A DNA stretch of 64,000 bases, taken from IMG/VR virus record IMGVR_UViG_3300023218_000040, positions 128,001-192,000 of that record; one strand, written 5' to 3'. Origin of the DNA: a virus. Taxonomy: Duplodnaviria; Caudoviricetes. The notes under the pieces are model-generated. The model did no database searches, had not been told where the DNA came from, and saw nothing but the letters and a program-made list of their open reading frames with translations. Numbering within the stretch: the first letter of the stretch is position 1; each line of letters starts with the position of its first letter. The position numbers were made by a program, and so were the translations under genes. Shown here one piece after another: positions 1 through 64,000 of this stretch.

Positions 1-453
1 GGAGGATGGTACGGCATAACAGCTTTTCTAATTCTGAGTAGAGACAAGCTACCGATTCAGAACATCCGGTCATATGATATTGATCCGTCGTGTGAAATCA
101 TAGCGGATAAAATCAACACCGCATGGGTATATGAGAAGTGGAAATTCAAAGCATTCACCGCTGATGTGAACCAGTTTAACTGGTACACGGAGTATGATTG
201 GATTCCAGATCTGGTTATCAACACTTCGGCTGAACACTTTGAGGAGGACGATTGGTATTACAGTCTGTTACCTCAGACATGTATTGCAGTTCAAGCTAAC
301 AATCAAGACAATGACTCACATACTAATCGAGTGGATACCTTGAAAGATATGGAGTCCAGGTTTCCCATGCGTGATGTTCTATACAACGGAGATCGGGTGT
401 ATGAGTATCCGGACAAAATGTATAGGAGATTCATGAGAATCGGTTTCAAATGA
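1..453 (+). CDS. Class I SAM-dependent methyltransferase-like protein, 5'-truncated by the window edge
   Basis: Frame 1 is open from base 1: GGWYGITAFL...RSYDIDPSCE...DLVINTSAEH; Gly-rich motif I, acidic YDID motif and NTSxEH motif. The track ORF 166..453 is only the C-terminal part. Confidence 0.55.
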   Translation, partial: GGWYGITAFLILSRDKLPIQNIRSYDIDPSCEIIADKINTAWVYEKWKFKAFTADVNQFNWYTEYDWIPDLVINTSAEHFEEDDWYYSLLPQTCIAVQANNQDNDSHTNRVDTLKDMESRFPMRDVLYNGDRVYEYPDKMYRRFMRIGFK

Positions 454-1067
454 TAGCCATCGACCTGTGTCAAACTGATGATCCGACAGCATGGAATATG
501 TTTCATGAGTTATGGATTGAAGCAAAAACAGGCTCAGATCGTAATGCCAGGAACTATGTGAACTTGAAAATTTTGGAGCACGATGCGTTCCATGTATTGA
601 TTGATGATAGGGCGATTGCTTTTGCTGGTGTATACAACGCTGGTATCTATCCGAACACAATAGCCCGTGTGCTGAACCGTGCATACTATGCTAGATCAGT
701 AAGACAATCAGGACTACCAACAAACAAGGACGGACGAAGAAAAGGAGGACTCCTATCTAAGTACGTTCTTCCAATGCAAGTGGAAGTCTGCCGACGAAAC
801 AGATCGGCTGCGTTCTTCTCAATCGAGTTCAATCGTCGCAGACGCACCATTCAGAATGTCACGTCCTGGATCAATGAGTACGACCGAACATATGAGGAGA
901 CATGGGAAGTTCTTTCGGACATGTATTTCACATGCCCAGAGTATGAAGATTGCATCAAGGATCCGACCTGTTGGCAAAATGTATCCGTGTTGAAGTTTCA
1001 AAGGGATTTCGAGTTCCCGTTACAGAGGAAAACTAGAGATGAGTGGAGACTATACTTTAGTAACTAA
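450..1067 (+). CDS. Hypothetical protein, possibly GNAT-like acyltransferase
   Basis: 205 aa; ATGA-coupled to upstream gene; IAFAGVY...ARVLNRAYY resembles GNAT-type beta-strand segments. Confidence 0.4.
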   Translation: MIAIDLCQTDDPTAWNMFHELWIEAKTGSDRNARNYVNLKILEHDAFHVLIDDRAIAFAGVYNAGIYPNTIARVLNRAYYARSVRQSGLPTNKDGRRKGGLLSKYVLPMQVEVCRRNRSAAFFSIEFNRRRRTIQNVTSWINEYDRTYEETWEVLSDMYFTCPEYEDCIKDPTCWQNVSVLKFQRDFEFPLQRKTRDEWRLYFSN

Positions 1068-1947
1068 GACCGCTCGTGCTATTGCTGACAGGGAATTCTT
1101 GGCATGGTACAACAGCGTTAATAACGTTTCATTGGCTGAAGCTAGAGCCATGTACATCCAGGATAACTTTCGTGACATGTACATTGACCGGTTCAGAAAT
1201 TGGGCAACTGGACATAGCACAAGTCCGATAATCGGTCTTGATGATTTTCCTAAAGTGGCCATCACGAATGCGATAACCCATTCCCTGGATTGCTTCGTAG
1301 CCAAGTGTCTCGGTCAAGGTCTAAATATTCGGGTCTTCCGTGGTGAATATCCGTACGTGAAAAGGCTTATGACGTTCCATGATAAGCCCCTGGTGTACTT
1401 GGATGATCAAGAAGTTCGTAGTTGTGATGCGGTGGTTCTATCGTATCCGTTTTCAGCCACCGGAGATAGACACTTCAGAACATTCGAACTGTTGAATGAA
1501 TGCTGTAAACTGAGAGTACCAGTATTCTTGGATTGTGCCTTTTGGCCTGCTTGTAGGGATGTACCTATTATCCTTGAGCACGAGTGCATCAGGCATGTAG
1601 CATTCAGCTTCAGTAAGTTGTTCCCGATGTCAGCGGTTAGGGTTGGCATCGAGTTCATGAGAGAGGACGTGCCACATCCAATGGATGTATTCAGCCTCGG
1701 TCACTACTACAACAGGCTGGGAGCGTATCTAGGTTATAAGTTGATGACACGTTTCTCACCCATGTATGTCACGAGTAGATATAGTGTAGCACAACATGCT
1801 ATTTGCAACGATTTAAAATTGATACCAAGCAAGACAGTAATCTTCGGATTGAGCCACGATTCAGTCTGGGATGAGTACTCACGTGAAGGTGTCATCAATA
1901 GACCATGCGTAACTAAAGGCATCGAGCGTTTGATGGGTGAAAAATGA
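1039..1947 (+). CDS. PLP-dependent aminotransferase-like protein (fold type I)
   Basis: LDCAF (PLP-binding Asp) and FSFSK (Schiff-base Lys) motifs followed by RVG. Confidence 0.6.
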   Translation: MSGDYTLVTKTARAIADREFLAWYNSVNNVSLAEARAMYIQDNFRDMYIDRFRNWATGHSTSPIIGLDDFPKVAITNAITHSLDCFVAKCLGQGLNIRVFRGEYPYVKRLMTFHDKPLVYLDDQEVRSCDAVVLSYPFSATGDRHFRTFELLNECCKLRVPVFLDCAFWPACRDVPIILEHECIRHVAFSFSKLFPMSAVRVGIEFMREDVPHPMDVFSLGHYYNRLGAYLGYKLMTRFSPMYVTSRYSVAQHAICNDLKLIPSKTVIFGLSHDSVWDEYSREGVINRPCVTKGIERLMGEK

Positions 1948-2690
1948 CAGACTTGACGCAACTTTTCCCTGGAAGAGACTTGAAGAGAGAGTGGAAAGAA
2001 CGATTTGGTTCCAAGGAGTTTGATGCCCCTGTTCGTGTGCTACCTTGGATTACGGTGGACACCGCTCGTTTGCAGGATTTCTATGAGAAGTGGAAGGGAC
2101 GTGATCATTCGGTATTCGAGGATGAGGTCATTGAGTATGCCTTTGGTGGAAGGTATTGCTCACCAGATGATTACTGGCCACTTGTTATTCATCACCCCAC
2201 AGACCTAGCGGTAGAGCTTCAGAGGCAACTGGATGAAGAACGTGGGGTGTCATGGTATGAACATCAGAAAGGACTATCTACCAAGAAGAGAATCAAGTCA
2301 CTCATTGATTTGAACAAGGACTATGATCCAATCATCGATGAGCGTAACTACACTAAGTTACCTGACCGATTGAATGAGACCTACATAGGTGAGTTGCTAG
2401 GACAGTTCAAAGCTACTCCGGTTAGGGCTAGGTTTGTCAAGCTTATGCCAGACCAAGAAGTAGGTGAGCATATCGATTATAGTCCGAAGTACGCATTGAA
2501 GGCACACATACCCGTATACACACATCCAGATGCAGTGCTTGGGTTTGAAGGACATGGCGACATACATTTGGTTCCAGGACATGCTTATGTGGTGAACACG
2601 GGTATTAAGCATTGGGCTAAGAACAACAGTAGAAAACAGCGAGTTCATTTAGTGGTCTCGCTTGACGGACAAGAGGACATAACATCATGA
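1944..2690 (+). CDS. Asp/Asn beta-hydroxylase-like 2OG-Fe(II) dioxygenase (paralog 1)
   Basis: RARFVKL..EHIDY (HxD), HIPV, NTGIKHWAKN...RVHLV. Confidence 0.75.
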   Translation: MTDLTQLFPGRDLKREWKERFGSKEFDAPVRVLPWITVDTARLQDFYEKWKGRDHSVFEDEVIEYAFGGRYCSPDDYWPLVIHHPTDLAVELQRQLDEERGVSWYEHQKGLSTKKRIKSLIDLNKDYDPIIDERNYTKLPDRLNETYIGELLGQFKATPVRARFVKLMPDQEVGEHIDYSPKYALKAHIPVYTHPDAVLGFEGHGDIHLVPGHAYVVNTGIKHWAKNNSRKQRVHLVVSLDGQEDITS

Positions 2691-3394
2691 GAAACGTGCT
2701 AGAAACAACGCAGGATCTTCCTCCTTTGGTAGAGAGACTGGATATCAAGGCTGATATCGGAAAGCTGTACGACCTTGCTAAGAAGGTCCACCTTGTGAAC
2801 TACAAGTACATACCAACGTTTCATTTTGAGAGCACACAGGAATCTCGAATCCATCTGTATGGTATTCGCAGCGGAATGCTGATCTCATCTCGTATGCAGG
2901 GCGGTGGGTATCAAGGATCCACCATGACTCTATCCGAAGAAGATGAGAAGCTGAGAATTAGAACCGAGTCCAGTCTAGAAGCGATTAAAGATTATCCAGA
3001 TCAGTACACAACAAGGACCAATATTTGCCTTGGATACGTGAATGATGTGATTGATTTCTTTCCAGAGTGCTGGAGAACTACGTTTTGGACTGAGACTCCT
3101 GTATACGGATACATTCCACATACCGACAACCCATCGGACAGTGCAGCCATCCATATCCCGTTGTACACCAATGCGTTTTGCTACATGGGCTATGAAACCC
3201 AACAGGTGTATCATCTACCAGCGGATGGTCATTGTTATTGGGTTAACACCCACATCCGCCACACTGCGTGGAATCATGGTAGCGAGCTACGCACACACCT
3301 ACGTATCAATCTACCTCGTGCTTGCTATGACAAGTACAAAAGCATGGAGAATGCGGTGATCAACTTCTCAGGCAAGTATCCAGATCCAGAATGA
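2687..3394 (+). CDS. Asp/Asn beta-hydroxylase-like 2OG-Fe(II) dioxygenase (paralog 2)
   Basis: PHTD, HIPLYTN, HLPADGHCYWVNT..HTAWNHG..RTHL. Confidence 0.75.
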   Translation: MRNVLETTQDLPPLVERLDIKADIGKLYDLAKKVHLVNYKYIPTFHFESTQESRIHLYGIRSGMLISSRMQGGGYQGSTMTLSEEDEKLRIRTESSLEAIKDYPDQYTTRTNICLGYVNDVIDFFPECWRTTFWTETPVYGYIPHTDNPSDSAAIHIPLYTNAFCYMGYETQQVYHLPADGHCYWVNTHIRHTAWNHGSELRTHLRINLPRACYDKYKSMENAVINFSGKYPDPE

Positions 3395-4023
3395 ATATTG
3401 TACGGACAAACATCAAAGTGGACATTGATACCCTTTATCGGGAGTATCAGATCATGTTGGAATCCCACACCGAGAGATACCTTGGTATTGACACTGAGGT
3501 TCCTTCTGGTGTTGACATCGATGATACCATCTCTAAGGAAAAGTATTGCTTTCGTGGAAGCTGGGCTCATGGTACAAGGTTTCACAGCACTAGAGAACTG
3601 ACCCAGGAAGAAGAAAGAGCAGTATCCAGCAACAGCGAAGAGGGGGCTAAGATTGATCATCTTTTTACTAGACGAAATGAGAAGTGTGTTGGGTACCTAA
3701 ATGATGTATTGGACTTTCTCTCTGATGCCTGGAGAGGAAGCTGGTGGACTCTTGATCCTGGGTTTTGTTACAAGCCACATAGTGATTCGCCATACGACTC
3801 CATGAGATGCCATATTGCGCTAACCACCAATCCATTCTGTCACATGGCATATGATGATGGCGAGTGTCATCACATCCCAGCAGATGGGCATATATACTTG
3901 TCTAGAACTGACATCAAGCATACCGCATGGAACATGGGTGAGTCTTCTAGAACACACATCATGATGAAAATGCCTCTACAATCTTGGAATCGATATGCCA
4001 ACCATTCATTATATTCCATTTAG
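3391..4023 (+). CDS. Asp/Asn beta-hydroxylase-like 2OG-Fe(II) dioxygenase (paralog 3)
   Basis: PHSD, HIALTTN, HIPADGH...HTAWNMG..RTHI. Confidence 0.75.
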   Translation: MNIVRTNIKVDIDTLYREYQIMLESHTERYLGIDTEVPSGVDIDDTISKEKYCFRGSWAHGTRFHSTRELTQEEERAVSSNSEEGAKIDHLFTRRNEKCVGYLNDVLDFLSDAWRGSWWTLDPGFCYKPHSDSPYDSMRCHIALTTNPFCHMAYDDGECHHIPADGHIYLSRTDIKHTAWNMGESSRTHIMMKMPLQSWNRYANHSLYSI

Positions 4024-4663
4024 GTTCCATCGAAGTGCCATTACTGTCGATCTGGAAAGATTGCAGGATTGGTATCTGAAGTATGCCTTTGCTAATCCTC
4101 CCCATAGATGGAACAGAGAAGAGGACGAGTACCAGACCCACGAGACGTTTGGAGAAGGTGCATATGGTTGGCAGTTGCACGAACCAAACTTGACTGGAGC
4201 GATTCCGATCAACGAGGAGGGTACTTCTGTTGATAGTCCCATCATGTCCAAGCGTGCCACATATCGGTTTGCGGATGGTGAGACTAGAAAGGTACGTAAT
4301 CAGGATTATACAATTCGTTCTGCTGGTCTTACTGGCTATTTGGCTGAGATACTTGATCACTTCCCGGAAGCATACCGCTGCGGTATGAAGGACATGTGTC
4401 CTGGCTTTGGGTATAAGGAGCACGTGGACCCTCCCCGTGGTAATCACTATCGAATTCATATTCCGTTGTACACGAATGAGGGTTGCAAACAAGAAGTATT
4501 GGGGGAGGAGCGTCACTTCGAGGCAGACGGTCATTTGTGGTTTATGAATACCGGAGTTTTGCATCGAGCATGGAACCACGGAACTACTCGTCGTCTCCAC
4601 ATCTATTGGCAGATGCCATTAGATACATTTTGGAAGTACCACGAGAAGAGTATGCAGCTATGA
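3995..4663 (+). CDS. Asp/Asn beta-hydroxylase-like 2OG-Fe(II) dioxygenase (paralog 4)
   Basis: EHVD, RIHIPLYTN, HFEADGH...HRAWNHG..RLHI. Confidence 0.75.
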   Translation: MPTIHYIPFRFHRSAITVDLERLQDWYLKYAFANPPHRWNREEDEYQTHETFGEGAYGWQLHEPNLTGAIPINEEGTSVDSPIMSKRATYRFADGETRKVRNQDYTIRSAGLTGYLAEILDHFPEAYRCGMKDMCPGFGYKEHVDPPRGNHYRIHIPLYTNEGCKQEVLGEERHFEADGHLWFMNTGVLHRAWNHGTTRRLHIYWQMPLDTFWKYHEKSMQL

Positions 4664-5310
4664 GTGGTTTGATTAAGACTAATGGGCACATTGATTTGGA
4701 TCGTCTTCGGAACTGGTACGAGGCGTTACAATACTATGAGTATCCAACTAGGAAGGATGACACAATCGACTACGCCAAAGACTACTTCGAGCCCGGAAGC
4801 AAGGGATACGGATGGGCGTTGCACGAGTTCGAGAAGCCGGATAACGTAGAACGAATTTGGTGGCGTAATCCAGATAGAAAAGATGATCCGATGATTCGCT
4901 CTAAGGGTCGGTTGTTTTTCAAAGATGGTAGCAAGGCATTCATTGGCAATGAGCACTTCACCAAACGTAGAGAAGTTTGCAATGGTTATATGGCCGACGT
5001 TCTAACTATTTTCCCAGAGGCATACCGTGGCGCTGTATGGGCGATGCATCCTGGGTTTAAGTTTGTTGAGCACATTGACTATCCACAAGAGCAAACATAT
5101 CGCTTCCATGTGGTTCTTTATACTAATCCAAATGCCATGTTCAAGCTAAGCGATGAGGTCGTGCACATGCCAGCGGACGGACATTTGTGGATGGTCAAAA
5201 CCGGTTCAGAAAAGCATACCGCTTGGAATTATGGAGAAACTGATCGAATTCACATTCATTGGCAGATGCCAATTGAGACTTGGGACAAGTATATCAGCGG
5301 ATTGACTTAA
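4660..5310 (+). CDS. Asp/Asn beta-hydroxylase-like 2OG-Fe(II) dioxygenase (paralog 5)
   Basis: Start placed at ATG 4660 (ATGA overlap with paralog 4 stop); EHID, RFHVVLYTN, HMPADGH...HTAWNYG..RIHI. Confidence 0.75.
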   Translation: MSGLIKTNGHIDLDRLRNWYEALQYYEYPTRKDDTIDYAKDYFEPGSKGYGWALHEFEKPDNVERIWWRNPDRKDDPMIRSKGRLFFKDGSKAFIGNEHFTKRREVCNGYMADVLTIFPEAYRGAVWAMHPGFKFVEHIDYPQEQTYRFHVVLYTNPNAMFKLSDEVVHMPADGHLWMVKTGSEKHTAWNYGETDRIHIHWQMPIETWDKYISGLT

Positions 5311-6106
5311 TCCCGTTTGCGATCTTCTTGGAAGTCTCTGGCCCAGGGTGTTGTAGATCTCTGGATACATCCACCTGAATGTCCGCTAGACTAGCTCTCA
5401 AGTAGTTATCGCTAAACGGAAAAAACTCTCGATACACTTCATCGTATGTCAGGCAGTGTGCATCGACCAGAGCCCATGCGTAGTCAGTTGAGTTTGATTT
5501 TAAGAACAGATCAACCATTGTGATATTCTTCAGTAGATTGTTTACATTGCTGGTGAAGTGAGACAGTTGCCCCTGAGCATCCATATGTGGAACGTACTTG
5601 TCTGATACTTTCACGGTCTGATCTTTCCAGTTTCTCAACCATTGGATTGGGTTACCTTCTTCGTCATAGATTTCCCGACGAGTGTGGTATGTCCAGTAGA
5701 TGAATACAAACGTTGGTTTGAAAAGAGGCACTGTACTCATGACTGTGCGTGCAATCAGATCGTTGCTGGCACCAGCAATTCCCATGTTGAATGGGACATG
5801 ACGTTCGTCATGTGCGAGATAGGGTATGGTATGCTCAACTGGTAGACCGTACCCCTGCATCACGGAGCATCCATAGTATGCCTCAGTGATTTTGTGCTTG
5901 GCTACCACGAATGGAGGAGCACGAAAGCCGTGGTGATTGAACCGATATCTGATGTCATCGGGGCCGTACGGAACTTCCTCTCCGGTTTCAATATTAAACT
6001 GATACTTCTCCTCACTGTCTCCCCTGAACCACTTCGACTCGTAGTTAGTGTATTCGGATAGATCAGGTAGCGTTGTCGGTGAGGTTATCTTGAACCCACG
6101 CATCAA
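5294..6106 (-). CDS. SGNH/GDSL-hydrolase-like protein
   Basis: YYGCSVMQG (block I Ser), NMGIAGASND (block II), C-terminal DLQHPG (DxxHP). Confidence 0.5.
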   Translation of the reverse strand: MMRGFKITSPTTLPDLSEYTNYESKWFRGDSEEKYQFNIETGEEVPYGPDDIRYRFNHHGFRAPPFVVAKHKITEAYYGCSVMQGYGLPVEHTIPYLAHDERHVPFNMGIAGASNDLIARTVMSTVPLFKPTFVFIYWTYHTRREIYDEEGNPIQWLRNWKDQTVKVSDKYVPHMDAQGQLSHFTSNVNNLLKNITMVDLFLKSNSTDYAWALVDAHCLTYDEVYREFFPFSDNYLRASLADIQVDVSRDLQHPGPETSKKIANGIKSIR

Positions 6107-6839
6107 ACTCTCCTAGATTAGTGATATACAAATTCTTATCAATCAGATTTCCCACCTTTTTGGGTAAACGATCACGGTCTCTTTCGTTCACATAGTTCTG
6201 CCAATCATCAAAGCCTAGCTCCGCACCAAGCATCTCGTATCGGTCCTTGTACTGAACCATATCCTCATACCATAGCAGATTATAGTCTACTCCAGGTATA
6301 TTCATTACACAACGTTTGGCTTCTTCGAGGGCACGAAAGTCGTACAGTATGATGTCACCAATTTCTTCAGTAAATTCACCGGGAGTGAATAGCTTCTCCT
6401 GTCCTTCCCTGCGAACCGTGAACCAGTTGGATATAATGGCAATTGCATAGGACAGTGCCCGTTCACGTTTATCTTTACGGTCAGTGATCACGAAGTGATA
6501 GTTATCGTAGAGGTACTGCAACCGGTCGTCATCACAATGCAGCCAGAAATAGGCTGGGAACTTGATGAAGTAAGTTTGGTCGTGATACTTCTTTAGTAAA
6601 TCCACCCGTCGATTGTATTCGAACTTCCGGTCGATTTCCATGTGCCATGCCTCGTGAGGAGACAGATGGCTGAGCCTAGTCGTTGCTACGGACCAACCGG
6701 TGTCATACACCCAATTGCGTAGCATGAAGTCTCCGAGGGCCGTGTGATAGCCGAGCTTACGATTTACGTACCGCCATAGGACAACCTGAAGCATGGTGCT
6801 CCCGGTTCTAGATCCAGAAAGGACGCAGTATCGCTTCAT
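6063..6839 (-). CDS. Sulfotransferase-like P-loop protein
   Basis: SGSRTGSTML PAPS-binding-loop-like motif, R-D...R-A-L-S, and LWYED; start chosen at ATG 6839. Confidence 0.5.
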   Translation of the reverse strand: MKRYCVLSGSRTGSTMLQVVLWRYVNRKLGYHTALGDFMLRNWVYDTGWSVATTRLSHLSPHEAWHMEIDRKFEYNRRVDLLKKYHDQTYFIKFPAYFWLHCDDDRLQYLYDNYHFVITDRKDKRERALSYAIAIISNWFTVRREGQEKLFTPGEFTEEIGDIILYDFRALEEAKRCVMNIPGVDYNLLWYEDMVQYKDRYEMLGAELGFDDWQNYVNERDRDRLPKKVGNLIDKNLYITNLGEFDAWVQDNLTDNAT

Positions 6840-6843
6840 GCAT

Positions 6844-9840
6844 TCACCGTATTTCCGACAGTGGGTGAGCATAATGTCGGTGTCTGCTCACCAAAAATCC
6901 AGTGCCCACTGCGGCATCAGCGAACGAAACGTTGTTAGTATTAATCAAGGAGTATTTATCATCCACTCCTGTATGAGTCTGCCTGATCTCATACATGCGG
7001 GCTTGATGTCTGAGCTTTTCGCCGTTGGTGAAGTATTCCTTCCAGTTGTGACTGACCTTGATGTGATTACCCGATTGCGGATCGTATGATGGGTCAAGCA
7101 TGATTCCCTGCTGGAAATTAATTAGGTCATCAAGTTTCCAAGACCAATTTACATGCTTGGACATATACTGGATCAGTCTTGAATAGAACACGTCCTTATG
7201 TCCACAAAGGCTGAGCCATAGCCAATCAGCGGGGTTCCTTCTTGTTGGTCCGAACCCGATTGCCTTTTGCATGAGATGATTTGATGGATGGTTTGGATAT
7301 GAATGTAATAGCTTTTTGAGCTTGTGTAGTCTACGACCAATAACACAGTCTTCTATCTCCATACATCCTGTGATCAGGTTTTCGTAGAACTTGCGATAGG
7401 ATACACCTTGCTCCCGGTTCAGGTATTCGGCAATGTATCTGGTGTAGTAGCCACAATGAAGAGCTTGAATAGCCCATGCGAATAGATAGCAATCAACCCA
7501 ATCGTCTTTCGACATGGTATCGGTTGCTATCACTACTTGGTTGGTTTCAATTTCTTCTGTATCTGTTCTTGGTAGTTCCAGGAACACGTTCTTGGTTACT
7601 GTCTTCAATCCATACCGGCTGACATGCTGGGCCATTGGGGCATTGGGCAATATGGAAAGCTCCCATACTCGGATATCCTCATGGTTGCCTGCTGCTATCA
7701 ATGAACAAATCCCATCGAGGAAGCTATCTTTAGTTTCCTCTGGAAGAGGCAGGATGAGTTCACTGTAGGTGTGGTATCCTTCTGCACGATATCTTTCTTG
7801 CAGTTCTCGGTATTTGTTCACACCGATGTTTTCCCTATCAACAGCTTCCAGTACACCTTCATCCATGCTTTGCATAGACAGCGTAGTTCCATAGATCATC
7901 CCCGCTTCCATGAGAGATTTGGTGATGTTGAATACCCGGTTGTTTGAGTTTTTTGCGAAGCTCCCTCGGATTTGCTTGGGGTATCCATACTCACTTTTGC
8001 TCCTGATCAAAGCGTTCGTGATTCCCTCATCAACTTTCAGCATACCAAAGTTGGCATCACAGATGTATACGTTATCGATCTGGTGTTCAGTGAAAAAGTC
8101 GAAGTCATGCCCGAGTCTCTTTAGGGAGAACTTCCTGACCTTATTCATCAATGATGATCCCCAATCGCAATTATGTGATTCTACTCCATGTACCGAATAA
8201 ACTGGTTGCTCTTCAGTTTCCAGATTAAACACATACCCGTCATAGTATTTCATTTTCACAGATTTCACTAATACTGTTTGATTTGGGTTATCAACAACAA
8301 ACTGGCCTGAAAATTCCACCCGATATGATGTGTTAACGCATACTTTCTTTCCTTGGATGTGTTCATCTAGTGATTTTCTTTGATATACACCAGCGTTCTT
8401 ACCAAACCTATTCAAGATTACTTGAAGTTGGAACGCTAAAGTTTTAGACACGGTGCTGGAAGCCCAACGCCCATTTGAATTTTCCTCGTTAATGTGAAAG
8501 GAGCCATCGCCTAAAAGATATCCTTCTATGAGTGGCTTTAGTAAAGAAGCGTCTAAATTCATCCAAAAATGGGGAATTCTCTTTGTTGTGGCCTTGTCAC
8601 CGAACATAGATTTGAATAAGTTTCCAAGAACACTGTTGCTTATAGATACTTGTGTAGCTGTGTTGGTATCTGATAAGTAAGCCTTTAAACCAAATATCGA
8701 ATACAGAGTGGATAATATCTCATTTTGAAGGTCTATTTGGTCTTTGTGAAATGTCCAATTTACAGTACACGAATTAGGTCTGTTTTTGTGAAAACAGACC
8801 GAGCCATCTGCTATGAATAGACCACAAAGCCTCATGAACTCTTTGGTAAGAGGTATGACCTTTGGTATTGGATTTTTACCCCCTGAATACCTAACCCATC
8901 CTATGTTCTCTTGAACATCCGGAAGAATATCTCCTACAGAAAGATGATCCTTCGGAATGGGGGATGGAGAAGATAGGACAAGTCTATCACCCACTCTTAT
9001 TTTAGAAGCATACTTCAATCCGTTCTCAGTGAACCACTCATGATCTGGTGTACAATGTATTTCTTGTCTACCTTGTACCTTAATAACAATCATATCACCA
9101 CGATATCGTCTTTTCATTTTTCTGGCTATTGGTTGCATTCCGTAAGAGGACCAAACATGAGAAACCGAATCAGACGATACAGCTTTTTCTATGGTCATTA
9201 CCCCATCATTCGTATAGACCCATGCATTATTGTCTAAACAAAACGAACATTGATATGGACATCCACGGTTGGTTTCCCAAGGAACCCAGAATTCTTGACC
9301 GGTCTCTTTTACTTCGGTTACGGCTGAATCCAGGAACTGATAAGGGCTATCTATTTCTATATCCTTTGGCAGCTTTTCTCCAAACAGAGATCTACTTGGT
9401 ACATGGAAATCGCTTGTGCTTGTTCCATGTAGTGGATACGCATCAGCCTCTGAAATATGAATCTTCAGAACATTAGCGAACGTTACCTCCCCCTCGCCGT
9501 GAACGATTATATCAACGTAAGGATGTTCCTTGAAGAAGTTTCCTGGTGTGTTGGGAACATGTGGACCACCTGCAACTACGTAAACCTGTGTATTCTTTTC
9601 TCGCAACAGTCGGGCGATCTTCATTTGCTTCTTGAAGTTCCAAACGTAGCAACTCAAAGCGAGAACATCGCAATCAATCTTAGCAACGATGTTCTCTGCT
9701 GTATCATCCAGAAATATGGGATCGCCCCACTCTAGTTGATTTGCTAAAGCGGGTTCGCACTCCTCGATGTAGCCCCTAAGCAATCCATGTATCAGAGGCA
9801 AGAACACCAAACGGTTCAAGCAGACGACTTGGACTTTCAT
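6844..9840 (-). CDS. Cobalamin (B12)-binding-domain radical SAM enzyme containing an intein
   Basis: N-terminal B12-binding domain (LSCYVWN...VAGGPH...IVHGEGE); ETNRGCPYQCSF-[intein]-CDWG; DANFG; SMQSMD; ELILPLPEET. Confidence 0.85.
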   Translation of the reverse strand: MKVQVVCLNRLVFLPLIHGLLRGYIEECEPALANQLEWGDPIFLDDTAENIVAKIDCDVLALSCYVWNFKKQMKIARLLREKNTQVYVVAGGPHVPNTPGNFFKEHPYVDIIVHGEGEVTFANVLKIHISEADAYPLHGTSTSDFHVPSRSLFGEKLPKDIEIDSPYQFLDSAVTEVKETGQEFWVPWETNRGCPYQCSFCLDNNAWVYTNDGVMTIEKAVSSDSVSHVWSSYGMQPIARKMKRRYRGDMIVIKVQGRQEIHCTPDHEWFTENGLKYASKIRVGDRLVLSSPSPIPKDHLSVGDILPDVQENIGWVRYSGGKNPIPKVIPLTKEFMRLCGLFIADGSVCFHKNRPNSCTVNWTFHKDQIDLQNEILSTLYSIFGLKAYLSDTNTATQVSISNSVLGNLFKSMFGDKATTKRIPHFWMNLDASLLKPLIEGYLLGDGSFHINEENSNGRWASSTVSKTLAFQLQVILNRFGKNAGVYQRKSLDEHIQGKKVCVNTSYRVEFSGQFVVDNPNQTVLVKSVKMKYYDGYVFNLETEEQPVYSVHGVESHNCDWGSSLMNKVRKFSLKRLGHDFDFFTEHQIDNVYICDANFGMLKVDEGITNALIRSKSEYGYPKQIRGSFAKNSNNRVFNITKSLMEAGMIYGTTLSMQSMDEGVLEAVDRENIGVNKYRELQERYRAEGYHTYSELILPLPEETKDSFLDGICSLIAAGNHEDIRVWELSILPNAPMAQHVSRYGLKTVTKNVFLELPRTDTEEIETNQVVIATDTMSKDDWVDCYLFAWAIQALHCGYYTRYIAEYLNREQGVSYRKFYENLITGCMEIEDCVIGRRLHKLKKLLHSYPNHPSNHLMQKAIGFGPTRRNPADWLWLSLCGHKDVFYSRLIQYMSKHVNWSWKLDDLINFQQGIMLDPSYDPQSGNHIKVSHNWKEYFTNGEKLRHQARMYEIRQTHTGVDDKYSLINTNNVSFADAAVGTGFLVSRHRHYAHPLSEIR
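8170..9240 (-). mobile_element. Intein (357 aa) with LAGLIDADG homing endonuclease, inside the CxxxCxxC motif
   Basis: Begins CLDNNAWV, block B TPDHEW, LCGLFIADG and LIEGYLLGDG motifs, ends VESHN before +1 Cys. Confidence 0.9.
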
Positions 9841-10589
9841 CTATGACTCTTCATTAACCCAAACGTTTCTAACACCCATGCACCCGGATCGAATTCCCAC
9901 TTCTCTATTCCGATACGATATTTGCTTGGGAACTTGTGATGATTATTGTGCCATCCCTCTCCTCCAGTGAAAAGGTTAGCAAACCAGTTGTTACGACTAG
10001 TCTTGTCCTTGGTTTCGTAGCTACGATACCCGTATGTATGGCTCACTGCGTTAATAAGTCCATACGCATGGAAGGCTATGGCACCAGGGATGCAGAATCC
10101 GAAAATCATAACCAGGGGATCAATCAGCCATAGCAATGCTGCCCACCCAATCAAGATGTGGAAGTAGTGCTTGTGTGCGATCATCACGTTCTTGTTCCTC
10201 AGCAAATCACGAATGAGTCTAGGCGGAATATGGAATGGCTTCCACAGGTGAAAGTATGTTCTCCAGAACCCTAGAACTATTGGTGAGTGAGGATCTTTGT
10301 CCGTGTCTACGTGAGCATGATGTAGACGATGGGATCCTGCCCATCCTAGTGGTGTGCCACCACAAGCGAGACAGCCGACATAGATCATAACTGTCTCAAA
10401 CCACTTATATGTCTCGAAACTCTTGTGCGACAGGTAGCGATGAAATCCCAGGCTAATCCCAATCGTGCCAATGAATAGCCAAACAAAATAGGATACAATC
10501 CATGCCCACCAGGGGCCATAGATGAATGCCGGAATCAACATCAGGTGGTTGAATCCGTGAATGAGTCGTAGTTTATTCGAAAAGTTCAT
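9837..10589 (-). CDS. Membrane acyl-lipid/acyl-CoA delta-9-type fatty acid desaturase
   Basis: Three His boxes HRYLSH, HRLHH, HNNHH; hydrophobic TM segments; start at ATG 10589 (ATGA overlap). Confidence 0.9.
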   Translation of the reverse strand: MNFSNKLRLIHGFNHLMLIPAFIYGPWWAWIVSYFVWLFIGTIGISLGFHRYLSHKSFETYKWFETVMIYVGCLACGGTPLGWAGSHRLHHAHVDTDKDPHSPIVLGFWRTYFHLWKPFHIPPRLIRDLLRNKNVMIAHKHYFHILIGWAALLWLIDPLVMIFGFCIPGAIAFHAYGLINAVSHTYGYRSYETKDKTSRNNWFANLFTGGEGWHNNHHKFPSKYRIGIEKWEFDPGAWVLETFGLMKSHR

Positions 10590-11245
10590 GACATTATTTG
10601 TTTGATAGCGTCGAAATGACAACCGACAAGAATTGATACTCGGGATTCATCCCCGATGACTCGAACACGATGTCGATAACCTGTGTTACAAAACCATACA
10701 TGACCAGGAAGCATAATGCGTTGTTCGATATCACTCTTCTTCTTGATTTCAAAGATTTGGTTTCCACTAATCATGATTTGCACCCGACATGCATAGCTTG
10801 TATTAGTATCTATGTGCCAGTCCAATTCTGCTCCGGGTGGCAGAATAGCAATCCTTGCACGGAAGTGTGGATTGACATACGGGGTGATAAAGGAACGAAA
10901 CTTCAGACCCTCTTTAGTGTAAGTATCGTACTCCCACTCATCAGGGACATCAATTGACGAGTTGCCGGTAACTTGCAGTAGATATTGCTTGTATTCAGTA
11001 GGAAAGTACGTCTTCAACTTGCAGGCTTGCGCAATCTCGTAGCGGTCGGAATTCTGAATGTCGTTGTAGTCCTTCGGCAATCCGTTCACAAGGAACATGA
11101 TTTCCTCATGAATAGTACGAACCACAGTTGGATCCACAGTTCCGAGTTTATAGAACAGCGGAAGTTTTTGACGATCAGGGCCATTCTCTCCACGAACACG
11201 GGCTTTGATTCGTTCTGGATCTTGTAAAGCGCATTTATCATTCAT
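10586..11245 (-). CDS. Asp/Asn beta-hydroxylase-like 2OG-Fe(II) dioxygenase (paralog 6)
   Basis: RARIAILPPG..WHIDTN, NTGYRHRV...RVSI. Confidence 0.75.
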   Translation of the reverse strand: MNDKCALQDPERIKARVRGENGPDRQKLPLFYKLGTVDPTVVRTIHEEIMFLVNGLPKDYNDIQNSDRYEIAQACKLKTYFPTEYKQYLLQVTGNSSIDVPDEWEYDTYTKEGLKFRSFITPYVNPHFRARIAILPPGAELDWHIDTNTSYACRVQIMISGNQIFEIKKKSDIEQRIMLPGHVWFCNTGYRHRVRVIGDESRVSILVGCHFDAIKQIMS

Positions 11246-11278
11246 GTTGATATTTAGATACTTTGGGGTTAGATTTCA

Positions 11279-12223
11279 ATGGTGGATATGAGCAAAGTAA
11301 TACGACTTGAACACCGGCATGAGGACGGCGCTAAGCACGTACTCATCGAGTGGAGTCTTGGTAACAAATGTAATTACGCTTGCTCGTATTGTCCTGCTCA
11401 TCTCCACGATGGGTCCATCGGTTGGCACCCCTATGAGAATCTAATTGGCTTCCTAGATACTGCCCACTCCCATTATTACGATAAGCTGGGCAAGAGTCTC
11501 ATGGTTCAATACACTGGAGGAGAACCAACAGTCTATCCCCAGTTCCGTGATATGGTCAAGCATGCACACGAAAAAGGCTATTTGCAAGGAATGATTTCCA
11601 ACGGATCTCGAACCATTAGGTTCTGGAAGAGTATTAGAGAGTTCTTTACAAAAATAAGCCTGACATTCCATCGTGAGTTTGCAGACCCAGAACACTATAT
11701 CAATGTAGTCCGCTGTGTATCAGAGACAACTCCTGTGCACTGCAATATTACGATGATTCCAAAGGAGTTCGACAACAACCTCAAGATGGCTGAGAGACTG
11801 TGGGAGATAGATAACGTGTCAGTTCTTCTCAAGCCGCTTCGTGAGGAGTTCAAGGGCGAACTCTACCCCTACACACCTGAGCAACTAGAAGTCATGGCAC
11901 GAGCCAGGGGAAAGGCTCCTGTGCACGTAAATTGGCCTCGCTTCGGCATGAAGGTAGTCTACGAGGACGGCACCAAAGAAAACTGCCGAGTTAACGAGAT
12001 GGTCATTCAGAAGCAGAACCGATGGAAGGGCTGGGAATGTGCTGCTGGAGTTGAACAGGTAGTCGTAACCGTAGAAGGTGATGTGTTCATTGGCAGATGT
12101 CGTGTCGGTGGATCAATCGGCAACCTCAATACCGGAGTGAATTTTCCTGACAAAAATGTAATCTGTACGAAAGATGAGTGTTGGTGTTTGACTGACATGT
12201 TGACTACGAAGGTAAGGCGATGA
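11279..12223 (+). CDS. Radical SAM protein with C-terminal twitch/SPASM-like Cys cluster
   Basis: CNYACSYC, TGGEPT, SNGSR; C-terminal CAAG...GDVF..RC...C..C.C. Confidence 0.85.
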   Translation: MVDMSKVIRLEHRHEDGAKHVLIEWSLGNKCNYACSYCPAHLHDGSIGWHPYENLIGFLDTAHSHYYDKLGKSLMVQYTGGEPTVYPQFRDMVKHAHEKGYLQGMISNGSRTIRFWKSIREFFTKISLTFHREFADPEHYINVVRCVSETTPVHCNITMIPKEFDNNLKMAERLWEIDNVSVLLKPLREEFKGELYPYTPEQLEVMARARGKAPVHVNWPRFGMKVVYEDGTKENCRVNEMVIQKQNRWKGWECAAGVEQVVVTVEGDVFIGRCRVGGSIGNLNTGVNFPDKNVICTKDECWCLTDMLTTKVRR

Positions 12224-13131
12224 TTTACATCAGGGTGTATGACGAGGATGGTGATTGGAATGTCGAAGATCCAATCAATTTGAAGGCTACGGGCAGAAAC
12301 CGGTTTGAGGGTTGGAAGTGTTCTGTGGGTCAAAGGAACCTGTATATCGATTGGGATGGTAACATTTTTCGTGGTACGTGTCGAGTAGGTGGCAAGGTTG
12401 GGAATGTATACGAGGAAGACTTTCCGATGCCCGATGGTTGGGTCACTTGTGATAAGAAAACCTGCAACTGCGTGACTGAAGTTCAGCTACCGAAGGCAAA
12501 GGATTTACAAGACCCAGAAAGAAACAGCATTATCCCCATGCAAGACTTCCCTGTCTATGTTCAGTGGGATGTAGGTCGTCGGTGCAATTTTGATTGCAGC
12601 TACTGTCCTTCCTTTGTCCACAACGATCACGAGGAACATCAGAATCTTGATATCCTAAAGGACGTAGTGGTTCGACTTCATGATTCTTTTCGTGAGCCAA
12701 TCACATTCAACTTCGCTGGTGGTGAACCAACCACTCATCCGGACTTTATCGAGTGGTGCGAGTTCATCAAGAAGCTAGGGCACACAATCAATGTTCAGAC
12801 GAATGGTGCTCAGGTTGCAAGCTACTGGAAGAAACTGGCTGAAGTTGTCAATCACATCTCGATATCAGTGCATTTGGAGTTTATGACAGAAAAAAGATTG
12901 ATGCAAACCATCAATGCCATCATGGAGACTTCTTGTCTAATAGAAGTGAAAATCATGGCACACCCTGACCATTGGGACAAAGCCATGCGTTTTAAGTCGC
13001 TGATGGAACAAATTCCGTTGAATAAGGGGGTGATGCTTCCGCTTCGAACGAGCCTTGGCCGCAACACAGAATTGATGGAATATACACCAGAGCAGATGAA
13101 GGAGATGGGAACGATAAATACTCCTGATTAG
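12220..13131 (+). CDS. Radical SAM protein with N-terminal twitch/SPASM-like Cys cluster
   Basis: N-terminal CSVG...DGNIF..TC...C..C.C, then CNFDCSYC, AGGEPT, QTNG. Confidence 0.85.
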   Translation: MIYIRVYDEDGDWNVEDPINLKATGRNRFEGWKCSVGQRNLYIDWDGNIFRGTCRVGGKVGNVYEEDFPMPDGWVTCDKKTCNCVTEVQLPKAKDLQDPERNSIIPMQDFPVYVQWDVGRRCNFDCSYCPSFVHNDHEEHQNLDILKDVVVRLHDSFREPITFNFAGGEPTTHPDFIEWCEFIKKLGHTINVQTNGAQVASYWKKLAEVVNHISISVHLEFMTEKRLMQTINAIMETSCLIEVKIMAHPDHWDKAMRFKSLMEQIPLNKGVMLPLRTSLGRNTELMEYTPEQMKEMGTINTPD

Positions 13132-13141
13132 GAGGTTTCCC

Positions 13142-13933
13142 ATGTCCGATATTGACCTACAATACACTTTGATGCTTGAAGGTAGATTAAATCTGATGCA
13201 TCTGCCACCAGGAGCAATCGCATGGCTGTGGGATCGCCCTAGCAAGCAGGTAGATGCCGCTGAATCTTTGGCTATTGCGGCACGAGCTTACGATAATCCG
13301 ATCACTGACGCTTCCCTACTTCGTACTGACCAGAATATCCTCATCTTGAAGTGTGAGGGTGGCGAGTGTTTCCGTATCTATCCTGATGGCGGATACAGCT
13401 ATGATAACACTCCAATGGACATGGGTGGCTGTTCGTCTGTGCTACGTGGTGACTGGTGTGGTTGTCCACACAAGGCTACTGAGACCAATCCACTTGCAGA
13501 TCGTGAACATGATAGCATGGAAGAGAAGATGGGTAACGATGAGCACCTGGATGATGAAGATCCAATGGCTGCACAGGATGTGATTCATAATATTACCAAC
13601 CTTGATGCTGAGCCATATATGGATGAGGACGTAGGTAATGAAGAACACCTGGATGACGAAGACCCAGAAGCCGGATGGTCACCACACAATATCACCAATC
13701 TGGCTGGTGAGCCAACCCGTGATGTAGATGAAGATCAGGGTGGAGATTGGGGTGGCCCAGGAACTGGTGATGGGATGGGAACTGGAACTCCGTATATCGG
13801 AGTAACCTTCATTCCGGATGAGGAGCTTGAGGCTGCTATGAACTATGAAGGCGATGATGAGTTCGCTAAGGAATGTGGTAATTATTCGGATGACGAGCTT
13901 GAGGAGCTAGCAAGGGTCACCGGGACGTATTAA
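13142..13933 (+). CDS. Acidic hypothetical protein with a duplicated ~33-aa motif
   Basis: AGGAGG RBS, TAAATA at 13115; GNxEHLDDEDP...HNITNL..EP twice (13532-13603, 13634-13702). Confidence 0.7.
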   Translation: MSDIDLQYTLMLEGRLNLMHLPPGAIAWLWDRPSKQVDAAESLAIAARAYDNPITDASLLRTDQNILILKCEGGECFRIYPDGGYSYDNTPMDMGGCSSVLRGDWCGCPHKATETNPLADREHDSMEEKMGNDEHLDDEDPMAAQDVIHNITNLDAEPYMDEDVGNEEHLDDEDPEAGWSPHNITNLAGEPTRDVDEDQGGDWGGPGTGDGMGTGTPYIGVTFIPDEELEAAMNYEGDDEFAKECGNYSDDELEELARVTGTY

Positions 13934-14568
13934 GTTACGTATTCGATTTTCACACCAACCTCGTCTAGCATTTCTTTAGAAATTTTGAAGTCTTCTTTCC
14001 ATCTATCAGGGATTGCAGTTTCTAGAATATAGACTGTTTCAATTTGAGATTGAATAATTGCCCTCGTACATCTTGTACACGGGTGTAAGGTGGTATAGAT
14101 ATCGCTACCAGTAACTTTAGCACCTATTTTTGCTGCGTTAAGTATGGCGTTCTCTTCTGCATGACTAGTATATTCGTACTTCAGTGGTCTAACATGTCTT
14201 TCTTCTATATCGTCATTGATACCACGAGGGAACCCATTATAACCGGTCGAAACGATAACTCGATCACGGACAATCAGAGCACCAACTTTTGTTGAACGAT
14301 CCTTAGATCTGCTAGAAGCTAGTATCGCCATATTCATGAAATATTGATGCCATGATAAATTGGCACTCGCCATTAGATAACGTGTGGCATGTATTGTGCT
14401 GTCATCAAGCAAACCTATACCTTGACTGCATTTATGACATAGAAGCCCACGAACTATTCCAGTAGAATGATTGTGATCTACACAAAGCGGATGTCCTCTA
14501 TTTTCCGTTGTACCACAAATAGCACATTTGTGACCCTGCTTTTCTAGTAATTCATCATATTGTTTCAT
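13930..14568 (-). CDS. Endonuclease VII-like His-Me finger fused in frame to dCMP deaminase
   Basis: CAIC...VDHNH.TG.VRGLLC..C then WHQYFM..A...RSKD..TKVGA...GYNG...HAEENAI...PC..C. Confidence 0.85.
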   Translation of the reverse strand: MKQYDELLEKQGHKCAICGTTENRGHPLCVDHNHSTGIVRGLLCHKCSQGIGLLDDSTIHATRYLMASANLSWHQYFMNMAILASSRSKDRSTKVGALIVRDRVIVSTGYNGFPRGINDDIEERHVRPLKYEYTSHAEENAILNAAKIGAKVTGSDIYTTLHPCTRCTRAIIQSQIETVYILETAIPDRWKEDFKISKEMLDEVGVKIEYVT

Positions 14569-14690
14569 GGTTAATCCGTAATAGTTTTCGAGTCGCCATT
14601 GCCTAATTTTGTCCGAATACTTTCCTGAATTTCGAACATGTCAATTCATACCTTTTGTTTGGTTTCCTAGTCATAAGCCGAAGATAGGGC

Positions 14691-14719
14691 TGGACAAACC
14701 ACTCGTCAAATGCTATACT
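14691..14719 (+). promoter_or_regulatory. Sigma70-type promoter upstream of Pnkp
   Basis: TGGACA-17 nt-TATACT with TG extension, GGAG RBS before ATG 14744. Confidence 0.6.
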
Positions 14720-14743
14720 TGCCTCACGAAATTGGAGAACCCC

Positions 14744-16042
14744 ATGAAGATCATTCCCATCGGACCATCGTTGGTTGTGCTGGTCGGCCCGTCTGGGTCG
14801 GGCAAGAGCACGTTTTGCGAGCGTCATTTTAACGCTCGTGAGGTCGTGTCGTCCGATGCCATCCGGGAGGAATTTACCGGGGATAAGCGCCGTCAGGACA
14901 AGAACGACGTAGTGTTCGCCGAATTCCATCGTCGAATCGCTGTTAAGATTCAGGCGGGTCAGCGGGTGGTGGCGGATGCCACGCATCTGCGGGACAAGGA
15001 CCGCCGTGCGACTGCCGAGGTTGGGCTGGTACTCAATGTTCCGGTGACTTACGTTGTGATCGACCGTCCTGTGGAACAGAAGCTCCACACGGGCGGGTGG
15101 CGACTGGATGTCCGGATGAAGGGAGGAATCGGTCTCATTGAGGCTCACAGCGAGACCTTCAAGGCCAATGAGAACAAGATTCTCGCTGGCGACAACATCA
15201 AGGGAGTACAGGTCGTGGATACCCGTATCGACAACTTCGAAGTTGCACAGCCGATGGCTCGTGACGGGGCGGTCACGGCTCTGGCTTCCCGTGGCTTCAA
15301 GAACGTGCGGGTGATCGGTGACGTTCACGGAAACGTGGAGGGTTTTGATCAGGCGACCGACGCTTCTTCGGACACGTTCTTCCTGTTCCTGGGTGACCTT
15401 CTGGACTACGATCCGAGGGGCATTCATGTAGTGTGTGAGGTTGTGTCCATGATGCGTCAGGGTCACGCCATCAACATTCGAGGTAACCACGAGAAGAAGA
15501 TCACCAATTGGGTAATCGGTGAGCGTGGCGACGGGTTCCGTGGTCGCATCTCGCATGGCAACGATGCCACCACGAATGTTGTCAAGGCGATGTCCCCGAG
15601 CCAGCGTGCCAAATGGGAAGCTGATTTCCTGGCTCTGGTGGAGATGTCTCCGGACTGGATCCAGCTTGGTGAGTGGCTGTTTACGCACGGTGCGGTGCAC
15701 CCGGATATGTGGGACAACTCCATGTTCCGGGCGCACAAGAACTCCAAGCTGGAGTCCTTCGCCATGTTTGGTGAGACGACTGGTGAGGTCGTGAATGGCT
15801 TTCCGGTGCGGAAGTACGATTGGGTTGACCTGATCCCGGCACAGCACCATGCTGTGGTGGGTCACGCAATCCTCTCGGTCGATGACCCGGTTATCAAGAC
15901 TGGAACGTTGGGTGGCGAGGCTGTATTCCTCGACACGGGTTCTTCCAAGGATCTCGATGGTGCCCCTGGCCATCTGTCCTGGATGGATTTCAGCATCAAC
16001 CACAACCAACTGGTTTTCCAGGGCTTCGGTCGTCAGCAGTGA
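14744..16042 (+). CDS. Polynucleotide kinase-phosphatase (AAA_33 kinase plus metallophosphoesterase)
   Basis: GPSGSGKST, SSDAIR, DAT; GDVHG, GDLLD, GNHE, HG, VVGH, LDTG; RBS supports start 14744. Confidence 0.9.
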   Translation: MKIIPIGPSLVVLVGPSGSGKSTFCERHFNAREVVSSDAIREEFTGDKRRQDKNDVVFAEFHRRIAVKIQAGQRVVADATHLRDKDRRATAEVGLVLNVPVTYVVIDRPVEQKLHTGGWRLDVRMKGGIGLIEAHSETFKANENKILAGDNIKGVQVVDTRIDNFEVAQPMARDGAVTALASRGFKNVRVIGDVHGNVEGFDQATDASSDTFFLFLGDLLDYDPRGIHVVCEVVSMMRQGHAINIRGNHEKKITNWVIGERGDGFRGRISHGNDATTNVVKAMSPSQRAKWEADFLALVEMSPDWIQLGEWLFTHGAVHPDMWDNSMFRAHKNSKLESFAMFGETTGEVVNGFPVRKYDWVDLIPAQHHAVVGHAILSVDDPVIKTGTLGGEAVFLDTGSSKDLDGAPGHLSWMDFSINHNQLVFQGFGRQQ

Positions 16043-16135
16043 TGCAATGCCGGGTGGGTGCTCCCACCCGGCGGTTGATTTCCTCTTTCCTTACCGTCAT
16101 ATTCATATAACGGTTCATGGAACCTAAATAAGTTC

Positions 16136-17620
16136 ATGAGGAAATCTAATATGTCTGTGATATCTCGGTTGCCTATTATAACAGCATGCACAGGAATCTT
16201 TTTGCTCATGCTATCTGCTTTACTTTTCATACATGAAAAGTATTCTACTCCTACTATTCCCATTATTCCTTCTTCTGTAAACCTGGAAACAGATATTGCT
16301 TCTGCTCTGGATGAAGTCATACAACATCTGGAGAAAGAATTCGTTAACGAGACTCCCCTGAAACGAGAAGAGATGCATCAAATTGCAGTAGATGCAATTT
16401 TGAAAAAGATAGGAGACCAACACGGTAAATTTCTTACTAACGATGAATATGGTCGGTTAAAGGATCGGATGACACCGACACATTATGGTGGATTAAACAT
16501 CCGAGTTGCAAAGCACCTAAGTGGTAATGATAAAGCTGAGATATTGATCCTTGAAATATTTGATGGTTCTCCGGTAGGTACATTCGGAGTGCGCCCTGGA
16601 GATACTATTAGTCATGTAAATGGGATTATGGTAACACCGGACAATTGGGAGGATATGGTCAAGAGTGTTCGTGGCCCAATTGGTTCAGATGTCCGTATCA
16701 CTGTGAAACGTGATAGTAGGGTGAAATTGGGAGAACTAACTTTTCAGCGAGTTCGTTCGAAGCTACAAACCATATTTGCTCATCATGAAAATTGCTACAT
16801 GCATTTGCGTATTAGTTTGTTTATTAATAGCCCAGAACAACAGGTATTTGATGCGGTTGAACCCATTCTAAAGGAATGTGATGGTGGTGTTCGTGGTATC
16901 GTTCTTGATGTCAGAAATAATCCTGGTGGATCGTTGCTCGGAGCCATCAAGTTAGTTGACATGTTTCTTGATCCGGATGATGTGGTTGTTAAGACCATAG
17001 GTCGTGCAGCAGAGAACAATATGACCTATAAAGCCGAACATGAAGCTGTGTTCCCAAAATCAATTCCAATGGTTGCTTTGATAAATGGACGTTCAGCATC
17101 AGCATCTGAAATTCTTGTTGGTGCGTTGAAGAAGTATAGAACGCTTTTTGCTGTGCTAGGCGAGAAATCATATGGAAAGGGATCTGTGCAAACTGTGTTT
17201 CCAGTGAATGGTGGCACGTCGGCGGTGAAGATAACGACCGCCATATATCTGGCCGGTGGTACCATCGAAATCGATGGAGTAGGCATCAAGCCAAACGTAG
17301 AAGTGAAACAGACAATCACTCCTGGTCAAACGGATATGCAGCGTGTAGTAAACACTACCTTGATTTTGAATTCCATGAACCCGGCAGTGGATCACCAACT
17401 GCGCATGGGATACCATTTTGTTGCTCATCTGGCAAATAACAAAGCAGTAGTTTCCATATCACCTGACCGTGGTGTTCTTCAGGCGTTGGAGTCCGTCGAG
17501 GCTCAAAAGCCTGTGGTAGTTACCGGATCGTTGTGCAGGGAAGCTGGCTTGAGGGGATGCCCCCGACCAAGAGAGGTCTTGCAGGTTCCCTCCTTCGGGA
17601 CACCAGGAAACCCTCCCTGA
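16136..17620 (+). CDS. S41 family carboxy-terminal processing protease (CtpA/Prc-like) with PDZ and N-terminal membrane anchor
   Basis: Hydrophobic N-terminus, GLNI..PDZ, LDVRNNPGG, SASASE (Ser), GKGSVQ (Lys), GIKPNV. Confidence 0.9.
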   Translation: MRKSNMSVISRLPIITACTGIFLLMLSALLFIHEKYSTPTIPIIPSSVNLETDIASALDEVIQHLEKEFVNETPLKREEMHQIAVDAILKKIGDQHGKFLTNDEYGRLKDRMTPTHYGGLNIRVAKHLSGNDKAEILILEIFDGSPVGTFGVRPGDTISHVNGIMVTPDNWEDMVKSVRGPIGSDVRITVKRDSRVKLGELTFQRVRSKLQTIFAHHENCYMHLRISLFINSPEQQVFDAVEPILKECDGGVRGIVLDVRNNPGGSLLGAIKLVDMFLDPDDVVVKTIGRAAENNMTYKAEHEAVFPKSIPMVALINGRSASASEILVGALKKYRTLFAVLGEKSYGKGSVQTVFPVNGGTSAVKITTAIYLAGGTIEIDGVGIKPNVEVKQTITPGQTDMQRVVNTTLILNSMNPAVDHQLRMGYHFVAHLANNKAVVSISPDRGVLQALESVEAQKPVVVTGSLCREAGLRGCPRPREVLQVPSFGTPGNPP

Positions 17621-17691
17621 GTGCGTAATGCAATGTCCTGCGTCGATAGAAACGGAAGCTATGGTTACATGTTTATGCGTGATGGACACTC

Positions 17692-17720
17692 TTGACTAAA
17701 AATGTCTGCGGGTTTATACT
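17692..17720 (+). promoter_or_regulatory. Sigma70-type promoter upstream of RNA ligase
   Basis: TTGACT-17 nt-TATACT. Confidence 0.65.
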
Positions 17721-17754
17721 ACCCTTCCGACATAGCTTCCGTCTGGAGAATTCA

Positions 17755-19020
17755 GTGCGTTACTACAAGTTCCCGGAGATCGAAACCATCGATGATGTGC
17801 TTCCGGCCATTAAGGACCGGGATGAATTTGTCGTGGCCGAGCGAGATTGGGGAACGGTGATCGACTACCAGATCACCCTGCCGGATTCGTTCCCGTGTCC
17901 GGTTCGGGAGGCGCATACCGCCAAGCAGCAATACAATTACATGGTGCGCCGTGAGTGCCGTGGCCTGAAGTTCGGCCTGAACGGCAAGCTGATCGCTCGT
18001 CCGTATCATAAGTTTTTCAATCTGGGCGAGCGTCCGGAGACCACCGACGACGAGCTTTCGTCTTTGGGTGCGTTCCATAAGAACTTCGTGATCATGCCGA
18101 AGCTGGATGGTTCAATGATCCATCCGATCACTTGGAATGACACCATGTACTTTTGCACCCGTATGGGTATCACCGATGTTGCGAATCAGGCATACGAGTT
18201 CGCTGGAAACAACGGGATGTACGAGCGCTTTTCCTATGATATGTGCCAGCGTGGACTGACCCCAATCTTCGAGTGGTGCTCTCGCAAGCAACGCATCGTG
18301 CTGGACTATCCGCAGGACTCGTTAATCTTGACTGCCATTCGTGTGAATCGCACGGGTGAGTACCTGACCCGTGGCAAGATGCAGGCTTTGGCTGTTCCGT
18401 ACGGGGTTCCGATGGTGGATCTGTACGACGGCTCATGGGACGGCATTGAGAAGTTTAGCAAACACGTTCGTGACATCGAAAACGCCGAGGGCTACGTCAT
18501 TCGCTGGGATGACGGCAACATGATCAAGATGAAGGGTGAGTGGTACGTGGCGATCCATCGTGCCAAGGATTCCATCATGCACGAGAAGCGCATCATAGCT
18601 TTGATCTTGAACGACAGTCTGGATGATGTGATGCCGCACCTGTTGCCGCAGGACTACGACCGTCTGGACCGGTACCGCAATGACTTCTGGCGTACCGTGG
18701 ACCATGTGGAGAAAACCCTGGACACCAAGGTTTCGATCTGTCGTTCGTTCACTGATGCCACTGGCATGGAAGAGAACGAGGCGAAGGGTTGGTTCGCACG
18801 TCAGGACGTGTCGCAGTACAAGGGGGTTCTGGCTCCGTGGAAGGGTCTTTTGTTCGCTACGTGGGACAAGAAGGATAAGACTCGGAACCTGTTCATCGAT
18901 TACCTGCGCAAGCGGTTCTCGTTGGATGTAGATAACTCTAAGGCCAATGGCTCGCAGGCTGTAGTGGATGAGCTTCGTGACGCTTTCATGCTTCCGGAAA
19001 AGAAGTGGGAGGATTACTGA
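17755..19020 (+). CDS. T4 Rnl1-like RNA ligase
   Basis: RECRG, KFFN.GE, KLDGSM (motif I), TPIFEW, EGYV, KMKGEWY; GGAG RBS before GTG 17755. Confidence 0.9.
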   Translation: MRYYKFPEIETIDDVLPAIKDRDEFVVAERDWGTVIDYQITLPDSFPCPVREAHTAKQQYNYMVRRECRGLKFGLNGKLIARPYHKFFNLGERPETTDDELSSLGAFHKNFVIMPKLDGSMIHPITWNDTMYFCTRMGITDVANQAYEFAGNNGMYERFSYDMCQRGLTPIFEWCSRKQRIVLDYPQDSLILTAIRVNRTGEYLTRGKMQALAVPYGVPMVDLYDGSWDGIEKFSKHVRDIENAEGYVIRWDDGNMIKMKGEWYVAIHRAKDSIMHEKRIIALILNDSLDDVMPHLLPQDYDRLDRYRNDFWRTVDHVEKTLDTKVSICRSFTDATGMEENEAKGWFARQDVSQYKGVLAPWKGLLFATWDKKDKTRNLFIDYLRKRFSLDVDNSKANGSQAVVDELRDAFMLPEKKWEDY

Positions 19021-19021
19021 A

Positions 19022-19273
19022 ATGGATCATTCTGAATTCAGAGAGAAGGTTGAATGTGGCCATTTGACGGTTGCTGGTGTGAGCCAGTACATCATGCTGA
19101 ACGTCGCAACGAGGAAGGAGCTTGACAAGCTTCGTGATGCTCGCATCTTCAGTGCCGTCGAGATCATCGAGGGTCGTTATCATGCCGAGCAGGTTCCAGT
19201 CGTCCGAGAAGTGGTCGAGGCGTGGAACAAGCGGCTGGGTTTTGAGTGCATCTACGAGGATTTTTTCCGATGA
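19022..19273 (+). CDS. Hypothetical protein
   Basis: ATG directly after ligase stop; coupled to next gene. Confidence 0.6.
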   Translation: MDHSEFREKVECGHLTVAGVSQYIMLNVATRKELDKLRDARIFSAVEIIEGRYHAEQVPVVREVVEAWNKRLGFECIYEDFFR

Positions 19274-19599
19274 GCCACATCATGGACAACAACGACCATG
19301 TGATCTTCCGTGAGAAGTGCCAGAAGATTCTGGACGTTCTAGGTACGCCCAGCAACATGGGTCGTAAGTACGAGGACGAGAAGGTCACCATATCTTCCGG
19401 ACAGTGGGCGCAAGGTCTAAGCTTGGAGGTCACGATCATGCCAAAGGCGCATCCCTACAACCTACACAACCCGTGCGTAATGGTTACCGAGAATGGTGAA
19501 TGCATTCGTCATCAAGGCGAGTGGACCTACATCGAGGAACACATCGGTGACGTATACGAGGAAGCTCAGCGAGAAGCTATCAGCTTGGGCCTGGGGTAA
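19270..19599 (+). CDS. Hypothetical protein
   Basis: ATGA overlap at 19270; phage-like codon use. Confidence 0.6.
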   Translation: MSHIMDNNDHVIFREKCQKILDVLGTPSNMGRKYEDEKVTISSGQWAQGLSLEVTIMPKAHPYNLHNPCVMVTENGECIRHQGEWTYIEEHIGDVYEEAQREAISLGLG

Positions 19600-19614
19600 C
19601 AACATCCGAGAACA

Positions 19615-19935
19615 ATGCTAAAAGAAGAATTGGGTCCATGCCCGCTGTGCGGAATGGAGATGATTAAAGGTCAATCAATAGACCGCCATCATCTAATTCC
19701 AAAATGTAAAAAGGGAACTGAGGCAGAGTTGTGTCACGTCGTGTGCCACAGGAAGATCCACTCGACCTTATCTGAGGCCGAGCTTGATCATCATTGGCAT
19801 ACCTGGAGTCGGTTAAAGCAGCATCCGGAAATTCATAAATATATTCGATGGGTCAAGAAAAAGTTTCAGAAGAACCCGGAATACACCGACGTACATCGAG
19901 ACACGAAAGACAGAAATAGGAGGCGTAGACGGTGA
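19615..19935 (+). CDS. Small HNH-family protein
   Basis: CPLC...HHLIPK...CHVVCHRKIH. Confidence 0.75.
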   Translation: MLKEELGPCPLCGMEMIKGQSIDRHHLIPKCKKGTEAELCHVVCHRKIHSTLSEAELDHHWHTWSRLKQHPEIHKYIRWVKKKFQKNPEYTDVHRDTKDRNRRRRR

Positions 19936-20120
19936 ACAGTGATGAAGGTCTTATTTACTGCATTGGATACTGCATTGGATTGATTATCCTCGCAGTGTCA
20001 ATCGGTAACTACCTAAGTTCTGCATCGATTGGATTCATGGTTTTGGGTGGTGGAATCATCACCCCACCCATACTGTTATCGATTTTGCGATATCTCAATC
20101 GGGAGCGGACTGTCGAATAA
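19932..20120 (+). CDS. Small membrane protein
   Basis: 62 aa, two hydrophobic segments. Confidence 0.55.
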   Translation: MNSDEGLIYCIGYCIGLIILAVSIGNYLSSASIGFMVLGGGIITPPILLSILRYLNRERTVE

Positions 20121-20418
20121 GCTTAGCTACGTGGCACATGAGAGCATCCTGAGCTTTTCTCAGTTCGCCCTTAGACCATTCGTCTGGTCCTTTCTGGAAT
20201 ACACCGAGGCGATACAGGAACATCTTCATAAGCCTTTCTGCTTCGTCGTCCCATAGGTTATTATCCTGTAGAAAAGAAACCGAGGCACCGACATCACGAC
20301 CAGGGATGCGTTCTATCTCGTCGTTTAGATCAGGACGAAATTTCTTGAGTGTGTTGTAGATGGCGCACTTGGTTTCATTCAGAATAAAGTGTGCCTCCAT
20401 CAGTTGTTGTATTCTCAT
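20095..20418 (-). CDS. Hypothetical protein (possible late/virion protein)
   Basis: Coupled by TAATG to upstream small ORF; MRIQQLME N-terminus. Confidence 0.6.
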   Translation of the reverse strand: MRIQQLMEAHFILNETKCAIYNTLKKFRPDLNDEIERIPGRDVGASVSFLQDNNLWDDEAERLMKMFLYRLGVFQKGPDEWSKGELRKAQDALMCHVAKLIRQSAPD

Positions 20419-20570
20419 TATGGTGTCATTGTGGTCGGGCGAACAACTGGGAAGTGTAACACCGTTGTTCCAGCAGGAACAACCATAGCGTTAACCCCTG
20501 GTAGACTGACAATAGTCCCGCCGTTAAATTGGGGCCATAACACTTCTTTCCAAAACTCTTCTTGTGCCAT
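20418..20570 (-). CDS. 50-aa hypothetical protein not in the ORF track
   Basis: MAQEEFWKEVLWPQFNGGTIVSLPGVNAMVVPAGTTVLHFPVVRPTTMTP; fills the gap between flanking minus-strand genes with TAATG coupling. Confidence 0.5.
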   Translation of the reverse strand: MAQEEFWKEVLWPQFNGGTIVSLPGVNAMVVPAGTTVLHFPVVRPTTMTP

Positions 20571-20582
20571 GTGTTGCTACTC

Positions 20583-21410
20583 TTACTGTGAGTCAAGGAC
20601 CACTGGCCAACCATGCCATGTAGTTCCACCGTCACGAGTCCAGAACTTCAAGATGTCAGTACCTGCTGCCGTTAGAGTAGGTGGAGTTCCACCAGCCCAT
20701 TGAACTTCGGATCCCCAAGTTAATGTTCCCTGACCACCATTGGTTATTTCAACGGTCATTTCTGAACCGAATCCGGTCTTCATAGAACCGAGGGAAATTT
20801 GTGCGGTAGCAGCAGCACCAAACGTAAAAAAATGAGCCATGCCATCTGCTGGATCAAGCGTAATGTTGCCGGTTACTGTTCCGCTGTCATTAGTTTCAAA
20901 TCCAAAAGCACCCTCTATATTAACGACACCCTCATCACCAGAAGTAACATCACCACCAGCTATTGTTACATCAGCACCATCACCAGAAGTCGATCCACCA
21001 ATACCTCCAATGAGGGTTATTGCACCACCGGTACCAGTTGTTCCACCAGTACCAGCATTAACAACAAAGTTACCACCAGTTCCATTACCGTCACCATCAC
21101 CAGTAGTAATTGTTATGTTGCCACCAAGAGCCGCAGCACCAATCCCCGAACTACCAGAAGTGATGTTGATAGACCCACCAACACCTACTCCGGAACCGCC
21201 ATCTCCTCCATCTCCAGCGGTGATATTAACGTCGGCACCGGGAGACGCACCATCGGATATGCCGGGTTGAATATTGATGGTACCTCCAGCAAATCCGGTG
21301 CCACCATCACCAGTTGTGATGGTAAGATTTCCACCGGCTGCGCTACTACCATCTTGCGTGGTAACGTCACTCGGTGTGCCAAGCAAGGTAAGTGAACCGT
21401 TTACATCCAT
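20583..21410 (-). CDS. Gly/Thr-rich virion structural (fibre/decoration-like) protein
   Basis: Repeated GGxIxIxxGxG units; C-terminal V.WAGGT.PT.T..G.DI..F.T.DGG.TW.G seen in phage fibre proteins; TAAATA upstream. Confidence 0.65.
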   Translation of the reverse strand: MDVNGSLTLLGTPSDVTTQDGSSAAGGNLTITTGDGGTGFAGGTINIQPGISDGASPGADVNITAGDGGDGGSGVGVGGSINITSGSSGIGAAALGGNITITTGDGDGNGTGGNFVVNAGTGGTTGTGGAITLIGGIGGSTSGDGADVTIAGGDVTSGDEGVVNIEGAFGFETNDSGTVTGNITLDPADGMAHFFTFGAAATAQISLGSMKTGFGSEMTVEITNGGQGTLTWGSEVQWAGGTPPTLTAAGTDILKFWTRDGGTTWHGWPVVLDSQ

Positions 21411-21454
21411 TGGTTAAATCCTCGAACGTGATGAACTTAAGTATTTATCAATCC

Positions 21455-21485
21455 TTGACTTATTCACTTATATGGGATATAAATA
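21455..21485 (+). promoter_or_regulatory. Composite sigma70/late promoter for tmRNA
   Basis: TTGACT-17 nt-TATAAA overlapping T4-late-like TATAAATA (21478-21485). Confidence 0.7.
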
Positions 21486-21490
21486 AAAGT

Positions 21491-21860
21491 ACAGTTGCTT
21501 GAGCGAACACTTGAAGCTCTACGGACGGCGGTTCGATTCCGCCCATCTCCACTAAACGATGGACATAGAGTAGCAGTGAGTGTACACCGGTACTCTATTT
21601 TCATTAGCGGCAGATAACGCACAACTGCCACATCTCTGGGGATGCCCTGGTTTTGACGTGGTGATGGATGGCTAGTAGTGAGACTGTCGGGTTAGACTAC
21701 CCCCGTAAAGGTTCACCCAAAGTATCTGCAAACGATGCTGTATATGACGAGGAGGTTCTTCCTCTCGCTGCATAAGCGGGAGCCAAGAATTCCTACTGCG
21801 GCTTAACAACCCGCAACGTCCGGGGTCTAACGAGCCTTGTTACCAAAATCCTAGAAAGGG
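21491..21860 (+). ncRNA. ssrA: Circularly permuted two-piece tmRNA
   Basis: Acceptor piece first (T-arm GGCGG-TTCGATT-CCGCC, CATCTCC-A ending 21551), intervening segment, then coding piece from GGGGATG (21638); stem GGGGAUG/CAUCUCC has G3.U70 and A73; tag ORF 21728-21775 ANDAVYDEEVLPLAA*; piece boundaries approximate. Confidence 0.92.
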
Positions 21861-21881
21861 GAGCCTGTGTGCTCCCCTTTT
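21855..21881 (+). terminator. Rho-independent terminator after tmRNA
   Basis: AAAGGGGAGC-ctgtgt-GCTCCCCTTTT. Confidence 0.8.
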
Positions 21882-21926
21882 GCTTTCCGTAATATTACTC
21901 GTCAATCATTTCACCAAGAAACTTTT

Positions 21927-22307
21927 ATGCATAGTGAGTTTCAGGGATATATACTTTATGAAAAAATTAACGAGGAGACTCTAATAATGGATACAAATAG
22001 CAAGATGAGCTATGCGACTGGTCGAAAGCTCAGAATTATTGAAGAAAACATTGGAGAGGATTGGCGAAATCTTCATCCGGGGAAGTCTATTGATGCTGTG
22101 TATAATATGATTACCGGAGACAGTCGTAAGAACTTGTTCTGCAAGATCGACCCGGATATAAAGTGCAAGCTGGATGAGATGGTGGATTTCCATGATACAA
22201 AGATGGCCGAGCTTGTTGAAAAGCTGATCGAAGAGGAATATGATAGGTTTGTTATGATGCGCAATGCCAAAGTGAACGAGATGGCATCGCAGTTTGCCAT
22301 TGGTTAA
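21927..22307 (+). CDS. Hypothetical protein
   Basis: Open frame; start uncertain (21867 or 21927). Confidence 0.5.
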   Translation: MHSEFQGYILYEKINEETLIMDTNSKMSYATGRKLRIIEENIGEDWRNLHPGKSIDAVYNMITGDSRKNLFCKIDPDIKCKLDEMVDFHDTKMAELVEKLIEEEYDRFVMMRNAKVNEMASQFAIG

Positions 22308-22321
22308 CATAGGAATCAACC

Positions 22322-22567
22322 ATGTACGACATTGAGCTTTGCCCCTTTTGCGGTTCAAAAGCGTACCCAGAATTTTGTCAAGACCTGATGTTCTCATTTG
22401 TGGTGGAATGTATCAACCACAAGTGTAAGGCCCACGGCCCACGAGTGCGGGTGCCGATGGAAAAACAAGGTAGAAAGCGATGGGAGGAGTTCGCTTCTCC
22501 GTATAGAGAAGAATCAGTCTTTCGTTGGAATGATCGTGTCTCTTGTGTAGCAAAGGCAGATTGTTGA
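22322..22567 (+). CDS. Lar-family restriction-alleviation-like zinc protein
   Basis: LCPFCG...VEC...C.AHGP...A...WN-like pattern. Confidence 0.6.
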   Translation: MYDIELCPFCGSKAYPEFCQDLMFSFVVECINHKCKAHGPRVRVPMEKQGRKRWEEFASPYREESVFRWNDRVSCVAKADC

Positions 22568-22598
22568 ACTTTAGCACACTGATACCTACATTCGAGTT

Positions 22599-22997
22599 AT
22601 GGAACAACTGGTGACAGTATTTGAAGTGGATAAGCCCACGTACAACAACGTGGTCTACCCCCGTAAAGTTATCATGGCGGCTATAGAACAGTTTCAGACT
22701 CGTCTCAAAGAAAATAACGATGCGATCCCTGGTGAATGCCAGATGGTTAATGTTGATGAAATGAACCCGGGGGCGATAATGAATATCAACCTAGGTAACG
22801 TGAGCCATGTCGTGAAATATATTTGGATGGATGGTAACAAGGTTGTAGCCAAGATCATGTTGGTAGGAAAATACGCCGAGCTGGCTAAAGCGGGCGTGAA
22901 GTTTTCAGTTATTCCAAGAGCGTTAGGTAGCCTATCACGTGATGATGTGTGTGATTCCTACTCTTTGATTACACTCGATCTTCACTACACGGAATGA
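22599..22997 (+). CDS. Degenerate T4 gp21-like prohead core protease paralog
   Basis: N.VVYP....GE....INLGNVSHVV...G.....K....PRALGS...ITLD aligns by eye to gp21; the GVSSRG Ser motif is replaced by VIPRA. Confidence 0.55.
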   Translation: MEQLVTVFEVDKPTYNNVVYPRKVIMAAIEQFQTRLKENNDAIPGECQMVNVDEMNPGAIMNINLGNVSHVVKYIWMDGNKVVAKIMLVGKYAELAKAGVKFSVIPRALGSLSRDDVCDSYSLITLDLHYTE

Positions 22998-23001
22998 AAG
23001 C

Positions 23002-25164
23002 ATGCACATCAAAGAAGATATCAAGTTGGACTACTCGGACGTTCTTATTTGTCCCAAAAGGTCAACTCTTGGTAGTCGTTCTGCCGTAGAACTAATCCGA
23101 ACCTACAAATTCCGTCACGGCAAGAAATATTGGAGTGGCGTGCCTATTATGGCAGCCAACATGGATGGCGTCGGTACTTTCTCCATGGCCAAGGTGCTTC
23201 AGAAGCATGGCATGATGACAGTCATTCGAAAGCACTACACGTTGAACGATTGGCAGAAGAATGCTAATGATTTGGATTGGAACTACATTGTGGCATGCAC
23301 GGGCAGCAATGCGATCTTTGATAACGATGCAACCGACTATAAACTCCTTCATCAAGTATGCGAGCGTTGGCCAGTACGGCATATATGCATCGATGTTGCG
23401 AACGGTTACCAGGAGAACTTTGTCGAATTCGTTGAGCAAGTTCGCAACGACTTCCCTGAACATACTCTGATTGCTGGAAATGTCTGCACGCCCGAAATCA
23501 CCGAGCAGTTGATCCTGAGCGGTGCCGACATTGTGAAGGTGGGTATTGGTCCAGGATGTCTTGCTGCTGGCAGTAGAATCCTCATGTCGAATGGGTTGTA
23601 CAAAAACATTGAGGATGTACAAGCGGGTGATCGGGTAATAGTACAAAGTGGTAATGCCGCTACAGTTAACCGGCAATTCTCTACCGGATATCGACAGGTC
23701 ACTTCAGTGACAAATGGTTCTTTTCATCGACCTTTGATTCTGACGCCAGATCATCGATGTTTCTTAGGAGACCTATCATCCACTTCGAAATCTACTGTTC
23801 AGTCTCGTGGCTATCGAAAGATCTTAGAAAAGCCCACCAGAACCGGAGAATCCAAACTGCGATGGATGCCCATCGAAGATGCGGAACATACTGTAGCATT
23901 GATGCCTAAAACAATCGAATTCGAATTGCCTGATTCTTTCGATGTAGACATTTCTGAACACTTTACTCGAAACCATGAGTATAAAACTTGTGTCGAGTCT
24001 AATTATGACTTCGGATATGTACTTGGTTTCTTTCTTGGTGACGGAAATGCCAATGTTCGCACAAATCATACTGTGGATGGTGATTCCACATCCGGACAAC
24101 TGCGTTGGTATCTGAATGCCAACGACACGGTGATGATTCAGAAGCTAGTGCAAGCAATCGGCAATGTAACCGGAAAGGAACCAGTATTGGAAACGAGTGG
24201 TTCGGTTACACATGTCGTTCTGTATTCCAAACAGTGGACTGAATTCTTTGCCACATTTGGGAAGCAAGAGAAAAAGCACATCCGAGAAGAATTCATGTGT
24301 CTGAACAAAGAATACAATACCGGTCTTCTGGATGGATTGGTTGATTCTGATGGATTCACCAGTAATGATGGTCGCATCGGATTTACTAACACATCAGAAT
24401 CATTGATTGAGTTGTTCGATGTGGTTTGCTATCTGGTGCATGGTAGCTTCCCGACATCTTCGTCTAAAGGAATCTGTCATTCTGCCCTTATACCGAATAC
24501 TACGAAAGAAGCCTTCGTTAGTCGATTGAATGTTTCCCATGAGGCCCGACTGTTAGATGATTACGGTGTTGTAAAAATTCTAAACCGTACCGAACATAAC
24601 ATTGAGGTTGAGGTTTTTGATTTGGAAATCGATGACCCATCACATAGTTTCATTGCTAACAATATGATTGTTCATAATTCGGTCTGTACGACTCGCATCG
24701 TGACTGGCGTTGGCTATCCGCAGCTATCTGCGGTAATCGAGTGCGCTGACATTGCTCACCAACACAAAGGCATGGTCATCGCTGATGGTGGATGCACTGT
24801 TCCTGGTGACGTTGCCAAGGCTTTTGGTGGCGGTGCTGATTTCGTGATGCTTGGTGGTATGCTCGCTTTCCATGACGAGTCTGAAGAAGTTGATGAGTCT
24901 GATGGTACGGTGAAGTTCTACGGAATGAGCAGCAACGATGCAATGGGTCGTCATGGTGCTCGAAAGGATGGATATCGTACAGCCGAAGGTAAGGCTGTAG
25001 AGATGGAGTCCCGTGGTCCTGTGAACAACACTGTCGAGGAAATCTTGGGCGGTCTCAAGTCTACCTGCACGTATGTTGGTGCGGAGTCACTGAAGGAGCT
25101 AAGTAAGCGTACCACATTCGTACGAGTCAACCGAACTCACAACAGAGTATTTGGAGACGGGTAA
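23002..25164 (+). CDS. guaC: GMP reductase with intein
   Basis: KLDYSDVLI.PKRSTL.SR, PIMAANMDGVG, CIDVANGY, KVGIGPG-[intein]-SVCTTR..TGVGYPQLSA, IADGGC, FYGMSS, AEGK. Confidence 0.93.
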   Translation: MHIKEDIKLDYSDVLICPKRSTLGSRSAVELIRTYKFRHGKKYWSGVPIMAANMDGVGTFSMAKVLQKHGMMTVIRKHYTLNDWQKNANDLDWNYIVACTGSNAIFDNDATDYKLLHQVCERWPVRHICIDVANGYQENFVEFVEQVRNDFPEHTLIAGNVCTPEITEQLILSGADIVKVGIGPGCLAAGSRILMSNGLYKNIEDVQAGDRVIVQSGNAATVNRQFSTGYRQVTSVTNGSFHRPLILTPDHRCFLGDLSSTSKSTVQSRGYRKILEKPTRTGESKLRWMPIEDAEHTVALMPKTIEFELPDSFDVDISEHFTRNHEYKTCVESNYDFGYVLGFFLGDGNANVRTNHTVDGDSTSGQLRWYLNANDTVMIQKLVQAIGNVTGKEPVLETSGSVTHVVLYSKQWTEFFATFGKQEKKHIREEFMCLNKEYNTGLLDGLVDSDGFTSNDGRIGFTNTSESLIELFDVVCYLVHGSFPTSSSKGICHSALIPNTTKEAFVSRLNVSHEARLLDDYGVVKILNRTEHNIEVEVFDLEIDDPSHSFIANNMIVHNSVCTTRIVTGVGYPQLSAVIECADIAHQHKGMVIADGGCTVPGDVAKAFGGGADFVMLGGMLAFHDESEEVDESDGTVKFYGMSSNDAMGRHGARKDGYRTAEGKAVEMESRGPVNNTVEEILGGLKSTCTYVGAESLKELSKRTTFVRVNRTHNRVFGDG
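23557..24678 (+). mobile_element. Intein (374 aa) with LAGLIDADG endonuclease in guaC
   Basis: CLAAGSRI start, LTPDHR block B, LGFFLGDG and LDGLVDSDG, VFDLEI..HSF.AN..IVHN before +1 Ser. Confidence 0.92.
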
Positions 25165-25171
25165 TGCCCGT

Positions 25172-25315
25172 TTGAAAGATGCTTGTCCCCTTTGTGGTAA
25201 TGAGAAAGATAAGCGGTCACGGCGCTGTAAAAAGTGTTTCATGACAAAAATCAAACCAAGAAGTGGAACAGGAAACGGATGGGTGTTGCATTCCACTGGT
25301 TACATTACTGCATGA
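25172..25315 (+). pseudogene. Truncated zinc-finger/HNH homing endonuclease-like remnant
   Basis: LKDACPLCGNEKDKRSRRCKKC...GWVLHSTGYITA*; resembles the N-terminus of phage HNH endonucleases but stops before any HNH core. Confidence 0.35.
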
Positions 25316-25374
25316 TATGGATAGCGAAACAGCTAAAGAACTAAGCAAACTAGGTCATTTGGAAAGATAGGGTT

Positions 25375-25590
25375 ATGTGTCCAATTTATGAATACCGGTG
25401 TACTGTCTGTGGCCATGAGCTAGAGGAGATACAGAAATTCAGTGATGATCCACTTGTGAAGTGCCCCAAGTGCAACAAGCCAAAGTTGGAAAAGCAGATC
25501 TCACTGAGTACCTTCCACCTGAAAGGTAGCGGTTGGTACAAGAAAAAGAACACCATTGAAATCAAGAAGCACGAATCGCTCAAAGATTGA
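25375..25590 (+). CDS. FmdB-family zinc-ribbon protein
   Basis: PIYEYRC..CG...E.IQ...D.PL..CP.C....L...IS...F.LKGSGWY. Confidence 0.85.
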   Translation: MCPIYEYRCTVCGHELEEIQKFSDDPLVKCPKCNKPKLEKQISLSTFHLKGSGWYKKKNTIEIKKHESLKD

Positions 25591-25644
25591 TTTCTGAATA
25601 TTCGGTGTATACATTCATAGTGGTCAATAACGAGGACCACTATC

Positions 25645-26154
25645 ATGCGTTGGTTTCATGTTGTAGCAAAAATTTGTAAGTCTCTAGGTCTCTACCATCT
25701 TATTCTGGATAGGGAGAATAATGAGCCATATCTTCACAGATACTACTTGTTGAATACCCGTTGGCTTGATCCAATTTTTCCCAAGCTGTCCTATCGACTA
25801 GTTCTTCACAACTGTGTGAAGTCTGATATTGATGGACTGCATGATCATCCGTGGGATTGGAAATCTATGATCCTGGAGGGTGGATATTGGGAGACCCTTC
25901 CGATAGTCAACAATGACTCGATGACTGAAGATATTAAACCCCAGAAGGTTCGAAGGATTTGGCGTGGTCCGGGTAATGGTTGGCGTTCGTGCAAATCTAC
26001 TGATTATCACCGATTAGAGCTTCCGCATGAAGGTGCTGAATGTTGGTCTCTGTTCCTGATGGGTCCACGGAAGAAGGATTGGGGCTTTCAGGACCGTAAT
26101 GGAAACTGGGTTCGGTGGGATGAATACATCAACAACCGAGAGAAGTATATCTGA
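25645..26154 (+). CDS. Cupin-like hypothetical protein
   Basis: YL.RYYL...LH......LHDHPW...S.IL.GGY.E...H.LEL...W.LF..G.R...WGF. Confidence 0.55.
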   Translation: MRWFHVVAKICKSLGLYHLILDRENNEPYLHRYYLLNTRWLDPIFPKLSYRLVLHNCVKSDIDGLHDHPWDWKSMILEGGYWETLPIVNNDSMTEDIKPQKVRRIWRGPGNGWRSCKSTDYHRLELPHEGAECWSLFLMGPRKKDWGFQDRNGNWVRWDEYINNREKYI

Positions 26155-26349
26155 CATCGTTCTACTAAAGTCCCAGAAAACTCCACATCATCCAGATGAG
26201 GATTTGAGAAAACCGATTAAATACCATCGGGAGCAACTGGATAGGGTATCAAAGAGTTTGGATTCGACAGTAGCATTGGCGACGTTAGCCGTAGGTTGGA
26301 GTATTCTGAGAATAAAAAGACTAAATTCTACAGTTTCCTGGGGAAAACC

Positions 26350-26378
26350 TAGACAATCGCCCAACGCTGTGTTATAGT
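26350..26378 (+). promoter_or_regulatory. Sigma70-type promoter of the ATPase/VWA pair
   Basis: TAGACA-17 nt-TATAGT with TG extension. Confidence 0.55.
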
Positions 26379-26430
26379 ATGCCTCACGCTGACAAAATGT
26401 TTCCCGTAACAGCACACGAGGGCAGAACCA

Positions 26431-27834
26431 ATGAATGATGACAATACACCGGAGGTCGGGACCGACGGTCTAAAGGCTGCGATGGACCATGCCGTCACCC
26501 CTTCCGGGCTACTGACTTGTCTGGAGCACCTTCTGAGTAGCCGAACCACTGACGGCGGATCCAAAGAGCAGGCAGCCGTGATGGTTTGGGGTGCCATGGG
26601 CATCGGCAAGACCGACGTGGTTCGCAGCGTCGGCAAGCTGTGGGGCATGCGAATCGTGGCTCTCCACCTTCCGCAGTTCGATCCCACCGACATCAAGGGC
26701 ATCCCCGTCAAGATGGAGGACGACAAGGTGGTTTGGGTTCCGTCGAGCTACCTCCCGCAGTTCGTCACCCGGCGCATCACCGAGTCGAAGACCGCTGAGA
26801 CCATCGATTTCCACTGGCCCGCCGCCGATGGAGTCATGGTGCACGTTCGCAAGGACGGCAAGACCGTGGGTCGCTTCAACGACCAGATGAACGGCGACCT
26901 GAACAAGCTCGAACTCAATGTCGAGATCAACGAGGGTGAAGTCACGGTCAGCGGTAAGGATCTTCAGGGTCTGGAGATCGAGGTCGTGGACAAGGCCATT
27001 ATCTTCCTGGACGAGTTGAGCGCTGCGGTGCCCGAGGTCCAGAACGCTGCCCTCCAGCTTGTGCTGGACCGCCGGGTGGGCGAGTACGACGTGCCGCCCT
27101 TCACGCCCATCGTCGCCGCCGGTAACCGGGAGTCGGACGCTGCGTTCGTAAGCCCGATGTCGGCTCCGCTGTGCAACCGCTTCGTCCACCTTCGCCTCGT
27201 GCCGAGCCTGGACGACTGGTTGGAGTGGGCGATGCTCAACCGGGTCCACCACGAAATCCTGGGCTACCTTCAGTGGAAGAAGAGCGGTCGCCTCTTTCAG
27301 TTCAACGCCGACTCGATGACCGAGGGTGACTGCGGATTCCCGACGCCCCGTTCGTGGTCGAAGCTCTCCGAGCAGATGCACGGCATCCACAGGTTGCCCA
27401 AGGCAGTGCAGGATTCCATCATCACCGGCTTCGTCGGAAAGGCTGTCGGTCACGAGTTCATCCAGTATCGTGAGGTCTGCGAGCTACTGCCGAGCACTGA
27501 CGATATTCTTCAGGGTAAGAACGTGGAAATCTCGGATGCTCTCGACGTGGGTGCGAAGTACGGTCTGGCGACGGCACTGTGCTACGCCATCAAGGAATAC
27601 TTTGACAAATACTACGACGAGAGCATCAGTGACGTAGAAAAGCAGCCTGATGAGTGGCGCACGGCGACCAAGGCGTTCTGTAACTTCATCGACCAGCACC
27701 TGGGTCGGGAGATGACGGTGCTCTGCGTGCACATCGTGTCGAAGCACCTGGGTATCTCCTTCACCACGTTCCGTGGCACGGAGTTCCAGGGCTTCGCCAA
27801 GAAGTACCGCACCATCCTCCGCAAGACCGTTTAA
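26431..27834 (+). CDS. MoxR/dynein-like AAA+ ATPase
   Basis: GAMGIGKT (Walker A), D.TDIKGIP, IIFLDE (Walker B), AAGNR, PLCNRF, FPTPRSW. Confidence 0.85.
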   Translation: MNDDNTPEVGTDGLKAAMDHAVTPSGLLTCLEHLLSSRTTDGGSKEQAAVMVWGAMGIGKTDVVRSVGKLWGMRIVALHLPQFDPTDIKGIPVKMEDDKVVWVPSSYLPQFVTRRITESKTAETIDFHWPAADGVMVHVRKDGKTVGRFNDQMNGDLNKLELNVEINEGEVTVSGKDLQGLEIEVVDKAIIFLDELSAAVPEVQNAALQLVLDRRVGEYDVPPFTPIVAAGNRESDAAFVSPMSAPLCNRFVHLRLVPSLDDWLEWAMLNRVHHEILGYLQWKKSGRLFQFNADSMTEGDCGFPTPRSWSKLSEQMHGIHRLPKAVQDSIITGFVGKAVGHEFIQYREVCELLPSTDDILQGKNVEISDALDVGAKYGLATALCYAIKEYFDKYYDESISDVEKQPDEWRTATKAFCNFIDQHLGREMTVLCVHIVSKHLGISFTTFRGTEFQGFAKKYRTILRKTV

Positions 27835-27848
27835 CGAGAGATCATCTC

Positions 27849-29324
27849 ATGGTATACCCAATGGCAATGTCTGGCAGTATCGTGGACTCTCGGGGCAACC
27901 CGTTCTTCGGAGCGGGTAGCCCCGGCACTCCCGATGATGTCCACAAGTTCCAGGCGAAGCTCGCCAACCGAATGGGTAAGGCGTATCGCAAGGACGACTT
28001 CAAGGATGAGGATGCCTACAACGAGATGATCGTGGCAAAGGCCAGGATGCTCAAGGATCTGCCTTTCTGGGGCATCCTGGCCTTGACGGTCAAGCTGGTG
28101 GAAGTGGATGAGATCCCAACACTGGCAACGGACGGCATTCACGTTTACTACAATGCCGAGTTCGTGAAGAAGCTCACCCGTGGCGAGCGTGTGTTCGCCA
28201 TGGCCCACGAGATCTATCACTGTCTGTACGAACATGCAGGCAAGAACACTCGTGCCATGTCATACATTGGCTTCAATCCCAGTGAGCGTGACCCGGCAAA
28301 AGTCGCTGACATTCGAGATAAACTGGCACTGTGGAACTACGCTGCGGACTTCATCGTGAATGATGGTCTGGTGGAGGCACGTGTCGGTGAGTTCATCAAA
28401 TCCATCGGAATCCTTCACGATGAGAAGTTTCGTGGATGGGCAGTGGAGGAGGTCTATGAACACCTTCAGCAGAACCCGAATGAGGTACCGAAGAACGCTC
28501 AGACGATGGACACACATATCGAAGTTGAGGTCGTGCCTGATGATGAGATGGGCGAAGGTGACGGTGAACAGCCGCAGCCGGGTGATGGCAATGGTCCCAT
28601 GAAGGTGCGAATCAAGCAGTCCGATTTCGAGAAGATGCAGAAAGACTGGCAAGACAACATGGTTTCGGCTGCGGCGGCTCAGAGGGAGCACGAGCAGCGC
28701 ACTCGTTCCGCCGGTTGCATCCCGACCGGAGTACAGAGGCTCATCGATCAGCTTTCCAAGCCGAAAGTGGACTGGAAGCGTGCGCTGCGCCGCTACGTGA
28801 TGGCGGTGACGCATCATCGCTACAGCTTCAGCCGTCCGAACAAGTCTCTGTTTAGTAACGGCTGGACTCTACCTGGGTTCCGTGATCGAGTGCATGAGCT
28901 TGATATCGTGGTCATGGTGGATACCAGTGGGTCCATCGGTCAGGAAGAATTGACAGCATTCGTGTCCGAACTTCAGGGTATCATGAATTCATGGAAGCGA
29001 TACAAGATTCACGCATGGTGCTTTGACGGCGCTGTCATCGAGGACAGCAAGGTCGAATTGGTCAAAGGCAGCCATGGTGCCTGGGACGACGTGAAGAAGT
29101 TCGCAGAGCGCATTGGTGGTGGCGGCGGTACTAACTTCGAAGTCAATTGGGATTATATGAAGGAGAACCGCATCAAGCCTCGGCTGGCTCTAATGCTCAC
29201 GGACGGCATGCCGTTCGGTAGCTGGGGTGACGTGAGCTACTGCCCGACTATGTACATGATTATCGGGAATCCCCGAGCCGAGGGTCCGAAGGGTGCAATC
29301 ACTATGCACTACGAGGATGCCTAA
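27849..29324 (+). CDS. Metallopeptidase-like (HExxH) plus VWA domain protein (DUF2201-like)
   Basis: TLATDG..YYN, AHEIYH, WNYAAD, VDTSGS MIDAS, GGGGTNF, LTDG. Confidence 0.85.
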   Translation: MVYPMAMSGSIVDSRGNPFFGAGSPGTPDDVHKFQAKLANRMGKAYRKDDFKDEDAYNEMIVAKARMLKDLPFWGILALTVKLVEVDEIPTLATDGIHVYYNAEFVKKLTRGERVFAMAHEIYHCLYEHAGKNTRAMSYIGFNPSERDPAKVADIRDKLALWNYAADFIVNDGLVEARVGEFIKSIGILHDEKFRGWAVEEVYEHLQQNPNEVPKNAQTMDTHIEVEVVPDDEMGEGDGEQPQPGDGNGPMKVRIKQSDFEKMQKDWQDNMVSAAAAQREHEQRTRSAGCIPTGVQRLIDQLSKPKVDWKRALRRYVMAVTHHRYSFSRPNKSLFSNGWTLPGFRDRVHELDIVVMVDTSGSIGQEELTAFVSELQGIMNSWKRYKIHAWCFDGAVIEDSKVELVKGSHGAWDDVKKFAERIGGGGGTNFEVNWDYMKENRIKPRLALMLTDGMPFGSWGDVSYCPTMYMIIGNPRAEGPKGAITMHYEDA

Positions 29325-30295
29325 TGTTTGCCAAAGGCGCATCTGCTATTACGCATGAGCTAGGCAAAGCCCGCATCACTGATCACGGACTGTACATGGA
29401 AGTACTGTTCCGTGATCGTGAGTTAATTGGTGACGTTATGGGGATAGGCGTCAGTACTGGTTTTCCCAAGCCAGTGAAGTTTGTAACCATCAAGAATTCC
29501 CCAACATCATACAGAATAGAATGGTGGACAAGAGGCAAGTGCCACAATCCCTTTGGCGGTCCATCTGTATACGTCCAATCACTAACGAATTTGAATGAGT
29601 ATTACACTCAGCCAAATGGGACATATGGGAGGGACAACGGCCCCTGTATAATCGAACATCAGTATGGTGTTTCATATCGAGAAGAATGGGCAAACAAGCA
29701 TGGCAAATTACATAGAGTTGGTGGTTCGTGCTATACCAATATTCGGTACGAAAAGGCGAACACCGAATTTGGTGAGTATCTGAAACATGTAGGTCATGAT
29801 CCGGAATTCATAATGTACATGCCGCCGATCACCAAGATTGATATCCTTCGTGATCAGACTTTCGAATGGAAACAGAATGGACAGTTCGTGGACAGCGATG
29901 ATCATTGGAGCCAACAAAGCGATCACAATGTTGCTGAAAGCATCCAAGTAACACCGGATCTTGATATTATTAAGACTTCAATAGTTGGCTCTCGTGAACT
30001 TCGTTGGTACAATTCCAATGGTGAACTAAATCGGTTGAACGGTCCTGCTGTGATCAAGTTCACTAATGTCAAGGAAGTATCTAAGAACGATAAATCCATG
30101 CCATGGCAATTCTCCGCCTGGAGAACCGAGTGGTTTATTAACGGAAAATTCATACCGTTTCTCAGAATAAACGATTGGGTGAAACGTAATGGGTTTCGAA
30201 TTAACAACCATCCATGTCATGACCGTAGAGCTTTCACTACGGATGAAGCTGAAGTTTGTTTCCTGGCTGATTTCGTGGGTGGTCATCCAAACTGA
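29324..30295 (+). CDS. Hypothetical protein with GxLHRxxGP-like repeats
   Basis: GRDNGPC, GKLHRVGG, GELNRLNGPA. Confidence 0.55.
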   Translation: MFAKGASAITHELGKARITDHGLYMEVLFRDRELIGDVMGIGVSTGFPKPVKFVTIKNSPTSYRIEWWTRGKCHNPFGGPSVYVQSLTNLNEYYTQPNGTYGRDNGPCIIEHQYGVSYREEWANKHGKLHRVGGSCYTNIRYEKANTEFGEYLKHVGHDPEFIMYMPPITKIDILRDQTFEWKQNGQFVDSDDHWSQQSDHNVAESIQVTPDLDIIKTSIVGSRELRWYNSNGELNRLNGPAVIKFTNVKEVSKNDKSMPWQFSAWRTEWFINGKFIPFLRINDWVKRNGFRINNHPCHDRRAFTTDEAEVCFLADFVGGHPN

Positions 30296-30918
30296 CTTTT
30301 CAGTTCTCTGGCAATCGCTGCGTTATTGAACGGCAACACACGCAGGGTTCGATTCAAATGCTTGCACACGATACCACGCTCGCCTGGATTTCTAATGCGT
30401 GGATATCTCTCTTCCGGATAGATCGCAGCATCTAGTACAGTACAAATGTACTGATATCCCCAATACAAAAATGATGGACATGTGCAGTGAAGTCTAATAT
30501 TCCCGACCCACAGCAATAAACGTGCTCTTTCATTGTAATCAAAATCGGGGTCAGAGCCGATATTATCCCATTCTTCAAACATGAAGCTGTTAATGTAGTT
30601 GATACGGTTCTTCTCGAACTCGGATGATGGTACCCGAAAGTTCATCGTGTTTCTTGGCTTGAAACCAATAAAGAATGCTCCCTGAAGTTCATCAGACCGA
30701 ATTTTCTGATTTAAGAATCCACCATCGATTTGCTGAGCCAACTGCTTGTACGTTGCTTCGTTGATCTGAGCAACTTCAGGCATAGACACCTGGACGTATG
30801 GAGAGAAATGCTCACATACATCACGCTCACTATTCCAATTAAGGGATCCCAGGCCATGTTCATGATCTTGGAATCCCCATTGGTATGTTGGCTCTTTCCT
30901 CAGTTCACCAAGGTTCAT
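30283..30918 (-). CDS. SWIM-like zinc-finger hypothetical protein
   Basis: CTCPSFLYWG ... CKH. Confidence 0.55.
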   Translation of the reverse strand: MNLGELRKEPTYQWGFQDHEHGLGSLNWNSERDVCEHFSPYVQVSMPEVAQINEATYKQLAQQIDGGFLNQKIRSDELQGAFFIGFKPRNTMNFRVPSSEFEKNRINYINSFMFEEWDNIGSDPDFDYNERARLLLWVGNIRLHCTCPSFLYWGYQYICTVLDAAIYPEERYPRIRNPGERGIVCKHLNRTLRVLPFNNAAIARELKSQFG

Positions 30919-30921
30919 ACT

Positions 30922-31449
30922 TTATACCGGCAGTCTGAAAGATTCCGCTCTACGTAGCCACCCCTTCAAGAACACTTTCTGGGATGGGTTGCCACTCACA
31001 ATGGCAAGATAGAACTTGATACGTTCTTCGACTAAAGCATTCTGTAGGTAGTTACCCATTTCAGCCTGTGCTTTTTCGCATGCACTGATAGTTTTGGGAC
31101 CAATTACGCCGTCTGGATGACCGGATGGGAAACCCGCTTGGTTCAAGATCTTCTGTAACATTTTGATAGCACGACGTGGCCCACTGTTTACACCAATATC
31201 AAATACCTTGATACCAGGGTTAGGCCAAGGTAGCTTATCAATCTTAGGACCGGTCAGGTACTTCTGACTGTAAATGGAACGAGCCTCTTCCTCAGTCATG
31301 TCACGCACTTCGTTAACCGAAACTGCGTATCCACGCCACTGAGAAAGAGTGTCCTGGGTGATACCGAAGTTCGTTGGACCGCCCCTATCGACCGAATTAT
31401 TAACAAAGCCCCCTTCATGTTCTAATATGATGTCTATTGGATTTTTCAT
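30922..31449 (-). CDS. Glycoside hydrolase family 108 lysozyme with peptidoglycan-binding domain
   Basis: HEGGFVN..DRGG.TNFGIT, FD.GVNSGP..A...LQ, DG.IGP.T, FL.GW..R. Confidence 0.9.
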   Translation of the reverse strand: MKNPIDIILEHEGGFVNNSVDRGGPTNFGITQDTLSQWRGYAVSVNEVRDMTEEEARSIYSQKYLTGPKIDKLPWPNPGIKVFDIGVNSGPRRAIKMLQKILNQAGFPSGHPDGVIGPKTISACEKAQAEMGNYLQNALVEERIKFYLAIVSGNPSQKVFLKGWLRRAESFRLPV

Positions 31450-31473
31450 GTAACCGCCCCTATATCAGTAAAT

Positions 31474-33378
31474 ATGATGAACTATCTACGTAGGAGTATT
31501 TATAGGATGGGTGGCAAGGCGTTTACATTGGAAGTTTTTTTGGAGAGAGCTAGAAAAATACATGGACTAACATATGATTACGGTTTGGTTAATTTTTCTT
31601 CCAGATTAGAAAAGGTATGCATTAAGTGTCCTATTCATGGAATTTTTGAACAAACTCCTGCAATGCACGTTCATTCTACTAAAGCAACTGGATGCCCAGA
31701 GTGTGGCAAAAATAGATTAAAGGAAGACAAGAAAGACTGGTGTTTGGATGAGATAAAAGAGTCTGCCAGATTAGTTCACGGTGACAAGTATGAATATCTT
31801 TCCATTATCAGGTCATCGCAGAAGCGTTTATTGATTAGATGCAAGAAACACGGAGAATTCGAGCAAACGGTACATTCTCACTTAAAGGGGCACGGTTGTT
31901 TCAAATGCAGTAGAGCTAAGGTATCTGAGAAGTTGAAGGATTCTTATTTAGATATCATTAAGAAAGCCAGACTTGTGCATGGAACAATATTTGATTACCT
32001 GTCTTACGATAGAACTACTGGAAAATTGCTTTTGGTTTGCAAGAAGCACGGTAAATTTCAGCAAAACAAAGGAGATCATCTGAACGGAGCAGGATGTCCG
32101 GAATGCGCCAAAATCAAAAAATCAAGCGCACATAAGAAATCATACGAAGAGCTAATTGAACGGTTTAATACCATTCATGATGGCAAATATGAGTATGGAT
32201 ATTTTGATGATGTATTATCCAAGGATGTAATCGATATCGTTTGTAAAACACACGGAACATTTCAACAAACCGTGAAATATCATTTACAAGGTCAAGGGTG
32301 TCCTAGGTGTGCTGGCAAGTACATGACCACGAATGATTTTATTGAAAAATCAAAACAGGTTCATGGAACAAAGTATGATTATTCTCTTGCGTCATACACT
32401 AAATCTACAGAAAGGGTAAAAATCATTTGTAAGAACCATGGAGAATTCTGGAGAACTCCGGGACAACACCTTTATAATAAAGCTGGTTGCCCAACCTGTA
32501 TGCGCAAAGGCGCAGAAAAGGAGATATCTCTGTTTTTAATGGAATACGGCATACAGTTCAAAAGGAATAGTAGAAAGATTGTACCTCCATATGAATTGGA
32601 CATTTATATACCGAAAAAGAAAATAGCCATAGAGTTTAATGGACTGTGGTGGCATACCGAGACTTTTGGTAAAAAATCCCGCACTTACCATTTGAACAAA
32701 ACTGAGTTATGCAGAAAAAAAGGCATCAGGTTGATTCATATATTTGAAGACGAATGGGTGTTCAAGAAGGAGATATGCAAAAGCAGATTATTAAACCTAT
32801 TAGGATTGTCGGTTCGTGGTGCTGGTGCGAGGAAACATGATATCAAGAGAATAGAATGGAAAGAAGCTAGCAAATTCCTGGAGGCGTATCATTTACAAAG
32901 TAAAGGGACCAGCGGCGGCATCAATTATGGTTCTTATTTGGATGGTCAACTAGTATCCGTCATGACCTTCGGAAAAAGACGATTAGCATTGGGAGTCTCC
33001 AAGGATACGACGGGTTCTTATGAGTTATTGCGCTTTGCTAGCAATGGGATTGTGTACCCTGGTATAGCATCCCGGTTATTATTCCGATTCATCACAGAAC
33101 ATGAAGTAACATCGATAGTCAGTTATTCCGACAACAGGTGGAGCGACGGAAATCTATATCAAAAATTGGGATTCATTTACTCACATGAATCACCACCTAG
33201 TTACTTCTATGTCAAACAACACGACCATGAACGGTTTCATCGTTTCAATTTCAGAAAGCAAATCGTGGTCGAAAAGTTAGGCGGGAACCCTGCGCTCACA
33301 GAATACCAAAATATGCTCAACTTTGGCTACGACAGAATATGGGACTGCGGAACTAAAGTCTGGGTATACACCCAATGA
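31474..33378 (+). CDS. Hef-like free-standing homing endonuclease (five zinc-ribbon repeats, PD-(D/E)xK domain, GNAT-like C-terminus)
   Basis: Five HG..YDY...C..HG.F.Q....H..G.GCP.C units; ELDIYIP..KIAIEFNG.WWH; ELLRF...ASRLL..SYSD.RWS.G.LY..LGF; AT-rich. Confidence 0.75.
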   Translation: MMNYLRRSIYRMGGKAFTLEVFLERARKIHGLTYDYGLVNFSSRLEKVCIKCPIHGIFEQTPAMHVHSTKATGCPECGKNRLKEDKKDWCLDEIKESARLVHGDKYEYLSIIRSSQKRLLIRCKKHGEFEQTVHSHLKGHGCFKCSRAKVSEKLKDSYLDIIKKARLVHGTIFDYLSYDRTTGKLLLVCKKHGKFQQNKGDHLNGAGCPECAKIKKSSAHKKSYEELIERFNTIHDGKYEYGYFDDVLSKDVIDIVCKTHGTFQQTVKYHLQGQGCPRCAGKYMTTNDFIEKSKQVHGTKYDYSLASYTKSTERVKIICKNHGEFWRTPGQHLYNKAGCPTCMRKGAEKEISLFLMEYGIQFKRNSRKIVPPYELDIYIPKKKIAIEFNGLWWHTETFGKKSRTYHLNKTELCRKKGIRLIHIFEDEWVFKKEICKSRLLNLLGLSVRGAGARKHDIKRIEWKEASKFLEAYHLQSKGTSGGINYGSYLDGQLVSVMTFGKRRLALGVSKDTTGSYELLRFASNGIVYPGIASRLLFRFITEHEVTSIVSYSDNRWSDGNLYQKLGFIYSHESPPSYFYVKQHDHERFHRFNFRKQIVVEKLGGNPALTEYQNMLNFGYDRIWDCGTKVWVYTQ

Positions 33379-33562
33379 AATTTCATTATGCGCTCTGATG
33401 CACGGCTTTTTCTTGGAGAAAAAGTATACTGCAATTTGTTTTCAGAAACCCTTGACCAAGGTATGCTAGTCGTCTACATTGAGCACTCAACCCAATATCG
33501 GGTTTCCGAGGGTAGCCAAGAAGGCTACAATTTAGTAACTGTTAACAGGAGTAATTCCAACA

Positions 33563-34282
33563 ATGCGTAAGACAATTATCGCAACAATCGCCACCTTGGC
33601 GCTGTCCGGTCCCGCTCTGGCAGCAAACGACGGCGTGATCGGTGGTGCCGTGGGCGGTGCCCAGGTTTCCAGCGGTGCATATGCCTCTTCTTCCGGCAAC
33701 GGCTCGGCTTCCACCGTGACCGGTGGCTCGCAGACTGCCATTCATGGCTTCAGCGGCTCATCTGGGGCCTCTTTCATCCGCCGGGAAGGTGAGGTCAATC
33801 TGGGTGGTGTCGCTGGTGCTCATGGCAATGCCTACTCGCACACCAAGACGACTGGTTCCGGTGTTGCCGGTTCCGGCACCAATGGCAAGAGCTTCGCCGT
33901 GACCGGTGGTAACGGCTACTTCGATACCCACGGTAAGAACCCCGAGGGTAAGGCTGATGGCTTCGCCAAGGCGTTCAACCGTAACGAGGCAGGGTCGGCC
34001 TCTGTGTATTACGGCAAGGCTGGCAAGTGGAACGAGTCGGGTACGACCAGCACGTTCCGTGCGTCTGCATCGGGTAACCGTGACGGGCACGGAACGTACC
34101 GTCACCCACACGTCGATACCGTCGCAACCGAGGCGCAGGCTACTTCCGATTCCTACGAGAACGGTGGTAGTTACCGCCACGGCTACTCCACCCGTTCGGG
34201 TGGTGCGGATACATACGGAGCTGCTGGTGCCAAGGCGACTGCGAAAGTCGGTAACAGGTACCGCCACAGCCTAAGCCGATGA
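33563..34282 (+). CDS. Secreted Gly/Ser/Ala-rich protein
   Basis: CAGGAG RBS; Sec signal peptide MRKTIIATIATLALSGPALA. Confidence 0.75.
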   Translation: MRKTIIATIATLALSGPALAANDGVIGGAVGGAQVSSGAYASSSGNGSASTVTGGSQTAIHGFSGSSGASFIRREGEVNLGGVAGAHGNAYSHTKTTGSGVAGSGTNGKSFAVTGGNGYFDTHGKNPEGKADGFAKAFNRNEAGSASVYYGKAGKWNESGTTSTFRASASGNRDGHGTYRHPHVDTVATEAQATSDSYENGGSYRHGYSTRSGGADTYGAAGAKATAKVGNRYRHSLSR

Positions 34283-34289
34283 GGATCGG

Positions 34290-34311
34290 CGGGGAGGGAT
34301 TTCCCTCCCCG
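34290..34311 (+). other. Strong intercistronic hairpin
   Basis: CGGGGAGGG-ATTT-CCCTCCCCG without a U tract. Confidence 0.6.
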
Positions 34312-34351
34312 ACTCTCTCTAACTAACACACTCAAAAGGAGTAACAAACCA

Positions 34352-34996
34352 ATGAACGCAACTTTCAAGACAACCGCCGCTCTCGTCCTGGGTCTGGCTC
34401 TGACCGGTCCCGTGATGGCCAATGGCGGTGCGACCGCAGTGGTCGGTGGTGTTGGCGCAACCTCGCACTCCACTCAGGGCAACAGCCAGGGTGTCAACAT
34501 CACCACCAACAACGAGGCTGCTGATCTGGGCGATGCGGTTCCTACCGCCGTCGCTCCCGCCCTGACCACGACTCTCTCCGAGACGTGCATGGGCTCCACC
34601 AGCGCTGGAGCGTCGGGTTCGGGCTTCGGTCTGAGCTTCGGCTCCACCTGGACCGATGACGAGTGCGTACGTCGCCTGAACGCTCGTGAAGTCCGTTCGA
34701 TGGGCTTCGCTCTGGCTGCCAAGGAACTAATGTGCGACAACGACGACGTTCGTGCGGCTTTCGAGCGTACTGCCAAGATGACTGGTAACGCTGATCTGCT
34801 GTGCCAGTCCACGGCTGACACGCAGGAGAAGACCGCTGGTAAGATCGACACCAATCGTTACGTCGAGACCGAGAACACCAGTCGCATCGGTGGCGAGCGC
34901 AGCACCTTCGTCGCCAATACCAGGGTCGAGACCACCCAGGTGGCCGAGGTCGAAGAGGCTCCAGTGGTTCGTCGGAATTCAGCCGACCTTAACTAA
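34352..34996 (+). CDS. Secreted protein with Cys-containing core
   Basis: AAGGAG RBS; signal peptide ...LTGPVMA; TCMGS..G..FG.T..D.EC.R...AR...LMC...LC. Confidence 0.75.
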   Translation: MNATFKTTAALVLGLALTGPVMANGGATAVVGGVGATSHSTQGNSQGVNITTNNEAADLGDAVPTAVAPALTTTLSETCMGSTSAGASGSGFGLSFGSTWTDDECVRRLNAREVRSMGFALAAKELMCDNDDVRAAFERTAKMTGNADLLCQSTADTQEKTAGKIDTNRYVETENTSRIGGERSTFVANTRVETTQVAEVEEAPVVRRNSADLN

Positions 34997-35034
34997 TCCA
35001 CGACGACTCTAGTTGCCTTCCGGCGACTATCTTT

Positions 35035-35073
35035 GGGGGGCTCTTGGCTTCGGCTTTGAGCCCCCTTGTTTTT
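35035..35073 (+). terminator. Rho-independent terminator after the secreted-protein pair
   Basis: GGGGGCTC...GAGCCCCC followed by TTGTTTTT; coordinates approximate. Confidence 0.65.
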
Positions 35074-35122
35074 CCTGGCAAACATGGTATGATACATACT
35101 ATGACTGGCTAGGAGAAATTCC

Positions 35123-36028
35123 ATGAAATTTGATCTTATCAGTGATTTCCATGTCGAGATGAATACTCGATACGATGAGTCCCGGTTCTGGACCGAGGGC
35201 GAGCCAGAGCTTTACGCCTGGAACAAGGACAGCAAATCCGACGTACTGGTAATCGCTGGTGACTCTGCCAACCACCACGAGGACGCTCTGGCTGTAGTCT
35301 TCGAGGCTGCGAAGCATTACAAGCACGTCGTGTGGACCGATGGCAACCACGAGCACTACAGCAACTACATGAACGGTTGGAACGTGATGCATGACATGGA
35401 ATACTTCAACACCATGTGCAATCACCGCAACAAGATTGCTGATAATATCACGTACCTGAACGGCGAGCAGACGTGGCAGAAGGACGGTACGCTGTTCATT
35501 GGTGCCAACGGTTGGTACGACTTCAGTTTCGCTTATGGAATCCCCGAGAAGCAGCAAATGCAAAACTGGCGACAAAGATCTAATGACTCAGCATGCATCA
35601 GGTTCGGTAAGAAAAACCGTCCTGAAAAGCTTGCAGAGCGCCAGTCAAGACAGCTAACTGAACTGGTCCAGGAGGCTCAGGACGACGACACCGTGCAGGA
35701 GATCGTGGTGGTGACCCATACCCTTCCGATTGGTACTGCCTTCGGTCAGTTCAACAACCCGGCGCACCCGTTCTTTCCATTGAACGGTGCATACGGTAAT
35801 GCTTTCATGCGCTACGTGTGGGCTGCTGATAAGAAGGGCAAGATCAAGACGTGGTGCTTCGGTCACACACATGATCGCCGTGACTTCTTCGAGGAGGGAA
35901 TCCACTTCGTGTGTAACCCACGTGGTTACAGGGGTGAGAATAAGATGTCTGGTGGGTTCGGAGGTATCCTCCAGGTGGACACCGAGGAAGTTGAGATCCA
36001 GTCCGCATTCGGTGAAGTCGAGGCTTGA
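35123..36028 (+). CDS. Calcineurin-like metallophosphoesterase
   Basis: SDFH, IAGD, GNHEHY, THT, FGHTH, NPRGY. Confidence 0.88.
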   Translation: MKFDLISDFHVEMNTRYDESRFWTEGEPELYAWNKDSKSDVLVIAGDSANHHEDALAVVFEAAKHYKHVVWTDGNHEHYSNYMNGWNVMHDMEYFNTMCNHRNKIADNITYLNGEQTWQKDGTLFIGANGWYDFSFAYGIPEKQQMQNWRQRSNDSACIRFGKKNRPEKLAERQSRQLTELVQEAQDDDTVQEIVVVTHTLPIGTAFGQFNNPAHPFFPLNGAYGNAFMRYVWAADKKGKIKTWCFGHTHDRRDFFEEGIHFVCNPRGYRGENKMSGGFGGILQVDTEEVEIQSAFGEVEA

Positions 36029-36084
36029 TTTTTCCTTGCGAATATGGGATAATGCTCTCATCGGTTAAAGATGGAGAGCATCCT

Positions 36085-36402
36085 ATGAGCAGACGTGCCA
36101 CAATCGTGAACGACATTGCCGAGTCCCTTCTGGTCCTTGGTCTGAGCGAGGTCCACGGCATCATGACCGGTACGAACCATGGATACCACTACGCCGACTT
36201 CGGCACTGCCCACACCTTGGACGGTCAGGTTCGATACTACGACGACAAATTCGTCTGCGTGCAGTGGAAGACTGCCTACCGTGCGATGCCTCAGTACGGC
36301 AATCGGGTGTTCTCTAGCGTGGAAGATGCGCTTAAGTTCATCGAGCTTGCCTTCGTGAAGCACGAGTACGAGGCTGCATTCGAGGTTCCGATCAAGCCAT
36401 GA
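36085..36402 (+). CDS. Hypothetical protein
   Basis: GGAG RBS before ATG 36085. Confidence 0.6.
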   Translation: MSRRATIVNDIAESLLVLGLSEVHGIMTGTNHGYHYADFGTAHTLDGQVRYYDDKFVCVQWKTAYRAMPQYGNRVFSSVEDALKFIELAFVKHEYEAAFEVPIKP

Positions 36403-36459
36403 TCTTCATTGAGGAAGTAATGAGTGATTGACTTTTCGTGAGGAAAATGCGATACTACC

Positions 36460-36978
36460 GTGGACACGAACTGGAGAGACTACATGACCGTTAGCGGCTC
36501 CCGATACGTCGAGATTGACGAGACCGAGATGCGTGATCTTTTGGAGTCCGAGATGGGCTTCACCCAGGTTCGCATCGACGGAACCTATGAGCTTGTCTTC
36601 GAGCGTCAGGTGGAGACCAAGGGCGGCAAGACCTTCCCCTATAAGGTCCGTGTTTATTCCAGCATCTTCGGTGGTGCCTCTCGTGGTTGCGGAGAGGATG
36701 CCATTCGGGTCGTCCTGGTGGACATGGAGACCGACCGCCCCATGAAGATCATGGGTGAAGGCAAGAAGGGCAAGGCCGGTCGTCGTATTTATCGCACCAA
36801 GTCCGCTCTCACCAATTTGCGTGATCGTTGCCGTGACTACTTCCGCCACGTCATGTTGAATTCCTGCCCGAAGTGTGGTAAGGTGATGGCAATTCGCAAG
36901 GGTAAGAATGGAGACTTCCTGGGATGCACTGGATACCCCGAGTGCAACGGGACCAAGCAATTAAAGAACGCAGCATAA
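36460..36978 (+). CDS. Hypothetical protein with C-terminal topoisomerase-type C4 zinc finger
   Basis: CPKCG..M..R.GKNG.FLGC..YPEC; TTGACT-17-GATACT promoter just upstream. Confidence 0.75.
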   Translation: MDTNWRDYMTVSGSRYVEIDETEMRDLLESEMGFTQVRIDGTYELVFERQVETKGGKTFPYKVRVYSSIFGGASRGCGEDAIRVVLVDMETDRPMKIMGEGKKGKAGRRIYRTKSALTNLRDRCRDYFRHVMLNSCPKCGKVMAIRKGKNGDFLGCTGYPECNGTKQLKNAA

Positions 36979-37036
36979 AAATCATAACGGATTGGATACA
37001 GGAGAATATCAACCTACTGGCCGATGGAGAAGCAGC

Positions 37037-37234
37037 ATGAACGATTACGATTTTCAGGAAGACCTTCAGTCCGTGCTTCAGGGAGACGACTACGACTGCC
37101 TGTTCGGTAGAGGCAAAAGCATCGAGTCGGTCGTGACCTACGATGACGCTGGAGTCTTGACGAGGGACAGAGGTCTGGTGGTTCGCATGGGAGATGGTTC
37201 CGTGTTCATGATTACCATCGTGCAGGTGAAGTAA
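37037..37234 (+). CDS. Hypothetical protein
   Basis: GGAG RBS, ATG 37037. Confidence 0.55.
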   Translation: MNDYDFQEDLQSVLQGDDYDCLFGRGKSIESVVTYDDAGVLTRDRGLVVRMGDGSVFMITIVQVK

Positions 37235-37238
37235 ACCC

Positions 37239-37535
37239 GTGGCTAAGCTTACCGTCCCAACTCGTGCTATCGGCTTCAAGAAGGGCAAGCCGGGTAAGCG
37301 GAAGATGCCCAAGACCGGCAAGTACCATCTTTTGAAGCATGGTAATGATCCGAACGGTGAAGGTTTTACGGTGTGCAATGCGATTGTCTGGGGCGAGGAC
37401 AGGTTCCAACCTGACGAGCATGGTTTTCGCATCAACGGAAAGAGAGAGGAATCGTACGAGATTGTTGACATTTCATCCATCACTACCGAGAAGCTTTGCA
37501 AGAAGTGCCTCGGTCCAATGAAAGCAGAGGACTAA
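37239..37535 (+). CDS. Hypothetical basic protein
   Basis: GTG start, two Cys groups (C..., C..C). Confidence 0.5.
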   Translation: MAKLTVPTRAIGFKKGKPGKRKMPKTGKYHLLKHGNDPNGEGFTVCNAIVWGEDRFQPDEHGFRINGKREESYEIVDISSITTEKLCKKCLGPMKAED

Positions 37536-37539
37536 ACAC

Positions 37540-37788
37540 ATGAAGACCTTGATTCGAATGATTCGTGCCAATCCCAAGTTGGCCATTGCGGCTGCGTCCG
37601 CTGACGTTCTCCTGGGTAGCATCGCTGCCATCGTGGTGTATCTGGTTCTCAACGCCACGATGGCTCCAGTTCATATCCTGGGGATCCTGGTGCTGGCTGG
37701 AGTGTTCATCATCGGTATCGTCATGGTCGCCGCCGTCAAGGCCATGAAGAAAGCCATGATCTATGTTCCTCCGGTCGAGTCAGATTAA
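37540..37788 (+). CDS. Two-TM membrane protein
   Basis: GAGGA RBS; two hydrophobic helices. Confidence 0.65.
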   Translation: MKTLIRMIRANPKLAIAAASADVLLGSIAAIVVYLVLNATMAPVHILGILVLAGVFIIGIVMVAAVKAMKKAMIYVPPVESD

Positions 37789-38045
37789 TGGAACCCGCAT
37801 CAGTACTCGATGAGCTACGCTCGCTGCATCCCGACACCTTTAAGGGGTGGGATGATTTCGAAGTAACCATGAGCGCACGGGACCGCAAGGGAAACAAATG
37901 CGTCCTGATTCTCCTCTATAACAAGGGGAAACAACACGTGGTCGATCTCCATGCTTCCTTCCTCATCACCGATGATGACCAGATCAGAATCGGTGGTGAG
38001 GAACTGGTGGCCGAGTTCAACGAGGCATACGTCGTCAAGAAGTAA
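37788..38045 (+). CDS. Hypothetical protein
   Basis: TAATG coupling. Confidence 0.6.
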   Translation: MEPASVLDELRSLHPDTFKGWDDFEVTMSARDRKGNKCVLILLYNKGKQHVVDLHASFLITDDDQIRIGGEELVAEFNEAYVVKK

Positions 38046-38053
38046 GTACGGTT

Positions 38054-38248
38054 ATGTCTAATCCAAGATTTGAATTCAAGACAGGACCGTATCTGTTTGG
38101 TGATGTCACTGCGACCCGACACGGAGCAATATGGCATATTGAGACCAAGCCTTCCTTGTGGTATCGAGTGTACTGTGTTAGTTTATTGACTTGTATGAAA
38201 ATGTACTCACCGTCGAGGGATATTAGTGGTAGCAATCAACCAGAATGA
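38054..38248 (+). CDS. Hypothetical protein
   Basis: Fits operon order. Confidence 0.4.
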   Translation: MSNPRFEFKTGPYLFGDVTATRHGAIWHIETKPSLWYRVYCVSLLTCMKMYSPSRDISGSNQPE

Positions 38249-38885
38249 TTTAGATCTGAACCAGATAAGCGATGCTGCTCTTCGTCTTGCGCTCGCCCGA
38301 GCGCTGGAGCGTAATGCGTTCATCGAGGGTTTGCTGGTTGACATCAATCGAGCAATCAGACATAGTGAGGAATGGGTTTTGCCCATTCAAGAAGAAACCT
38401 ACGTCATGATCGCCGTGAATGCTGGTGCCGAGTACGAGTCTGTAAGCGAGTATCGTCAGTATTATAGCTACGTCGAGGAAGATAAGCAGAAGCATGAGGA
38501 AGAGCGCATCGGATACAAGTATCCTCATGAGTGCCCGTTTTTCTCTGAGATGTTCCTGTACGATCTCTTTGGTAAGGATGAAGCTCGAACCATTCTTTCA
38601 CTGTTTAACAGCATTCGTCGCCTTTCATCGGAAGAGACTGGTGAGATTCATGACCGTGCAAACCGGCAGAATAGTTTGGTCATCCAAGCTCAAAATGTAT
38701 CGCACTACGAGAAGCAGATAGAGAAAGCGAAAAGATATCTCGATGCGTTCGATGACCCCAAGTCCTGGATCACTCCAAAAAAGACCAAGGAGGAGTACCA
38801 GAGTGACTTGGAAGAAGCACAGAAGAGGCTTATTCAAAGCGCTACAGACCTCGCACATTCGGTTCAGTGGCACTTCGAGAATTGA
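38226..38885 (+). CDS. Hypothetical helical protein
   Basis: 219 aa, coiled-coil-like C-terminus. Confidence 0.6.
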   Translation: MVAINQNDLDLNQISDAALRLALARALERNAFIEGLLVDINRAIRHSEEWVLPIQEETYVMIAVNAGAEYESVSEYRQYYSYVEEDKQKHEEERIGYKYPHECPFFSEMFLYDLFGKDEARTILSLFNSIRRLSSEETGEIHDRANRQNSLVIQAQNVSHYEKQIEKAKRYLDAFDDPKSWITPKKTKEEYQSDLEEAQKRLIQSATDLAHSVQWHFEN

Positions 38886-38966
38886 TATAACACAACGGTT
38901 CGCCCATATAGGCATTCTCGGTAAATATGATTATACCGAATGCCTAAATGGGAGGCTGTTGGAACA

Positions 38967-40235
38967 ATGTCACTAGCAACACAGCTAATAAAGAGAGTTC
39001 TTGAAGAAAAGAAGAAAACTGCTCAGGACGAAATGGGCGTACCGAAGTATGATAATTTTGACACTCCTGATAATCACGTCAAGGGCAAGCCTGGAACCAA
39101 GCCAGTATCAAATCCTGCCGCTGGTTTAGGAGATCGCAAGGACAAGAAGCCTACCGCCAATGTCGGTTCCGCCCATAAGGAGAAGGGACGTGACATGGAG
39201 GGCACCAAGACCAAGCCTAAGAAGGTAACCGAGCAGAGTGTTGGTAGACATCCTGCTATGAAGGCTCTTGGTATCAACATTAGCAATGGACTACTTCAGT
39301 TCCATCACCCAGGCAATCCAGATAAGATTTATACCATTGAGTATGGTCCTGAGTCTCATCAGTTTGTAGTTCGCACCATGGCACGCCATCAGGATGTCAG
39401 CACGGTGTTTGATATGCTTTTAGATTACGCAGAGAGTGGTGCTGGATACGATCCAAGGAACACTGCTATTGGTGAAAATAGGGGTAAAATGGCTGAAGCT
39501 CTTGGTGAGCCAGACGATGGTAAGTTCCTGATTGTTTGGAAAGGAGAGGTTATCGATTCGTTTGATGATAAGGATGAAGCCGAAGCTATGGTTAGCGAGT
39601 ACAACATGGCTTTTGGTGACGGCGCTCGTGTCGCACGCAATCGCAACTGGAAGTCATCTACAAAGATGGGTGAGGCTCCAGACCAAGATCCATATCCTTT
39701 CCACAAGGATCGTCAGCAGGCACAGATGGGACGCCAGACTATGGGTCCACAAGGAAGCACGAATGTGCGTAGTAATGTAGGTGCTGGAATAAAGTCACAA
39801 TTTGGCGGCGGTAACGTTGGCAGAACTACCATGGATCTACGCAACAGAGTGGGTGAGAGCGCACACAAAACCGCTGATGGCGAAATGGACAAAGGTGCAT
39901 ACAGCACTGCAAAGAATGACCCGGCTCGTACCGCCAAGACACGTACGAACCAAAATGATGAGCCCGTTAACAAGGGCAATCCAGGCACGCCCAAGAAGGG
40001 AGAGAAACGTGCCTCGCAGGGTGGGCACATGGACCCGAACCCGACTACCGTTAAAGACTTCAAAGGGGGTGAAAACGAGCATAAATCCATGAAAAAGATG
40101 CACGAGACTGTACAAAGTCTTGAAAGTCTGCTGGGTCGTAAGTTACACTTCGAGATGAAACTGAATCAGTACGTGGACAAATCCGATAAGAAGCGGTTTA
40201 ACAAGCATATGTCTGGTACAATGAAAGCTCGCTAA
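38967..40235 (+). CDS. Low-complexity charged late protein (possible internal head/core protein)
   Basis: TAAATA at 38922, GGAGG RBS before ATG 38967; K/E/G/Q-rich disordered segments. Confidence 0.6.
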   Translation: MSLATQLIKRVLEEKKKTAQDEMGVPKYDNFDTPDNHVKGKPGTKPVSNPAAGLGDRKDKKPTANVGSAHKEKGRDMEGTKTKPKKVTEQSVGRHPAMKALGINISNGLLQFHHPGNPDKIYTIEYGPESHQFVVRTMARHQDVSTVFDMLLDYAESGAGYDPRNTAIGENRGKMAEALGEPDDGKFLIVWKGEVIDSFDDKDEAEAMVSEYNMAFGDGARVARNRNWKSSTKMGEAPDQDPYPFHKDRQQAQMGRQTMGPQGSTNVRSNVGAGIKSQFGGGNVGRTTMDLRNRVGESAHKTADGEMDKGAYSTAKNDPARTAKTRTNQNDEPVNKGNPGTPKKGEKRASQGGHMDPNPTTVKDFKGGENEHKSMKKMHETVQSLESLLGRKLHFEMKLNQYVDKSDKKRFNKHMSGTMKAR

Positions 40236-40261
40236 AGACATCGCAACAGGTAAGTGATAAA

Positions 40262-42016
40262 ATGAAACTCCTGGAGTTCCTGGACATCATTCGGGAGGAT
40301 GACACCAGCGAACCCGGAAAGTTTGTTGGAGCCCGCCTTACCCGAGAATCTGAACGCAATCTCATGCACTGGATGCGTGAGACGGGCTTGCGTAAGCGTG
40401 TCCCACGTGCTCGTCTCCACATCACCGTCATTGGCGATAAGACTAGGAATTTCGATTGGACTCCCGCTGTATTTGATCCACCCCTAGAAGTCGATGCTTC
40501 TACGTATAAGCTTCAACGCTTCGGGGGTGAGAATGAGTGCGTCGTTCTGACGTTTTCCTGCCCTGAGCTAGAGAAACGTCATAACAAGGCACGTAAAGAA
40601 CATGGTATCCATTATGACCATGACCACTATCAGCCACACATTACTGTTAGTGTCGATCCCAAAGAACTGAATAACCTGGAGAGCCTCCTTCTTCCTACCT
40701 TCCCGCTGTATATCGACCGAGAATACGAGCAGCCTTGGGAACACAAATTCAATGAGAGTTCCGAGCGTCGTCGTAAAGAACGTACTAACGAAGATATTCT
40801 ATTCGAGCGCAACCTGCTGAATCCTGAAATGGCGATAGATGCTGCTGATCGTTTCTCTGACTCTTTTGCTCAGTTCGGTGTGCATGTCGCTGAATGGGCA
40901 AAGAGATCCATGCGAAAGTATGTCATCAACAATTTCCCTGCTAAGAAAATCATACAGTACGAGTTGATGGATATCATCCCTCCTGACGCAGACAAACAGA
41001 AGATTGTTCAGGGTGCTGCTGTCATTCAATATCCAAACGACCCTGAAACATTCGGTATCCTGAGTGGACGCACTCAAGAGCAAACTCTGTCATTGCCAAT
41101 CTGGGCTGCAAATGCTCTCCAACGGGGCGAAGAGATATACTTCCTGGACAGCAAAGCCATTTTTGGAAGGGGAGGACTGGATTATCAAACACGGATGGTT
41201 GCAGACTGGTTCAGAAATTTGTCACGTACTAATCCACAGTTGCTTGAGCCACATCGACTCAACAGAATGTCTTGGGCTCAAGCTCTTCAAGGTACCGAGA
41301 AATATCACGAAGAACTCAAACGTAGAAAAGAAGCAGACATTGAGGAAGAGGGAGACAAAGAACTGTACCTGGACCTCGGACAGAATGGTCAATGGTGGAA
41401 GCTAACGGGACCATCATGCCTTGACCGTGAAGGTAACTTGATGGGTCACTGTGTTGCAGATTACATCGATGATGTAGAAAGCGATGAAGCAATCATTCTG
41501 TCACTTCGTGACTCTAAAAACAATCCACATGTTACTGTGGAACTTCGTCCGTTTGAGATGAAGGATGCACAGGGTATTGCAATCGAACAAATCAAGGGTA
41601 AAGAAAACGAGCCCCCTGTGAAGAAGTATTGGCCGCAGGTTGAAGAATTACTCAAACACTTGAAGAGTGAGACCACCATCACGGCTGGTGATGGCATGGG
41701 AGAAGAAGACCTCTTAGCAATGGGTATCATCATTGTTCCATTTGATGACAACGCAATCATTCGAGTGTCAGCAACGGGAGATCCCGGTGACCCATTAGAT
41801 TGGAGTATTGAAATCAAGGGCGTGATTATCGACATGGGCAAGGAGATGGACTACGAGGAAGAAAGCACAGTGGAAGAATTCTCCAACGACAACAATTTGA
41901 ATCCTCAAGAACTCATCTACAACTTAGCCAAGACCGGTGAATATCGAATCGAGGGGTTTGATTCGGATCTCGTAGTCTATCCAACGTATTCATGGTCGAT
42001 GAAAAAGATTGGTTAA
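40262..42016 (+). CDS. Fusion of T4 gp57B/Acb1-like 2H phosphoesterase (anti-CBASS-like) with a PcfJ-like domain
   Basis: FVGARL...VPRARLHITV...VVL.F....L..RH..AR...DH..YQPHITVS...P...DREY.QP matches the recalled T4 57B pattern with two HxT motifs; LDREG..MGHCV..Y...ILSLRD..N.PHVTVE...IEQIKGK.N is PcfJ-like. Confidence 0.75.
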   Translation: MKLLEFLDIIREDDTSEPGKFVGARLTRESERNLMHWMRETGLRKRVPRARLHITVIGDKTRNFDWTPAVFDPPLEVDASTYKLQRFGGENECVVLTFSCPELEKRHNKARKEHGIHYDHDHYQPHITVSVDPKELNNLESLLLPTFPLYIDREYEQPWEHKFNESSERRRKERTNEDILFERNLLNPEMAIDAADRFSDSFAQFGVHVAEWAKRSMRKYVINNFPAKKIIQYELMDIIPPDADKQKIVQGAAVIQYPNDPETFGILSGRTQEQTLSLPIWAANALQRGEEIYFLDSKAIFGRGGLDYQTRMVADWFRNLSRTNPQLLEPHRLNRMSWAQALQGTEKYHEELKRRKEADIEEEGDKELYLDLGQNGQWWKLTGPSCLDREGNLMGHCVADYIDDVESDEAIILSLRDSKNNPHVTVELRPFEMKDAQGIAIEQIKGKENEPPVKKYWPQVEELLKHLKSETTITAGDGMGEEDLLAMGIIIVPFDDNAIIRVSATGDPGDPLDWSIEIKGVIIDMGKEMDYEEESTVEEFSNDNNLNPQELIYNLAKTGEYRIEGFDSDLVVYPTYSWSMKKIG

Positions 42017-42309
42017 GGTCCAGCGAATACGTCTGGTGAACCTTCAGCTACCGATGTGCATGCAGTGATAGCATCACCCACACGACCAGCACCCAGATTG
42101 TTCACAAATACTGTCGTGCTGCCAATAGCAATTGGAGCGGTGTGGGTAGGACATGGGACTGGTGGGAGCAAATGTGGAGTGTTGACATCGCTTTCACGGC
42201 TCCACGGAATTCCATTGACAAACACATCGGGTGATCCTTCTGCCCTAACCATAGGCGAGCAGTGCGGAACGTCATCGTCACCAATTCTAGTTGCTGCTGG
42301 CACGCTCAA
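42013..42309 (-). CDS. PAAR-repeat spike protein (T4 gp5.4-like)
   Basis: PAATRIGD...HC...GSPDVFVNG...R..D...H...H...GS.TVFVN...GRVGD...C...GSPDVF. Confidence 0.92.
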   Translation of the reverse strand: MSVPAATRIGDDDVPHCSPMVRAEGSPDVFVNGIPWSRESDVNTPHLLPPVPCPTHTAPIAIGSTTVFVNNLGAGRVGDAITACTSVAEGSPDVFAGP

Positions 42310-42493
42310 TTTCCATCAGTTGTTGTAGCTTATCATTGAAGGTAGCCATCTGTGCATGTTCTTCCTCCGTGTGAGGTTCAGACGGATACTCCGGAGCAAA
42401 CTTGATTACATGCTCAAAATCGTGAGGAATGTCGTCGTATTCCGAATACGTCTCTAATTCCCCATTTCTAAGAATCACAAATTCACCTTTCAT
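42287..42493 (-). CDS. Small conserved protein adjacent to PAAR
   Basis: MKGEFVILRNGELETY..YDDIP..F.HVIKF.P..P..PHT..EH; TAAATA 5 nt before ATG 42493. Confidence 0.7.
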   Translation of the reverse strand: MKGEFVILRNGELETYSEYDDIPHDFEHVIKFAPEYPSEPHTEEEHAQMATFNDKLQQLMEIERASSN

Positions 42494-42539
42494 ACTATTA
42501 TTTACTGGTGACCGATCCCACACTATTCCCAAATAGTTA

Positions 42540-42568
42540 TTGACGAATAATCCTGTCTCCTGTATACT
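42540..42568 (+). promoter_or_regulatory. Sigma70-type early promoter
   Basis: TTGACG-17 nt-TATACT. Confidence 0.65.
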
Positions 42569-42603
42569 TCTTTCATAAACTTCGGAGACCAATCACGAAC
42601 GCT

Positions 42604-42777
42604 ATGCAGATCGAAGACATTATCATCAAGGGCAAGTACAGCGTCGAGACCACAAACACCAACAACAATCCTCGTGAACTTCTTCGTCAGGCGGCTCTAT
42701 TGGAACTTGAGCGTGGTAACTTCAGTGCCGCCAAGGACATCACCAGCATCCCGAACAACCACTACACCCGCCAGTAA
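42604..42777 (+). CDS. 57-aa hypothetical protein not in the ORF track
   Basis: MQIEDIIIKGKYSVETTNTNNNPRELLRQAALLELERGNFSAAKDITSIPNNHYTRQ downstream of promoter; stop abuts next RBS. Confidence 0.6.
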   Translation: MQIEDIIIKGKYSVETTNTNNNPRELLRQAALLELERGNFSAAKDITSIPNNHYTRQ

Positions 42778-42788
42778 GGAGAACTATC

Positions 42789-43205
42789 ATGGGATACCAC
42801 TACGCAGAATACTCCTGCATCGGTCGGGGTCAGCACAACGGCGAGAACGTCACCTTGTGGCTCATCGGCACCAAGTGGCACGAAAGCGAGTCGCTGAACG
42901 AGGGTGTCGCTTACACCCGAGAGGACGAACACAACAAGATTCTGCGCTGGCAGTCCAACGATGCCGTCGTGCCCGCTGACATCATGGAGGTCGCCACCGG
43001 TCTCTTTGAAGAGAACTGGCCCTTCCGTGCAGAGATGAATGAGGCTCGTGATGCTCAGATGGCTGCTACCATTGCTGCCTACAAGCAGGGTCGTGCCAAC
43101 ATGACCTCCGATCAGCGTGCCGAGGAAGCCTTCGAGCGACTTGCAGCCTTTGGACCCGGAAAGGAAGTAGTGAACGTCATTACAGGTGAGCGCTTCAATA
43201 CTTGA
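42789..43205 (+). CDS. Hypothetical protein
   Basis: AAGGAG RBS. Confidence 0.7.
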   Translation: MGYHYAEYSCIGRGQHNGENVTLWLIGTKWHESESLNEGVAYTREDEHNKILRWQSNDAVVPADIMEVATGLFEENWPFRAEMNEARDAQMAATIAAYKQGRANMTSDQRAEEAFERLAAFGPGKEVVNVITGERFNT

Positions 43206-43254
43206 TTCTTCATGAAATTCGTGTAAGATATTTCATCAATCAAGGAAATCACTC

Positions 43255-43458
43255 ATGCGCTACGACACAGTAACCGTTTCCGCCCAGGTTCTTCAGGATC
43301 TCGTCTACAACGTCGAGCTTTTGACCGCTGGTCAAGGGCATACCACCATCGAGGCACAATGCCGTAAGCTCCAGGGTTACCTGGACGAGTCGGCTTCCGA
43401 GTACACCGGTCACATCAATCGTGGCAACGTCACGTTCGCAGCATTCGGAGGAAAGTAA
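43255..43458 (+). CDS. Hypothetical protein
   Basis: AAGGA RBS. Confidence 0.6.
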   Translation: MRYDTVTVSAQVLQDLVYNVELLTAGQGHTTIEAQCRKLQGYLDESASEYTGHINRGNVTFAAFGGK

Positions 43459-43653
43459 ATGAGCAACAGTGAATACATCCTTATCAACGCCGCTGGGGTA
43501 AATCGAGTCACCAAGAAGCGATTCAACGCCAAGAGCGCCCTGGACATGGTTCCTCTCACACAATGGAGTCAGATCATCAAAAGGTCCGCTGCGGTGGACA
43601 GAATGATCGACGCCTTGCGAAGAAAGGAACGAACCATCACCGGACTGAAATGA
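43459..43653 (+). CDS. Hypothetical protein
   Basis: GGAGG RBS, abuts previous stop. Confidence 0.6.
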   Translation: MSNSEYILINAAGVNRVTKKRFNAKSALDMVPLTQWSQIIKRSAAVDRMIDALRRKERTITGLK

Positions 43654-43680
43654 AAAAGGGGGCCAAATGGCCCCCTTTTT
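43653..43680. terminator. Bidirectional terminator between convergent genes
   Basis: AAAAAGGGGGCCA-AA-TGGCCCCCTTTTT. Confidence 0.85.
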
Positions 43681-43702
43681 CTGTTTGGATTAAGCGTCAA
43701 GC

Positions 43703-46700
43703 TTAATCTTGGTTCACACCCATGATGGAAACTTGACCAGCAGTTGCTACTGCGAAGTTGATGGTTACCTGAGTTGCGCTGTTGGCAATAATTGTGGCCG
43801 GGATAACAACTTCATCGTTGTCATCGTAAACCGTGATAACCGGATACTGCTGATTCAGGTTGTGTGTAACAACCCACTGCGTGGAAGAAGTGAAGGCTTC
43901 CGTATGGAAGATCTTCTTGGCTTCCCACGTCGATGCGGTTGCATCGAATACCAGAGCAAATCCAGCAGCCTCAGCCGTCGTGTCAACATCGTTGAGGTCA
44001 CCAAGAGTTGTGGCACCTTGAATTGCGCTAGCAAGCTGAGCAACTGTAACCTTCTTAACGTTGTTAGAGTCGTCAACGTCAGCGATTGCAATTTCATCAC
44101 CAGTTGCTGGAGCAACACCAAGAGCGGTTAGACTGTTGATGTTAACGTTGAAGGTGATAGTATCACTACCCGGGGTACCAACAGTGTCGATACCCGTTCC
44201 ACCAACGAGGGTTAGAGTATCAGAATTGGTGTCGGCAACAATGTCACCACCACTGTCTGGAGTGATAGTGGTGAACGCTAGGCTACTAGCAGTCTCCCAC
44301 GTTAGCACACCAGAACCATCAGTCCGTAGGAATTGACCAACATCACCGTCATCGGCAGGTAGCGTCAGAGTAAAGCTTGTGGTGATTGTAGCAGGAGCCT
44401 GTAGTCCGACGAATTCACCACCAGTATTATCCTCAAGACGAATGGCACCAGAAGAACCAGTAGTTGGTCCAATGATTCGGACAACACCGTTTTCACCAGT
44501 ACCGTCACCAGCACCAGGACGAAGCTCGATATCGCCACCACTTTCGTCACCACCACCAGCATCACCAGCAGTGATTACAACTGCACCACCATCACCATCA
44601 GTACCACCAGTACCGGCACTCAGATTGATAGCACCACCAGCACCAGTTGTGTTACCAGTTCCAGCAGTGAAGCTGATTGGAGCACCAGCAGTAGCAGCCG
44701 TATCGGCAGTACCCATCGAAGCCGTCCAGCCAGAAGAGGCTAGAGTCATGATGTCTGCTACAGCACCGTATCCGGCAGGAGAATCACCAACATCGAAGCG
44801 GATGATGTCTTCATCAGCATTTTCTTCGACCTGAATCTGAGTGTCACTATCAGCATCCGATAGCAGCACAGCAGAGTCTAGGCTAGACCAGGAGAGAACT
44901 CCAGCACCGTTGGAGACAAGAGCCTGAGTTCCGGTAGAGTCGGAATCAGGAAGCGTCCAGATTACGTTCGAAGTGATTGCATCAGGAGCCTTGAAACCAA
45001 CATAGTTGTTTCCGCTGGCTACTAGTTCGAAGAATCGGAGTTCAGTAGTATCACCAGAATCCGTTCCGATAGGAAGAAGGTTTACGGAACCTTTATTACT
45101 ACTAGCATTACCAGGAGTCAGGTTAATGTCACCACCGTCAGCCGCACCTGAAGAACCAGCAGTAAGATTAATGGAGCCACCTACTCCAGAGGAATTACCA
45201 CCAGAGATGTCTACATTACCACCAGCACCGGTGCTGGAAGAAAAACCACCAGCCAGGACAAGATCACCAGCGTCAGCACCGGTGATACCAGTTCCAGCAG
45301 TGATTACAACATCACCACCAACAGCACCACCATCGTTACCACCACCAGCACCAGCAGTCAGGTTGATAGCACCACCAACACCAGTACCATTACCATCACC
45401 AGCAGTAATGTCAATAGAACCAGCATTACCCTCAGCCGTCTTATTACCAGTAGAAATACTGATCGCACCGGTATCAACGCCAGCAAGACCATTGCTTGGG
45501 GTACTGATAGTGATTGTTCCAGCGGTACCGCTAGTAGCAGTATTGCTACCAGTAGAGATCGTTACTGAACCACTACTAGTATTACCATCACCACCAATAA
45601 CAGAAACATCACCACCATTTGCAGCGCTAGAATTACCACAACGCATAGTAACAAGACCACCATCACCACCAAGTAAACCACCAACACCACCTTGGACAGT
45701 AGTAGAGTGCCCGGCTAACGGAGTGCCGAGCATAGTAGTGTGACCAATCTGAATGGCAGTGTTGGAAATCGTTACGATGTCCTGACGAGCCACTCCGCCT
45801 GTGTCACCAACGTCGAAGCGGATGATGTCTTCATCAGCATTTTCTTCGACCTCAACCCTCGTGTCACCATCAGCATCAACCAACAATGTATTGTCAATTG
45901 ACAGTTCGGTAGAAACACCAGCAGCAACTTCGGCCAGAGTGAAGGTTTGGTTAGCTGTAGCCGAAACGTTGTACAACAGGAAGAGGTCACCCGTAGCAAC
46001 ATCTTCACCAGCCAATGCGTTTCCAACAATATCCAAACCAATTGTTGGGTTACCAGCAACACCGTCACCATTGGTGACAGTCAGACCATCTTCGTTACCA
46101 GGACCAGAAACGGCAATGGAACGATTGACATAAGTTCCAGCAGCAGTCTGAACCGCAATACCGTTACCACCAAGAGAGTTAACGATATCCAGGTCACTCA
46201 GGAAGTCGGAGACCAAACGCTTACGGGAACCATTGTCAACACCACTATCGACAACCGATACATCATGGAACGTAATTTCGTCAGTTGTGGTAATAGCAGT
46301 ATCTGTTAGGTCACCGGTATCGAGGAAGATTGTGGAACCAGACTGTGCAAGACCAGCACCAGCAGTAAAGGAACCAGCACCAGCGAACTGAACCCAATTG
46401 ATGTTATCGGTCTCAACCGTTAGTTGACCATCTCCAATGACCACCCATCCGCTATCAGCGTTGGTAGTACCTTCTTCAACGAACGTGAAGTTACCACCGG
46501 ATACCTCGTTGGATGGAGAACCGTCCTGGTCAGCAGCACGAGTAAGCTCAAGTGCAGTAGTACCATCAGATAGAACTGAAACAGTATAGATACCATTGTG
46601 AGTCGCATCAGCCTCGTTCTTGACAAGGATACGATCTCCAACAGCAAAACCGTTTGCGGCTGTGATATCCTCACCGTCAATGGTGACAACACCAACAGCG

Positions 46701-47260
46701 TCCATTGTCAGCGTAGCGCCAACGCCAGAACCATTCTGCGTATTAGCAGGTAGAGCAGCAGTGGTAGCTACACGAACCGATTCCTTCGGATCAAGACCAG
46801 CAGCCAGACTGTCAACGTAGGACTTCGAAACAGCAGCCGTTGCTCCAGATGGAATTGCTGGAAGACCCAGAAGTTCACCACCACCAGACAGAGTAATGTC
46901 TACTCCGGAAGCAGCCGTGATTCCAGTAGTGTCAAAGCAAATTACTTCAGCACCGCCAGCAGAAACACAGATTTGATCTGCGCCACCAGAATATACACCA
47001 CTATCAAGGTCACCCGTGAAAGTGACCGATGGAGCAACAGCAGTACCCGTCGGATGTACTATTGGGAGGGTGGAAGTTACAGCAGTCGTGCTAATAGAGA
47101 CTCGCTCTGTACCACCAGTAGAGATTCCGATGGTATCAGCAGCGCTACGATACAAACCAGTATCCGTATCACCGTTAAACGAAATTGATGGTGTAGCAGC
47201 CGTATTCAGTGCATCATCAAATATCGCTTGTCCTCGGGCGTCAATCAAACCTATACGCAT
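43703..47260 (-). CDS. Large Gly/Thr-rich virion structural (fibre/baseplate-associated-like) protein
   Basis: PSISF.GD.DTGLY repeats, KSYVD..A.GLD.KESVR.ATT, DR.LVK.......NGIY, DADxDT...EE..DEDIIRFD twice, many GGxIxIxAG units; TAAATA upstream. Confidence 0.75.
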   Translation of the reverse strand: MRIGLIDARGQAIFDDALNTAATPSISFNGDTDTGLYRSAADTIGISTGGTERVSISTTAVTSTLPIVHPTGTAVAPSVTFTGDLDSGVYSGGADQICVSAGGAEVICFDTTGITAASGVDITLSGGGELLGLPAIPSGATAAVSKSYVDSLAAGLDPKESVRVATTAALPANTQNGSGVGATLTMDAVGVVTIDGEDITAANGFAVGDRILVKNEADATHNGIYTVSVLSDGTTALELTRAADQDGSPSNEVSGGNFTFVEEGTTNADSGWVVIGDGQLTVETDNINWVQFAGAGSFTAGAGLAQSGSTIFLDTGDLTDTAITTTDEITFHDVSVVDSGVDNGSRKRLVSDFLSDLDIVNSLGGNGIAVQTAAGTYVNRSIAVSGPGNEDGLTVTNGDGVAGNPTIGLDIVGNALAGEDVATGDLFLLYNVSATANQTFTLAEVAAGVSTELSIDNTLLVDADGDTRVEVEENADEDIIRFDVGDTGGVARQDIVTISNTAIQIGHTTMLGTPLAGHSTTVQGGVGGLLGGDGGLVTMRCGNSSAANGGDVSVIGGDGNTSSGSVTISTGSNTATSGTAGTITISTPSNGLAGVDTGAISISTGNKTAEGNAGSIDITAGDGNGTGVGGAINLTAGAGGGNDGGAVGGDVVITAGTGITGADAGDLVLAGGFSSSTGAGGNVDISGGNSSGVGGSINLTAGSSGAADGGDINLTPGNASSNKGSVNLLPIGTDSGDTTELRFFELVASGNNYVGFKAPDAITSNVIWTLPDSDSTGTQALVSNGAGVLSWSSLDSAVLLSDADSDTQIQVEENADEDIIRFDVGDSPAGYGAVADIMTLASSGWTASMGTADTAATAGAPISFTAGTGNTTGAGGAINLSAGTGGTDGDGGAVVITAGDAGGGDESGGDIELRPGAGDGTGENGVVRIIGPTTGSSGAIRLEDNTGGEFVGLQAPATITTSFTLTLPADDGDVGQFLRTDGSGVLTWETASSLAFTTITPDSGGDIVADTNSDTLTLVGGTGIDTVGTPGSDTITFNVNINSLTALGVAPATGDEIAIADVDDSNNVKKVTVAQLASAIQGATTLGDLNDVDTTAEAAGFALVFDATASTWEAKKIFHTEAFTSSTQWVVTHNLNQQYPVITVYDDNDEVVIPATIIANSATQVTINFAVATAGQVSIMGVNQD
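44784..45852. repeat. 49-nt near-identical direct repeat inside the structural gene (44784-44832 and 45804-45852)
   Basis: TCACCAAC(A/G)TCGAAGCGGATGATGTCTTCATCAGCATTTTCTTCGACCT, period 1020 nt. Confidence 0.85.
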
Positions 47261-47566
47261 TGTAATTTTCCTCGGTTATTTTTTATTTTTATGGCTCTGT
47301 AGGATCTATTTGAAGCCACAATACTTGCCCTTTTATTTAGTCGTTAGCTTCATACATAAGCACTGGAACCCAAAATCGTTGACTAATACTATTTCATTAC
47401 GTAAACTCTATTAAACCACGTTGAAAGGATGTGAGAGGTTTGGGATTTTTGTGCTTCAGAAGAACTGTCAACACTTCTGATGTAGAATCTAGCACATGGG
47501 AAGCCAGTCAATGATGAGCACGGTGTTGCCACGGGGGAAAAGGAGGTCTACGATTACTTCGGGGGG

Positions 47567-47595
47567 TTGACTTCACTCCTGTCGAGTAGTACATT
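47567..47595 (+). promoter_or_regulatory. Sigma70-type promoter
   Basis: TTGACT-17 nt-TACATT immediately before ATG 47602. Confidence 0.5.
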
Positions 47596-47601
47596 TCAAT
47601 C

Positions 47602-48309
47602 ATGAAAAAGATCCAAGTGAAAAACGATGCGCTGAATGTTGGTCTACCAAAATGGCCAGCGTTGATTGTTGCTGGAGAAAAAGTCAGCGAGGATTTGGCT
47701 TCGGAGATCTTGATTCGCACAGACTCAAATCTTCCTGATTACGAGTACGTTCTAAATGACACCGACTACGCCAACCAAATCATGTCTCTGTTTGGTATGC
47801 CTTCACGTTTCCGTGGTGCCAAGCGTGATGATTTCATGGCTCATTACGACAAGGTCGATGCTATTCGTAAAAAGCTAGGTATACTCGGATTGGACTATCT
47901 AAAGAATAGCCGCATCGGATCTTCCTACATCGGTGGCCCGCATGGTTGGTGCGATTGGAGCGGAAACATCTTTTGCAACACGTACAATATCGGCAAGTGG
48001 CCAGAGGCCGATACCGTGGCGAATGAGTGGGCTAAAATTGCATCAGTATTCCCTACCCTCAAGCTTCGTTGCCAGCTTTTGGATGCTGAGCAATGCGAGG
48101 ACCATGGTGTACCCGCCGTAGAGTACATGGTTGCAAATGGAAAGGTGATCGTTGACAAGCCAAAGGGACAACTTCTTCCGGTTGTTAATGACATTACAGG
48201 CAATGTGATGGGTATATTCAATCCCAGTCGTGAGCGAGGCATTCCTATCAATACGCTTGAAAATAAGCTGAAGAGTCTCTACGGGAAGATTCCGCAGTAC
48301 AATGACTGA
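47602..48309 (+). CDS. Hypothetical protein
   Basis: 235 aa; contains GPHGWCDW.G motif. Confidence 0.7.
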   Translation: MKKIQVKNDALNVGLPKWPALIVAGEKVSEDLASEILIRTDSNLPDYEYVLNDTDYANQIMSLFGMPSRFRGAKRDDFMAHYDKVDAIRKKLGILGLDYLKNSRIGSSYIGGPHGWCDWSGNIFCNTYNIGKWPEADTVANEWAKIASVFPTLKLRCQLLDAEQCEDHGVPAVEYMVANGKVIVDKPKGQLLPVVNDITGNVMGIFNPSRERGIPINTLENKLKSLYGKIPQYND

Positions 48310-48472
48310 AGGACGAGGCTTTCCGGGCGGCACTCGGTAAAGCCCTATACCGGTCGTAAGAACAAGAAAGGAAGTTCTTGATGTGCGAAGCAACCTTCGG
48401 AAACCATACTGTAATCATGTAGCAAGGAGATCATTACACGAAAGGTTCCAGAAATGAGCGTAGTATGAAGAA

Positions 48473-49072
48473 ATGAATGACCGATTATTAAGTGAAGTCT
48501 TTTTCTCCGTGGATGGAGAATTCGATGGACCATTTCCACCGAACCATTCCATGTTGTCAATTGGCTCTGTAGCGTTCACGTTGTCTGATGGCGTCATCGG
48601 TGAGTTCAGCGTAAATATCAAACCACTTTCTGGAGCTACCATGGACCCCGTAGTCAAGCGGGAGTTCTGGGATAAGCATCCGGAAGCTTTGGCATCCACA
48701 CTGGTCGATCAGCAGTCCCCAAAAGTTGCAATGCAGCAATTCAGGAATTTCTATAACCAGTATGCCAAGCCACGGGAGGGAGTTTTTCTGGAGTATCCTG
48801 GAGCAATCGATTACTTCTGGTGTCATTGGTATTTTCTGAACTTCCTGGGTGAAGATCCCTTCGGACACTCGGGGCAGTTTGGAGTGAAAACATACGCCTC
48901 AGCAGCGCTCAAACGCCCCCTACGCCATTCCACCAAGCGGAACATGCCCAAGCGTTGGTTTGCCTCGAAGTTGCCTCACACACACGTAGCGCTTGATGAC
49001 GCAAGACAACAGGCCCATTTGGCCATTCGAATGATGTGTGATAATCTGGATATCGAGCTACCCCCTCTCTAA
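48473..49072 (+). CDS. DEDD-type 3'-5' exonuclease/exoribonuclease-like protein
   Basis: SVDGEFDGP...SMLSIG, DY, C-terminal HTH.ALDDA. Confidence 0.75.
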   Translation: MNDRLLSEVFFSVDGEFDGPFPPNHSMLSIGSVAFTLSDGVIGEFSVNIKPLSGATMDPVVKREFWDKHPEALASTLVDQQSPKVAMQQFRNFYNQYAKPREGVFLEYPGAIDYFWCHWYFLNFLGEDPFGHSGQFGVKTYASAALKRPLRHSTKRNMPKRWFASKLPHTHVALDDARQQAHLAIRMMCDNLDIELPPL

Positions 49073-49295
49073 ATATCGATATAAACAAGTATGCTGCCAG
49101 ATTGGAACTTAGAAATGGTTTACCCTCATTTGATTTTCTTTCTCTATTACTAGGATGGTTTATGATGGATAAGGAAGAAAGACATTCTTGAAGAAATTGA
49201 TAGACTAGAGAGGGAAGATCAGCCGACACTCAGGTAGAATCCGTTGACATATCGTCGGCACGGGGTTACAATAAAGAAAGCCGAGGGTATAACCA

Positions 49296-49940
49296 ATGGA
49301 TAATGCAGAGCTTCAATATGTAAACGGATTGGGAAGCAAGGAGACCGGATCGCATTTGGACAGGTTCCGTGTGCTCCGTTTGAACGCTGACTTCCGTCCG
49401 ATGTCTTATTATCCGCTGTCCACTTGGAACTGGCAGCAGGTAATGTTTTTGCTCGTCAAGGGCATGAACACTGGTACTCCTCGCATCAAGGTCGTGGAGG
49501 AGTACGATGATGTCTACGTCCGTGGTGCCCACAATAAGTTTCGGCTGCCGTCCGTCGTAGCTCACTTGGACTACGTTCCGCCGCCGACTAGAGTTCCGTA
49601 CACGAAGTTCAACATCTTCCTTCGTGACGACTTTACGTGCCAATATACTGGCGAGCGTTGCCGTCCGAGCGACCTGACGTTCGATCACGTGGTACCCCGT
49701 GCCAAGGGTGGACAGTCAACCTGGAACAACATCGTTGCGGCTCGACGTGATATCAACGAGCTAAAGGACCACATGTCGGCTGCGGAGTTTGCAAAGCGAC
49801 ATGGATACCATCTGATTCGTAAGCCATACGAACCATCGTACCATGAGCTTCAAAACAAGGGGCGCAAGTACCCACCGCAATACCTGCATGATTCCTGGGA
49901 AGATTATCTTTACTGGAGTTCTGAACTAGAACAGGGTTAA
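49296..49940 (+). CDS. HNH endonuclease (bacterial HNH_5/McrA-like family)
   Basis: VL.LNAD..P...W, LPSV, RD.FTCQY.G, LTFDHVVPR.KGG..TW.NIVA. Confidence 0.85.
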   Translation: MDNAELQYVNGLGSKETGSHLDRFRVLRLNADFRPMSYYPLSTWNWQQVMFLLVKGMNTGTPRIKVVEEYDDVYVRGAHNKFRLPSVVAHLDYVPPPTRVPYTKFNIFLRDDFTCQYTGERCRPSDLTFDHVVPRAKGGQSTWNNIVAARRDINELKDHMSAAEFAKRHGYHLIRKPYEPSYHELQNKGRKYPPQYLHDSWEDYLYWSSELEQG

Positions 49941-49961
49941 AGTGATTGAAGGTTAAAACCT

Positions 49962-50363
49962 ATGACACCGAGGTTCGCAAGAGATGTAAGGAGAGCACTA
50001 CCGAAACTCTTGGTGGTGCTTTTCTTTATTGGTATAGTCTCTTTGTTCTGGAAGATCGCTTACGGTGGCGGTCTAACTATTGGACCGCTTTTTCCGAAAG
50101 AAGAGCCTGTAGCTGAGGTTGTACCGGTAGAACCACAACTAGAATGGATGGTGGTCAATGCCAACAACACTTTGGTGTGGCCATTCAAGAGAGGAACTTG
50201 TCAGAAGAACAAGGCGCACTCTCAGTGGCACAAAGGAGAAGTGGTTTTGGTAATCAGTCGCCAGGATAACTACATCGAAGTCGAATCAGATAAAGACCGT
50301 GGCCCGCTGAGCCGTGGTTGTATCAACGAGAAGCTACTGGACCCTTACCATAATAAGGATTGA
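49962..50363 (+). CDS. Membrane-anchored protein with possible SH3-like domain
   Basis: N-terminal TM helix; GEVV.VI..QD.YIEV...G.I..K.L. Confidence 0.55.
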   Translation: MTPRFARDVRRALPKLLVVLFFIGIVSLFWKIAYGGGLTIGPLFPKEEPVAEVVPVEPQLEWMVVNANNTLVWPFKRGTCQKNKAHSQWHKGEVVLVISRQDNYIEVESDKDRGPLSRGCINEKLLDPYHNKD

Positions 50364-50515
50364 AATTTTCTCCATAAACATTTTAAAGTTTGGTACTGCC
50401 GGATCGGCAGGAAATAACGCCTTTGGAGAGGACATAAGACCAAAGAAATCTAATAATTTCGGAGGCATCCTCGTTGAATTAGGAAGCTCCGCCCTTTAAG
50501 GGCGGGGTAGATCAC
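50364..50515 (+). mobile_element. Orphan right end of an IS200/IS605 (TnpB) element: TnpB C-terminal remnant and omega-RNA-like scaffold
   Basis: Reads INILKFGTAGSAGNNAFGE...LVELGSSAL* (TnpB C-terminus-like); subterminal hairpin CTCCGCCCT-TTA-AGGGCGGGG (50487-50507) then TAGA-TCAC end; no tnpA/tnpB ORF or left end seen. Confidence 0.7.
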
Positions 50516-50742
50516 GACGGATTTGTTAGGCGCTCGTACAACTCAGGATCTATTTCTTTGACTTTATCCAAGAAGTTTATGAGTTCTCCAGCGCTGTAGA
50601 AAACTTCGGTTTTGTCTTGGGTACGGAAGGCCAACACGGTTTTCTTTCGAATACCACGAAAAGTCACAGGTTTTTGTCCGTTGAGTTCACGAATGTGATC
50701 AACGGTGTCTATTAAAGTATCGTTTGAATATTTGGTGCTCAT
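50512..50742 (-). CDS. Hypothetical protein
   Basis: GGAG upstream; its TGA stop is the complement of the element's TCA(C) end. Confidence 0.55.
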   Translation of the reverse strand: MSTKYSNDTLIDTVDHIRELNGQKPVTFRGIRKKTVLAFRTQDKTEVFYSAGELINFLDKVKEIDPELYERLTNPS

Positions 50743-50865
50743 GAGGATCTGTCTCTCCAGATTGTCACGCCCGCTAATTTAATACTGTTGCTTGTCTGTC
50801 AAATCTCTACGGATAGGACGACAGACTCATACTGGTCACGTTGACGTTTAGACCGCTGCTCGTTT

Positions 50866-50950
50866 TGGTGCCCCTGGAGGGAGTCGAACCCCCATGCCTT
50901 TCGGCGGCGGCTTTTGAGACCGCTGTGTCTGCCAATTCCACCACAAGGGC
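50866..50950 (-). tRNA. tRNA-Leu(CAA)
   Basis: GCCCTTG...GCGGT-CTCAAAA-GCCGC, long variable arm, GGTTCGACTCC, encoded CCA. Confidence 0.95.
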
Positions 50951-51072
50951 ATTCAATTAGATTGTCCTACACAATCGTCCTTTACAACCTCGGACCTTTT
51001 CAGGTATCCATACCATCTATCGGCTAAAGCTACGCTACCCATCGGATCTCTCCTATGGACGTAGCAATCGAT

Positions 51073-51158
51073 TGGTGCGGATGAAAGGACTCGAACCTTC
51101 ACGGGGTTTCCCCCACTAGCCCCTCAAGCTAGCGTGTCTACCATTTCACCACATCCGC
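51073..51158 (-). tRNA. tRNA-Leu(GAG)
   Basis: GCGGATG...CTAGC-TTGAGGG-GCTAG, long variable arm, GGTTCGAGTCC, encoded CCA; TAAATA 10 nt upstream. Confidence 0.95.
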
Positions 51159-51330
51159 ATGGTTTAGTATTTATCATAGTAGCATCATTAACTTCTAAAT
51201 TCAAGAGCCTGTTTCAGAATAGCAATAGACTTCTCGTATCTCCTGAGCAATTCTATCCGGTGCTCCCAGTCGCATGTTGTCTGTCATCTTTACCGTAAGT
51301 CTTCCCTAGTTTCTTCGAAGATGAGAATGG

Positions 51331-51681
51331 TTATGCCCTTGTTGATAGTGTTGATCTAGTTTCAGATGAAGCAGCATCGGTGTCGGCGTATGCATCAGCA
51401 GCACGTTGCTGCTCTGCGTTTACTTTCTGAGCACGTTGTTGCTGTTGACGACCCATCTGTGTTAACTGCTGATTACGCTGACGAAGCACACCAATCATCT
51501 GAGCACGACGATCTACAGGAAGAATTTGACTTAGAACTTGCATCATGCGATTGTTGAAATCGATATCTCCATTTACCAACTTCATCATTTGATCGTGCGT
51601 AGCCGTATCAAACGTCTCGCCTTGCTCTTTCAGCTTGCGCTTCTCGGGATAGCTGGTTTCGTAGATGACTTTCTTGCTCAT
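51331..51681 (-). CDS. Gln-rich coiled-coil hypothetical late protein
   Basis: TAAATA 5 nt before ATG; QQQQ-rich C-terminal half. Confidence 0.65.
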   Translation of the reverse strand: MSKKVIYETSYPEKRKLKEQGETFDTATHDQMMKLVNGDIDFNNRMMQVLSQILPVDRRAQMIGVLRQRNQQLTQMGRQQQQRAQKVNAEQQRAADAYADTDAASSETRSTLSTRA

Positions 51682-51689
51682 ACAAGTAT

Positions 51690-51863
51690 TTATTCGTCAG
51701 CTTCTACTTCCACCACGACGCCTGCCGGAAGATCCAAAACTTCCTGTAGAGTAGCGTCTATTAGCTGAAGGTGTTCAGCACTCAAAGTTCCTTCTACATC
51801 CTCATTATTTCTCACCAGACGACTAAACTTCACCGTCACTCTTTCTTCCACAATCTTTGCCAT
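51690..51863 (-). CDS. 57-aa hypothetical protein not in the ORF track
   Basis: GAGGA RBS; MAKIVEERVTVKFSRLVRNNEDVEGTLSAEHLQLIDATLQEVLDLPAGVVVEVEADE. Confidence 0.7.
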   Translation of the reverse strand: MAKIVEERVTVKFSRLVRNNEDVEGTLSAEHLQLIDATLQEVLDLPAGVVVEVEADE

Positions 51864-51891
51864 GATGATTCCTCATTAAACAACAAGAATT

Positions 51892-52411
51892 CCTAGTAGA
51901 AATTGCTTGACATTTGCTTTTTACGCTGTATAATGTGTACCGTTGAGTTAGAGAAAGCAAGAGGAATTCGTAATGAGCAACACCCTTACTCGCAACGATG
52001 TCCTTGACCTGATTGGTGACGGCACCTTCTTCAGTGTCGAGTTCACCAAGCGTCCGAAGCCCCTTGGCAAGCGTGCCCTTGCCCGAGGCGAGGTCCAGCC
52101 GACCGAGGGTGAGTACCGGGTCTATCCTACGTGTCGCACGGGCGTCAAGAAGTACGTTACAGGCGTCGGCAAGAAGTTCGATGATGGCGACAAGAACATC
52201 GTCACGGTGTTCGTGTTCAAGGAGGGCATCAAGGTCGATGACCGTACCGAGATGACCGCCGAGACCGGTGCCTACCGCTCCATCCCCTGCGAGAACGTGA
52301 AGGTTCTCAGGACGCACAGCAAGACCTTCGAGGTCGTGGACGGTTCCCTAGTAGAAATTGCTTGACATTTGCTTTTTACGCTGTATAATGTGTACCGTTG
52401 AGTTAGAGAAA
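51892..52411 (+). repeat. 65-bp perfect direct repeat carrying a sigma70 promoter (51892-51956 and 52347-52411)
   Basis: CCTAGTAGAAATTGC-TTGACA-16 nt-TATAAT-GTGTACCGTTGAGTTAGAGAAA, continuing with one mismatch into CAAGAGGAA RBS. Confidence 0.95.
51973..52365 (+). CDS. Hypothetical early protein
   Basis: GAGGA RBS; last codons (SLVEIA*) come from repeat copy 2. Confidence 0.75.
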   Translation: MSNTLTRNDVLDLIGDGTFFSVEFTKRPKPLGKRALARGEVQPTEGEYRVYPTCRTGVKKYVTGVGKKFDDGDKNIVTVFVFKEGIKVDDRTEMTAETGAYRSIPCENVKVLRTHSKTFEVVDGSLVEIA

Positions 52412-52427
52412 ACAAGAGGAAGATGAA

Positions 52428-52703
52428 ATGAACAAGTCCAAAGAGCTTTACATCGAGCCCGGTGCCAAGAATGGCTGGTTCGAGCCCAGACTGTCCAAGA
52501 AGGGGCAGTCCGGTATTGTCACGACCATCAGCTATCAGGGTCTCGTAGACATTTTGAAGGAGGCTGGTGTCATCGGTAGCGACCAAGAGGCAGAGCGCCT
52601 CCGCATCACCCAGCAGGGCATCGATGTGTTCCTGGATGGCCCTCCACGCACCGTGGGTGAAGCCATAACCCAGCGCACTCGTAATCGAGAGTTCCGGCGA
52701 TGA
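52428..52703 (+). CDS. Hypothetical early protein
   Basis: GAGGA RBS after repeat copy 2. Confidence 0.7.
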   Translation: MNKSKELYIEPGAKNGWFEPRLSKKGQSGIVTTISYQGLVDILKEAGVIGSDQEAERLRITQQGIDVFLDGPPRTVGEAITQRTRNREFRR

Positions 52704-52791
52704 GCGACAAGACCATCCTTCTGGAGCCGAACGAGCGAGATAACTGACTCTATCCTCGCAAAGATATTCGGCAGAATATGGACTAAATCTA

Positions 52792-52820
52792 TTGACTTCC
52801 AATTCAAGGAGTGATAAATA
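52792..52820 (+). promoter_or_regulatory. Promoter of the atypical tRNA(GUA)
   Basis: TTGACT-17 nt-TAAATA, 12 nt before the RNA 5' end. Confidence 0.65.
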
Positions 52821-52832
52821 TACAAAACACAT

Positions 52833-52921
52833 GGGTGTTTTTCCCCACTCTGGTCTGTAAAACCAGCGTCAAAAAACCGTGGGGTGGTAGACGGGAGGTT
52901 CGATTCCTTGAACACCCACCA
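52833..52921 (+). tRNA. Atypical D-armless tRNA-like RNA with GUA (Tyr) anticodon, 8/4 acceptor/T geometry
   Basis: GGGTGTTT/GAACACCC + A-CCA; anticodon arm CTGGT-CTGTAAA-ACCAG; variable stem CGTC/GACG; T loop TTCGATT; only 9 nt between acceptor and anticodon stems. Confidence 0.75.
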
Positions 52922-52924
52922 AAT

Positions 52925-52950
52925 AAAAAGGCTCCTTCGGGAGCCTTTTT
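52925..52950 (+). terminator. Rho-independent terminator
   Basis: AAAAAGGCTCC-TTCG-GGAGCCTTTTT. Confidence 0.9.
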
Positions 52951-53032
52951 CATTTGTGACACAGTTCACAGACATTTCCTGAAGAATAGTGTAGGATACA
53001 TCTATCGACCCAACAACCATGAGGAGATAGAG

Positions 53033-53260
53033 ATGTACAAGGACGCTTACGCAATTCTGGAGGAGGAGTCGCCGTGCGACACGTGCGAGAACTTCATGCA
53101 GTGCCGTTACGAGCCGCTCGCCTGCAAGGACTTCCTGGACTACACGAACGACGGCAAACTGGTCCGCTACGACGACGAGGGCAACGAGATCGAGGGCAAC
53201 AAGGAGCCGAAGCGACGCTACTACAAAGTGCTCTTCCCGAATGACCAGATCACCGCCTGA
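53033..53260 (+). CDS. Small Cys-containing hypothetical protein
   Basis: GAGGAG RBS; PCDTC....QC......C..F..Y. Confidence 0.65.
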   Translation: MYKDAYAILEEESPCDTCENFMQCRYEPLACKDFLDYTNDGKLVRYDDEGNEIEGNKEPKRRYYKVLFPNDQITA

Positions 53261-53266
53261 AAACAC

Positions 53267-53295
53267 TTGACAAACGGGATAGAGGAGAGTATAGT
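53267..53295 (+). promoter_or_regulatory. Sigma70-type promoter upstream of an ORF-free structured region
   Basis: TTGACA-17 nt-TATAGT. Confidence 0.7.
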
Positions 53296-53301
53296 ACACA
53301 C

Positions 53302-53936
53302 CATAGCAGAGAATACTATACAAAGAACCACGGATTCACAGGGATTAATAGGGTTGCGTTCGAATAATACACGCACCCGGCGACCTGGGGTAACGTCGCC
53401 ATTCAAAGACCCCCTTGACATTTGGGTGGCTCTACGGACCTACCCGGCGACCTGAGCACGTCGCCTGACGAATAAAAGGCTCCCCGAATTTTTGAATTCG
53501 GTGGCATCTTCGACTGAGACGGTACCGTGATACAGCACGGGGAAAGTGGAGAATAACTGTACGCCAACGTAGTCGAACCTCTGCCACCGACTTACAATCG
53601 GAGACGTACATCGTTTCCGGGCGACCTCGGCAAGTCGCCTGACGAAAAAACTGCCCTTTGAACACGGTCTTTTGTTTCTGGATTCGCCCATGGGATGACC
53701 GGGAAATCATAACCGGGTGTTAGCGAGCCTTGGGAAGAGACATCGAATGTAATGGAGTCCGACTAGCCATACAGTGTCGGTGACAGGCTGGAAAGACAGC
53801 GGTTTGAGACAAGTCGGGCCAAGAGCGGCCAACCTGACAGCCGGTGTGAGTCCGGGCAGCCCGACGACTTGAATTGCAGGGTGCCGCACCTGGGAACAGG
53901 TGGCCGCTGGAGGCTCGATCCCTCAACTCTGCTCCA
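53302..53936 (+). ncRNA. Candidate large structured ncRNA (~630 nt) ending in a tRNA-like domain with CCA
   Basis: No credible ORF; three GGCGAC/GTCGCC hairpins; nested stems 53498-53506/53582-53590 and 53509-53515/53571-53577; 3' stem GCAGGGT/ACTCTGC + T-CCA. Confidence 0.6.
53379..53646 (+). repeat. Three GGCGAC-N8-10-GTCGCC hairpin repeats (53379-53400, 53446-53465, 53620-53639); last two followed by TGACGAA
   Basis: Direct inspection. Confidence 0.85.
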
Positions 53937-53965
53937 ATCAACGCCAAATTCGGAGATAAGACCTA

Positions 53966-54295
53966 ATGGCAACAAAGACAACCAAACTGGCTGGACCCGA
54001 TAGCAAAGGCAACTACAAGGTGCTCTCGGTCACCAATCATCTCGGCGTGAAGCCCGGTGAGGTTTACACCGAACGCTATGTTCGAAACCACATCATGCAC
54101 TCCAACGGTCCCAACGTGACCATCGTCCAGCCGAAGTACGAGGGCATGGTCGAGAAGCAGCGGAAGTGCTTCACGGATAAGCCCGTCAACCATGACTTCT
54201 GGTCGAGCCCATTCGCTGAGGAAGTAGATGGCAGCCAAGAGAGTCTGGATGCAGCTTACGCAAAGTTCGCTGCTTTTCTGAAAGAAAATTCTTGA
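53966..54295 (+). CDS. Hypothetical protein
   Basis: GGAG RBS; C-ending codons like other early genes. Confidence 0.7.
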   Translation: MATKTTKLAGPDSKGNYKVLSVTNHLGVKPGEVYTERYVRNHIMHSNGPNVTIVQPKYEGMVEKQRKCFTDKPVNHDFWSSPFAEEVDGSQESLDAAYAKFAAFLKENS

Positions 54296-54326
54296 TAAAA
54301 AGAAGATATCTTGATAGGATGTCAGT

Positions 54327-54656
54327 ATGATTCTAGTATTCACCATCGCCAACGGACGGACTCGCATTATCACTGGTGTGACGAATTTCTATGCGTTTGG
54401 TGATACTTTCGTCTTCAACCGTGAGGGTCAGAAGCAGCCCGTCAATGTACCGAACAACTACAATTTCGGTCTTGCGCTGGATATTTCATTTTTACTGAAG
54501 CGGTACTCAGCGATCTACGCCATTTGTGGTTTGGACGATTGCAACAAGTTTGGTGTTGGGAATGGTTTGATCAAGTGGATCGCTTGGGGTGGTGAATTCA
54601 TCGCAGGCATGACCGAGGATGAGGCACACAAGTTCCTCAAGGAGAACCCGTTATGA
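54327..54656 (+). CDS. Hypothetical protein
   Basis: AGGA RBS. Confidence 0.55.
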   Translation: MILVFTIANGRTRIITGVTNFYAFGDTFVFNREGQKQPVNVPNNYNFGLALDISFLLKRYSAIYAICGLDDCNKFGVGNGLIKWIAWGGEFIAGMTEDEAHKFLKENPL

Positions 54657-54880
54657 ACGTGACAACGACCGCTGAGGAGACATTCACCCTTGAGGACAGC
54701 CAGGACATGGCGCTTATGGTCTACCGTCGATTCGGCTACGATCTGTGCGCCGCCACGGCTGCCTGGAGGCGCATGCTTCAGAACAATGCCACTCGTGGGG
54801 ATTATCTGGATCTCCTAATCGGTGCTGCGGCTCGTCAACCGGCAAATCGTGACATCGCTTCTATTCTCAGAAAGGATTAA
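54653..54880 (+). CDS. Hypothetical protein
   Basis: AAGGAG RBS, ATGA overlap. Confidence 0.65.
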   Translation: MNVTTTAEETFTLEDSQDMALMVYRRFGYDLCAATAAWRRMLQNNATRGDYLDLLIGAAARQPANRDIASILRKD

Positions 54881-56007
54881 ACCACAACCAGTCCGTGCGA
54901 GGGCAGTAGCTCTCGCAGGACGTAATGACGATAGTAGCTGGCTGCTTTCATGAATCGGTAGACCGGTAAGTTTAGAATATCGGAACTGGTCTTCATATTC
55001 TTGAAGTTGTTCCACTGCTTATGCCAGTGAACTGAATTATACTCTGGCATTCCATCCTGAAACCCAAATTCGAACCTACGTGCTGCTTTCTTCCAGGCTT
55101 CGGCTCTGGTTTTTTTGTTACCCACGGTAGCCAAGATCCTCTCGATGCGCTGCTTGTGTCCCAAGAACCGCATCTTGCTCTTGCGATCATAAACCTCGGG
55201 ATGAACATCTACATATTCAACTAGCTTGTCATAAACTGTCTCACACGCTTGCATGTATGTCTGTGGATTATTTCTCCAAATGCGTTCTGCATTCTTTGGA
55301 TATTCTGGAATATAGCTCCACTCCAAGAATGGGATATCGGGATACGTAGATACTCCACCGTGGCCTAGTGCTCCACTATAGATTTCACTGACACCACTAA
55401 TCACGGAACGAATATTAGACAGCAGACCACCTTGGTAGCCGTATTCGTTGAACCATTCTGAAATAGTACGACCCAAAGCCATACGTACTACTTCTTCTGA
55501 TTGTCTTAGCTTGAAGGAATCTCCACGAACACGATTTCGACGGGAAGACACTCCAGAGAATCTATAATGAGCGAAGGTATCCTGGAATGTATGAAGACTG
55601 ATGCCCATCAATTCTGCATGGTAGTCAGCTTGGCAGTTGATACTGTTTTGTATCATCTCTTGTGCGATAAGAGAATTCTTTCTACAGAGGAGACGTTCGG
55701 TCCACGCTTCGCCCTGATTACCTGGAATGAAATGAAATGGAACCCAGATGAAACGTTGGTCATCCTCATCTCTATTTCTTAGATTGCCAGGGTGATGAGC
55801 GGTCGGGATAGCGACTATTTTTCCGCCATCCTCGTGATCACCGATTTCACGAGCGGTATTATCATCAACGTACTGGGTCGAGTACGCTATGATGTGTGAA
55901 GTTTCAGCATTGATCCCAGCGATACGTGATAAACAATACGTACCGTAATAATGCATGTCTACCTGCATGGGCCTTTTTCTTGTTATTTGCCGTGGCTCTA
56001 TGGCCAC
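54877..56007 (-). CDS. DUF6765-like hypothetical protein (possible Zn phospholipase-C-like fold)
   Basis: DMHYYGTY..SR.AG......IAY..QYVD, TAHH, PFHF.PG, LH..QDTFAH, GH. Confidence 0.55.
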   Translation of the reverse strand: MAIEPRQITRKRPMQVDMHYYGTYCLSRIAGINAETSHIIAYSTQYVDDNTAREIGDHEDGGKIVAIPTAHHPGNLRNRDEDDQRFIWVPFHFIPGNQGEAWTERLLCRKNSLIAQEMIQNSINCQADYHAELMGISLHTFQDTFAHYRFSGVSSRRNRVRGDSFKLRQSEEVVRMALGRTISEWFNEYGYQGGLLSNIRSVISGVSEIYSGALGHGGVSTYPDIPFLEWSYIPEYPKNAERIWRNNPQTYMQACETVYDKLVEYVDVHPEVYDRKSKMRFLGHKQRIERILATVGNKKTRAEAWKKAARRFEFGFQDGMPEYNSVHWHKQWNNFKNMKTSSDILNLPVYRFMKAASYYRHYVLRELLPSHGLVVV

Positions 56008-56015
56008 ACAGGTAT

Positions 56016-56756
56016 TTAGTCTAAGAAGTTGCTGGAGAACTCCACTGCGTTTTCACTCTGGGCCTTGGTGTATTTGGTAAGTCCGGTCCAGTCGCCATCA
56101 AAGATCTCATCAGCCAATCCCCAATCCACTGTTTCCTTGGCAGTCAGAAATACATCGTCTTTTCGGCGCATCTGTTCCATGAGCATGTCAGCAATCCATT
56201 CTGATTTTTTCTTGGAGAACTTTCCACCTTGCTTCATGCGACGGACATAGATTTCCAACATCAGGCGGTTAGTATCTTTGTAGAACTCCATCCCGGACAT
56301 GACAGTACGCATGTTTCCTTCATCCCCATAGGTTCCCTCATGAAACATGAAGTGCGAATTGGGCATCATGACTCTCTTAGTCACAGCCTGGAAAATGATG
56401 GAAGACATCGACCGGGCGTGAGAATAGTTCAGGATCGTGGTATCATGAGGATAGGAGATGAGCATATCGAACATGGCCATGCCTTCGATCCAATCTCCAC
56501 CGTTGGTCTTCATGTGGATCACGACTGGACTTTGAGAGGTCTTCATACACAGATGCATATTCAAAACAAAGCGATTGGCCATCGTGAAATTGACACCGGG
56601 TTCAGCATCTCCATAAGCATCAGTTCCGGCCAGATTGTGATCACCGAACAGATAGATGTGGTTGTTTTGAATATCCAGATGATATTCTTGCATGCGATAA
56701 ACCGGATCTTCCGCCTTATTCAATTTCACCTTATCGGTATTGTCAAATTTAGCCAT
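56016..56756 (-). CDS. clpP: ClpP-like protease proteolytic subunit
   Basis: IH..T.GG....G.A.FD, ARSMSS (Ser), KR.MMPNS.FM.H (His), D.FL.A.E...WGL.D.I. Confidence 0.8.
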   Translation of the reverse strand: MAKFDNTDKVKLNKAEDPVYRMQEYHLDIQNNHIYLFGDHNLAGTDAYGDAEPGVNFTMANRFVLNMHLCMKTSQSPVVIHMKTNGGDWIEGMAMFDMLISYPHDTTILNYSHARSMSSIIFQAVTKRVMMPNSHFMFHEGTYGDEGNMRTVMSGMEFYKDTNRLMLEIYVRRMKQGGKFSKKKSEWIADMLMEQMRRKDDVFLTAKETVDWGLADEIFDGDWTGLTKYTKAQSENAVEFSSNFLD

Positions 56757-56835
56757 CGAAATGCCTCCTATGTGGTGTCTGAAATATATGGCTACCCGAT
56801 CCGGCTGTCAAACATCAAATTCCTCAAGAAAAAGC

Positions 56836-56864
56836 TTGACATTGGATCGTGAATTTGATAAGAT
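56836..56864 (+). promoter_or_regulatory. Sigma70-type promoter
   Basis: TTGACA-17 nt-TAAGAT. Confidence 0.6.
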
Positions 56865-56870
56865 ACTTGT

Positions 56871-57068
56871 GTTGTGGGAGGCGACTCCCTTGCGGATGCC
56901 CACACCAAAGGTTGGTAGAAGCCTGTTCCTTTCGCCTGGAACTAATAGCACGCTCATCCTTAATTGGATGTGAAGACCGGGATCTGGTGGGTATTAACCT
57001 CACCAGTCATGGGTAGGCTCCACCGGGTTGTGGCTGACCGTCGCATCGAGTGTTGACCAACCGGTTTC
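56871..57068 (+). ncRNA. Candidate ~190-nt hairpin-rich small RNA
   Basis: Consecutive hairpins GGGAG/CTCCC, AGG.T/AGCCT, GTTCC/GGAAC, CATCC/GGATG, CTGGTG/CACCAG, ACCGG.TTG/CAACCGGT; no ORF; boundaries approximate. Confidence 0.4.
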
Positions 57069-57070
57069 TC

Positions 57071-57099
57071 TTGACTTTCGAGTCGAGTCGATATAAATA
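57071..57099 (+). promoter_or_regulatory. Composite sigma70/late promoter for the tRNA cluster
   Basis: TTGACT-17 nt-TAAATA within TATAAATA. Confidence 0.7.
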
Positions 57100-57112
57100 T
57101 ACTGTACGCAAC

Positions 57113-57191
57113 GCTCCGTTGGACTAGTCTGGTTTAGGTCGTCACCCTCTCAAGGTGAAGGTCGTGGGTTCGAATCCCACACGGAGTGCCA
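57113..57191 (+). tRNA. tRNA-Glu(CTC)
   Basis: TCACC-CTCTCAA-GGTGA, GGTTCGAATCC, encoded CCA. Confidence 0.93.
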
Positions 57192-57193
57192 AT

Positions 57194-57270
57194 GCACCGT
57201 TCGTCTAGTGGCCTAGGATGCCTGCCTTTCAAGCAGGAAGACGCCGGTTCGAATCCGGCACGGTGTACCA
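57194..57270 (+). tRNA. tRNA-Glu(TTC)
   Basis: CCTGC-CTTTCAA-GCAGG, GGTTCGAATCC, encoded CCA. Confidence 0.93.
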
Positions 57271-57278
57271 AATTCTCT

Positions 57279-57358
57279 GCCCCTGTATCCCCTCGGGTTT
57301 CTACCCCGATGAAAGGGTAATTGGACACATGCGGGTTCGAATCCTGTCTGGGGCTCCA
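57279..57358 (+). tRNA. Atypical D-armless tRNA-like RNA with UCU (Arg) anticodon
   Basis: GCCCCTG/CTGGGGC + T-CCA; TCGGG-TTTCTAC-CCCGA; 7 nt (TATCCCC) in place of the D arm; 21-nt variable region with GGG and AATTGGA; GCGGG-TTCGAAT-CCTGT. Confidence 0.75.
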
Positions 57359-57465
57359 CGCCATTGATCCCACCAAAAGGATGGAAACATCCGAAATTGA
57401 CACTGGACAAACGACCGTTCTGTGTGATACTATATACTCCCTGATATTTTTGGAGAGCTAGAGTC

Positions 57466-58677
57466 ATGGCCACATTTTCAGTTCCAGTCGTCCGTATCGA
57501 CGCCATCGAGGACCATCCCAATGCCGACGCCTTGGAGATCGCCAAGGTGCGTGACTTCGATTGCATCACCCGCATCGGTGAGTACAAGGCTGGTGATATC
57601 GCTGTGTACATCCCCGAGGCTGCGGTCATGCCCGAGTGGCTGCTGAAGCGCATGGGTCTGTGGGATGAGGAGAAAGGCAAAGGCAAGCTGGCAGGCAAAG
57701 AAGGCAATCGTGTCAAGGCTGTCAAGCTGCGTGGCGTCGTGAGTCAGGGTCTGTTGTACCCGGTGTCTTGGGATGACCCAGATCTGTCTCAGGGAGAGAC
57801 TGTCGGTCTGCCTCGTGTCGATCTGAGCGACGGCGAAAGCTACCTGCTGTATGACTGGAACGACGTGGACATCGAGACCATCAAGTCTCGTTGCATCGAC
57901 GTGGACGTGGGAGACGTGCTTGGCATCACCAAGTGGGAGCCTCCCATTCCGACGCACATGGCTGGTGAGGTCTGCAACATCTTCGGCCACACTCTGAAGT
58001 TCGACATCGAGAACATCCAGAAGCACAACGAGGTTCTGGTTTCGGGCGAGGAGGTCGTGATCACCGAGAAGCTTCACGGCACCTGGACGTGCTTTGGCTT
58101 CGATCCGGACCTGGATCACGAGGAACTTCTTCACGGTGGCACCATCATCAACTCTAAGGGTCTGAGCGAGCAGGGTTTGGCATTCAAGTGGAACGACGCC
58201 AATGACAAGAACCTGTACGTTCGGATGTTCAAGCAGTACATGCTGGATACTGGTAGATGGAACAAGGTGATGGACATGGCCGTTCGTCGTGGCGAGCCCG
58301 TGTTCATCCTGGGTGAGACCTTCGGTCCTGGTGTACAAGATCTGCACTACGGTCTGAAGGAGAAGAGTTTTCTGGTGTTCGGCATCTACGTCGGCAAGCC
58401 GGGTCAGGGTCAATACCTCGATCACGTGGAGTTCAAGCAGACGTGCTCCTGGCTAGAGGTTTCCACGGTACCGGTCCTGTACCATGGTCCGTTCAGCATG
58501 GATACTGCCAAGAGCTTTCGTGACGGAAAGGATACCATCACCGGAGCCAACATTCGGGAGGGTATCGTGATTACTCCGGTTAAAGAACGAAACGATTTCG
58601 TGCTGGGTCGGGTGACTCTCAAGATGATCAGCCCGGACTACCTGCTGCGGAAGGGCAATGCCACGGAATTCAACTGA
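57466..58677 (+). CDS. RNA ligase, DRB0094 family (N-terminal OB-fold plus nucleotidyltransferase)
   Basis: I..I..HPNAD.LE.A, AVYIPE, R.KA.KLRG..SQG, K.EP, EKLHGT, GE..G..VQ, REG.V, K.IS..YL. Confidence 0.88.
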   Translation: MATFSVPVVRIDAIEDHPNADALEIAKVRDFDCITRIGEYKAGDIAVYIPEAAVMPEWLLKRMGLWDEEKGKGKLAGKEGNRVKAVKLRGVVSQGLLYPVSWDDPDLSQGETVGLPRVDLSDGESYLLYDWNDVDIETIKSRCIDVDVGDVLGITKWEPPIPTHMAGEVCNIFGHTLKFDIENIQKHNEVLVSGEEVVITEKLHGTWTCFGFDPDLDHEELLHGGTIINSKGLSEQGLAFKWNDANDKNLYVRMFKQYMLDTGRWNKVMDMAVRRGEPVFILGETFGPGVQDLHYGLKEKSFLVFGIYVGKPGQGQYLDHVEFKQTCSWLEVSTVPVLYHGPFSMDTAKSFRDGKDTITGANIREGIVITPVKERNDFVLGRVTLKMISPDYLLRKGNATEFN

Positions 58678-58833
58678 AATGTGATGTGGTCACGTACATG
58701 ATGGGGGTGTTCTGCGAACACCCCATCAGTTGAGGCAATGCTGGAGACACCGCATGATCGACCTACACACCGCTGCTATCGTTAACCTCAAGATGGTCGC
58801 TACCTGGGAGCCTCGTCCTCTCCCGGATGCGAA

Positions 58834-59016
58834 GTGAGCATCCTTATCCCGACCTTAGTGAGCCTGGGGTTCGGGATTTTCGGAATGATGCAACATCATC
58901 GAGGGGATTTCTACTGGTTTCAGTGTGGGTGGATGTGGGTAGGGATCATTTCCATCATCGGAGCCGTCACGGGACTCGGTGTGTTTTGTGTCACAAAACT
59001 GATCGGAATCTCTTGA
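58834..59016 (+). CDS. Small membrane protein
   Basis: Two hydrophobic segments. Confidence 0.45.
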   Translation: MSILIPTLVSLGFGIFGMMQHHRGDFYWFQCGWMWVGIISIIGAVTGLGVFCVTKLIGIS

Positions 59017-59382
59017 CGAGATTAGGGTACCTCTGTATACTACTTCCATCAGTTGAGGCAATCCCAGGAAATTCACATGACCGCATTCACGAAGTGGTTC
59101 GCAGAGAGGGTAAATCGGATAGCGTAATGCGAAACAGCACAAAACGGTTCATGGTCACTTTCACGGTCGAAGGTGTCCCCGGTGATCCCATCACCCAAAC
59201 CTTCATGGACTGGATAGGGACCACCCGCAAGGATTTGAAATCCCGTCTCACGAGGCAGTACGGTGGGAGAAAGGTGACAATCATCGAATTCAAACAAACC
59301 CCGTGATTTAGGCCACATTCCACGAGAAAGTTCTTGACGAATAAGTTGGAGTAGCGTATACTACTTCCATCAGTTGAGGCAA
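59013..59382 (+). repeat. Repeated early-promoter/leader motif TATACTACTTCCATCAGTTGAGGCAA (59036-59061, 59357-59382; partial at 58723-58738 and 60258-60269)
   Basis: Both full copies sit 17 nt after TTGACG with unrelated spacers. Confidence 0.85.
59127..59306 (+). CDS. Hypothetical protein
   Basis: TAATG-coupled to a 16-codon ORF (59077-59127) downstream of the promoter. Confidence 0.5.
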   Translation: MRNSTKRFMVTFTVEGVPGDPITQTFMDWIGTTRKDLKSRLTRQYGGRKVTIIEFKQTP

Positions 59383-59399
59383 CCACCCCGGAGAGACAC

Positions 59400-59702
59400 A
59401 TGGCCAAGACCACCCCCGAGTTCGACACCGCCTTGGAAACCTTCCTGACCCGCTGCCGGGAGATCGTGGAGGCGAACGACGGCAAGCTGGTGCCCCAGCC
59501 CGGTCGCCGCTACATCCGCATCGTCAAGAGGCAGCACGGTCAGGAGCACGGCAGCGCCTGGGCTTTCATCGACACTACCAACGGCGACGTGCTCAAGCCC
59601 GCCAGCTACAAGGCTCCCGCCAAGCATGCTCGTGGCAACATCTTCAACAACGACAACGGGCTCGGCTGCATGGGCAAGTACGGTGTGGCTTATCTGCGCT
59701 GA
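59400..59702 (+). CDS. Conserved phage hypothetical protein
   Basis: GGAG RBS; GRRYIRIV...SAWAFID...GDVLKPASYKAPAKHARGNI. Confidence 0.75.
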   Translation: MAKTTPEFDTALETFLTRCREIVEANDGKLVPQPGRRYIRIVKRQHGQEHGSAWAFIDTTNGDVLKPASYKAPAKHARGNIFNNDNGLGCMGKYGVAYLR

Positions 59703-59712
59703 GAAAAACATC

Positions 59713-60033
59713 ATGAAGCTCATCACCAAGGAAATCGAGAAGAAGCTGGAGAAGACCCCTATCGGAACGACCGATGGGATGGGCAAGGATGCACCGGTCA
59801 TCGTCAAGTTCTTCGATCTCTACGGCGTCAGCAAGTGGTTGATCGTGGAGGCCGAGAAGCAAGAGGACGGCGACTGGCTCCTCTATGGTGCTGCCGATAT
59901 CGGCCACGGCTACGAGTGGGGTTACACGATGCTTAGCGATCTTAAGAGCATCCGGAAATTCGGCAGGCCAGTTATCGAGCGTGAGTTGTACTGCCCGCCC
60001 AAGACTGTGAATGAGGAGTGGAAGGACGCATGA
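59713..60033 (+). CDS. DUF2958-like protein
   Basis: MKLITKEI...VKFF...W...E...G...G.EWGY..L..L...IER.LY. Confidence 0.7.
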   Translation: MKLITKEIEKKLEKTPIGTTDGMGKDAPVIVKFFDLYGVSKWLIVEAEKQEDGDWLLYGAADIGHGYEWGYTMLSDLKSIRKFGRPVIERELYCPPKTVNEEWKDA

Positions 60034-60212
60034 CCGTCTACAAGTTCAAGGCTCTCCATGTACCGACTGGAACCGTCCACGAAAAAATGGGTGAGTTCCA
60101 GTCGGCCCTGGCTTTCTATCAAGCTCTGGAGGAATACAATAGACTGGCGGCGCTCCAGTCCTGTCGCCGGGAAGATCGAAGACTGTGGGTTTACTATTCT
60201 GACGGAAACTGA
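60030..60212 (+). CDS. Hypothetical protein
   Basis: ATGA overlap, GAAGGA RBS. Confidence 0.55.
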   Translation: MTVYKFKALHVPTGTVHEKMGEFQSALAFYQALEEYNRLAALQSCRREDRRLWVYYSDGN

Positions 60213-60279
60213 TACGTAGATCACAGACTTTCTGTACGAACTAATATATAATATCTTCATCAATTGAGGAGATACCACG

Positions 60280-60561
60280 ATGGGCCGAGTCACCACCCCG
60301 AAGTACCGTGCCGAGTTCCGCACCAACGCCAAGACCTACTTGACCCCAGCGTGTTGGAACTGCCGCACCATGGGTCGCCCCACGGCTGAGAACGCCGAGA
60401 AGTATCGGCAGCGTCTCAACGCAAGCTTCCAGCCGGGTGGCGTCAACGGACCACGCTATCCCGGAGATGTGATCGTCCACGTCAACCGAGTTCTCATCGT
60501 GAATCAGTTCACCAATCAGGTCGTGGCCGAGGCCAACGCCCCCATGTTCGAGGTCGTCTGA
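60280..60561 (+). CDS. Hypothetical early protein
   Basis: GAGGAG RBS after partial leader motif. Confidence 0.7.
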   Translation: MGRVTTPKYRAEFRTNAKTYLTPACWNCRTMGRPTAENAEKYRQRLNASFQPGGVNGPRYPGDVIVHVNRVLIVNQFTNQVVAEANAPMFEVV

Positions 60562-60752
60562 GATGTTCAAGAACAACTATGAGCATCTTCAAAGATCAGT
60601 GGAAAGCACTCTCTGAATCTTCTTAATCTGTGAGTTGATCTTTCTATTCTCATTCAAATCATGATAATACTTACAAACTATGAACCATGCATCATTTTGT
60701 GTTCTTGACTAAAACTATAGGTCTGGTAGGCTAGTTCTAACGTTAATCAGAC

Positions 60753-61052
60753 TTGATGGGGGGCAAGATGACCAATCAACAGGATTATGAGTCCGGTGTC
60801 GCAAGAATCGTAAGTGCTCTGCGCCATCGCAGCACTCTGGATTTGATGGCATACCGTGAGTCGCTTCGGAATCGTAAACTCTCCCATCCTCGGATGTTGC
60901 GGGAGACCGACGAGAAGCTCATCGTGCCCACCACCAAAATCTGGGATCTGAGCTGCCCGAGTTTCTACGAAATCGTCGGCACTCACGAACAGGCAATCAA
61001 TCATCACATCGCCACGAACTACGTGCTTCGTGAGCGTAACGTCAACACCTGA
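60753..61052 (+). CDS. Hypothetical protein
   Basis: Start may be 60768. Confidence 0.55.
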   Translation: MMGGKMTNQQDYESGVARIVSALRHRSTLDLMAYRESLRNRKLSHPRMLRETDEKLIVPTTKIWDLSCPSFYEIVGTHEQAINHHIATNYVLRERNVNT

Positions 61053-61072
61053 GCACAAGGAAGATCATCACC

Positions 61073-61507
61073 ATGAAAGTTGTACAGAAAATGATTCTTC
61101 GAGTTCGTCTGGCCCTCAGCCCCAAGGCTCGCAAGCGATACAATGACCTTCAGGAGCAACTGGAGCGAGATCGTATTCTACTCAAAGCCACGAGAAACTG
61201 GGAGGAGAAGCAGCGAGTCATTGCCGAGGCCGGGGCGACCCATCTCGTGGAAGCGGGTGATGCACGCCTGATGGGTGACCGCATCCTCATGCACCGGGAG
61301 TGTCTTCCCCCAAATCCGAAACATGACTTTCTGGCGGATACGCTGAGCAGCATTCATGTTTCCGACCTGGAAATGACGGAGGAGGAAGCTGTCTGGTTGT
61401 TACGTCATCATTCCGAGGCCAGGAACAACCGCCGGATGAAAACTCTTCAGCCCTCCGATATGGTATCCAAGGATGCCGATCCGTGGATGAAGTTTCACCT
61501 TCGATGA
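61073..61507 (+). CDS. Hypothetical protein
   Basis: AAGGA RBS. Confidence 0.6.
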   Translation: MKVVQKMILRVRLALSPKARKRYNDLQEQLERDRILLKATRNWEEKQRVIAEAGATHLVEAGDARLMGDRILMHRECLPPNPKHDFLADTLSSIHVSDLEMTEEEAVWLLRHHSEARNNRRMKTLQPSDMVSKDADPWMKFHLR

Positions 61508-61770
61508 AATACCAAACGGCAAGCGGACTTCAACTGGAGGATGCCTACATCGTGGGCATCCTCCAGTATTCCTTTCGTGCTGGTGGAGAAGCAGCGAAAA
61601 TCATCAATGTAATGTATGCAACTCCTTTGAACATTAGCGGTCGTGCATGCTTCGTTGTTAGATTTGATGATGGTGCGGAAGAATACATTGCAGTAGAGGA
61701 TTACGCACACTATCGAATTATTTCCGAGGAGGATTACAAGCAGGGTCATCTACCTCCTGTAACTGAGTAA
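61504..61770 (+). CDS. Hypothetical protein
   Basis: ATGA overlap at 61504. Confidence 0.55.
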   Translation: MKYQTASGLQLEDAYIVGILQYSFRAGGEAAKIINVMYATPLNISGRACFVVRFDDGAEEYIAVEDYAHYRIISEEDYKQGHLPPVTE

Positions 61771-61797
61771 ATATTTCAATACCACGAGAGTTTGTAG

Positions 61798-62532
61798 ATG
61801 CCTAAAGAGAAGCCAGATTATGGCACCATTGCTGCCAAGACAGCGATGTCACGCCGAGCAGTGTCTGTTCCTACCAGAGAACTCATCTCTGGTGGTCGTA
61901 TTCCTCCGAATGCTACAGTCCTACATCACGGTCGTGGTCGTGCAGATGATGATGCACAAGCTCTAGCTTCTGCTGCCGCAGCATACGCCGAATACGATCC
62001 AAATTACGCCCCTGACCGTACAGTCTTCGATGATCGCTATGATGTGGTAATCAGCAACTATGTCCTTAACGTCCTTCCACCTGACATTCGCAAGAATGCC
62101 TGGGAAGATATCGCTCGTGCCACGGGTGGTACCGCCTACATCACAGTCCGCAGCACTGGAGACAAGAGCATCCGTGGTAAGAAGTACAAGGATGGCGTGA
62201 TCACTTCTTCTAAAACTTTTCAAAAGTCATACACTGCTGAAGCTCTAATACGTGAAGCCAAACGTTACTTCAATAGTGTTGAAGTGATCATGGGTAGAAA
62301 GGGAGGCATTTACTGGACAATCGCTGCATCAGGGTCTAAGTTAGCTGGTGACGGAGAGCCAAAACGACCGAAGGCAAAGCCTGCACCACGCAAGTCTGCA
62401 TCAAAAACTAAAAAGCATGCAGCACCAAAAGCGAATAGAGTAACACCAAGAAAGGCTGTACAGCCAGAGGTAGATAATGACTTCGAATCAGAAATCACCG
62501 ACATTAAGCGTCGTGCAGGAATCGATATCTGA
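61798..62532 (+). CDS. SAM-methyltransferase-like protein with basic tail
   Basis: VLHHGRGRA.D (degenerate motif I), YDP.Y, YDVV..NYVLNV, AYITVR; TAAATA at 61768. Confidence 0.6.
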   Translation: MPKEKPDYGTIAAKTAMSRRAVSVPTRELISGGRIPPNATVLHHGRGRADDDAQALASAAAAYAEYDPNYAPDRTVFDDRYDVVISNYVLNVLPPDIRKNAWEDIARATGGTAYITVRSTGDKSIRGKKYKDGVITSSKTFQKSYTAEALIREAKRYFNSVEVIMGRKGGIYWTIAASGSKLAGDGEPKRPKAKPAPRKSASKTKKHAAPKANRVTPRKAVQPEVDNDFESEITDIKRRAGIDI

Positions 62533-62932
62533 TGTTTTTCCGCTGGAAAAGAAACTACCACCAGTCACAGTTGCCGTGACCCCAGACAGGGTAGATGCCT
62601 TCGGGTACATTAGCACTGACCAGAATCCTCTCCACTTCGTTGAGTCTTTCGCAGCTAAAACCATGTTTGGCAAACGCATTGCTCATGGGATGCTGTCAGC
62701 TTCTTTCATCTCTGCAATTTTCGGTAACATCGAGGGTGCCGTGTATCTCAAGCAATCTCTGGAGTTCATGAAGCCGGTATACATTGGTGATATTATCACG
62801 GCAACCGCAATCGTTCAGGGATATGGAAAGAAGAAAGCCACCGTGGATTTCTTTACTGTATGCAAGAACAGCGATGGTGATGTTGTCATCAGGGGTGAAG
62901 CCCTCATTTGGTTTCCGTCCTTGACTTCTTAA
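62477..62932 (+). CDS. MaoC/PhaJ-family hot-dog dehydratase
   Basis: F..IS.DQNPLH...A....FG.RIAHGML, YLKQ.L.F.KPVYIGD, G.VVI.GEA. Confidence 0.85.
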   Translation: MTSNQKSPTLSVVQESISDVFPLEKKLPPVTVAVTPDRVDAFGYISTDQNPLHFVESFAAKTMFGKRIAHGMLSASFISAIFGNIEGAVYLKQSLEFMKPVYIGDIITATAIVQGYGKKKATVDFFTVCKNSDGDVVIRGEALIWFPSLTS

Positions 62933-62967
62933 TGTCCAGTTGCTATATATACATAGGAAGACTCTTG

Positions 62968-63042
62968 GGCCGGGTGGCAGAGTCTGGTTATGCGGTGGCC
63001 TGCAAAGCCATGTCAACGTCGGTTCAAATCCGACTCCGGCCT
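62968..63042 (+). tRNA. tRNA-Cys(GCA), CCA not encoded
   Basis: GGCCGGG/TCCGGCC, U73, GTGGC-CTGCAAA-GCCAT, GGTTCAAATCC. Confidence 0.92.
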
Positions 63043-63046
63043 CAAA

Positions 63047-63208
63047 ATGGAATTAGTACTAGTCCTCGCCTTTTTCATATTTGTCGTTGTTCTAACGACT
63101 CTGTCCAATCGTCCTCGAAGAACAGAATCCAATCCCATTTATCACAAGAAGTTCTGGCGTGAAGTTAGGGAGGATGACGATTACTACCCTGGACCTATAC
63201 CAATGTAA
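63047..63208 (+). CDS. Small membrane-anchored protein
   Basis: Hydrophobic N-terminus. Confidence 0.45.
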   Translation: MELVLVLAFFIFVVVLTTLSNRPRRTESNPIYHKKFWREVREDDDYYPGPIPM

Positions 63209-63224
63209 GACCTACATTGGTTGA

Positions 63225-63452
63225 ATGAAATCCTCATTCGAAATTACCTCCGAAGGAACCTTGCACGAGATCTTGTGTAATGGTAGAGTATCCTATCGAT
63301 TCCGTGGCGATGACGACGCTTACATGTTTATCATCACGAATAATGAGCCATCGGTCGATGGTACAGTCGTTGCTAAGTACAGAAAAGCCAAGATCCAGGT
63401 TATCATCGACTATGACGATCAACATGCAGACTACGAAGGAATCGAAACATGA
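63225..63452 (+). CDS. Hypothetical protein
   Basis: 75 aa, coupled to a short downstream hydrophobic ORF. Confidence 0.5.
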   Translation: MKSSFEITSEGTLHEILCNGRVSYRFRGDDDAYMFIITNNEPSVDGTVVAKYRKAKIQVIIDYDDQHADYEGIET

Positions 63453-63543
63453 ACATTCATCCTAGATTGGTAGCAGAACTCGCCCTACTAGTCGTGTGCA
63501 TTCTTCTATGGGCAGGGGTTACCACACTGTAAGTAGTCTATAA

Positions 63544-63634
63544 GGAAAGGCTACCGGATTGGCGACCGGCGCTGCCTCGAAAGCAGTTTGAGCCAGCAAT
63601 GGCTTTGTGGGTTCGAATCCCACCCCTTCCGCCA
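63544..63634 (+). tRNA. tRNA-Ser(CGA)
   Basis: GGAAAGG/CCCTTCC, G73, GCTGC-CTCGAAA-GCAGT, long variable arm, encoded CCA. Confidence 0.93.
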
Positions 63635-63720
63635 CTTCTTGACATTTACCCCGAGATCCCTAAATATAGTGTAAGACCAAGGGATAGACCTTTGGCAATC
63701 ACAACATTGGAGGATTTCCA

Positions 63721-64000
63721 ATGGCTACATTAATCTTAGCCCATTATTACGCTCCCATCGAAGTACAGCGTATCGCTGACCACACGGGCGATAGCCTGGA
63801 ACTAGCCCGAGTAGCACAAGAAGAGAAAGCAGACCGCATTGTGTTTGCTGGTGTTCGCTTCATGGCTGAAACAGCTAAGGTGCTCAACCCGGAATCCGAA
63901 GTCATCCTACCAGATTGGGGATCTACCTGTTCCTTGGTCGAACAGACCGATACCAACGATCTCCAGAGATGGAGGGATGAACATTCGGACCACACCCATG
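63721..64000 (+). CDS. nadA: Quinolinate synthase A, 3'-truncated by the window edge
   Basis: LILAHYY...EVQ.IAD..GDSL.LA......IVF.GV.FMAETAK.LNP...V..PD....CSL; GGAGG RBS; not in ORF track. Confidence 0.9.

Follow-up and report, generated by a model that had tools for sequence, protein, structure and literature searches.

What is encoded by a stretch of about 0.63 kb of a giant phage genome that lies behind a near-consensus sigma-70 promoter but contains no gene? The stretch lies in a window of 64,000 nt, corresponding to positions 128,001 to 192,000 of the 204-kb IMG/VR virus record IMGVR_UViG_3300023218_000040 (Duplodnaviria; Caudoviricetes), which is estimated to represent about 55% of the genome. 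A first-pass annotation, based on the sequence alone, had noted the promoter, the lack of a credible ORF, a series of stems and a terminal tRNA-like domain, and proposed a large structured non-coding RNA under its own promoter that recalls GOLLD and ROOL but might be a new class. Our analysis confirmed what the annotation had observed, as the promoter, the ORF-free stretch and every listed stem are present (Table 1). The proposed interpretation was also supported, because the region is non-coding, is conserved in position and in blocks across six phage lineages, contains three modules supported by compensatory changes, and matches no Rfam 15 family, including GOLLD and ROOL. We refined it in several respects: the RNA is not followed by a terminator but heads an operon of small genes, the tRNA-like domain closes locally as a mini-tRNA without an anticodon loop, and the relatives are larger and carry a 5' pseudoknot domain that is absent here.

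Table 1. Positions of the predicted RNA, its parts and its surroundings within the 64,000-nt window.
Feature	Position	Strand	Sequence or structure	Basis
Sigma-70-type promoter	53267-53295	+	TTGACA (53267-53272), 17 nt, TATAGT (53290-53295); predicted start near 53302	11 of 12 consensus positions
Whole predicted non-coding RNA	about 53302-53936	+	About 635 nt, from the predicted start to the encoded CCA	No ORF; folding energy; homologous ORF-free stretches in L002, L003, L008, L049, L053 and L055
First GGAUUC motif and small hairpin	53332-53378	+	Hairpin GCGU/ACGC (53356-53374) enclosed by GGGU/ACCC (53351-53354 with 53375-53378)	Hairpin covaries with L053 and L008
Pseudoknot module A	53379-53413	+	Hairpin GGCGAC/GTCGCC; loop GGGGU pairs with ACCCC after an A-rich linker	Loop-to-tail comparison
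Pseudoknot module B	53446-53482	+	Same hairpin; loop GAGC pairs with GCUC after the linker UGACGAAUAAAAG	Loop-to-tail comparison
Branched domain	53498-53590	+	9-bp outer helix, 7-8-bp second helix, CCGUG/CACGG hairpin and a weaker third arm	Energy fold; related domain in L003
Stem of 9 bp	53498-53506 with 53582-53590	+	TCGGTGGCA with TGCCACCGA	
Stem	53509-53515 with 53571-53577	+	TTCGACT with AGTCGAA	
Stem	53525-53529 with 53536-53540	+	CCGTG with CACGG	
Pseudoknot module C	53620-53655	+	Same hairpin; loop GGCA pairs with UGCC after the linker UGACGAAAAAAC	Loop-to-tail comparison
Conserved motif and hairpin	53678-53716	+	CUGGAUUCGCCC, followed by a CCGG-type hairpin	Identity to L003 and L008; pairing predicted only
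Two hairpins	53759-53800	+	CCGAC (53759-53763) with GTCGG (53776-53780); GCTG-GAAAGA-CAGC (53787-53800)	Energy fold only
Outer helix of the 3' domain (53801-53875)	53801-53808 with 53868-53875	+	GGUUUGAG/CUUGAAUU	Energy fold; counterparts read by eye
Conserved inner domain	53813-53865	+	Closing helix GUCGGGC/GCCCGAC and inner hairpin CCGG-UGUGAGU-CCGG	Compensatory changes in 3 sequences
Mini-tRNA	53876-53936	+	61 nt; 7-bp acceptor GCAGGGU/ACUCUGC, middle arm capped by GGAA, T-like arm GAGG-CUCGAUC-CCUC, tail UCCA	21 pairs; same fold in all six lineages
Spacer and conserved downstream gene	53937-54295	+	29-nt spacer with GGAG ribosome-binding site, then a 109-aa gene starting MATKTTKLAGPD (ATG at 53966)	Spacer conserved across lineages
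Flanking tRNA genes	50866-51158 and 57113-57270			
Unusual tRNA-like gene with its own terminator	52833-52957			
Permuted tmRNA	21491-21775			95 bits

We first asked whether the region could be coding and whether its folding exceeds chance. The longest plus-strand ORF has 62 aa and begins at the TTG of the -35 box itself, minus-strand ORFs reach up to 92 aa, and stop-to-stop frames reach at most 58 aa on the plus strand and 95 aa on the minus strand. Translated similarity between the homologous stretches was spread over all six frames in short patches, as expected of nucleotide conservation without coding. The plus strand folds at -234.9 kcal/mol (z = -3.4), whereas the minus strand gives z = -1.85, with 20 shuffles for each strand. 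The GC content is 54.8%, compared with 48.2% for the window. No intrinsic terminator was found on the plus strand between the RNA and the next gene. The decisive evidence for structure, however, comes from homologues with compensatory changes.

We next searched for known families. No Rfam 15 family matched the stretch in a search of positions 52700-54100 at E values up to 10, and none matched in seven homologous loci (L002, L003, L008, L049, L053, L054 and L055; see below) at E values up to 1, apart from ordinary tRNA genes. This excludes GOLLD (RF01998), ROOL (RF03087), tmRNA and RNase P RNA at this sensitivity, and SRP RNA, riboswitch-type pseudoknots (preQ1, guanidine-III) and group I or II introns likewise gave no match. 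At the curated thresholds, the whole window yielded only tRNAs and the permuted tmRNA. Word resemblances to RNase P RNA (GUGAAAGG, AAGAGCG and GAAGUCC) are in the wrong order and take part in local hairpins. ARAGORN found nothing in the region at 100, 90 and 80% of its thresholds and gave only implausible calls at 70%. Neither ARAGORN nor the tRNA model RF00005 reports the 3' element, which lacks a 7-nt anticodon loop.

Direct searches for homologues were unsuccessful. Phage GenBank records searched by blastn gave nothing, as did complete E. coli genomes; IMG/VR, searched by neighbouring proteins and by three RNA patterns, gave only chance matches as checked by blastn; and GTDB genomes, searched by protein and by a 16-base pattern, gave 120 chance matches, none carrying the pseudoknot module beyond two likely coincidences. 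A word look-up with the sequence found no look-alike outside this genome. The successful route was the conserved downstream gene, whose relatives (55-74% identity between lineages) led to metagenome contigs representing five other uncultured phage lineages. These contigs are L053 and L054, which hold 3' parts only; L055, of the same lineage as L054; L008; L003 to L006, all one phage; and L049. A further contig, L002, is 99% identical to the window and differs at only four positions within the RNA, and is uninformative.

In every contig long enough to show it, the gene is preceded by a long stretch in which gene callers found nothing or only a doubtful ORF: gaps of 0.7-1.5 kb were left empty in L002, L004, L005 and L008, only a 29-aa call was placed in L003, and a 164-aa ORF was placed over the homologous region of L055. 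Where the 5' side is readable, a sigma-70-type promoter starts the stretch (TTGACA/TATAAT in L008, TTGACT/TATAAT in L049 and TTGACG/TAGTAT in L055). The predicted RNAs measure about 1120 nt in L008, 1030 nt in L003, 1045 nt in L055 and 770 nt in L049. The order of blocks is broadly the same across lineages, although module number, insertions and size differ. As MAFFT alignments of the whole RNAs and of the mini-tRNA misplaced the helices, we used a covariance-model alignment and gap-free pieces instead.

At the 3' mini-tRNA, all six lineages end in the same three-way junction, and each adopts it as its own minimum-energy fold. It consists of an acceptor helix of 7-8 bp, a middle arm closed by a 4-nt loop (GGAA or CAAC) and lengthened by about 25 nt in L003 and L049, a T-like arm with a 4-bp stem and a 7-nt loop (CUCGAAU or a close variant), and a four-base tail UCCA; a partial contig, L051, has ACCA. 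The acceptor of the window is replaced by GCCGGGU/ACCCGGC in L053, GCGGGGU/ACCCCGC in L008, GCGGGUGG/CCACCCGC in L003 and GUGAGGGU/ACCCUCGC in L049. On a covariance-model alignment of five lineages, 94.8% of cells pair and 5 pairs change on both sides; the acceptor pairs in 100% of cells, compared with 40-54% for slid controls. This alignment is fitted to the model, which favours the structure, and the model misaligns L049, which was counted by hand; however, the independent folds and the hand-made comparison agree with it. In the four lineages whose middle arm has no long insertion, the element is 73-87% identical, compared with 68-77% for the first 180 nt of the adjacent gene.

Five of the six lineages have the acceptor helix, a T-like arm with a 7-nt loop and a single-stranded NCCA tail, as expected for a tRNA-like processing element of the mascRNA or t-element type. 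In the L054/L055 lineage, however, the acceptor is extended to 11 bp and the CCA is absent, which argues against an obligatory RNase P/CCA step in that lineage. The T loop carries C at the place of T54 in every lineage. The element occurs once in the 204-kb record and, lacking an anticodon loop, cannot decode. The glycine identity set (G1-C72, C2-G71, G3-C70 and U73) is complete in L008 and L003 but is not conserved in the other lineages, so that specific charging is not supported. We also considered closure of the whole RNA by its two ends, because the energy fold suggests pairing of GCAGAGA at 53306 with ACTCUGC at 53926. This was rejected, as the relatives have no matching 5' word and the local partner GCAGGGU at 53876 covaries.

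The domain just upstream is supported as well. A block of the form AAGAGCGRCCA..CCUKACAG, followed by a hairpin CCRG-UGUGAGN-CYGG, is shared by the window, L053 and L008, and is enclosed by a helix whose letters differ completely, being GUCACGCG/CGCGUGAC in L053 and GCUGCGG/CCGCAGC in L008. On a gap-free alignment of these three sequences, 12 pairs are 94% paired and 6 change on both sides; no shuffle out of 500 reached the observed values, and slid controls pair in 20-47%. The energy fold adds the outer helix, which ends exactly where the acceptor begins. Its counterparts, UUUCG/CGAAA in L053 and a shorter helix in L008, were read by eye, and this helix is rich in G-U pairs and is the least secure part of the 3' domain.

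The hairpin GGCGAC/GUCGCC, present three times in the window, occurs once in each relative, as GCGAC/GUCGC in L003 and L049. It is followed by an A-rich linker, typically UGACGAAUAAAAG, and then by 4-5 bases complementary to the hairpin loop. Besides the three modules of the window, the loop and tail bases are CCGGU and GCCGG in L055, GCCCG and CGGGC in L003 and L049, and GGGU and ACCC in L008 and L053. Six distinct modules keep the loop-to-tail pairing with different letters, all six when G-U pairs are counted and five with Watson-Crick pairs alone, in which case the loop-to-tail matrix is nearly diagonal. Shuffled loops show such a match in only 3-9% of trials for each module, but the register was chosen after the sequences had been seen and these figures are indicative only. 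The shape is that of a classical H-type pseudoknot with a long A-rich third loop. The letters of the second stem are free, so the fold matters rather than its sequence.

The rest of the body has thinner support, as only six lineages are known and most of the 635 nt lies outside the comparative tests; the two hairpins at 53759-53800 and most long-range pairs rest on the energy fold alone. The small hairpin just before module A covaries, being GGCC/GGCC in L053 and GCGC/GCGC in L008 at the same place. The branched domain is matched in only one distant lineage, L003, with which it shares an inner segment (26 of 31 positions identical) inside different outer helices. The motif CUGGAUUCGCCC shows a 12-nt exact match to L003 and a 10-nt match to L008, with a second, weaker copy at 53332 in the window, and the hairpin that follows it is 81% identical to L003. 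In the 5' domain of the relatives, a purine-rich strand pairs with CCUCCUCUCCUCUCUC, and a second helix of 10-11 bp crosses that pairing and covaries between L003, L008 and L055.

These results strongly indicate a genuine structured non-coding RNA of a family absent from Rfam 15 and confined, as far as we could find, to a small clade of uncultured giant phages. Concerning its mechanism, which we regard as only somewhat more likely than not, we propose that host RNA polymerase would transcribe the RNA early, as the first part of a transcript that continues into three small genes, up to the convergent DUF6765 gene, a layout shared by the relatives. The mini-tRNA would act as punctuation. An acceptor helix, a T-like arm and an NCCA tail together form the classical minimal substrate of bacterial RNase P, and host RNase P would cut at its 5' side, leaving the large RNA with its 3' end paired in the outer helix. 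Host 3' tRNA-maturation enzymes would then cut or trim after the CCA and free the mRNA, and the released RNA would act in trans as a scaffold or sponge, like other large ornate phage RNAs found near tRNA islands. The promoter, the non-coding nature, the conservation and the three covarying modules are shown by the sequence analysis, whereas transcription, both cleavages, any function in trans and its target are inferred. No CCA-adding enzyme and no SmpB gene were found in the 204-kb record, which is only about 55% of the genome. The downstream protein, considered as an RNA-binding partner, has no Pfam or PHROG family; its AlphaFold model is confident (pLDDT 89.8) but has no significant structural match, the best being eukaryotic ribosomal protein L38 at an E value of about 1 and a TM score of about 0.4.

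A bolder version of this model is possible but unlikely on present evidence. In this view, the phage would use the MALAT1 design: the giant ornate RNA would be made from an early transcript, the non-decoding mini-tRNA would recruit host RNase P, the large RNA would be left with its 3' end tucked into a helix, and a stable 61-nt tRNA mimic would be released. The large RNA would be a new class that assembles into an RNA-only or protein-bound particle acting on the host tRNA or translation machinery, and the mimic could be a decoy for tRNA-directed defence enzymes.

The main alternative, which we consider unlikely but cannot exclude, is that the RNA is a cis-acting leader, a giant 5' UTR controlling the downstream operon through transcript stability, antitermination or translational control of the MATKTTKLAGPD gene, with the tRNA-like element as a structural cap rather than a cleavage site. 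The RNA always lies upstream of genes on the same strand with no terminator, the same gene family follows in five of six lineages, the spacer of 28-29 nt with its ribosome-binding site is conserved, the L054/L055 lineage lacks the CCA, and the helix next to the acceptor could stack on it. However, at 0.63-1.1 kb the RNA is far larger than known bacterial or phage leaders, a 69-aa ORF and a separate promoter-like sequence lie between the RNA and the conserved gene in L008, and five of six full lineages, plus L051, keep an NCCA tail directly after a 7-8-bp acceptor helix.

It is more doubtful that the region is a patchwork of decayed tRNA genes and duplicated selfish RNA modules in a fast-changing tRNA region, with no function for the RNA as a whole. 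Its location in a tRNA island, the variation of the pseudoknot modules from one to three copies at different places, an internal fragment of L055 that looks like tRNA halves in permuted order, and recurring T-loop-like words would fit this view. However, the promoter, block order and 3' domain are kept across lineages whose neighbouring protein is only 55-74% identical, the compensatory changes show selection on pairing, and the mini-tRNA is more conserved than the adjacent coding sequence in the four lineages without the middle-arm insertion.

A derived tmRNA-like molecule, acting on ribosomes or blocking the host rescue system, is very unlikely. The architecture does recall one-piece and permuted tmRNA, with several H-type pseudoknots with A-rich third loops, a tRNA-like three-way junction with CCA, and a GGAUUCG word like the tmRNA D-loop analogue, and the phage already carries a permuted tmRNA. 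However, besides the lack of a match to tmRNA models and of an SmpB gene in the record, the third acceptor pair is A-U, C-G or G-C in the six lineages and never the G-U (G3-U70) that specifies alanine, no conserved tag frame exists, and the tRNA-like domain closes locally rather than joining the two ends of the RNA. That the region encodes one or more small proteins can be largely excluded, despite the short ORFs and the call in L055, because no frame is preferentially conserved, no gene longer than 29 aa was called in L002, L003, L004, L005 or L008, the 62-aa ORF starts inside the -35 box, and compensatory RNA pairs explain the conservation.

Large ornate RNAs of phages are among the biggest RNAs without a known function, and GOLLD and ROOL were recently found to build RNA-only cages (bioRxiv 10.1101/2024.12.08.627333). 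A further, unrelated family in the same setting would add a comparison point, and suggests that linkage to tRNA-like structures is a recurring feature of such RNAs. If host tRNA enzymes mature this RNA, it would be, to our knowledge, the first phage example of the tRNA punctuation found in MALAT1 and organelles. In practical terms, gene callers place false ORFs on the RNA, as in L055, and Rfam has no model for it.

The RNA has the general features of large ornate phage RNAs, being phage-encoded, longer than 500 nt, non-coding, near tRNA genes, and endowed with several pseudoknots and covarying pairs. GOLLD and ROOL share this setting, often lying next to tRNA islands, and GOLLD has a variable 5' part and a conserved 3' part and sometimes carries tRNAs in its linker region (bioRxiv 10.1101/2024.12.08.627333); here the body also varies between lineages, the 3' domain is the best-kept part, and a tRNA-shaped element is attached. 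It differs from both in matching neither covariance model at the thresholds given above, in its repeated small H-type pseudoknot modules, in having an anticodon-less mini-tRNA as its fixed 3' end, and in heading an operon without a terminator. In vertebrate MALAT1/mascRNA (PMC8457004) and in the t-elements of plant mitochondria, which were shown to direct RNase P and RNase Z cuts (PMC1920247), a small tRNA-shaped element without decoding capacity sits at the 3' end of a long RNA or between RNAs, and tRNA-processing enzymes use it to create the ends. mascRNA has 58-61 nt, close to the size of the element here, and MALAT1 protects its end with a triple helix (PMC8457004), whereas here the sequence just upstream can pair so that the new 3' end would be base-paired. 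These systems belong to a different domain of life and have no sequence relation to the phage RNA, in which the CCA is encoded and cleavage is inferred. The 3' ends of plant RNA viruses, such as the upstream pseudoknot domain and tRNA-like structure of TMV, and TYMV, likewise have a run of pseudoknots followed by a terminal tRNA-like structure ending in CCA. However, they belong to RNA genomes and their acceptor arm is itself pseudoknotted, whereas here the phage has a DNA genome, the acceptor is a plain helix, and an mRNA follows.

In the relatives, the RNA begins with a pseudoknot domain that is absent from the window. In four metagenome contigs carrying the homologous RNA (L003, L008, L049 and L055), a purine strand (GAGAGAUGGANGAGG) pairs with a pyrimidine strand (CCUCCUCUCCUCUCUC) that contains the anti-Shine-Dalgarno word CCUCC, and this pairing is crossed by a second helix of 10-11 bp, which covaries between lineages. 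Inside the L055 RNA, we observed a T arm plus an acceptor 3' strand ending UUCCA, directly followed by what looks like an acceptor 5' strand, a D-arm-like word and a hairpin. No Rfam hit was found for this element, which is either a tRNA in permuted order or two tRNA remnants joined by a deletion. The gene finder of the source called a 164-aa ORF in L055; this ORF lies entirely within the homologous RNA stretch and overlaps the pseudoknot module and the mini-tRNA, and is probably a false gene call.

The 28-29 nt between the mini-tRNA and the start codon (around CGCUAACUCGGAGAAAGACC) are conserved at the nucleotide level across the lineages of the window, L003, L049, the contigs L053 and L054, which hold 3' parts of the RNA, and the partial contig L051, more than a ribosome-binding site alone would need. 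The conserved downstream protein (P0001 in the window; relatives P0002-P0009) has no Pfam or PHROG family. AlphaFold gave a confident small beta-beta-beta-alpha-beta fold (pLDDT 89.8), but no significant structural match was found, the weak best rows being eukaryotic ribosomal protein L38. The window's copy has a 38-aa C-terminal extension.

The upstream neighbours differ. In three relatives, an ATP-dependent DNA ligase gene lies upstream of the RNA, directly in L003 and L049 and about 1.5 kb upstream in L055, whereas the neighbours in the window are instead a 75-aa cysteine-rich ORF and a tRNA-like gene. Further upstream in the window, two perfect sigma-70 consensus promoters (12 of 12 positions), 455 bp apart, bracket one gene.

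Coordinates of the additional features in the window and in the related contigs
Sequence	Coordinates	Feature
Window	21491-21775	Permuted tmRNA gene, Rfam match
Window	21462-21897	Same gene, ARAGORN call
Window	51907-51934	Consensus promoter
Window	52362-52389	Consensus promoter
Window	52833-52957	tRNA-like gene
Window	52925-52957	Terminator following the tRNA-like gene
Window	53937-53965	Conserved spacer
Window	53966-54295	Downstream gene (P0001)
L003	2547-3893	DNA ligase gene
L003	3944-4045	5' pseudoknot domain
L008	1098-1200	5' pseudoknot domain
L049	1-880	DNA ligase gene
L049	1043-1140	5' pseudoknot domain
L055	1-381	DNA ligase gene
L055	1921-2020	5' pseudoknot domain
L055	2195-2290	tRNA-like fragment
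L055	2490-2984	164-aa ORF

The tRNA-like gene of the window was missed by ARAGORN and by the Rfam tRNA model RF00005, with only a weak hit to a tRNA-Sec model (24.8 bits), and is followed by a strong hairpin-plus-T-run terminator. L008 and L003 carry ordinary-looking long-arm tRNAs upstream of their copy of the RNA. The window also contains a permuted tmRNA gene of the two-piece type, which matches Rfam RF04321 at 95 bits and is also called by ARAGORN. No SmpB gene was found in the 204-kb record.

Follow-up and report, generated by a model that had tools for sequence, protein, structure and literature searches.

The 61-nt module found at positions 53876-53936 of a jumbo phage sequence associates an acceptor stem, a T-like arm and an encoded CCA with a single capped arm, which stands where a tRNA has its D and anticodon arms. 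This module is not a chance fold and, in the homologous sequences compared, it is conserved with compensatory changes in all three helices. Considering its role, there is an even chance that it is a mimic of the tRNA top half, by which RNase P and 3' trimming would separate the large RNA lying upstream from the mRNA lying downstream and release a CCA-ended mini-RNA.

The window, i.e., the whole stretch of 64,000 nucleotides analysed, comes from a virus record of IMG/VR (204 kb, with an estimated completeness of about 55%), of which it covers bases 128001-192000. As well as a permuted tmRNA gene, the window contains genes for an RNA ligase, a ClpP-like protease and a DUF6765 protein. Over the 204-kb record, 12 tRNA genes are called by ARAGORN, nine of them with an encoded CCA; the tRNAs without it, namely Cys, Arg-CCT and Ala-GGC, are located at 62968-63043 of the window and at 196221-196295 and 201829-201902 of the record. 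The locus of interest begins after a small ORF ending at 53260 and comprises successively a promoter (53267-53295), about 635 nt without any credible ORF and a small protein gene starting at 53966 (Table 1). Throughout, L-numbers designate the loci compared, mainly metagenome contigs of uncultured phages, L053 being the tRNA region of phage T4.

Table 1. Features of the locus and of its surroundings (window coordinates), followed by the homologous modules (coordinates of each locus).
Feature	Position	Strand	Remarks
Sigma-70-like promoter	53267..53295	+	TTGACA, 17 nt, TATAGT; 11 of 12 consensus matches
ORF-free structured RNA	53302..53875	+	shortened relative of the 0.95-1.1-kb RNAs in L003, L009, L032 and L033
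Acceptor stem	53876-53882 with 53926-53932	+	7 bp, one G-U
Acceptor 5' strand	53876..53882	+	49 of 49 cells paired in the 7 tabulated lineages; 6 of 7 positions vary
Central arm replacing D and anticodon arms	53883..53907	+	9 pairs, C-C mismatch, one bulged G
GGAA tetraloop capping the central arm	53893-53896	+	
1-nt linker (T), then G facing A53925	53908..53909	+	place of the fifth T-stem pair
T-like arm	53910..53924	+	4-bp stem GAGG/CCTC (53910-53913 with 53921-53924)
T-like loop	53914-53920	+	7 nt, CTCGATC; begins with C where tRNAs have T54
Acceptor 3' strand	53926..53932	+	from fold and covariation
Discriminator T and encoded CCA	53933 and 53934-53936	+	read from sequence
Spacer, 29 nt	53937..53965	+	conserved leader and GGAG ribosome-binding site (53952-53955)
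Small conserved protein gene	53966..54295	+	109 aa here, 71-81 aa in relatives
Permuted tmRNA gene (two-piece type)	21491-21775		95 bits to RF04321
L002 module			identical; surrounding 711 nt 99% identical
L009 module	2160-2217		
L028 module	320-380		
L017 module	882-943	-	
L029 module	266-326		identical to L032 2976-3036
L003 module	2890-2974		
L033 module	1728-1815		
L054 module	2410-2470		
L059 module	2223-2301		
L030/L031 module			cut copy, acceptor 5' strand missing

The MFE fold of the 61 nt gives, in this order, the acceptor stem, the GGAA-capped arm, the T-like arm, a single A, the acceptor 3' strand, a T and the CCA; both the sequence and the overall architecture are as the initial annotation had described them. 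Between the acceptor and the T arm, that annotation had placed a single GGAA-capped arm with a GCC/GGC register, a GC bulge and a 5-nt linker. The single capped arm stands, but the register had to be revised because L009 and L029 cannot form it, and covariation backs a helix flush with the acceptor stem, in which 53883-53884 pair with 53906-53907 and 53886-53892 with 53897-53904, followed by a linker of 1 nt. The junction of the three helices is as such nearly devoid of unpaired linkers. The position of the fifth T-stem pair is occupied by G-A in five lineages; L003 has a T-A pair there and L033 an A-A. In all homologues, C is the first base of the T loop. That the module cannot decode, as first proposed, holds across the lineages: no homologue possesses a 7-nt anticodon loop, the arm being capped by GGAA or CAAC, and the GGAA tetraloop is retained in most lineages.

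Respective to chance, the folding energy of the 61 nt is ordinary (z = -0.82) and is therefore no proof by itself. A top-half descriptor for tRNAs, defined as a 7-bp stem, a T stem of at least 4 bp, a 7-nt NTCRANN loop and N-CCA, matches six sites in the window, i.e., four ARAGORN-called tRNAs, a rewired tRNA-Tyr and the 61-nt module, against a mean of 0.015 matches per 64-kb window in 200 dinucleotide shuffles. Over the 204-kb record, 10 sites are found (eight ARAGORN-called tRNAs, the rewired Tyr and the module), and the module is present there in one copy as judged by a covariance model trained on four homologues. In MFE folds of whole transcripts, the module is kept in one out of six, such folds being uninformative.

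The entry to relatives of the module was the downstream small protein, the homologues residing on metagenome contigs with the same gene order, which includes DUF6765 and ClpP on the opposite strand; L017 was added by a pattern scan of metagenome contigs. Nine further lineages, all of uncultured phage contigs, have a homologue of the module, and in each of them it lies 3' of an ORF-free RNA of 0.6-1.1 kb. When folded alone, seven out of eight homologues recover the three-helix design, and the covariance model scores 40-88 bits in L002, L009, L017, L028, L029, L032, L054 and L059, and about 21 bits on the long-arm forms. As for the search space covered further, blastn and tblastn against 50,697 phage records gave no match to the window RNA, the L003 RNA or the small protein, pattern scans and protein-anchored scans of IMG/VR returned no relatives, and the T-arm pattern was matched 15 times in 185,579 bacterial genomes, with none of these matches being a homologue by the model (best 25.7 bits).

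Considering the five distinct single-arm sequences, 97% of the cells are paired, against 37-51% when the partners are slid; four pairs are changed on both sides, two of them in the central arm, and the covariation score was reached by none of 500 shuffles. The sample being small and the sequences related, this covariation is supportive and not a formal test. In the acceptor stem, the pairing counts of Table 1 come from a hand-checked table of the 7 lineages. The T stem of L033 reads GGGG/CCCC as the result of a compensated change from A-U to G-C. The central arm is longer in L003, L033 and L059, and the two long-arm sequences differ from each other by several double changes in this arm.

At its 3' end, the module exhibits a short closing stem followed by NCCA in seven lineages, six of which have T as discriminator and the other, L030, has A. 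The short closing stem is of 7 or 8 bp in five CCA lineages, with 8 bp in L003 and L033, and of 6 bp with an internal loop in L059. In L017, L029/L032 and L054/L055, on the other hand, four more nucleotides are paired on each side to give an 11-bp closing stem with no free CCA, and this four-pair extension itself covaries (G-C in one, T-A in the other). In these extended-stem, CCA-less lineages, the two hairpins are almost unchanged, the T loop of L054 being of 6 nt. In the seven CCA lineages, NCCA is invariant while 6 of the 7 acceptor pairs, the discriminator and the following bases vary, and L009 retains the CCA though the sequence 3' of its module is unrelated. Which of the CCA and extended forms is ancestral is not resolved by the small-protein tree. 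A shifted 5-bp acceptor with ACCA within the extended stems of L017 and L029 was considered and rejected, L054 being without it. In the distant lineage L056-L058, a plain hairpin is found in place of the module (L056:603-640); the small gene is still there with its leader, and a block of the upstream RNA also persists.

Promoters equivalent to that of the window are present 5' of the RNA in L009 (12 of 12 consensus matches) and in L003. For the upstream RNA as for the module, no Rfam family was matched in the window region, L003 or L009, either at gathering threshold or at E <= 10. The long upstream RNAs carry conserved blocks, the window version being shorter and without the 5' module of the long forms, and the T arm with its 5' CGCT flank constitutes the most conserved block of the whole RNA. 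On the 3' side, the small gene directly follows the module in every module-bearing lineage except L009, and its leader is conserved across lineages. The neighbouring small proteins are 52-57% identical among the lineages with compensatory changes in the module. No Pfam or PHROG family was found for the small protein, its AlphaFold model (mean pLDDT 67) has no PDB fold match at E <= 0.001, and it has no named neighbour in the Atlas. For this protein, which starts MATKTTKLAGPD, at least 29 relatives were found at E <= 0.001; in the loci retrieved, its gene comes after the large RNA.

The L009 locus has an insertion between the module and the small gene, made of a 69-codon ORF and a promoter-like site; the module remains attached to the large RNA, 300 nt upstream of the gene, and the gene keeps its leader. 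Because this insertion leaves the module with the RNA, the module belongs to the upstream RNA and not to the downstream gene, which bears out the earlier assignment to the non-coding RNA. In L003 and L009, the first terminator-like site on the + strand after the module comes after the small gene; with a promoter before the RNA and a terminator only after the gene, the RNA, the module and the gene therefore form one transcription unit. Neither a promoter nor a terminator was found on the + strand of the window spacer (53936-53966). From the layout of the sequence only, the module is placed as end-processing elements are, i.e., at the end of a longer non-coding RNA within one transcription unit.

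Bacterial RNase P recognises its substrates by a stack of 12 layers between the T loop and position +1, a T loop of 7 nt, NCCA on the 3' side and a leader that is A/U-rich and single-stranded with a T at -1, and there are precedents for tRNA-like processing signals and for non-tRNA substrates of this enzyme (PMC4919922). The geometry of the module fits this measure, with 7 + 5 stacked layers, a 7-nt T loop and a 3' NCCA, and its leader is A/U-rich and single-stranded with a T at -1. In the proposed pathway, (i) host RNase P would cut at 53875/53876 and thereby generate the 3' end of the large RNA, (ii) an endonucleolytic cleavage in the A/U-rich spacer would free the mRNA and exonuclease trimming would halt at the encoded CCA (53936), and (iii) the 61-nt CCA-ended RNA would be released. 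The freed mRNA would have a leader of 29 nt. The encoded CCA of 9 of the 12 phage tRNAs points to such exonucleolytic 3' trimming back to the CCA. We infer all of these enzymatic steps, as well as any further role of the released RNA.

The strongest argument that the sequence offers for processing is the invariant CCA in seven lineages amid a changing stem, discriminator and flank, and the layout of promoter, large RNA, module and small gene, together with this NCCA, is consistent with a tag for RNase P and 3' processing. Several elements speak against it, namely (i) the CCA-less 11-bp stems, (ii) the module-less L056-L058, (iii) the C at the start of the T loop, (iv) the ordinary folding energy, (v) an acceptor departing from 7 bp in L003, L033 and L059, (vi) the 6-nt T loop of L054, (vii) the retention of the module in one of six whole-transcript folds, and (viii) the conservation of the T arm and its flank far beyond what a mere shape signal would need. 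Given the CCA-less and the module-less lineages, tRNA-type processing cannot be the universal role of the module.

The extended-stem lineages, together with hairpins that are near-invariant, keep alive a first alternative, which is possible though somewhat doubtful: the module may be a three-way junction with a structural role in the large RNA or long leader, whose closing stem, GNRA-capped arm and T-loop-like hairpin would make up a domain for tertiary folding or for binding of a factor. This domain would stay attached, its likeness to tRNA would be a partial one, and no tRNA enzyme would act on it. The CCA-less, extended-stem form is indeed found in three lineages with the hairpins almost unchanged; the T arm with its CGCT flank ranks as the top-conserved block of the RNA, and the GGAA tetraloop of most lineages, the C at position 54 of the T loop and the few unpaired linkers all go in the same direction. 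This alternative nevertheless has to face the invariance of NCCA after a 6-8-bp stem in seven lineages, L009 with its changed context included, as well as stacking lengths that are tRNA-like and a distant lineage in which the upstream-RNA block persists without the module.

A role in trans of the released mini-RNA is an unlikely reading, where the RNA would either be aminoacylated thanks to the identity of its acceptor, or soak up a host factor or defence enzyme recognising the acceptor/T half or the CCA. In bacteria, the glycine set consists of U73, G1-C72 and C2-G71, and U73 alone gives cysteine identity to minihelices (PMC9976931). The window, L009, L028 and L003 all carry G1-C72, C2-G71 and U73; the acceptor end most similar to that of the module among the ARAGORN-called tRNAs is that of the phage tRNA-Gly, and the best match of the covariance model in the T4 region, with filters off, is likewise a tRNA-Gly (L053:3292-3365), with a weak 16 bits. 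The strong conservation of the T-arm sequence further suggests a specific partner. However, the discriminator is A in L030, position 3:70 varies, and the three CCA-less lineages could not be charged; besides, no gene of FemAB, LPG-synthase type, TROVE or CCA-adding function was found in the 204-kb record, the completeness of which is about 55%. The more elaborate version of this reading, which can be given little credence, would have the module cut out as a stable CCA-ended mini-tRNA, for glycine-type charging in a non-ribosomal use or as a decoy of the tRNA top half, its source RNA then representing a new ornate class of phage RNA.

It is highly unlikely that the module acts in cis on the translation or stability of the small-protein mRNA, as a structured leader domain upstream of the ribosome-binding site: it lies 29 nt 5' of the start codon and is directly followed by a conserved leader in all lineages but one, yet the L009 gene has its own promoter-like site and keeps the leader without the module, and L056-L058 retain both gene and leader in its absence. 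It is hardly credible that the module is what remains of a tRNA gene in decay, or a tRNA 3' end copied as an attachment site, and is functionless as RNA: the region is rich in tRNAs and the acceptor end resembles that of tRNA-Gly, but both acceptor strands are present, compensatory changes affect all three helices while the neighbouring protein is only 52-57% identical across lineages, and the same non-cloverleaf design recurs in nine other lineages.

Respective to known classes of RNA, the module shares with canonical bacterial and phage tRNAs a 7-bp acceptor stacked on a T arm, a 7-nt loop with UCGA and a discriminator followed by CCA and, as for phage tRNAs, it is sited among tRNA genes. 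It differs from them by the C at position 54, the G-A at the fifth T-stem pair and the lack of both a D arm and an anticodon loop; all 12 ARAGORN-called phage tRNAs have GGTTCRA, whereas the T loop of the module starts with C. A search with RF00005, whose gathering score is 29 bits, found nothing in 52000-55000 at E <= 10, and the module did not reach E <= 1 when the full record was searched; ARAGORN made no call on the module. With a single arm bearing a 4-nt loop, no D arm, no 7-nt anticodon loop and both RF00005 and ARAGORN silent, the identity of tRNA was rejected.

Phages encode tmRNAs, the tRNA-like domain of which combines, as in the module, an acceptor, a T arm and CCA with a long helix at the place of the anticodon arm. 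In contrast to tmRNA, the module has no analogue of the D loop, its T loop is non-canonical and its stem does not bring together the two extremities of the full RNA. The tmRNA identity was rejected, as there is no G3-U70 (3:70 being A-U, G-C or C-G) and the acceptor stem is local; in the window, the tmRNA models match only 21491-21775 and not the module. RNase P RNA was likewise rejected as the identity of the module, and so were an attachment-site remnant and a pseudogene, given both acceptor strands and the covariation in all three helices. As for a mimic of the YrlA-type Y RNAs, neither a TROVE gene in the 204-kb record (about 55% complete) nor an Rfam match was found.

Among phage RNAs, rnaC and rnaD of T4 (species 1 and 2) are also stable, non-decoding RNAs whose genes lie beside phage tRNA genes. 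In rnaC, the T arm lies next to the 3' closing strand; this T arm is the canonical GGGTTCGAATCCC, unlike that of the module, and there is no encoded CCA. Both are free-standing genes, of 139 and 119 nt, with folds that differ from the module, and the module covariance model with filters off yields on rnaC and rnaD only a 6-bit T-arm fragment on rnaC. No such element in phages was described in the literature covered by full-text searches.

Outside phages, mascRNA and menRNA, at the 3' ends of MALAT1 and MEN-beta, and the t-elements of plant mitochondria are other small non-decoding tRNA-like folds, which end a long non-coding RNA or lie between transcripts. The size of mascRNA is about 61 nt. 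These elements are eukaryotic or organellar, mascRNA being a near-complete cloverleaf to which CCA is added after cleavage, whereas the module belongs to a bacterial virus, its D and anticodon arms are fused into a capped helix, its CCA is encoded and an mRNA follows. At mascRNA/menRNA and t-elements, the ends are made by RNase P and RNase Z (PMC4919922). The 3' tRNA-like structures of TYMV, BMV and TMV resemble the module by a CCA end closing a long RNA with pseudoknot-like modules upstream, e.g., the upstream pseudoknot domain of TMV, but their acceptor is formed by a pseudoknot, they are aminoacylated and they end an RNA genome, while the acceptor of the module is a plain helix in the transcript of a DNA phage.

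tRNA-shaped signals ending long non-coding RNAs are known in mammals and plant mitochondria, and what would be new here is the setting in a bacterial virus together with the architecture. If the module is cut as predicted by the processing reading, the phage would use the tRNA-maturation enzymes of its host to punctuate a transcript made of a structured RNA and an mRNA, and the precise ends with the co-released small RNA would provide a handle on a family of 0.6-1.1-kb phage RNAs without Rfam model. The module also joins the anticodon-less tRNA look-alikes of large phages, a functional puzzle since the species 1 and 2 RNAs of T4. The CCA-ended and the extended-stem lineages offer a natural contrast, i.e., a ready-made experiment.

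Some further observations concern the neighbouring RNAs. At 52833-52921 of the window lies a rewired tRNA-Tyr(GTA)-like gene, missed by ARAGORN, which has a weak tRNA-Sec match (24.8 bits) and passes the top-half descriptor; in L003 and L009, a canonical tRNA-Tyr occupies the same relative place. A second odd Tyr-like, tRNA-shaped sequence with CCA is present at L009:940-1027, with no call by ARAGORN, directly 3' of the canonical tRNA-Tyr (845-929). What the window segment 53302-53875 of the large RNA has in common with the related RNAs is limited to the GGATTCGCCC block, a GGCGAC hairpin accompanied by GACGAA-A-rich modules, and a further block around 53821-53856. The idea that the conserved GGATTCG block might form a kissing pair with the T arm was considered and rejected, the block being invariant while the T loop varies, i.e., without covariation. 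The long RNA forms start with a conserved 5' module (L003:1942-2050 and the same region of L033, L009 and L032), in which four segments are complementary in interleaved order, namely a purine-rich GAGAGA..GAGG, a GC-rich strand, a CCTCC..TCTCTCC strand and a GC-rich partner. This 5' module, absent from the window RNA, is a candidate H-type pseudoknot.

What the first reader, a model, noticed from the sequence alone, without database searches (positions are those of the whole stretch)
57279..57358. D-armless tRNA(UCU) sharing the rearranged architecture of the GUA RNA
It is co-transcribed with two normal tRNA-Glu genes. Only TATCCCC separates the acceptor and anticodon stems. The 21-nt variable region reads TG-AAA-GGG-TAATTGGA-CA-CA-T: A-run, a G-run able to pair with the CCC, then a D-loop-like AATTGGA. 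This order (stem, A-run, G-run, TGG, stem) matches 52833-52921 despite different sequence and anticodon. Two independent instances argue for a real class of D-loop-relocated phage tRNAs rather than decay (inference).
Basis: partly seen in the sequence, partly recalled or inferred. Interest (0 to 1): 0.82.

Follow-up and report, generated by a model that had tools for sequence, protein, structure and literature searches.

The report
Rewired non-cloverleaf phage arginine tRNA
This 80-base gene of a giant phage is very probably a working arginine tRNA whose D arm is threaded in a different order (half before, half after the anticodon arm); it belongs to a large phage family that gene finders miss and that I found in no paper, and bacterial-type tRNAs are said always to be cloverleaves.

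Summary
Window 57279-57358 has a normal acceptor stem, anticodon arm (UCU), T arm and encoded CCA, but no D hairpin and a 21-nt variable region.

It is not decay. I collected 91 distinct 77-nt homologues from viral contigs. The CCC after U8-A9-U pairs with the GGG before UAAUUGGA. This 3-bp helix is Watson-Crick in 91 of 91 sequences, and all three pairs change on both sides. A family model built without the window scores it 89 bits; ordinary tRNAs of the genome reach at most 25.

The segment after the G strand is the D loop. It nearly matches the D loop of the genome's canonical tRNA-Arg(CCU). In an unbiased set, its position-20 base follows the anticodon class: A in 99 of 99 Arg members, U in 61 of 63 Ile or CAU members.

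Rewired and canonical tRNA-Arg genes in one locus rarely share an anticodon (2 of 37; 11 expected). The GUA RNA at 52833-52921 uses the same strand swap, with a covarying 6-bp helix.

Cultured Streptomyces, Microbacterium and Pseudomonas phages carry unannotated or misnamed members. I found no paper describing the fold. This scan has reported the family before on other DNA. Expression and charging remain untested.

The parts
57071..57099 (+). Promoter-like TTGACT-N17-TAAATA ahead of the tRNA-Glu/Glu/Arg(UCU) unit. The same two hexamers and spacing stand at 52792-52820 ahead of the GUA RNA.
   Evidence: Read from the sequence. Function is inferred.
57113..57270 (+). Two canonical tRNA-Glu genes (CUC, UUC), each with encoded CCA, directly upstream. 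Probably in the same transcript.
   Evidence: ARAGORN; Rfam 62.0 and 62.3 bits.
57279..57285 (+). Acceptor stem, 5' strand (pairs with 57348-57354; U6.U67 mismatch).
   Evidence: This helix is 98% paired and all 7 pairs covary in 91 homologues.
57286..57292 (+). U8, A9, U (position 22 equivalent), CCC 57289-57291 (D-stem strand, positions 23-25 equivalent) and the invariant C 57292 (26 equivalent).
   Evidence: CCC pairs with GGG 57315-57317. Columns 11-13 with 37-39 are 100% Watson-Crick in 91 sequences, and all three pairs change on both sides. U8, A9 and C14 are invariant although no search pattern fixed them.
57293..57309 (+). Anticodon arm. Stem UCGGG/CCCGA, loop UUUCUAC with U33, anticodon UCU (57300-57302) and A37.
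   Evidence: Four stem pairs covary. The 27:43 position is unpaired in 71 of 91 homologues but is U-A here.
57310..57314 (+). UGAAA linker between the anticodon stem and the G strand. G33 of the alignment is invariant without having been fixed by a pattern.
   Evidence: Its role is unknown. In a second subfamily the same block lies after the D loop.
57315..57327 (+). GGG (D-stem strand, positions 10-12 equivalent), U (13 equivalent), then D loop AAUUGGACA. Equivalents: A14 57319, A15 57320, G18 and G19 57323-57324, A20 57325.
   Evidence: Covariation of GGG with CCC. The loop differs by one base from the D loop of the canonical tRNA-Arg(CCU) at G000:196221-196295. The base after GG is A in 99 of 99 Arg members and U in 61 of 63 Ile or CAU members.
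57328..57330 (+). CAU connector to the T stem. The U at 57330 is placed like U48 and could pair with A15.
   Evidence: C50 is invariant without being fixed by a pattern. The 15-48 pairing is inference.
57331..57347 (+). T arm GCGGG-UUCGAAU-CCUGU.
   Evidence: 98.5% paired in the family.
57348..57358 (+). Acceptor 3' strand, discriminator U 57355 and encoded CCA 57356-57358.
52833..52921 (+). Sister gene: rewired tRNA-Tyr(GUA). CCCCAC 52843-52848 pairs with GUGGGG 52879-52884 around the anticodon arm. UGG follows. CGUC 52867-52870 pairs with GACG 52890-52893, which makes a pseudoknot. A73 and CCA are present. It has its own promoter-like site and a terminator hairpin at 52925-52950.
   Evidence: The 6-bp helix is perfect in 75 of 79 family members with 33 different 6-mers, against a mean of 14.6 in a shuffled-partner control.

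Best explanation
The element is a gene for an elongator tRNA-Arg(UCU) of a widespread phage family with a re-threaded core.

Layout. In a normal tRNA the chain runs U8-A9, D-stem strand 10-13, D loop, D-stem strand 22-25, 26, anticodon arm, variable loop, T arm. Here it runs U8-A9, the 22-25-type strand (U-CCC), C26, anticodon arm, a UGAAA linker, the 10-13-type strand (GGG-U), the D loop (AAUUGGACA), CAU, T arm. The D stem therefore forms by long-range pairing around the anticodon arm. The D loop sits after the anticodon arm, where its GG can still reach the T loop.

Stack length. Four to five anticodon-stem pairs, U27/N43, C26, three D pairs and U.U give about 10 layers, as in a cloverleaf tRNA. 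An L shape with the usual tertiary contacts is therefore plausible.

Inferred life cycle. It is transcribed with the two tRNA-Glu genes and cut out by RNase P and 3' trimming. The host ArgRS charges it through A20, C35 and U36. It then reads AGA (and probably AGG) in phage mRNAs, next to the phage's canonical tRNA-Arg(CCU).

Shown here: the fold, family membership, the identity signature, and the complementarity of anticodons. Inferred: expression, processing, charging, use on the ribosome, and the reason for the rewiring.
For: Fold.
- Helix 57289-57291 x 57315-57317 is 100% Watson-Crick in 91 distinct homologues. All 3 pairs change on both sides and there is no G-U.
- RNAalifold predicts the same structure de novo.
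- All of the highest mutual-information column pairs but one (two anticodon positions) are the proposed pairs.
- In a second, unbiased set 162 of 162 members keep 3 of 3 pairs.

Membership.
- The leave-one-out model scores the window element 89.1 bits, E 1.8e-24. Canonical tRNAs score 25 bits or less.

Homology to tRNA-Arg.
- The D loop, acceptor, anticodon loop and T arm resemble the genome's canonical tRNA-Arg(CCU).

Identity.
- The anticodons in the family are the six Arg anticodons, plus Ile (UAU, GAU) and CAU.
- The base after G18-G19 is A in 99 of 99 Arg members and U in 61 of 63 Ile or CAU members. All 63 of the latter have A73 (Fisher P 8e-43).
- This matches the bacterial identity sets (Arg: A20, C35, U/G36; Ile: U20, A73) in Table 1 of PMC9976931.

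Use as a decoder.
- In 37 dereplicated loci that hold both a rewired and a canonical tRNA-Arg, only 2 share an anticodon. Permutation expects 11.2 (P about 1e-4).
- In this genome the canonical gene is CCU and the rewired one is UCU.
- Streptomyces phage Mildred21 has about 43 annotated tRNAs, but its only ACG and UCG genes are rewired.
- AGA makes up 19% of the Arg codons of this phage.

Distribution.
Against: - There is no evidence of expression, end maturation, modification or aminoacylation.
- Thermodynamic folding of the single sequence is no better than shuffles (z = -0.21).
- The acceptor stem has a U6.U67 mismatch, seen in 6 of 91 members. The discriminator is U, seen in 9 of 91; most members have G or A.
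- In the flanks of 73 family members the Arg codon usage does not follow the anticodon carried. UCU carriers do not use AGA more than ACG carriers do. Simple codon compensation is therefore not supported.
- A 3-bp D stem with a 5-nt bulged linker is untested on ArgRS, EF-Tu and the ribosome.
- The family sequences are related to each other, so the counts are not independent events.
Confidence: 0.8

Rival explanations
1. It is a tRNA-like decoy or regulator and not a decoder. It folds like tRNA-Arg and may bind ArgRS or a host tRNA-targeting nuclease or toxin, titrating it away, but it does not deliver arginine on the ribosome.
For: No charging or decoding data exist. Phage tRNAs are known to neutralise tRNA-cleaving defences: PARIS (PMC11464382) and Retron-Eco7 (PMC12673091). 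An RNA ligase gene lies directly downstream at 57466-58677, which hints at tRNA damage and repair in this phage. Codon usage does not follow the anticodon carried.
Against: A decoy would not need to avoid the anticodons of the neighbouring canonical tRNA-Arg genes, yet it does (2 of 37 against 11.2 expected). It would not be the only ACG or UCG gene in a near-complete phage tRNA set. The family keeps U33, R37, a 7-nt loop, the synthetase identity bases and in many members CCA. All of these are expected of a decoder. Being a decoy and being a decoder are also not mutually exclusive.
Confidence: 0.12
2. The gene is a precursor that is cut and re-ligated at the RNA level into an ordinary cloverleaf, as happens with permuted or split tRNA genes. 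The adjacent RNA ligase might do the joining.
For: An RNA ligase gene (PF09414 with a PHA02142 OB-fold domain) lies 108 nt downstream. Covariation proves pairing, not chain connectivity in the mature RNA.
Against: Restoring the cloverleaf order would need the GGG-plus-D-loop block to be moved to between A9 and the CCC strand. That takes at least three cuts and three ligations. No bulge-helix-bulge or intron-like motif is present. The acceptor strands are already in normal order. The invariant UGAAA and CAU connectors would have no reason to be conserved if they were discarded. Members occur in 45-50-kb phages; I did not check whether those phages encode an RNA ligase.
Confidence: 0.03
3. It is a decaying tRNA-Arg pseudogene that lost its D arm and gained junk in the variable region.
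For: It falls just below Rfam's gathering score (28.2 against 29) and ARAGORN misses it. The acceptor stem has one mismatch.
Against: More than 160 distinct homologues share the same 77-nt layout. Compensatory changes occur in four helices, the connectors are invariant and the identity bases are kept. The family model gives 89 bits.
Confidence: 0.01

Closest known systems
Canonical bacterial and phage tRNA-Arg (class I cloverleaf, Rfam RF00005), for example the tRNA-Arg(CCU) of this same genome at G000:196221-196295 and E. coli tRNA-Arg
   Same: 7-bp acceptor, 5-bp T stem with a UUCGAAU-type loop, and a 7-nt anticodon loop with U33 and A37. The 9-nt D loop is of the type A-R-Y-U-G-G-A-Y-A, with G18, G19 and the ArgRS determinant A20, as well as U8 and A9. 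Length is about 77 nt.
   Different: The order of segments differs. The 3'-type D-stem strand comes before the anticodon arm; the 5'-type strand and the D loop come after it. There is no D hairpin. The D stem has 3 Watson-Crick pairs. Conserved UGAAA and CAU connectors replace the variable loop. Rfam scores it below threshold and ARAGORN misses it.
D-armless mitochondrial tRNAs (for example nematode and mammalian mt-tRNA-Ser; review PMC7609411)
   Same: There is no D hairpin between the acceptor and anticodon stems, only a short connector.
   Different: In the mitochondrial cases the D arm is truly lost, the elbow contacts are reduced and the molecule is flexible. Here the D stem and a full D loop with GG are retained, just re-threaded. 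The T loop is canonical and the setting is bacterial-type translation.
Circularly permuted and split tRNA genes (Cyanidioschyzon merolae, some archaea; from my own knowledge)
   Same: The gene order of tRNA segments departs from the cloverleaf order.
   Different: Those genes are permuted as wholes (3' half before 5' half) and processing restores a normal cloverleaf. Here only the D and anticodon core is permuted, the termini are normal, and nothing suggests restoration.
Phage tRNA-Tyr with a remodelled variable loop that neutralises Retron-Eco7 (phage SP15, PMC12673091), and phage tRNAs with anticodon-loop changes that evade nucleases (PMC10264068)
   Same: These are phage tRNAs whose bodies differ from the host's in ways that matter for defence and counter-defence.
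   Different: They remain cloverleaves. No defence system is known to be evaded by the rewired Arg design.
The rewired, pseudoknotted phage tRNA-Tyr(GUA) family
   Same: The same strand swap: the 3'-type D strand before the anticodon arm, its partner and a GG motif after it. Found mostly in viral contigs and missed by ARAGORN here.
   Different: The helix has 6 bp, not 3. There is an extra covarying 3-4-bp variable stem that makes a pseudoknot. The GG loop is much shorter. It carries Tyr identity (A73, GUA). The connectors show no sequence similarity, so it probably arose independently.

Membership tests
Rewired phage tRNA-Arg/Ile family (defined here by alignment A1/A2 and model R1) | Scores with a covariance model built from other members | tested here: met
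   89.1 bits, E 1.8e-24, over all 77 model positions, with the window left out of the model. Canonical tRNAs score 25 bits or less.
Rewired phage tRNA-Arg/Ile family (defined here by alignment A1/A2 and model R1) | A 3-nt strand after U8-A9-N is complementary to the 3-nt strand just before UAAYUGGN, enclosing the anticodon arm | tested here: met
   CCC 57289-57291 with GGG 57315-57317. The helix is Watson-Crick in 91 of 91 and paired at all three positions in 162 of 162 family members.
Rewired phage tRNA-Arg/Ile family (defined here by alignment A1/A2 and model R1) | Invariant connectors: C-U before the anticodon stem, GAAA before the G strand, CAU before the T stem | tested here: met
   All are present at 57292-57293, 57311-57314 and 57328-57330.
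Canonical tRNA (Rfam RF00005 / cloverleaf) | Acceptor stem, anticodon arm with a 7-nt loop, T arm with a T-loop motif | tested here: met
   The Rfam alignment covers model positions 1-71 with these three arms.
Canonical tRNA (Rfam RF00005 / cloverleaf) | D hairpin between positions 9 and 26 | tested here: not met
   Only 7 nt lie between the acceptor and anticodon stems. Rfam deletes 15 model positions there.
Canonical tRNA (Rfam RF00005 / cloverleaf) | Reaches Rfam's gathering score, or is called by ARAGORN | tested here: not met
   28.2 bits against 29. ARAGORN gives no call here, nor on any of 91 family members. tRNAscan-SE was not available.
Bacterial arginine identity set (A20, C35, U/G36, position 73; PMC9976931 Table 1) | C35 and U36 in the anticodon | tested here: met
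   Anticodon UCU at 57300-57302.
Bacterial arginine identity set (A20, C35, U/G36, position 73; PMC9976931 Table 1) | A20 in the D loop | tested here: met
   A 57325 follows the GG. Across the family this base is A with Arg anticodons (99 of 99) and U with Ile or CAU anticodons (61 of 63). Whether it sits in the variable pocket in 3D could not be tested.
Bacterial arginine identity set (A20, C35, U/G36, position 73; PMC9976931 Table 1) | Discriminator A/G73 (U73 is also listed) | tested here: inconclusive
   U at 57355. The family has G 49, A 33 and U 9. The table lists U73 as well.
Bacterial arginine identity set (A20, C35, U/G36, position 73; PMC9976931 Table 1) | Actual aminoacylation by ArgRS | not testable with these tools
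   Needs an in vitro charging assay or acid-gel northern blots.
D-armless mitochondrial-type tRNA | Loss of the D stem and the D-loop GG, with weakened elbow contacts | tested here: not met
   The D stem (covarying) and a full D loop with GG are present after the anticodon arm, and the T loop is canonical.
Permuted tRNA gene restored by processing | 3' half encoded before the 5' half, with processing motifs at the junctions | tested here: not met
   The acceptor 5' and 3' strands and the CCA are in normal order. No junction motif was seen.
YrlA/Y-RNA type tRNA mimic | Sealed or absent aminoacyl end, no decoding anticodon loop, Ro60 partner | tested here: not met
   The end is a free acceptor with CCA, and the anticodon loop is canonical. 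No Ro-like gene appeared among the 8 neighbouring ORFs scanned; the rest of the genome was not searched for Ro.

The most novel reading that the evidence does not exclude
Phages have evolved, at least twice (Arg/Ile design and Tyr design, both present in this one genome), fully functional tRNAs that are not cloverleaves. The core is topologically re-threaded so that synthetase, EF-Tu and ribosome still accept the molecule. Host enzymes that read or cut the D-arm or variable-region backbone (tRNA-targeting defence nucleases, toxins or decay pathways) no longer do. On this reading they are 'stealth' tRNAs that form a structural counter-defence.
Probability: 0.3. Interest if true: 0.95.

Novelty: new variant of a known kind. 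Interest (0 to 1): 0.85.

Why it matters
Textbooks and recent papers state that all known bacterial tRNAs are cloverleaves (PMC11551756). The 2020 review of non-canonical tRNAs lists no phage case and no rewired D arm.

A large natural family of tRNAs with a permuted core would have four consequences.
- It would show that the bacterial translation apparatus tolerates a different chain topology.
- It would give synthetic biology a ready-made scaffold that may be orthogonal or nuclease-resistant.
- It would expose a systematic blind spot in annotation: ARAGORN misses 91 of 91, and one member in Streptomyces phage Mildred21 is deposited as tRNA-Phe(gaa). Phage tRNA and codon analyses are therefore distorted.
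- It would raise a testable question about why phages, and almost only phages, re-thread tRNA-Arg, tRNA-Ile and tRNA-Tyr.

Cultured Streptomyces, Microbacterium and Pseudomonas phages carry members, so the question can be addressed directly at the bench.

Tried and rejected
- Related phages by synteny. A search for relatives of the downstream RNA ligase in viral contigs found none. A blastn search of the region against cultured phages hit only the tRNA-Glu genes.
- Single-sequence thermodynamic folding gave no signal. I did not use it.
- Codon compensation. Arg codon usage in the flanks of 73 family members does not follow the anticodon carried. I therefore do not claim codon compensation.
- Literature. 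Eight searches found no description of this fold. A 2023 survey of viral structured RNAs mentions a candidate motif that sometimes overlaps tRNA-Arg predictions (PMC10690425). No supplement is held, so I could not tell whether it is this family.
- Readings rejected: a pseudogene (rejected by covariation); a mitochondrial-like D-armless tRNA (the D loop is retained); a whole-gene permuted tRNA (the termini are in normal order); a class II tRNA with a long variable arm (the 21-nt region has no hairpin of its own, and its G strand pairs upstream).
- Left open. C14-G33 and G33-C50 could be extra pairs, but all three bases are invariant, so neither pairing can be tested by covariation.

Full report
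SETTING

The window is bases 128001-192000 of a 204-kb IMG/VR virus record. The record is linear, 46.6% G+C, and estimated to be 55% complete. ARAGORN finds 12 canonical tRNA genes and a permuted tmRNA in it. The finding lies in a tRNA-rich stretch. A ClpP-like gene and a DUF6765 gene lie upstream on the other strand. An RNA ligase gene (PF09414 plus a PHA02142 OB-fold domain) begins 108 nt downstream.

THE OBSERVATION

- A 7-position acceptor stem with one U.U mismatch.
- Seven nucleotides, UAUCCCC.
- A regular anticodon arm with loop UUUCUAC (anticodon UCU).
- A 21-nt stretch UGAAA-GGG-UAAUUGGACACAU.
- A regular T arm, discriminator U and an encoded CCA.

The gene follows two ordinary tRNA-Glu genes with spacers of 2 and 8 nt. 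A TTGACT-N17-TAAATA promoter-like site precedes all three at 57071-57099. The same hexamers and spacing precede the GUA RNA at 52792-52820. Co-transcription is therefore likely, but it has not been shown.

Rfam's tRNA model aligns the element over its whole length at 28.2 bits, just under the gathering score of 29. It deletes the D arm and inserts 18 nt in the variable region. ARAGORN does not call the element. Folding the single sequence gives nothing better than shuffled controls.

HOMOLOGUES

Degenerate pattern scans of 2.9 million viral contigs found many relatives.
- A first pattern fixed CCCC, the UCU loop and the T loop. It gave five clear homologues with different acceptor, anticodon and T stems.
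- A second pattern fixed only the GGG-UAA..GGA block and the T loop. It showed that nearly all members carry arginine anticodons.
- A third pattern left the GGG free. It returned 109 stretches holding 94 distinct family sequences, 91 of them exactly 77 nt long.

In these 91, the triplet after U8-A9-U is always the exact reverse complement of the triplet before UAAYUGGA. About 19 different triplet pairs occur (CCC/GGG, ACC/GGU, CUC/GAG, GCC/GGC, CGG/CCG, AGA/UCU and others).

A formal count on the alignment (A1) gave the following.
- This helix is 100% paired. All three pairs change on both sides and there is no G-U pair.
- The acceptor stem is 98% paired and the T stem 98.5%.
- Four anticodon-stem pairs also covary.
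- The 27:43 position is usually U.U.
- Partner-shuffle and slide controls score far lower.

RNAalifold predicts the same structure without being told it. All of the highest mutual-information column pairs but one, which joins two anticodon positions, are these pairs.

A covariance model built from the 90 other sequences scores the window element at 89.1 bits (E 1.8e-24). The canonical tRNAs of the genome reach at most 25 bits. Decay is excluded.

WHAT THE FOLD IS

I compared the element with the canonical tRNA-Arg(CCU) of the same genome (G000:196221-196295). The stretch AAUUGGACA after the G strand is a D loop: the canonical gene has AACUGGACA between its D-stem strands.

The chain order here is therefore:
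1. U8-A9.
2. U plus CCC (22-25 type strand).
3. C (26).
4. The anticodon arm.
5. The UGAAA linker.
6. GGG plus U (10-13 type strand).
7. The D loop (14-21).
8. CAU, then the T arm.

Topologically the D and anticodon core is circularly permuted, while the termini are normal. The coaxial stack keeps about ten layers, as in a cloverleaf tRNA. Still present are U8, A14, A15 with a U placed like U48, G18-G19 and a canonical T loop. An L shape with the usual contacts is thus plausible. That step is inference; I had no RNA 3D tool.

Some bases are invariant for reasons I cannot explain and cannot test by covariation: C14, U15, G33 and C50 of the alignment. A second subfamily places the UGAAA block after the D loop, not before the G strand.

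IS IT A WORKING tRNA?

Three independent lines say yes.

First, identity. A scan that left the three bases at G18-G19-N20 free gave 162 well-formed members, all with the 3-bp helix. Of these, 99 have Arg anticodons (ACG, UCU, CCU, UCG, GCG, CCG). All 99 have A after GG; in three of them the GGA is shifted by one position. The other 63 have UAU, GAU or CAU. Of those, 61 have U after GG, and all 63 have discriminator A (Fisher P 8e-43). That is the bacterial rule: A20, C35 and U/G36 for ArgRS, and U20 and A73 among the IleRS determinants (Table 1 of PMC9976931). The relocated loop is evidently read as a D loop by synthetases. The window element has A20 (57325), C35 and U36. Its U73 is the minority state in the family.

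Second, complementarity. Of 105 loci with a rewired Arg gene, 87 also hold canonical tRNA genes. In 37 dereplicated loci that also hold a canonical tRNA-Arg, only 2 share the anticodon with the rewired gene. Label permutation expects 11.2 (P about 1e-4). This genome fits the pattern, with a canonical CCU and a rewired UCU.

Third, sole isoacceptors. Streptomyces phage Mildred21 has about 43 annotated tRNAs covering all twenty amino acids, yet its only ACG and UCG genes are rewired. One is unannotated. The other is deposited as tRNA-Phe(gaa), which is the right-hand part of the loop CUUCGAA read out of register.

AGA is 19% and AGG 10% of the Arg codons of this phage.

Against a simple codon-compensation story, Arg codon usage in the flanks of 73 members does not follow the anticodon carried.

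Nothing here shows expression, processing, modification or charging.

THE GUA SISTER

The RNA at 52833-52921 has CCCCAC before its anticodon arm and GUGGGG followed by UGG after it. It also has CGUC and GACG flanking that segment.

A scan that fixed neither strand gave 79 distinct relatives with the same 10-nt connector.
- 75 have a perfect 6-bp complement, with 33 different 6-mers. A shuffled-partner control gives a mean of 14.6 and a maximum of 24.
- YGG follows in 70 of the 79.
- The 3-4-bp outer stem covaries as well.

The Tyr design is therefore a pseudoknot. An unannotated member sits in cultured Pseudomonas phage Rembedalsseter.

The connectors are unrelated in sequence, so the two designs probably arose separately.

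DISTRIBUTION AND PRIOR KNOWLEDGE

The Arg/Ile pattern occurs in more than 119 viral-contig stretches. In one genome for each of 185,579 prokaryote species it occurs in only 8 contigs, and all 8 are MAG contigs. Cultured carriers include Streptomyces BE-type phages, Microbacterium phages (A3Wally, Zooman), a Rhizobium phage and Pseudomonas PA11-like phages. Almost all of these genes are unannotated. ARAGORN in standard mode misses 91 of 91.

I found no description of the fold in eight full-text searches. [quoted passage not shown] The 2020 review of non-canonical tRNAs has no phage case.

This scan itself has reported the rewired Arg family and the Tyr family many times on other DNA. My own analysis reached the Arg family before I read those notes, and it agrees with them.

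WHY REWIRE?

This is unknown. Phage tRNAs are known to escape or neutralise tRNA-cleaving defences through anticodon-loop changes (PMC10264068) or through a remodelled variable loop in tRNA-Tyr (PMC12673091). The RNA ligase next door suggests that tRNA damage matters to this phage. Evasion of a host factor that reads the D-arm or variable-region backbone is my favoured speculation (about 0.3), but I know of no cognate defence against tRNA-Arg or tRNA-Ile bodies.

VERDICT

- The element is a member of a large family of rewired tRNA-Arg/Ile genes, essentially confined to phages.
- It is very probably functional (0.8).
- In the literature I could search it is a new structural variant of tRNA.

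Noticed in passing
L223:868-943 (NC_042008.1 91367-91442, Streptomyces phage Mildred21): This family member has the loop CUUCGAA (anticodon UCG, Arg) but is deposited as tRNA-Phe(gaa), so the anticodon was read out of register. Two further members in the same phage are unannotated: ACG at about 94857-94933 and GAU at about 73703-73779.
   Followed up: yes
Loci L359-L445: The same 77-nt rewired scaffold carries Ile anticodons (UAU 40, GAU 16) and CAU (7). These members have U, not A, after G18-G19, and all have A73. The CAU members could be tRNA-Ile2 (lysidine) or Met; I did not resolve this.
   Followed up: partly
L089, L099, L114, L115, L123, L134; Pseudomonas PA11-like phages: A second Arg(UCU) subfamily of 80-81 nt has a 6-bp anticodon stem, only a 2-nt linker before GGG, and the UGAAAA block moved to after the D loop. 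The same parts are connected in yet another order.
   Followed up: partly
window 52833-52921 and family: In the rewired Tyr family the first T-stem pair is usually a mismatch, while the base after the 7-bp acceptor strand can pair with the base before the 3' acceptor strand. This hints at an 8/4 acceptor/T geometry like tRNA-Sec. Rfam's tRNA-Sec model is the best Rfam hit for the window copy (24.8 bits).
   Followed up: no
L002:519-600 (PQ464593.1 44629-44710, Pseudomonas phage Rembedalsseter): An unannotated rewired tRNA-Tyr(GUA) lies just upstream of the small terminase gene in a cultured 45-kb phage.
   Followed up: partly
window 53300-53940: About 640 nt without a credible ORF follow a TTGACA-N17-TATAGT promoter. 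The stretch has repeated GC-rich hairpins and a tRNA-like 3' end, and it has no Rfam match. The scan has already reported it as a large structured phage RNA.
   Followed up: no
window 56871-57064: A non-coding, structured-looking leader follows a TTGACA-N17-TAAGAT promoter upstream of the tRNA-Glu/Glu/Arg unit. It was noted earlier by the scan and remains unassigned.
   Followed up: no
window 21491-21775: A circularly permuted (two-piece) tmRNA, Rfam RF04321 at 95.4 bits. This is unusual in a phage and a possible clue to the host.
   Followed up: no
L100:7364-7441, L103 and L131: One scaffold member has a UAC (Val) anticodon. Two contigs hold a different odd tRNA-like RNA that contains the GGGUAACGGGA block but has no obvious anticodon arm.
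   Followed up: no
window 57466-58677: An RNA ligase gene with an N-terminal PHA02142 OB-fold domain lies directly downstream of the tRNA unit. This is consistent with tRNA repair.
   Followed up: partly
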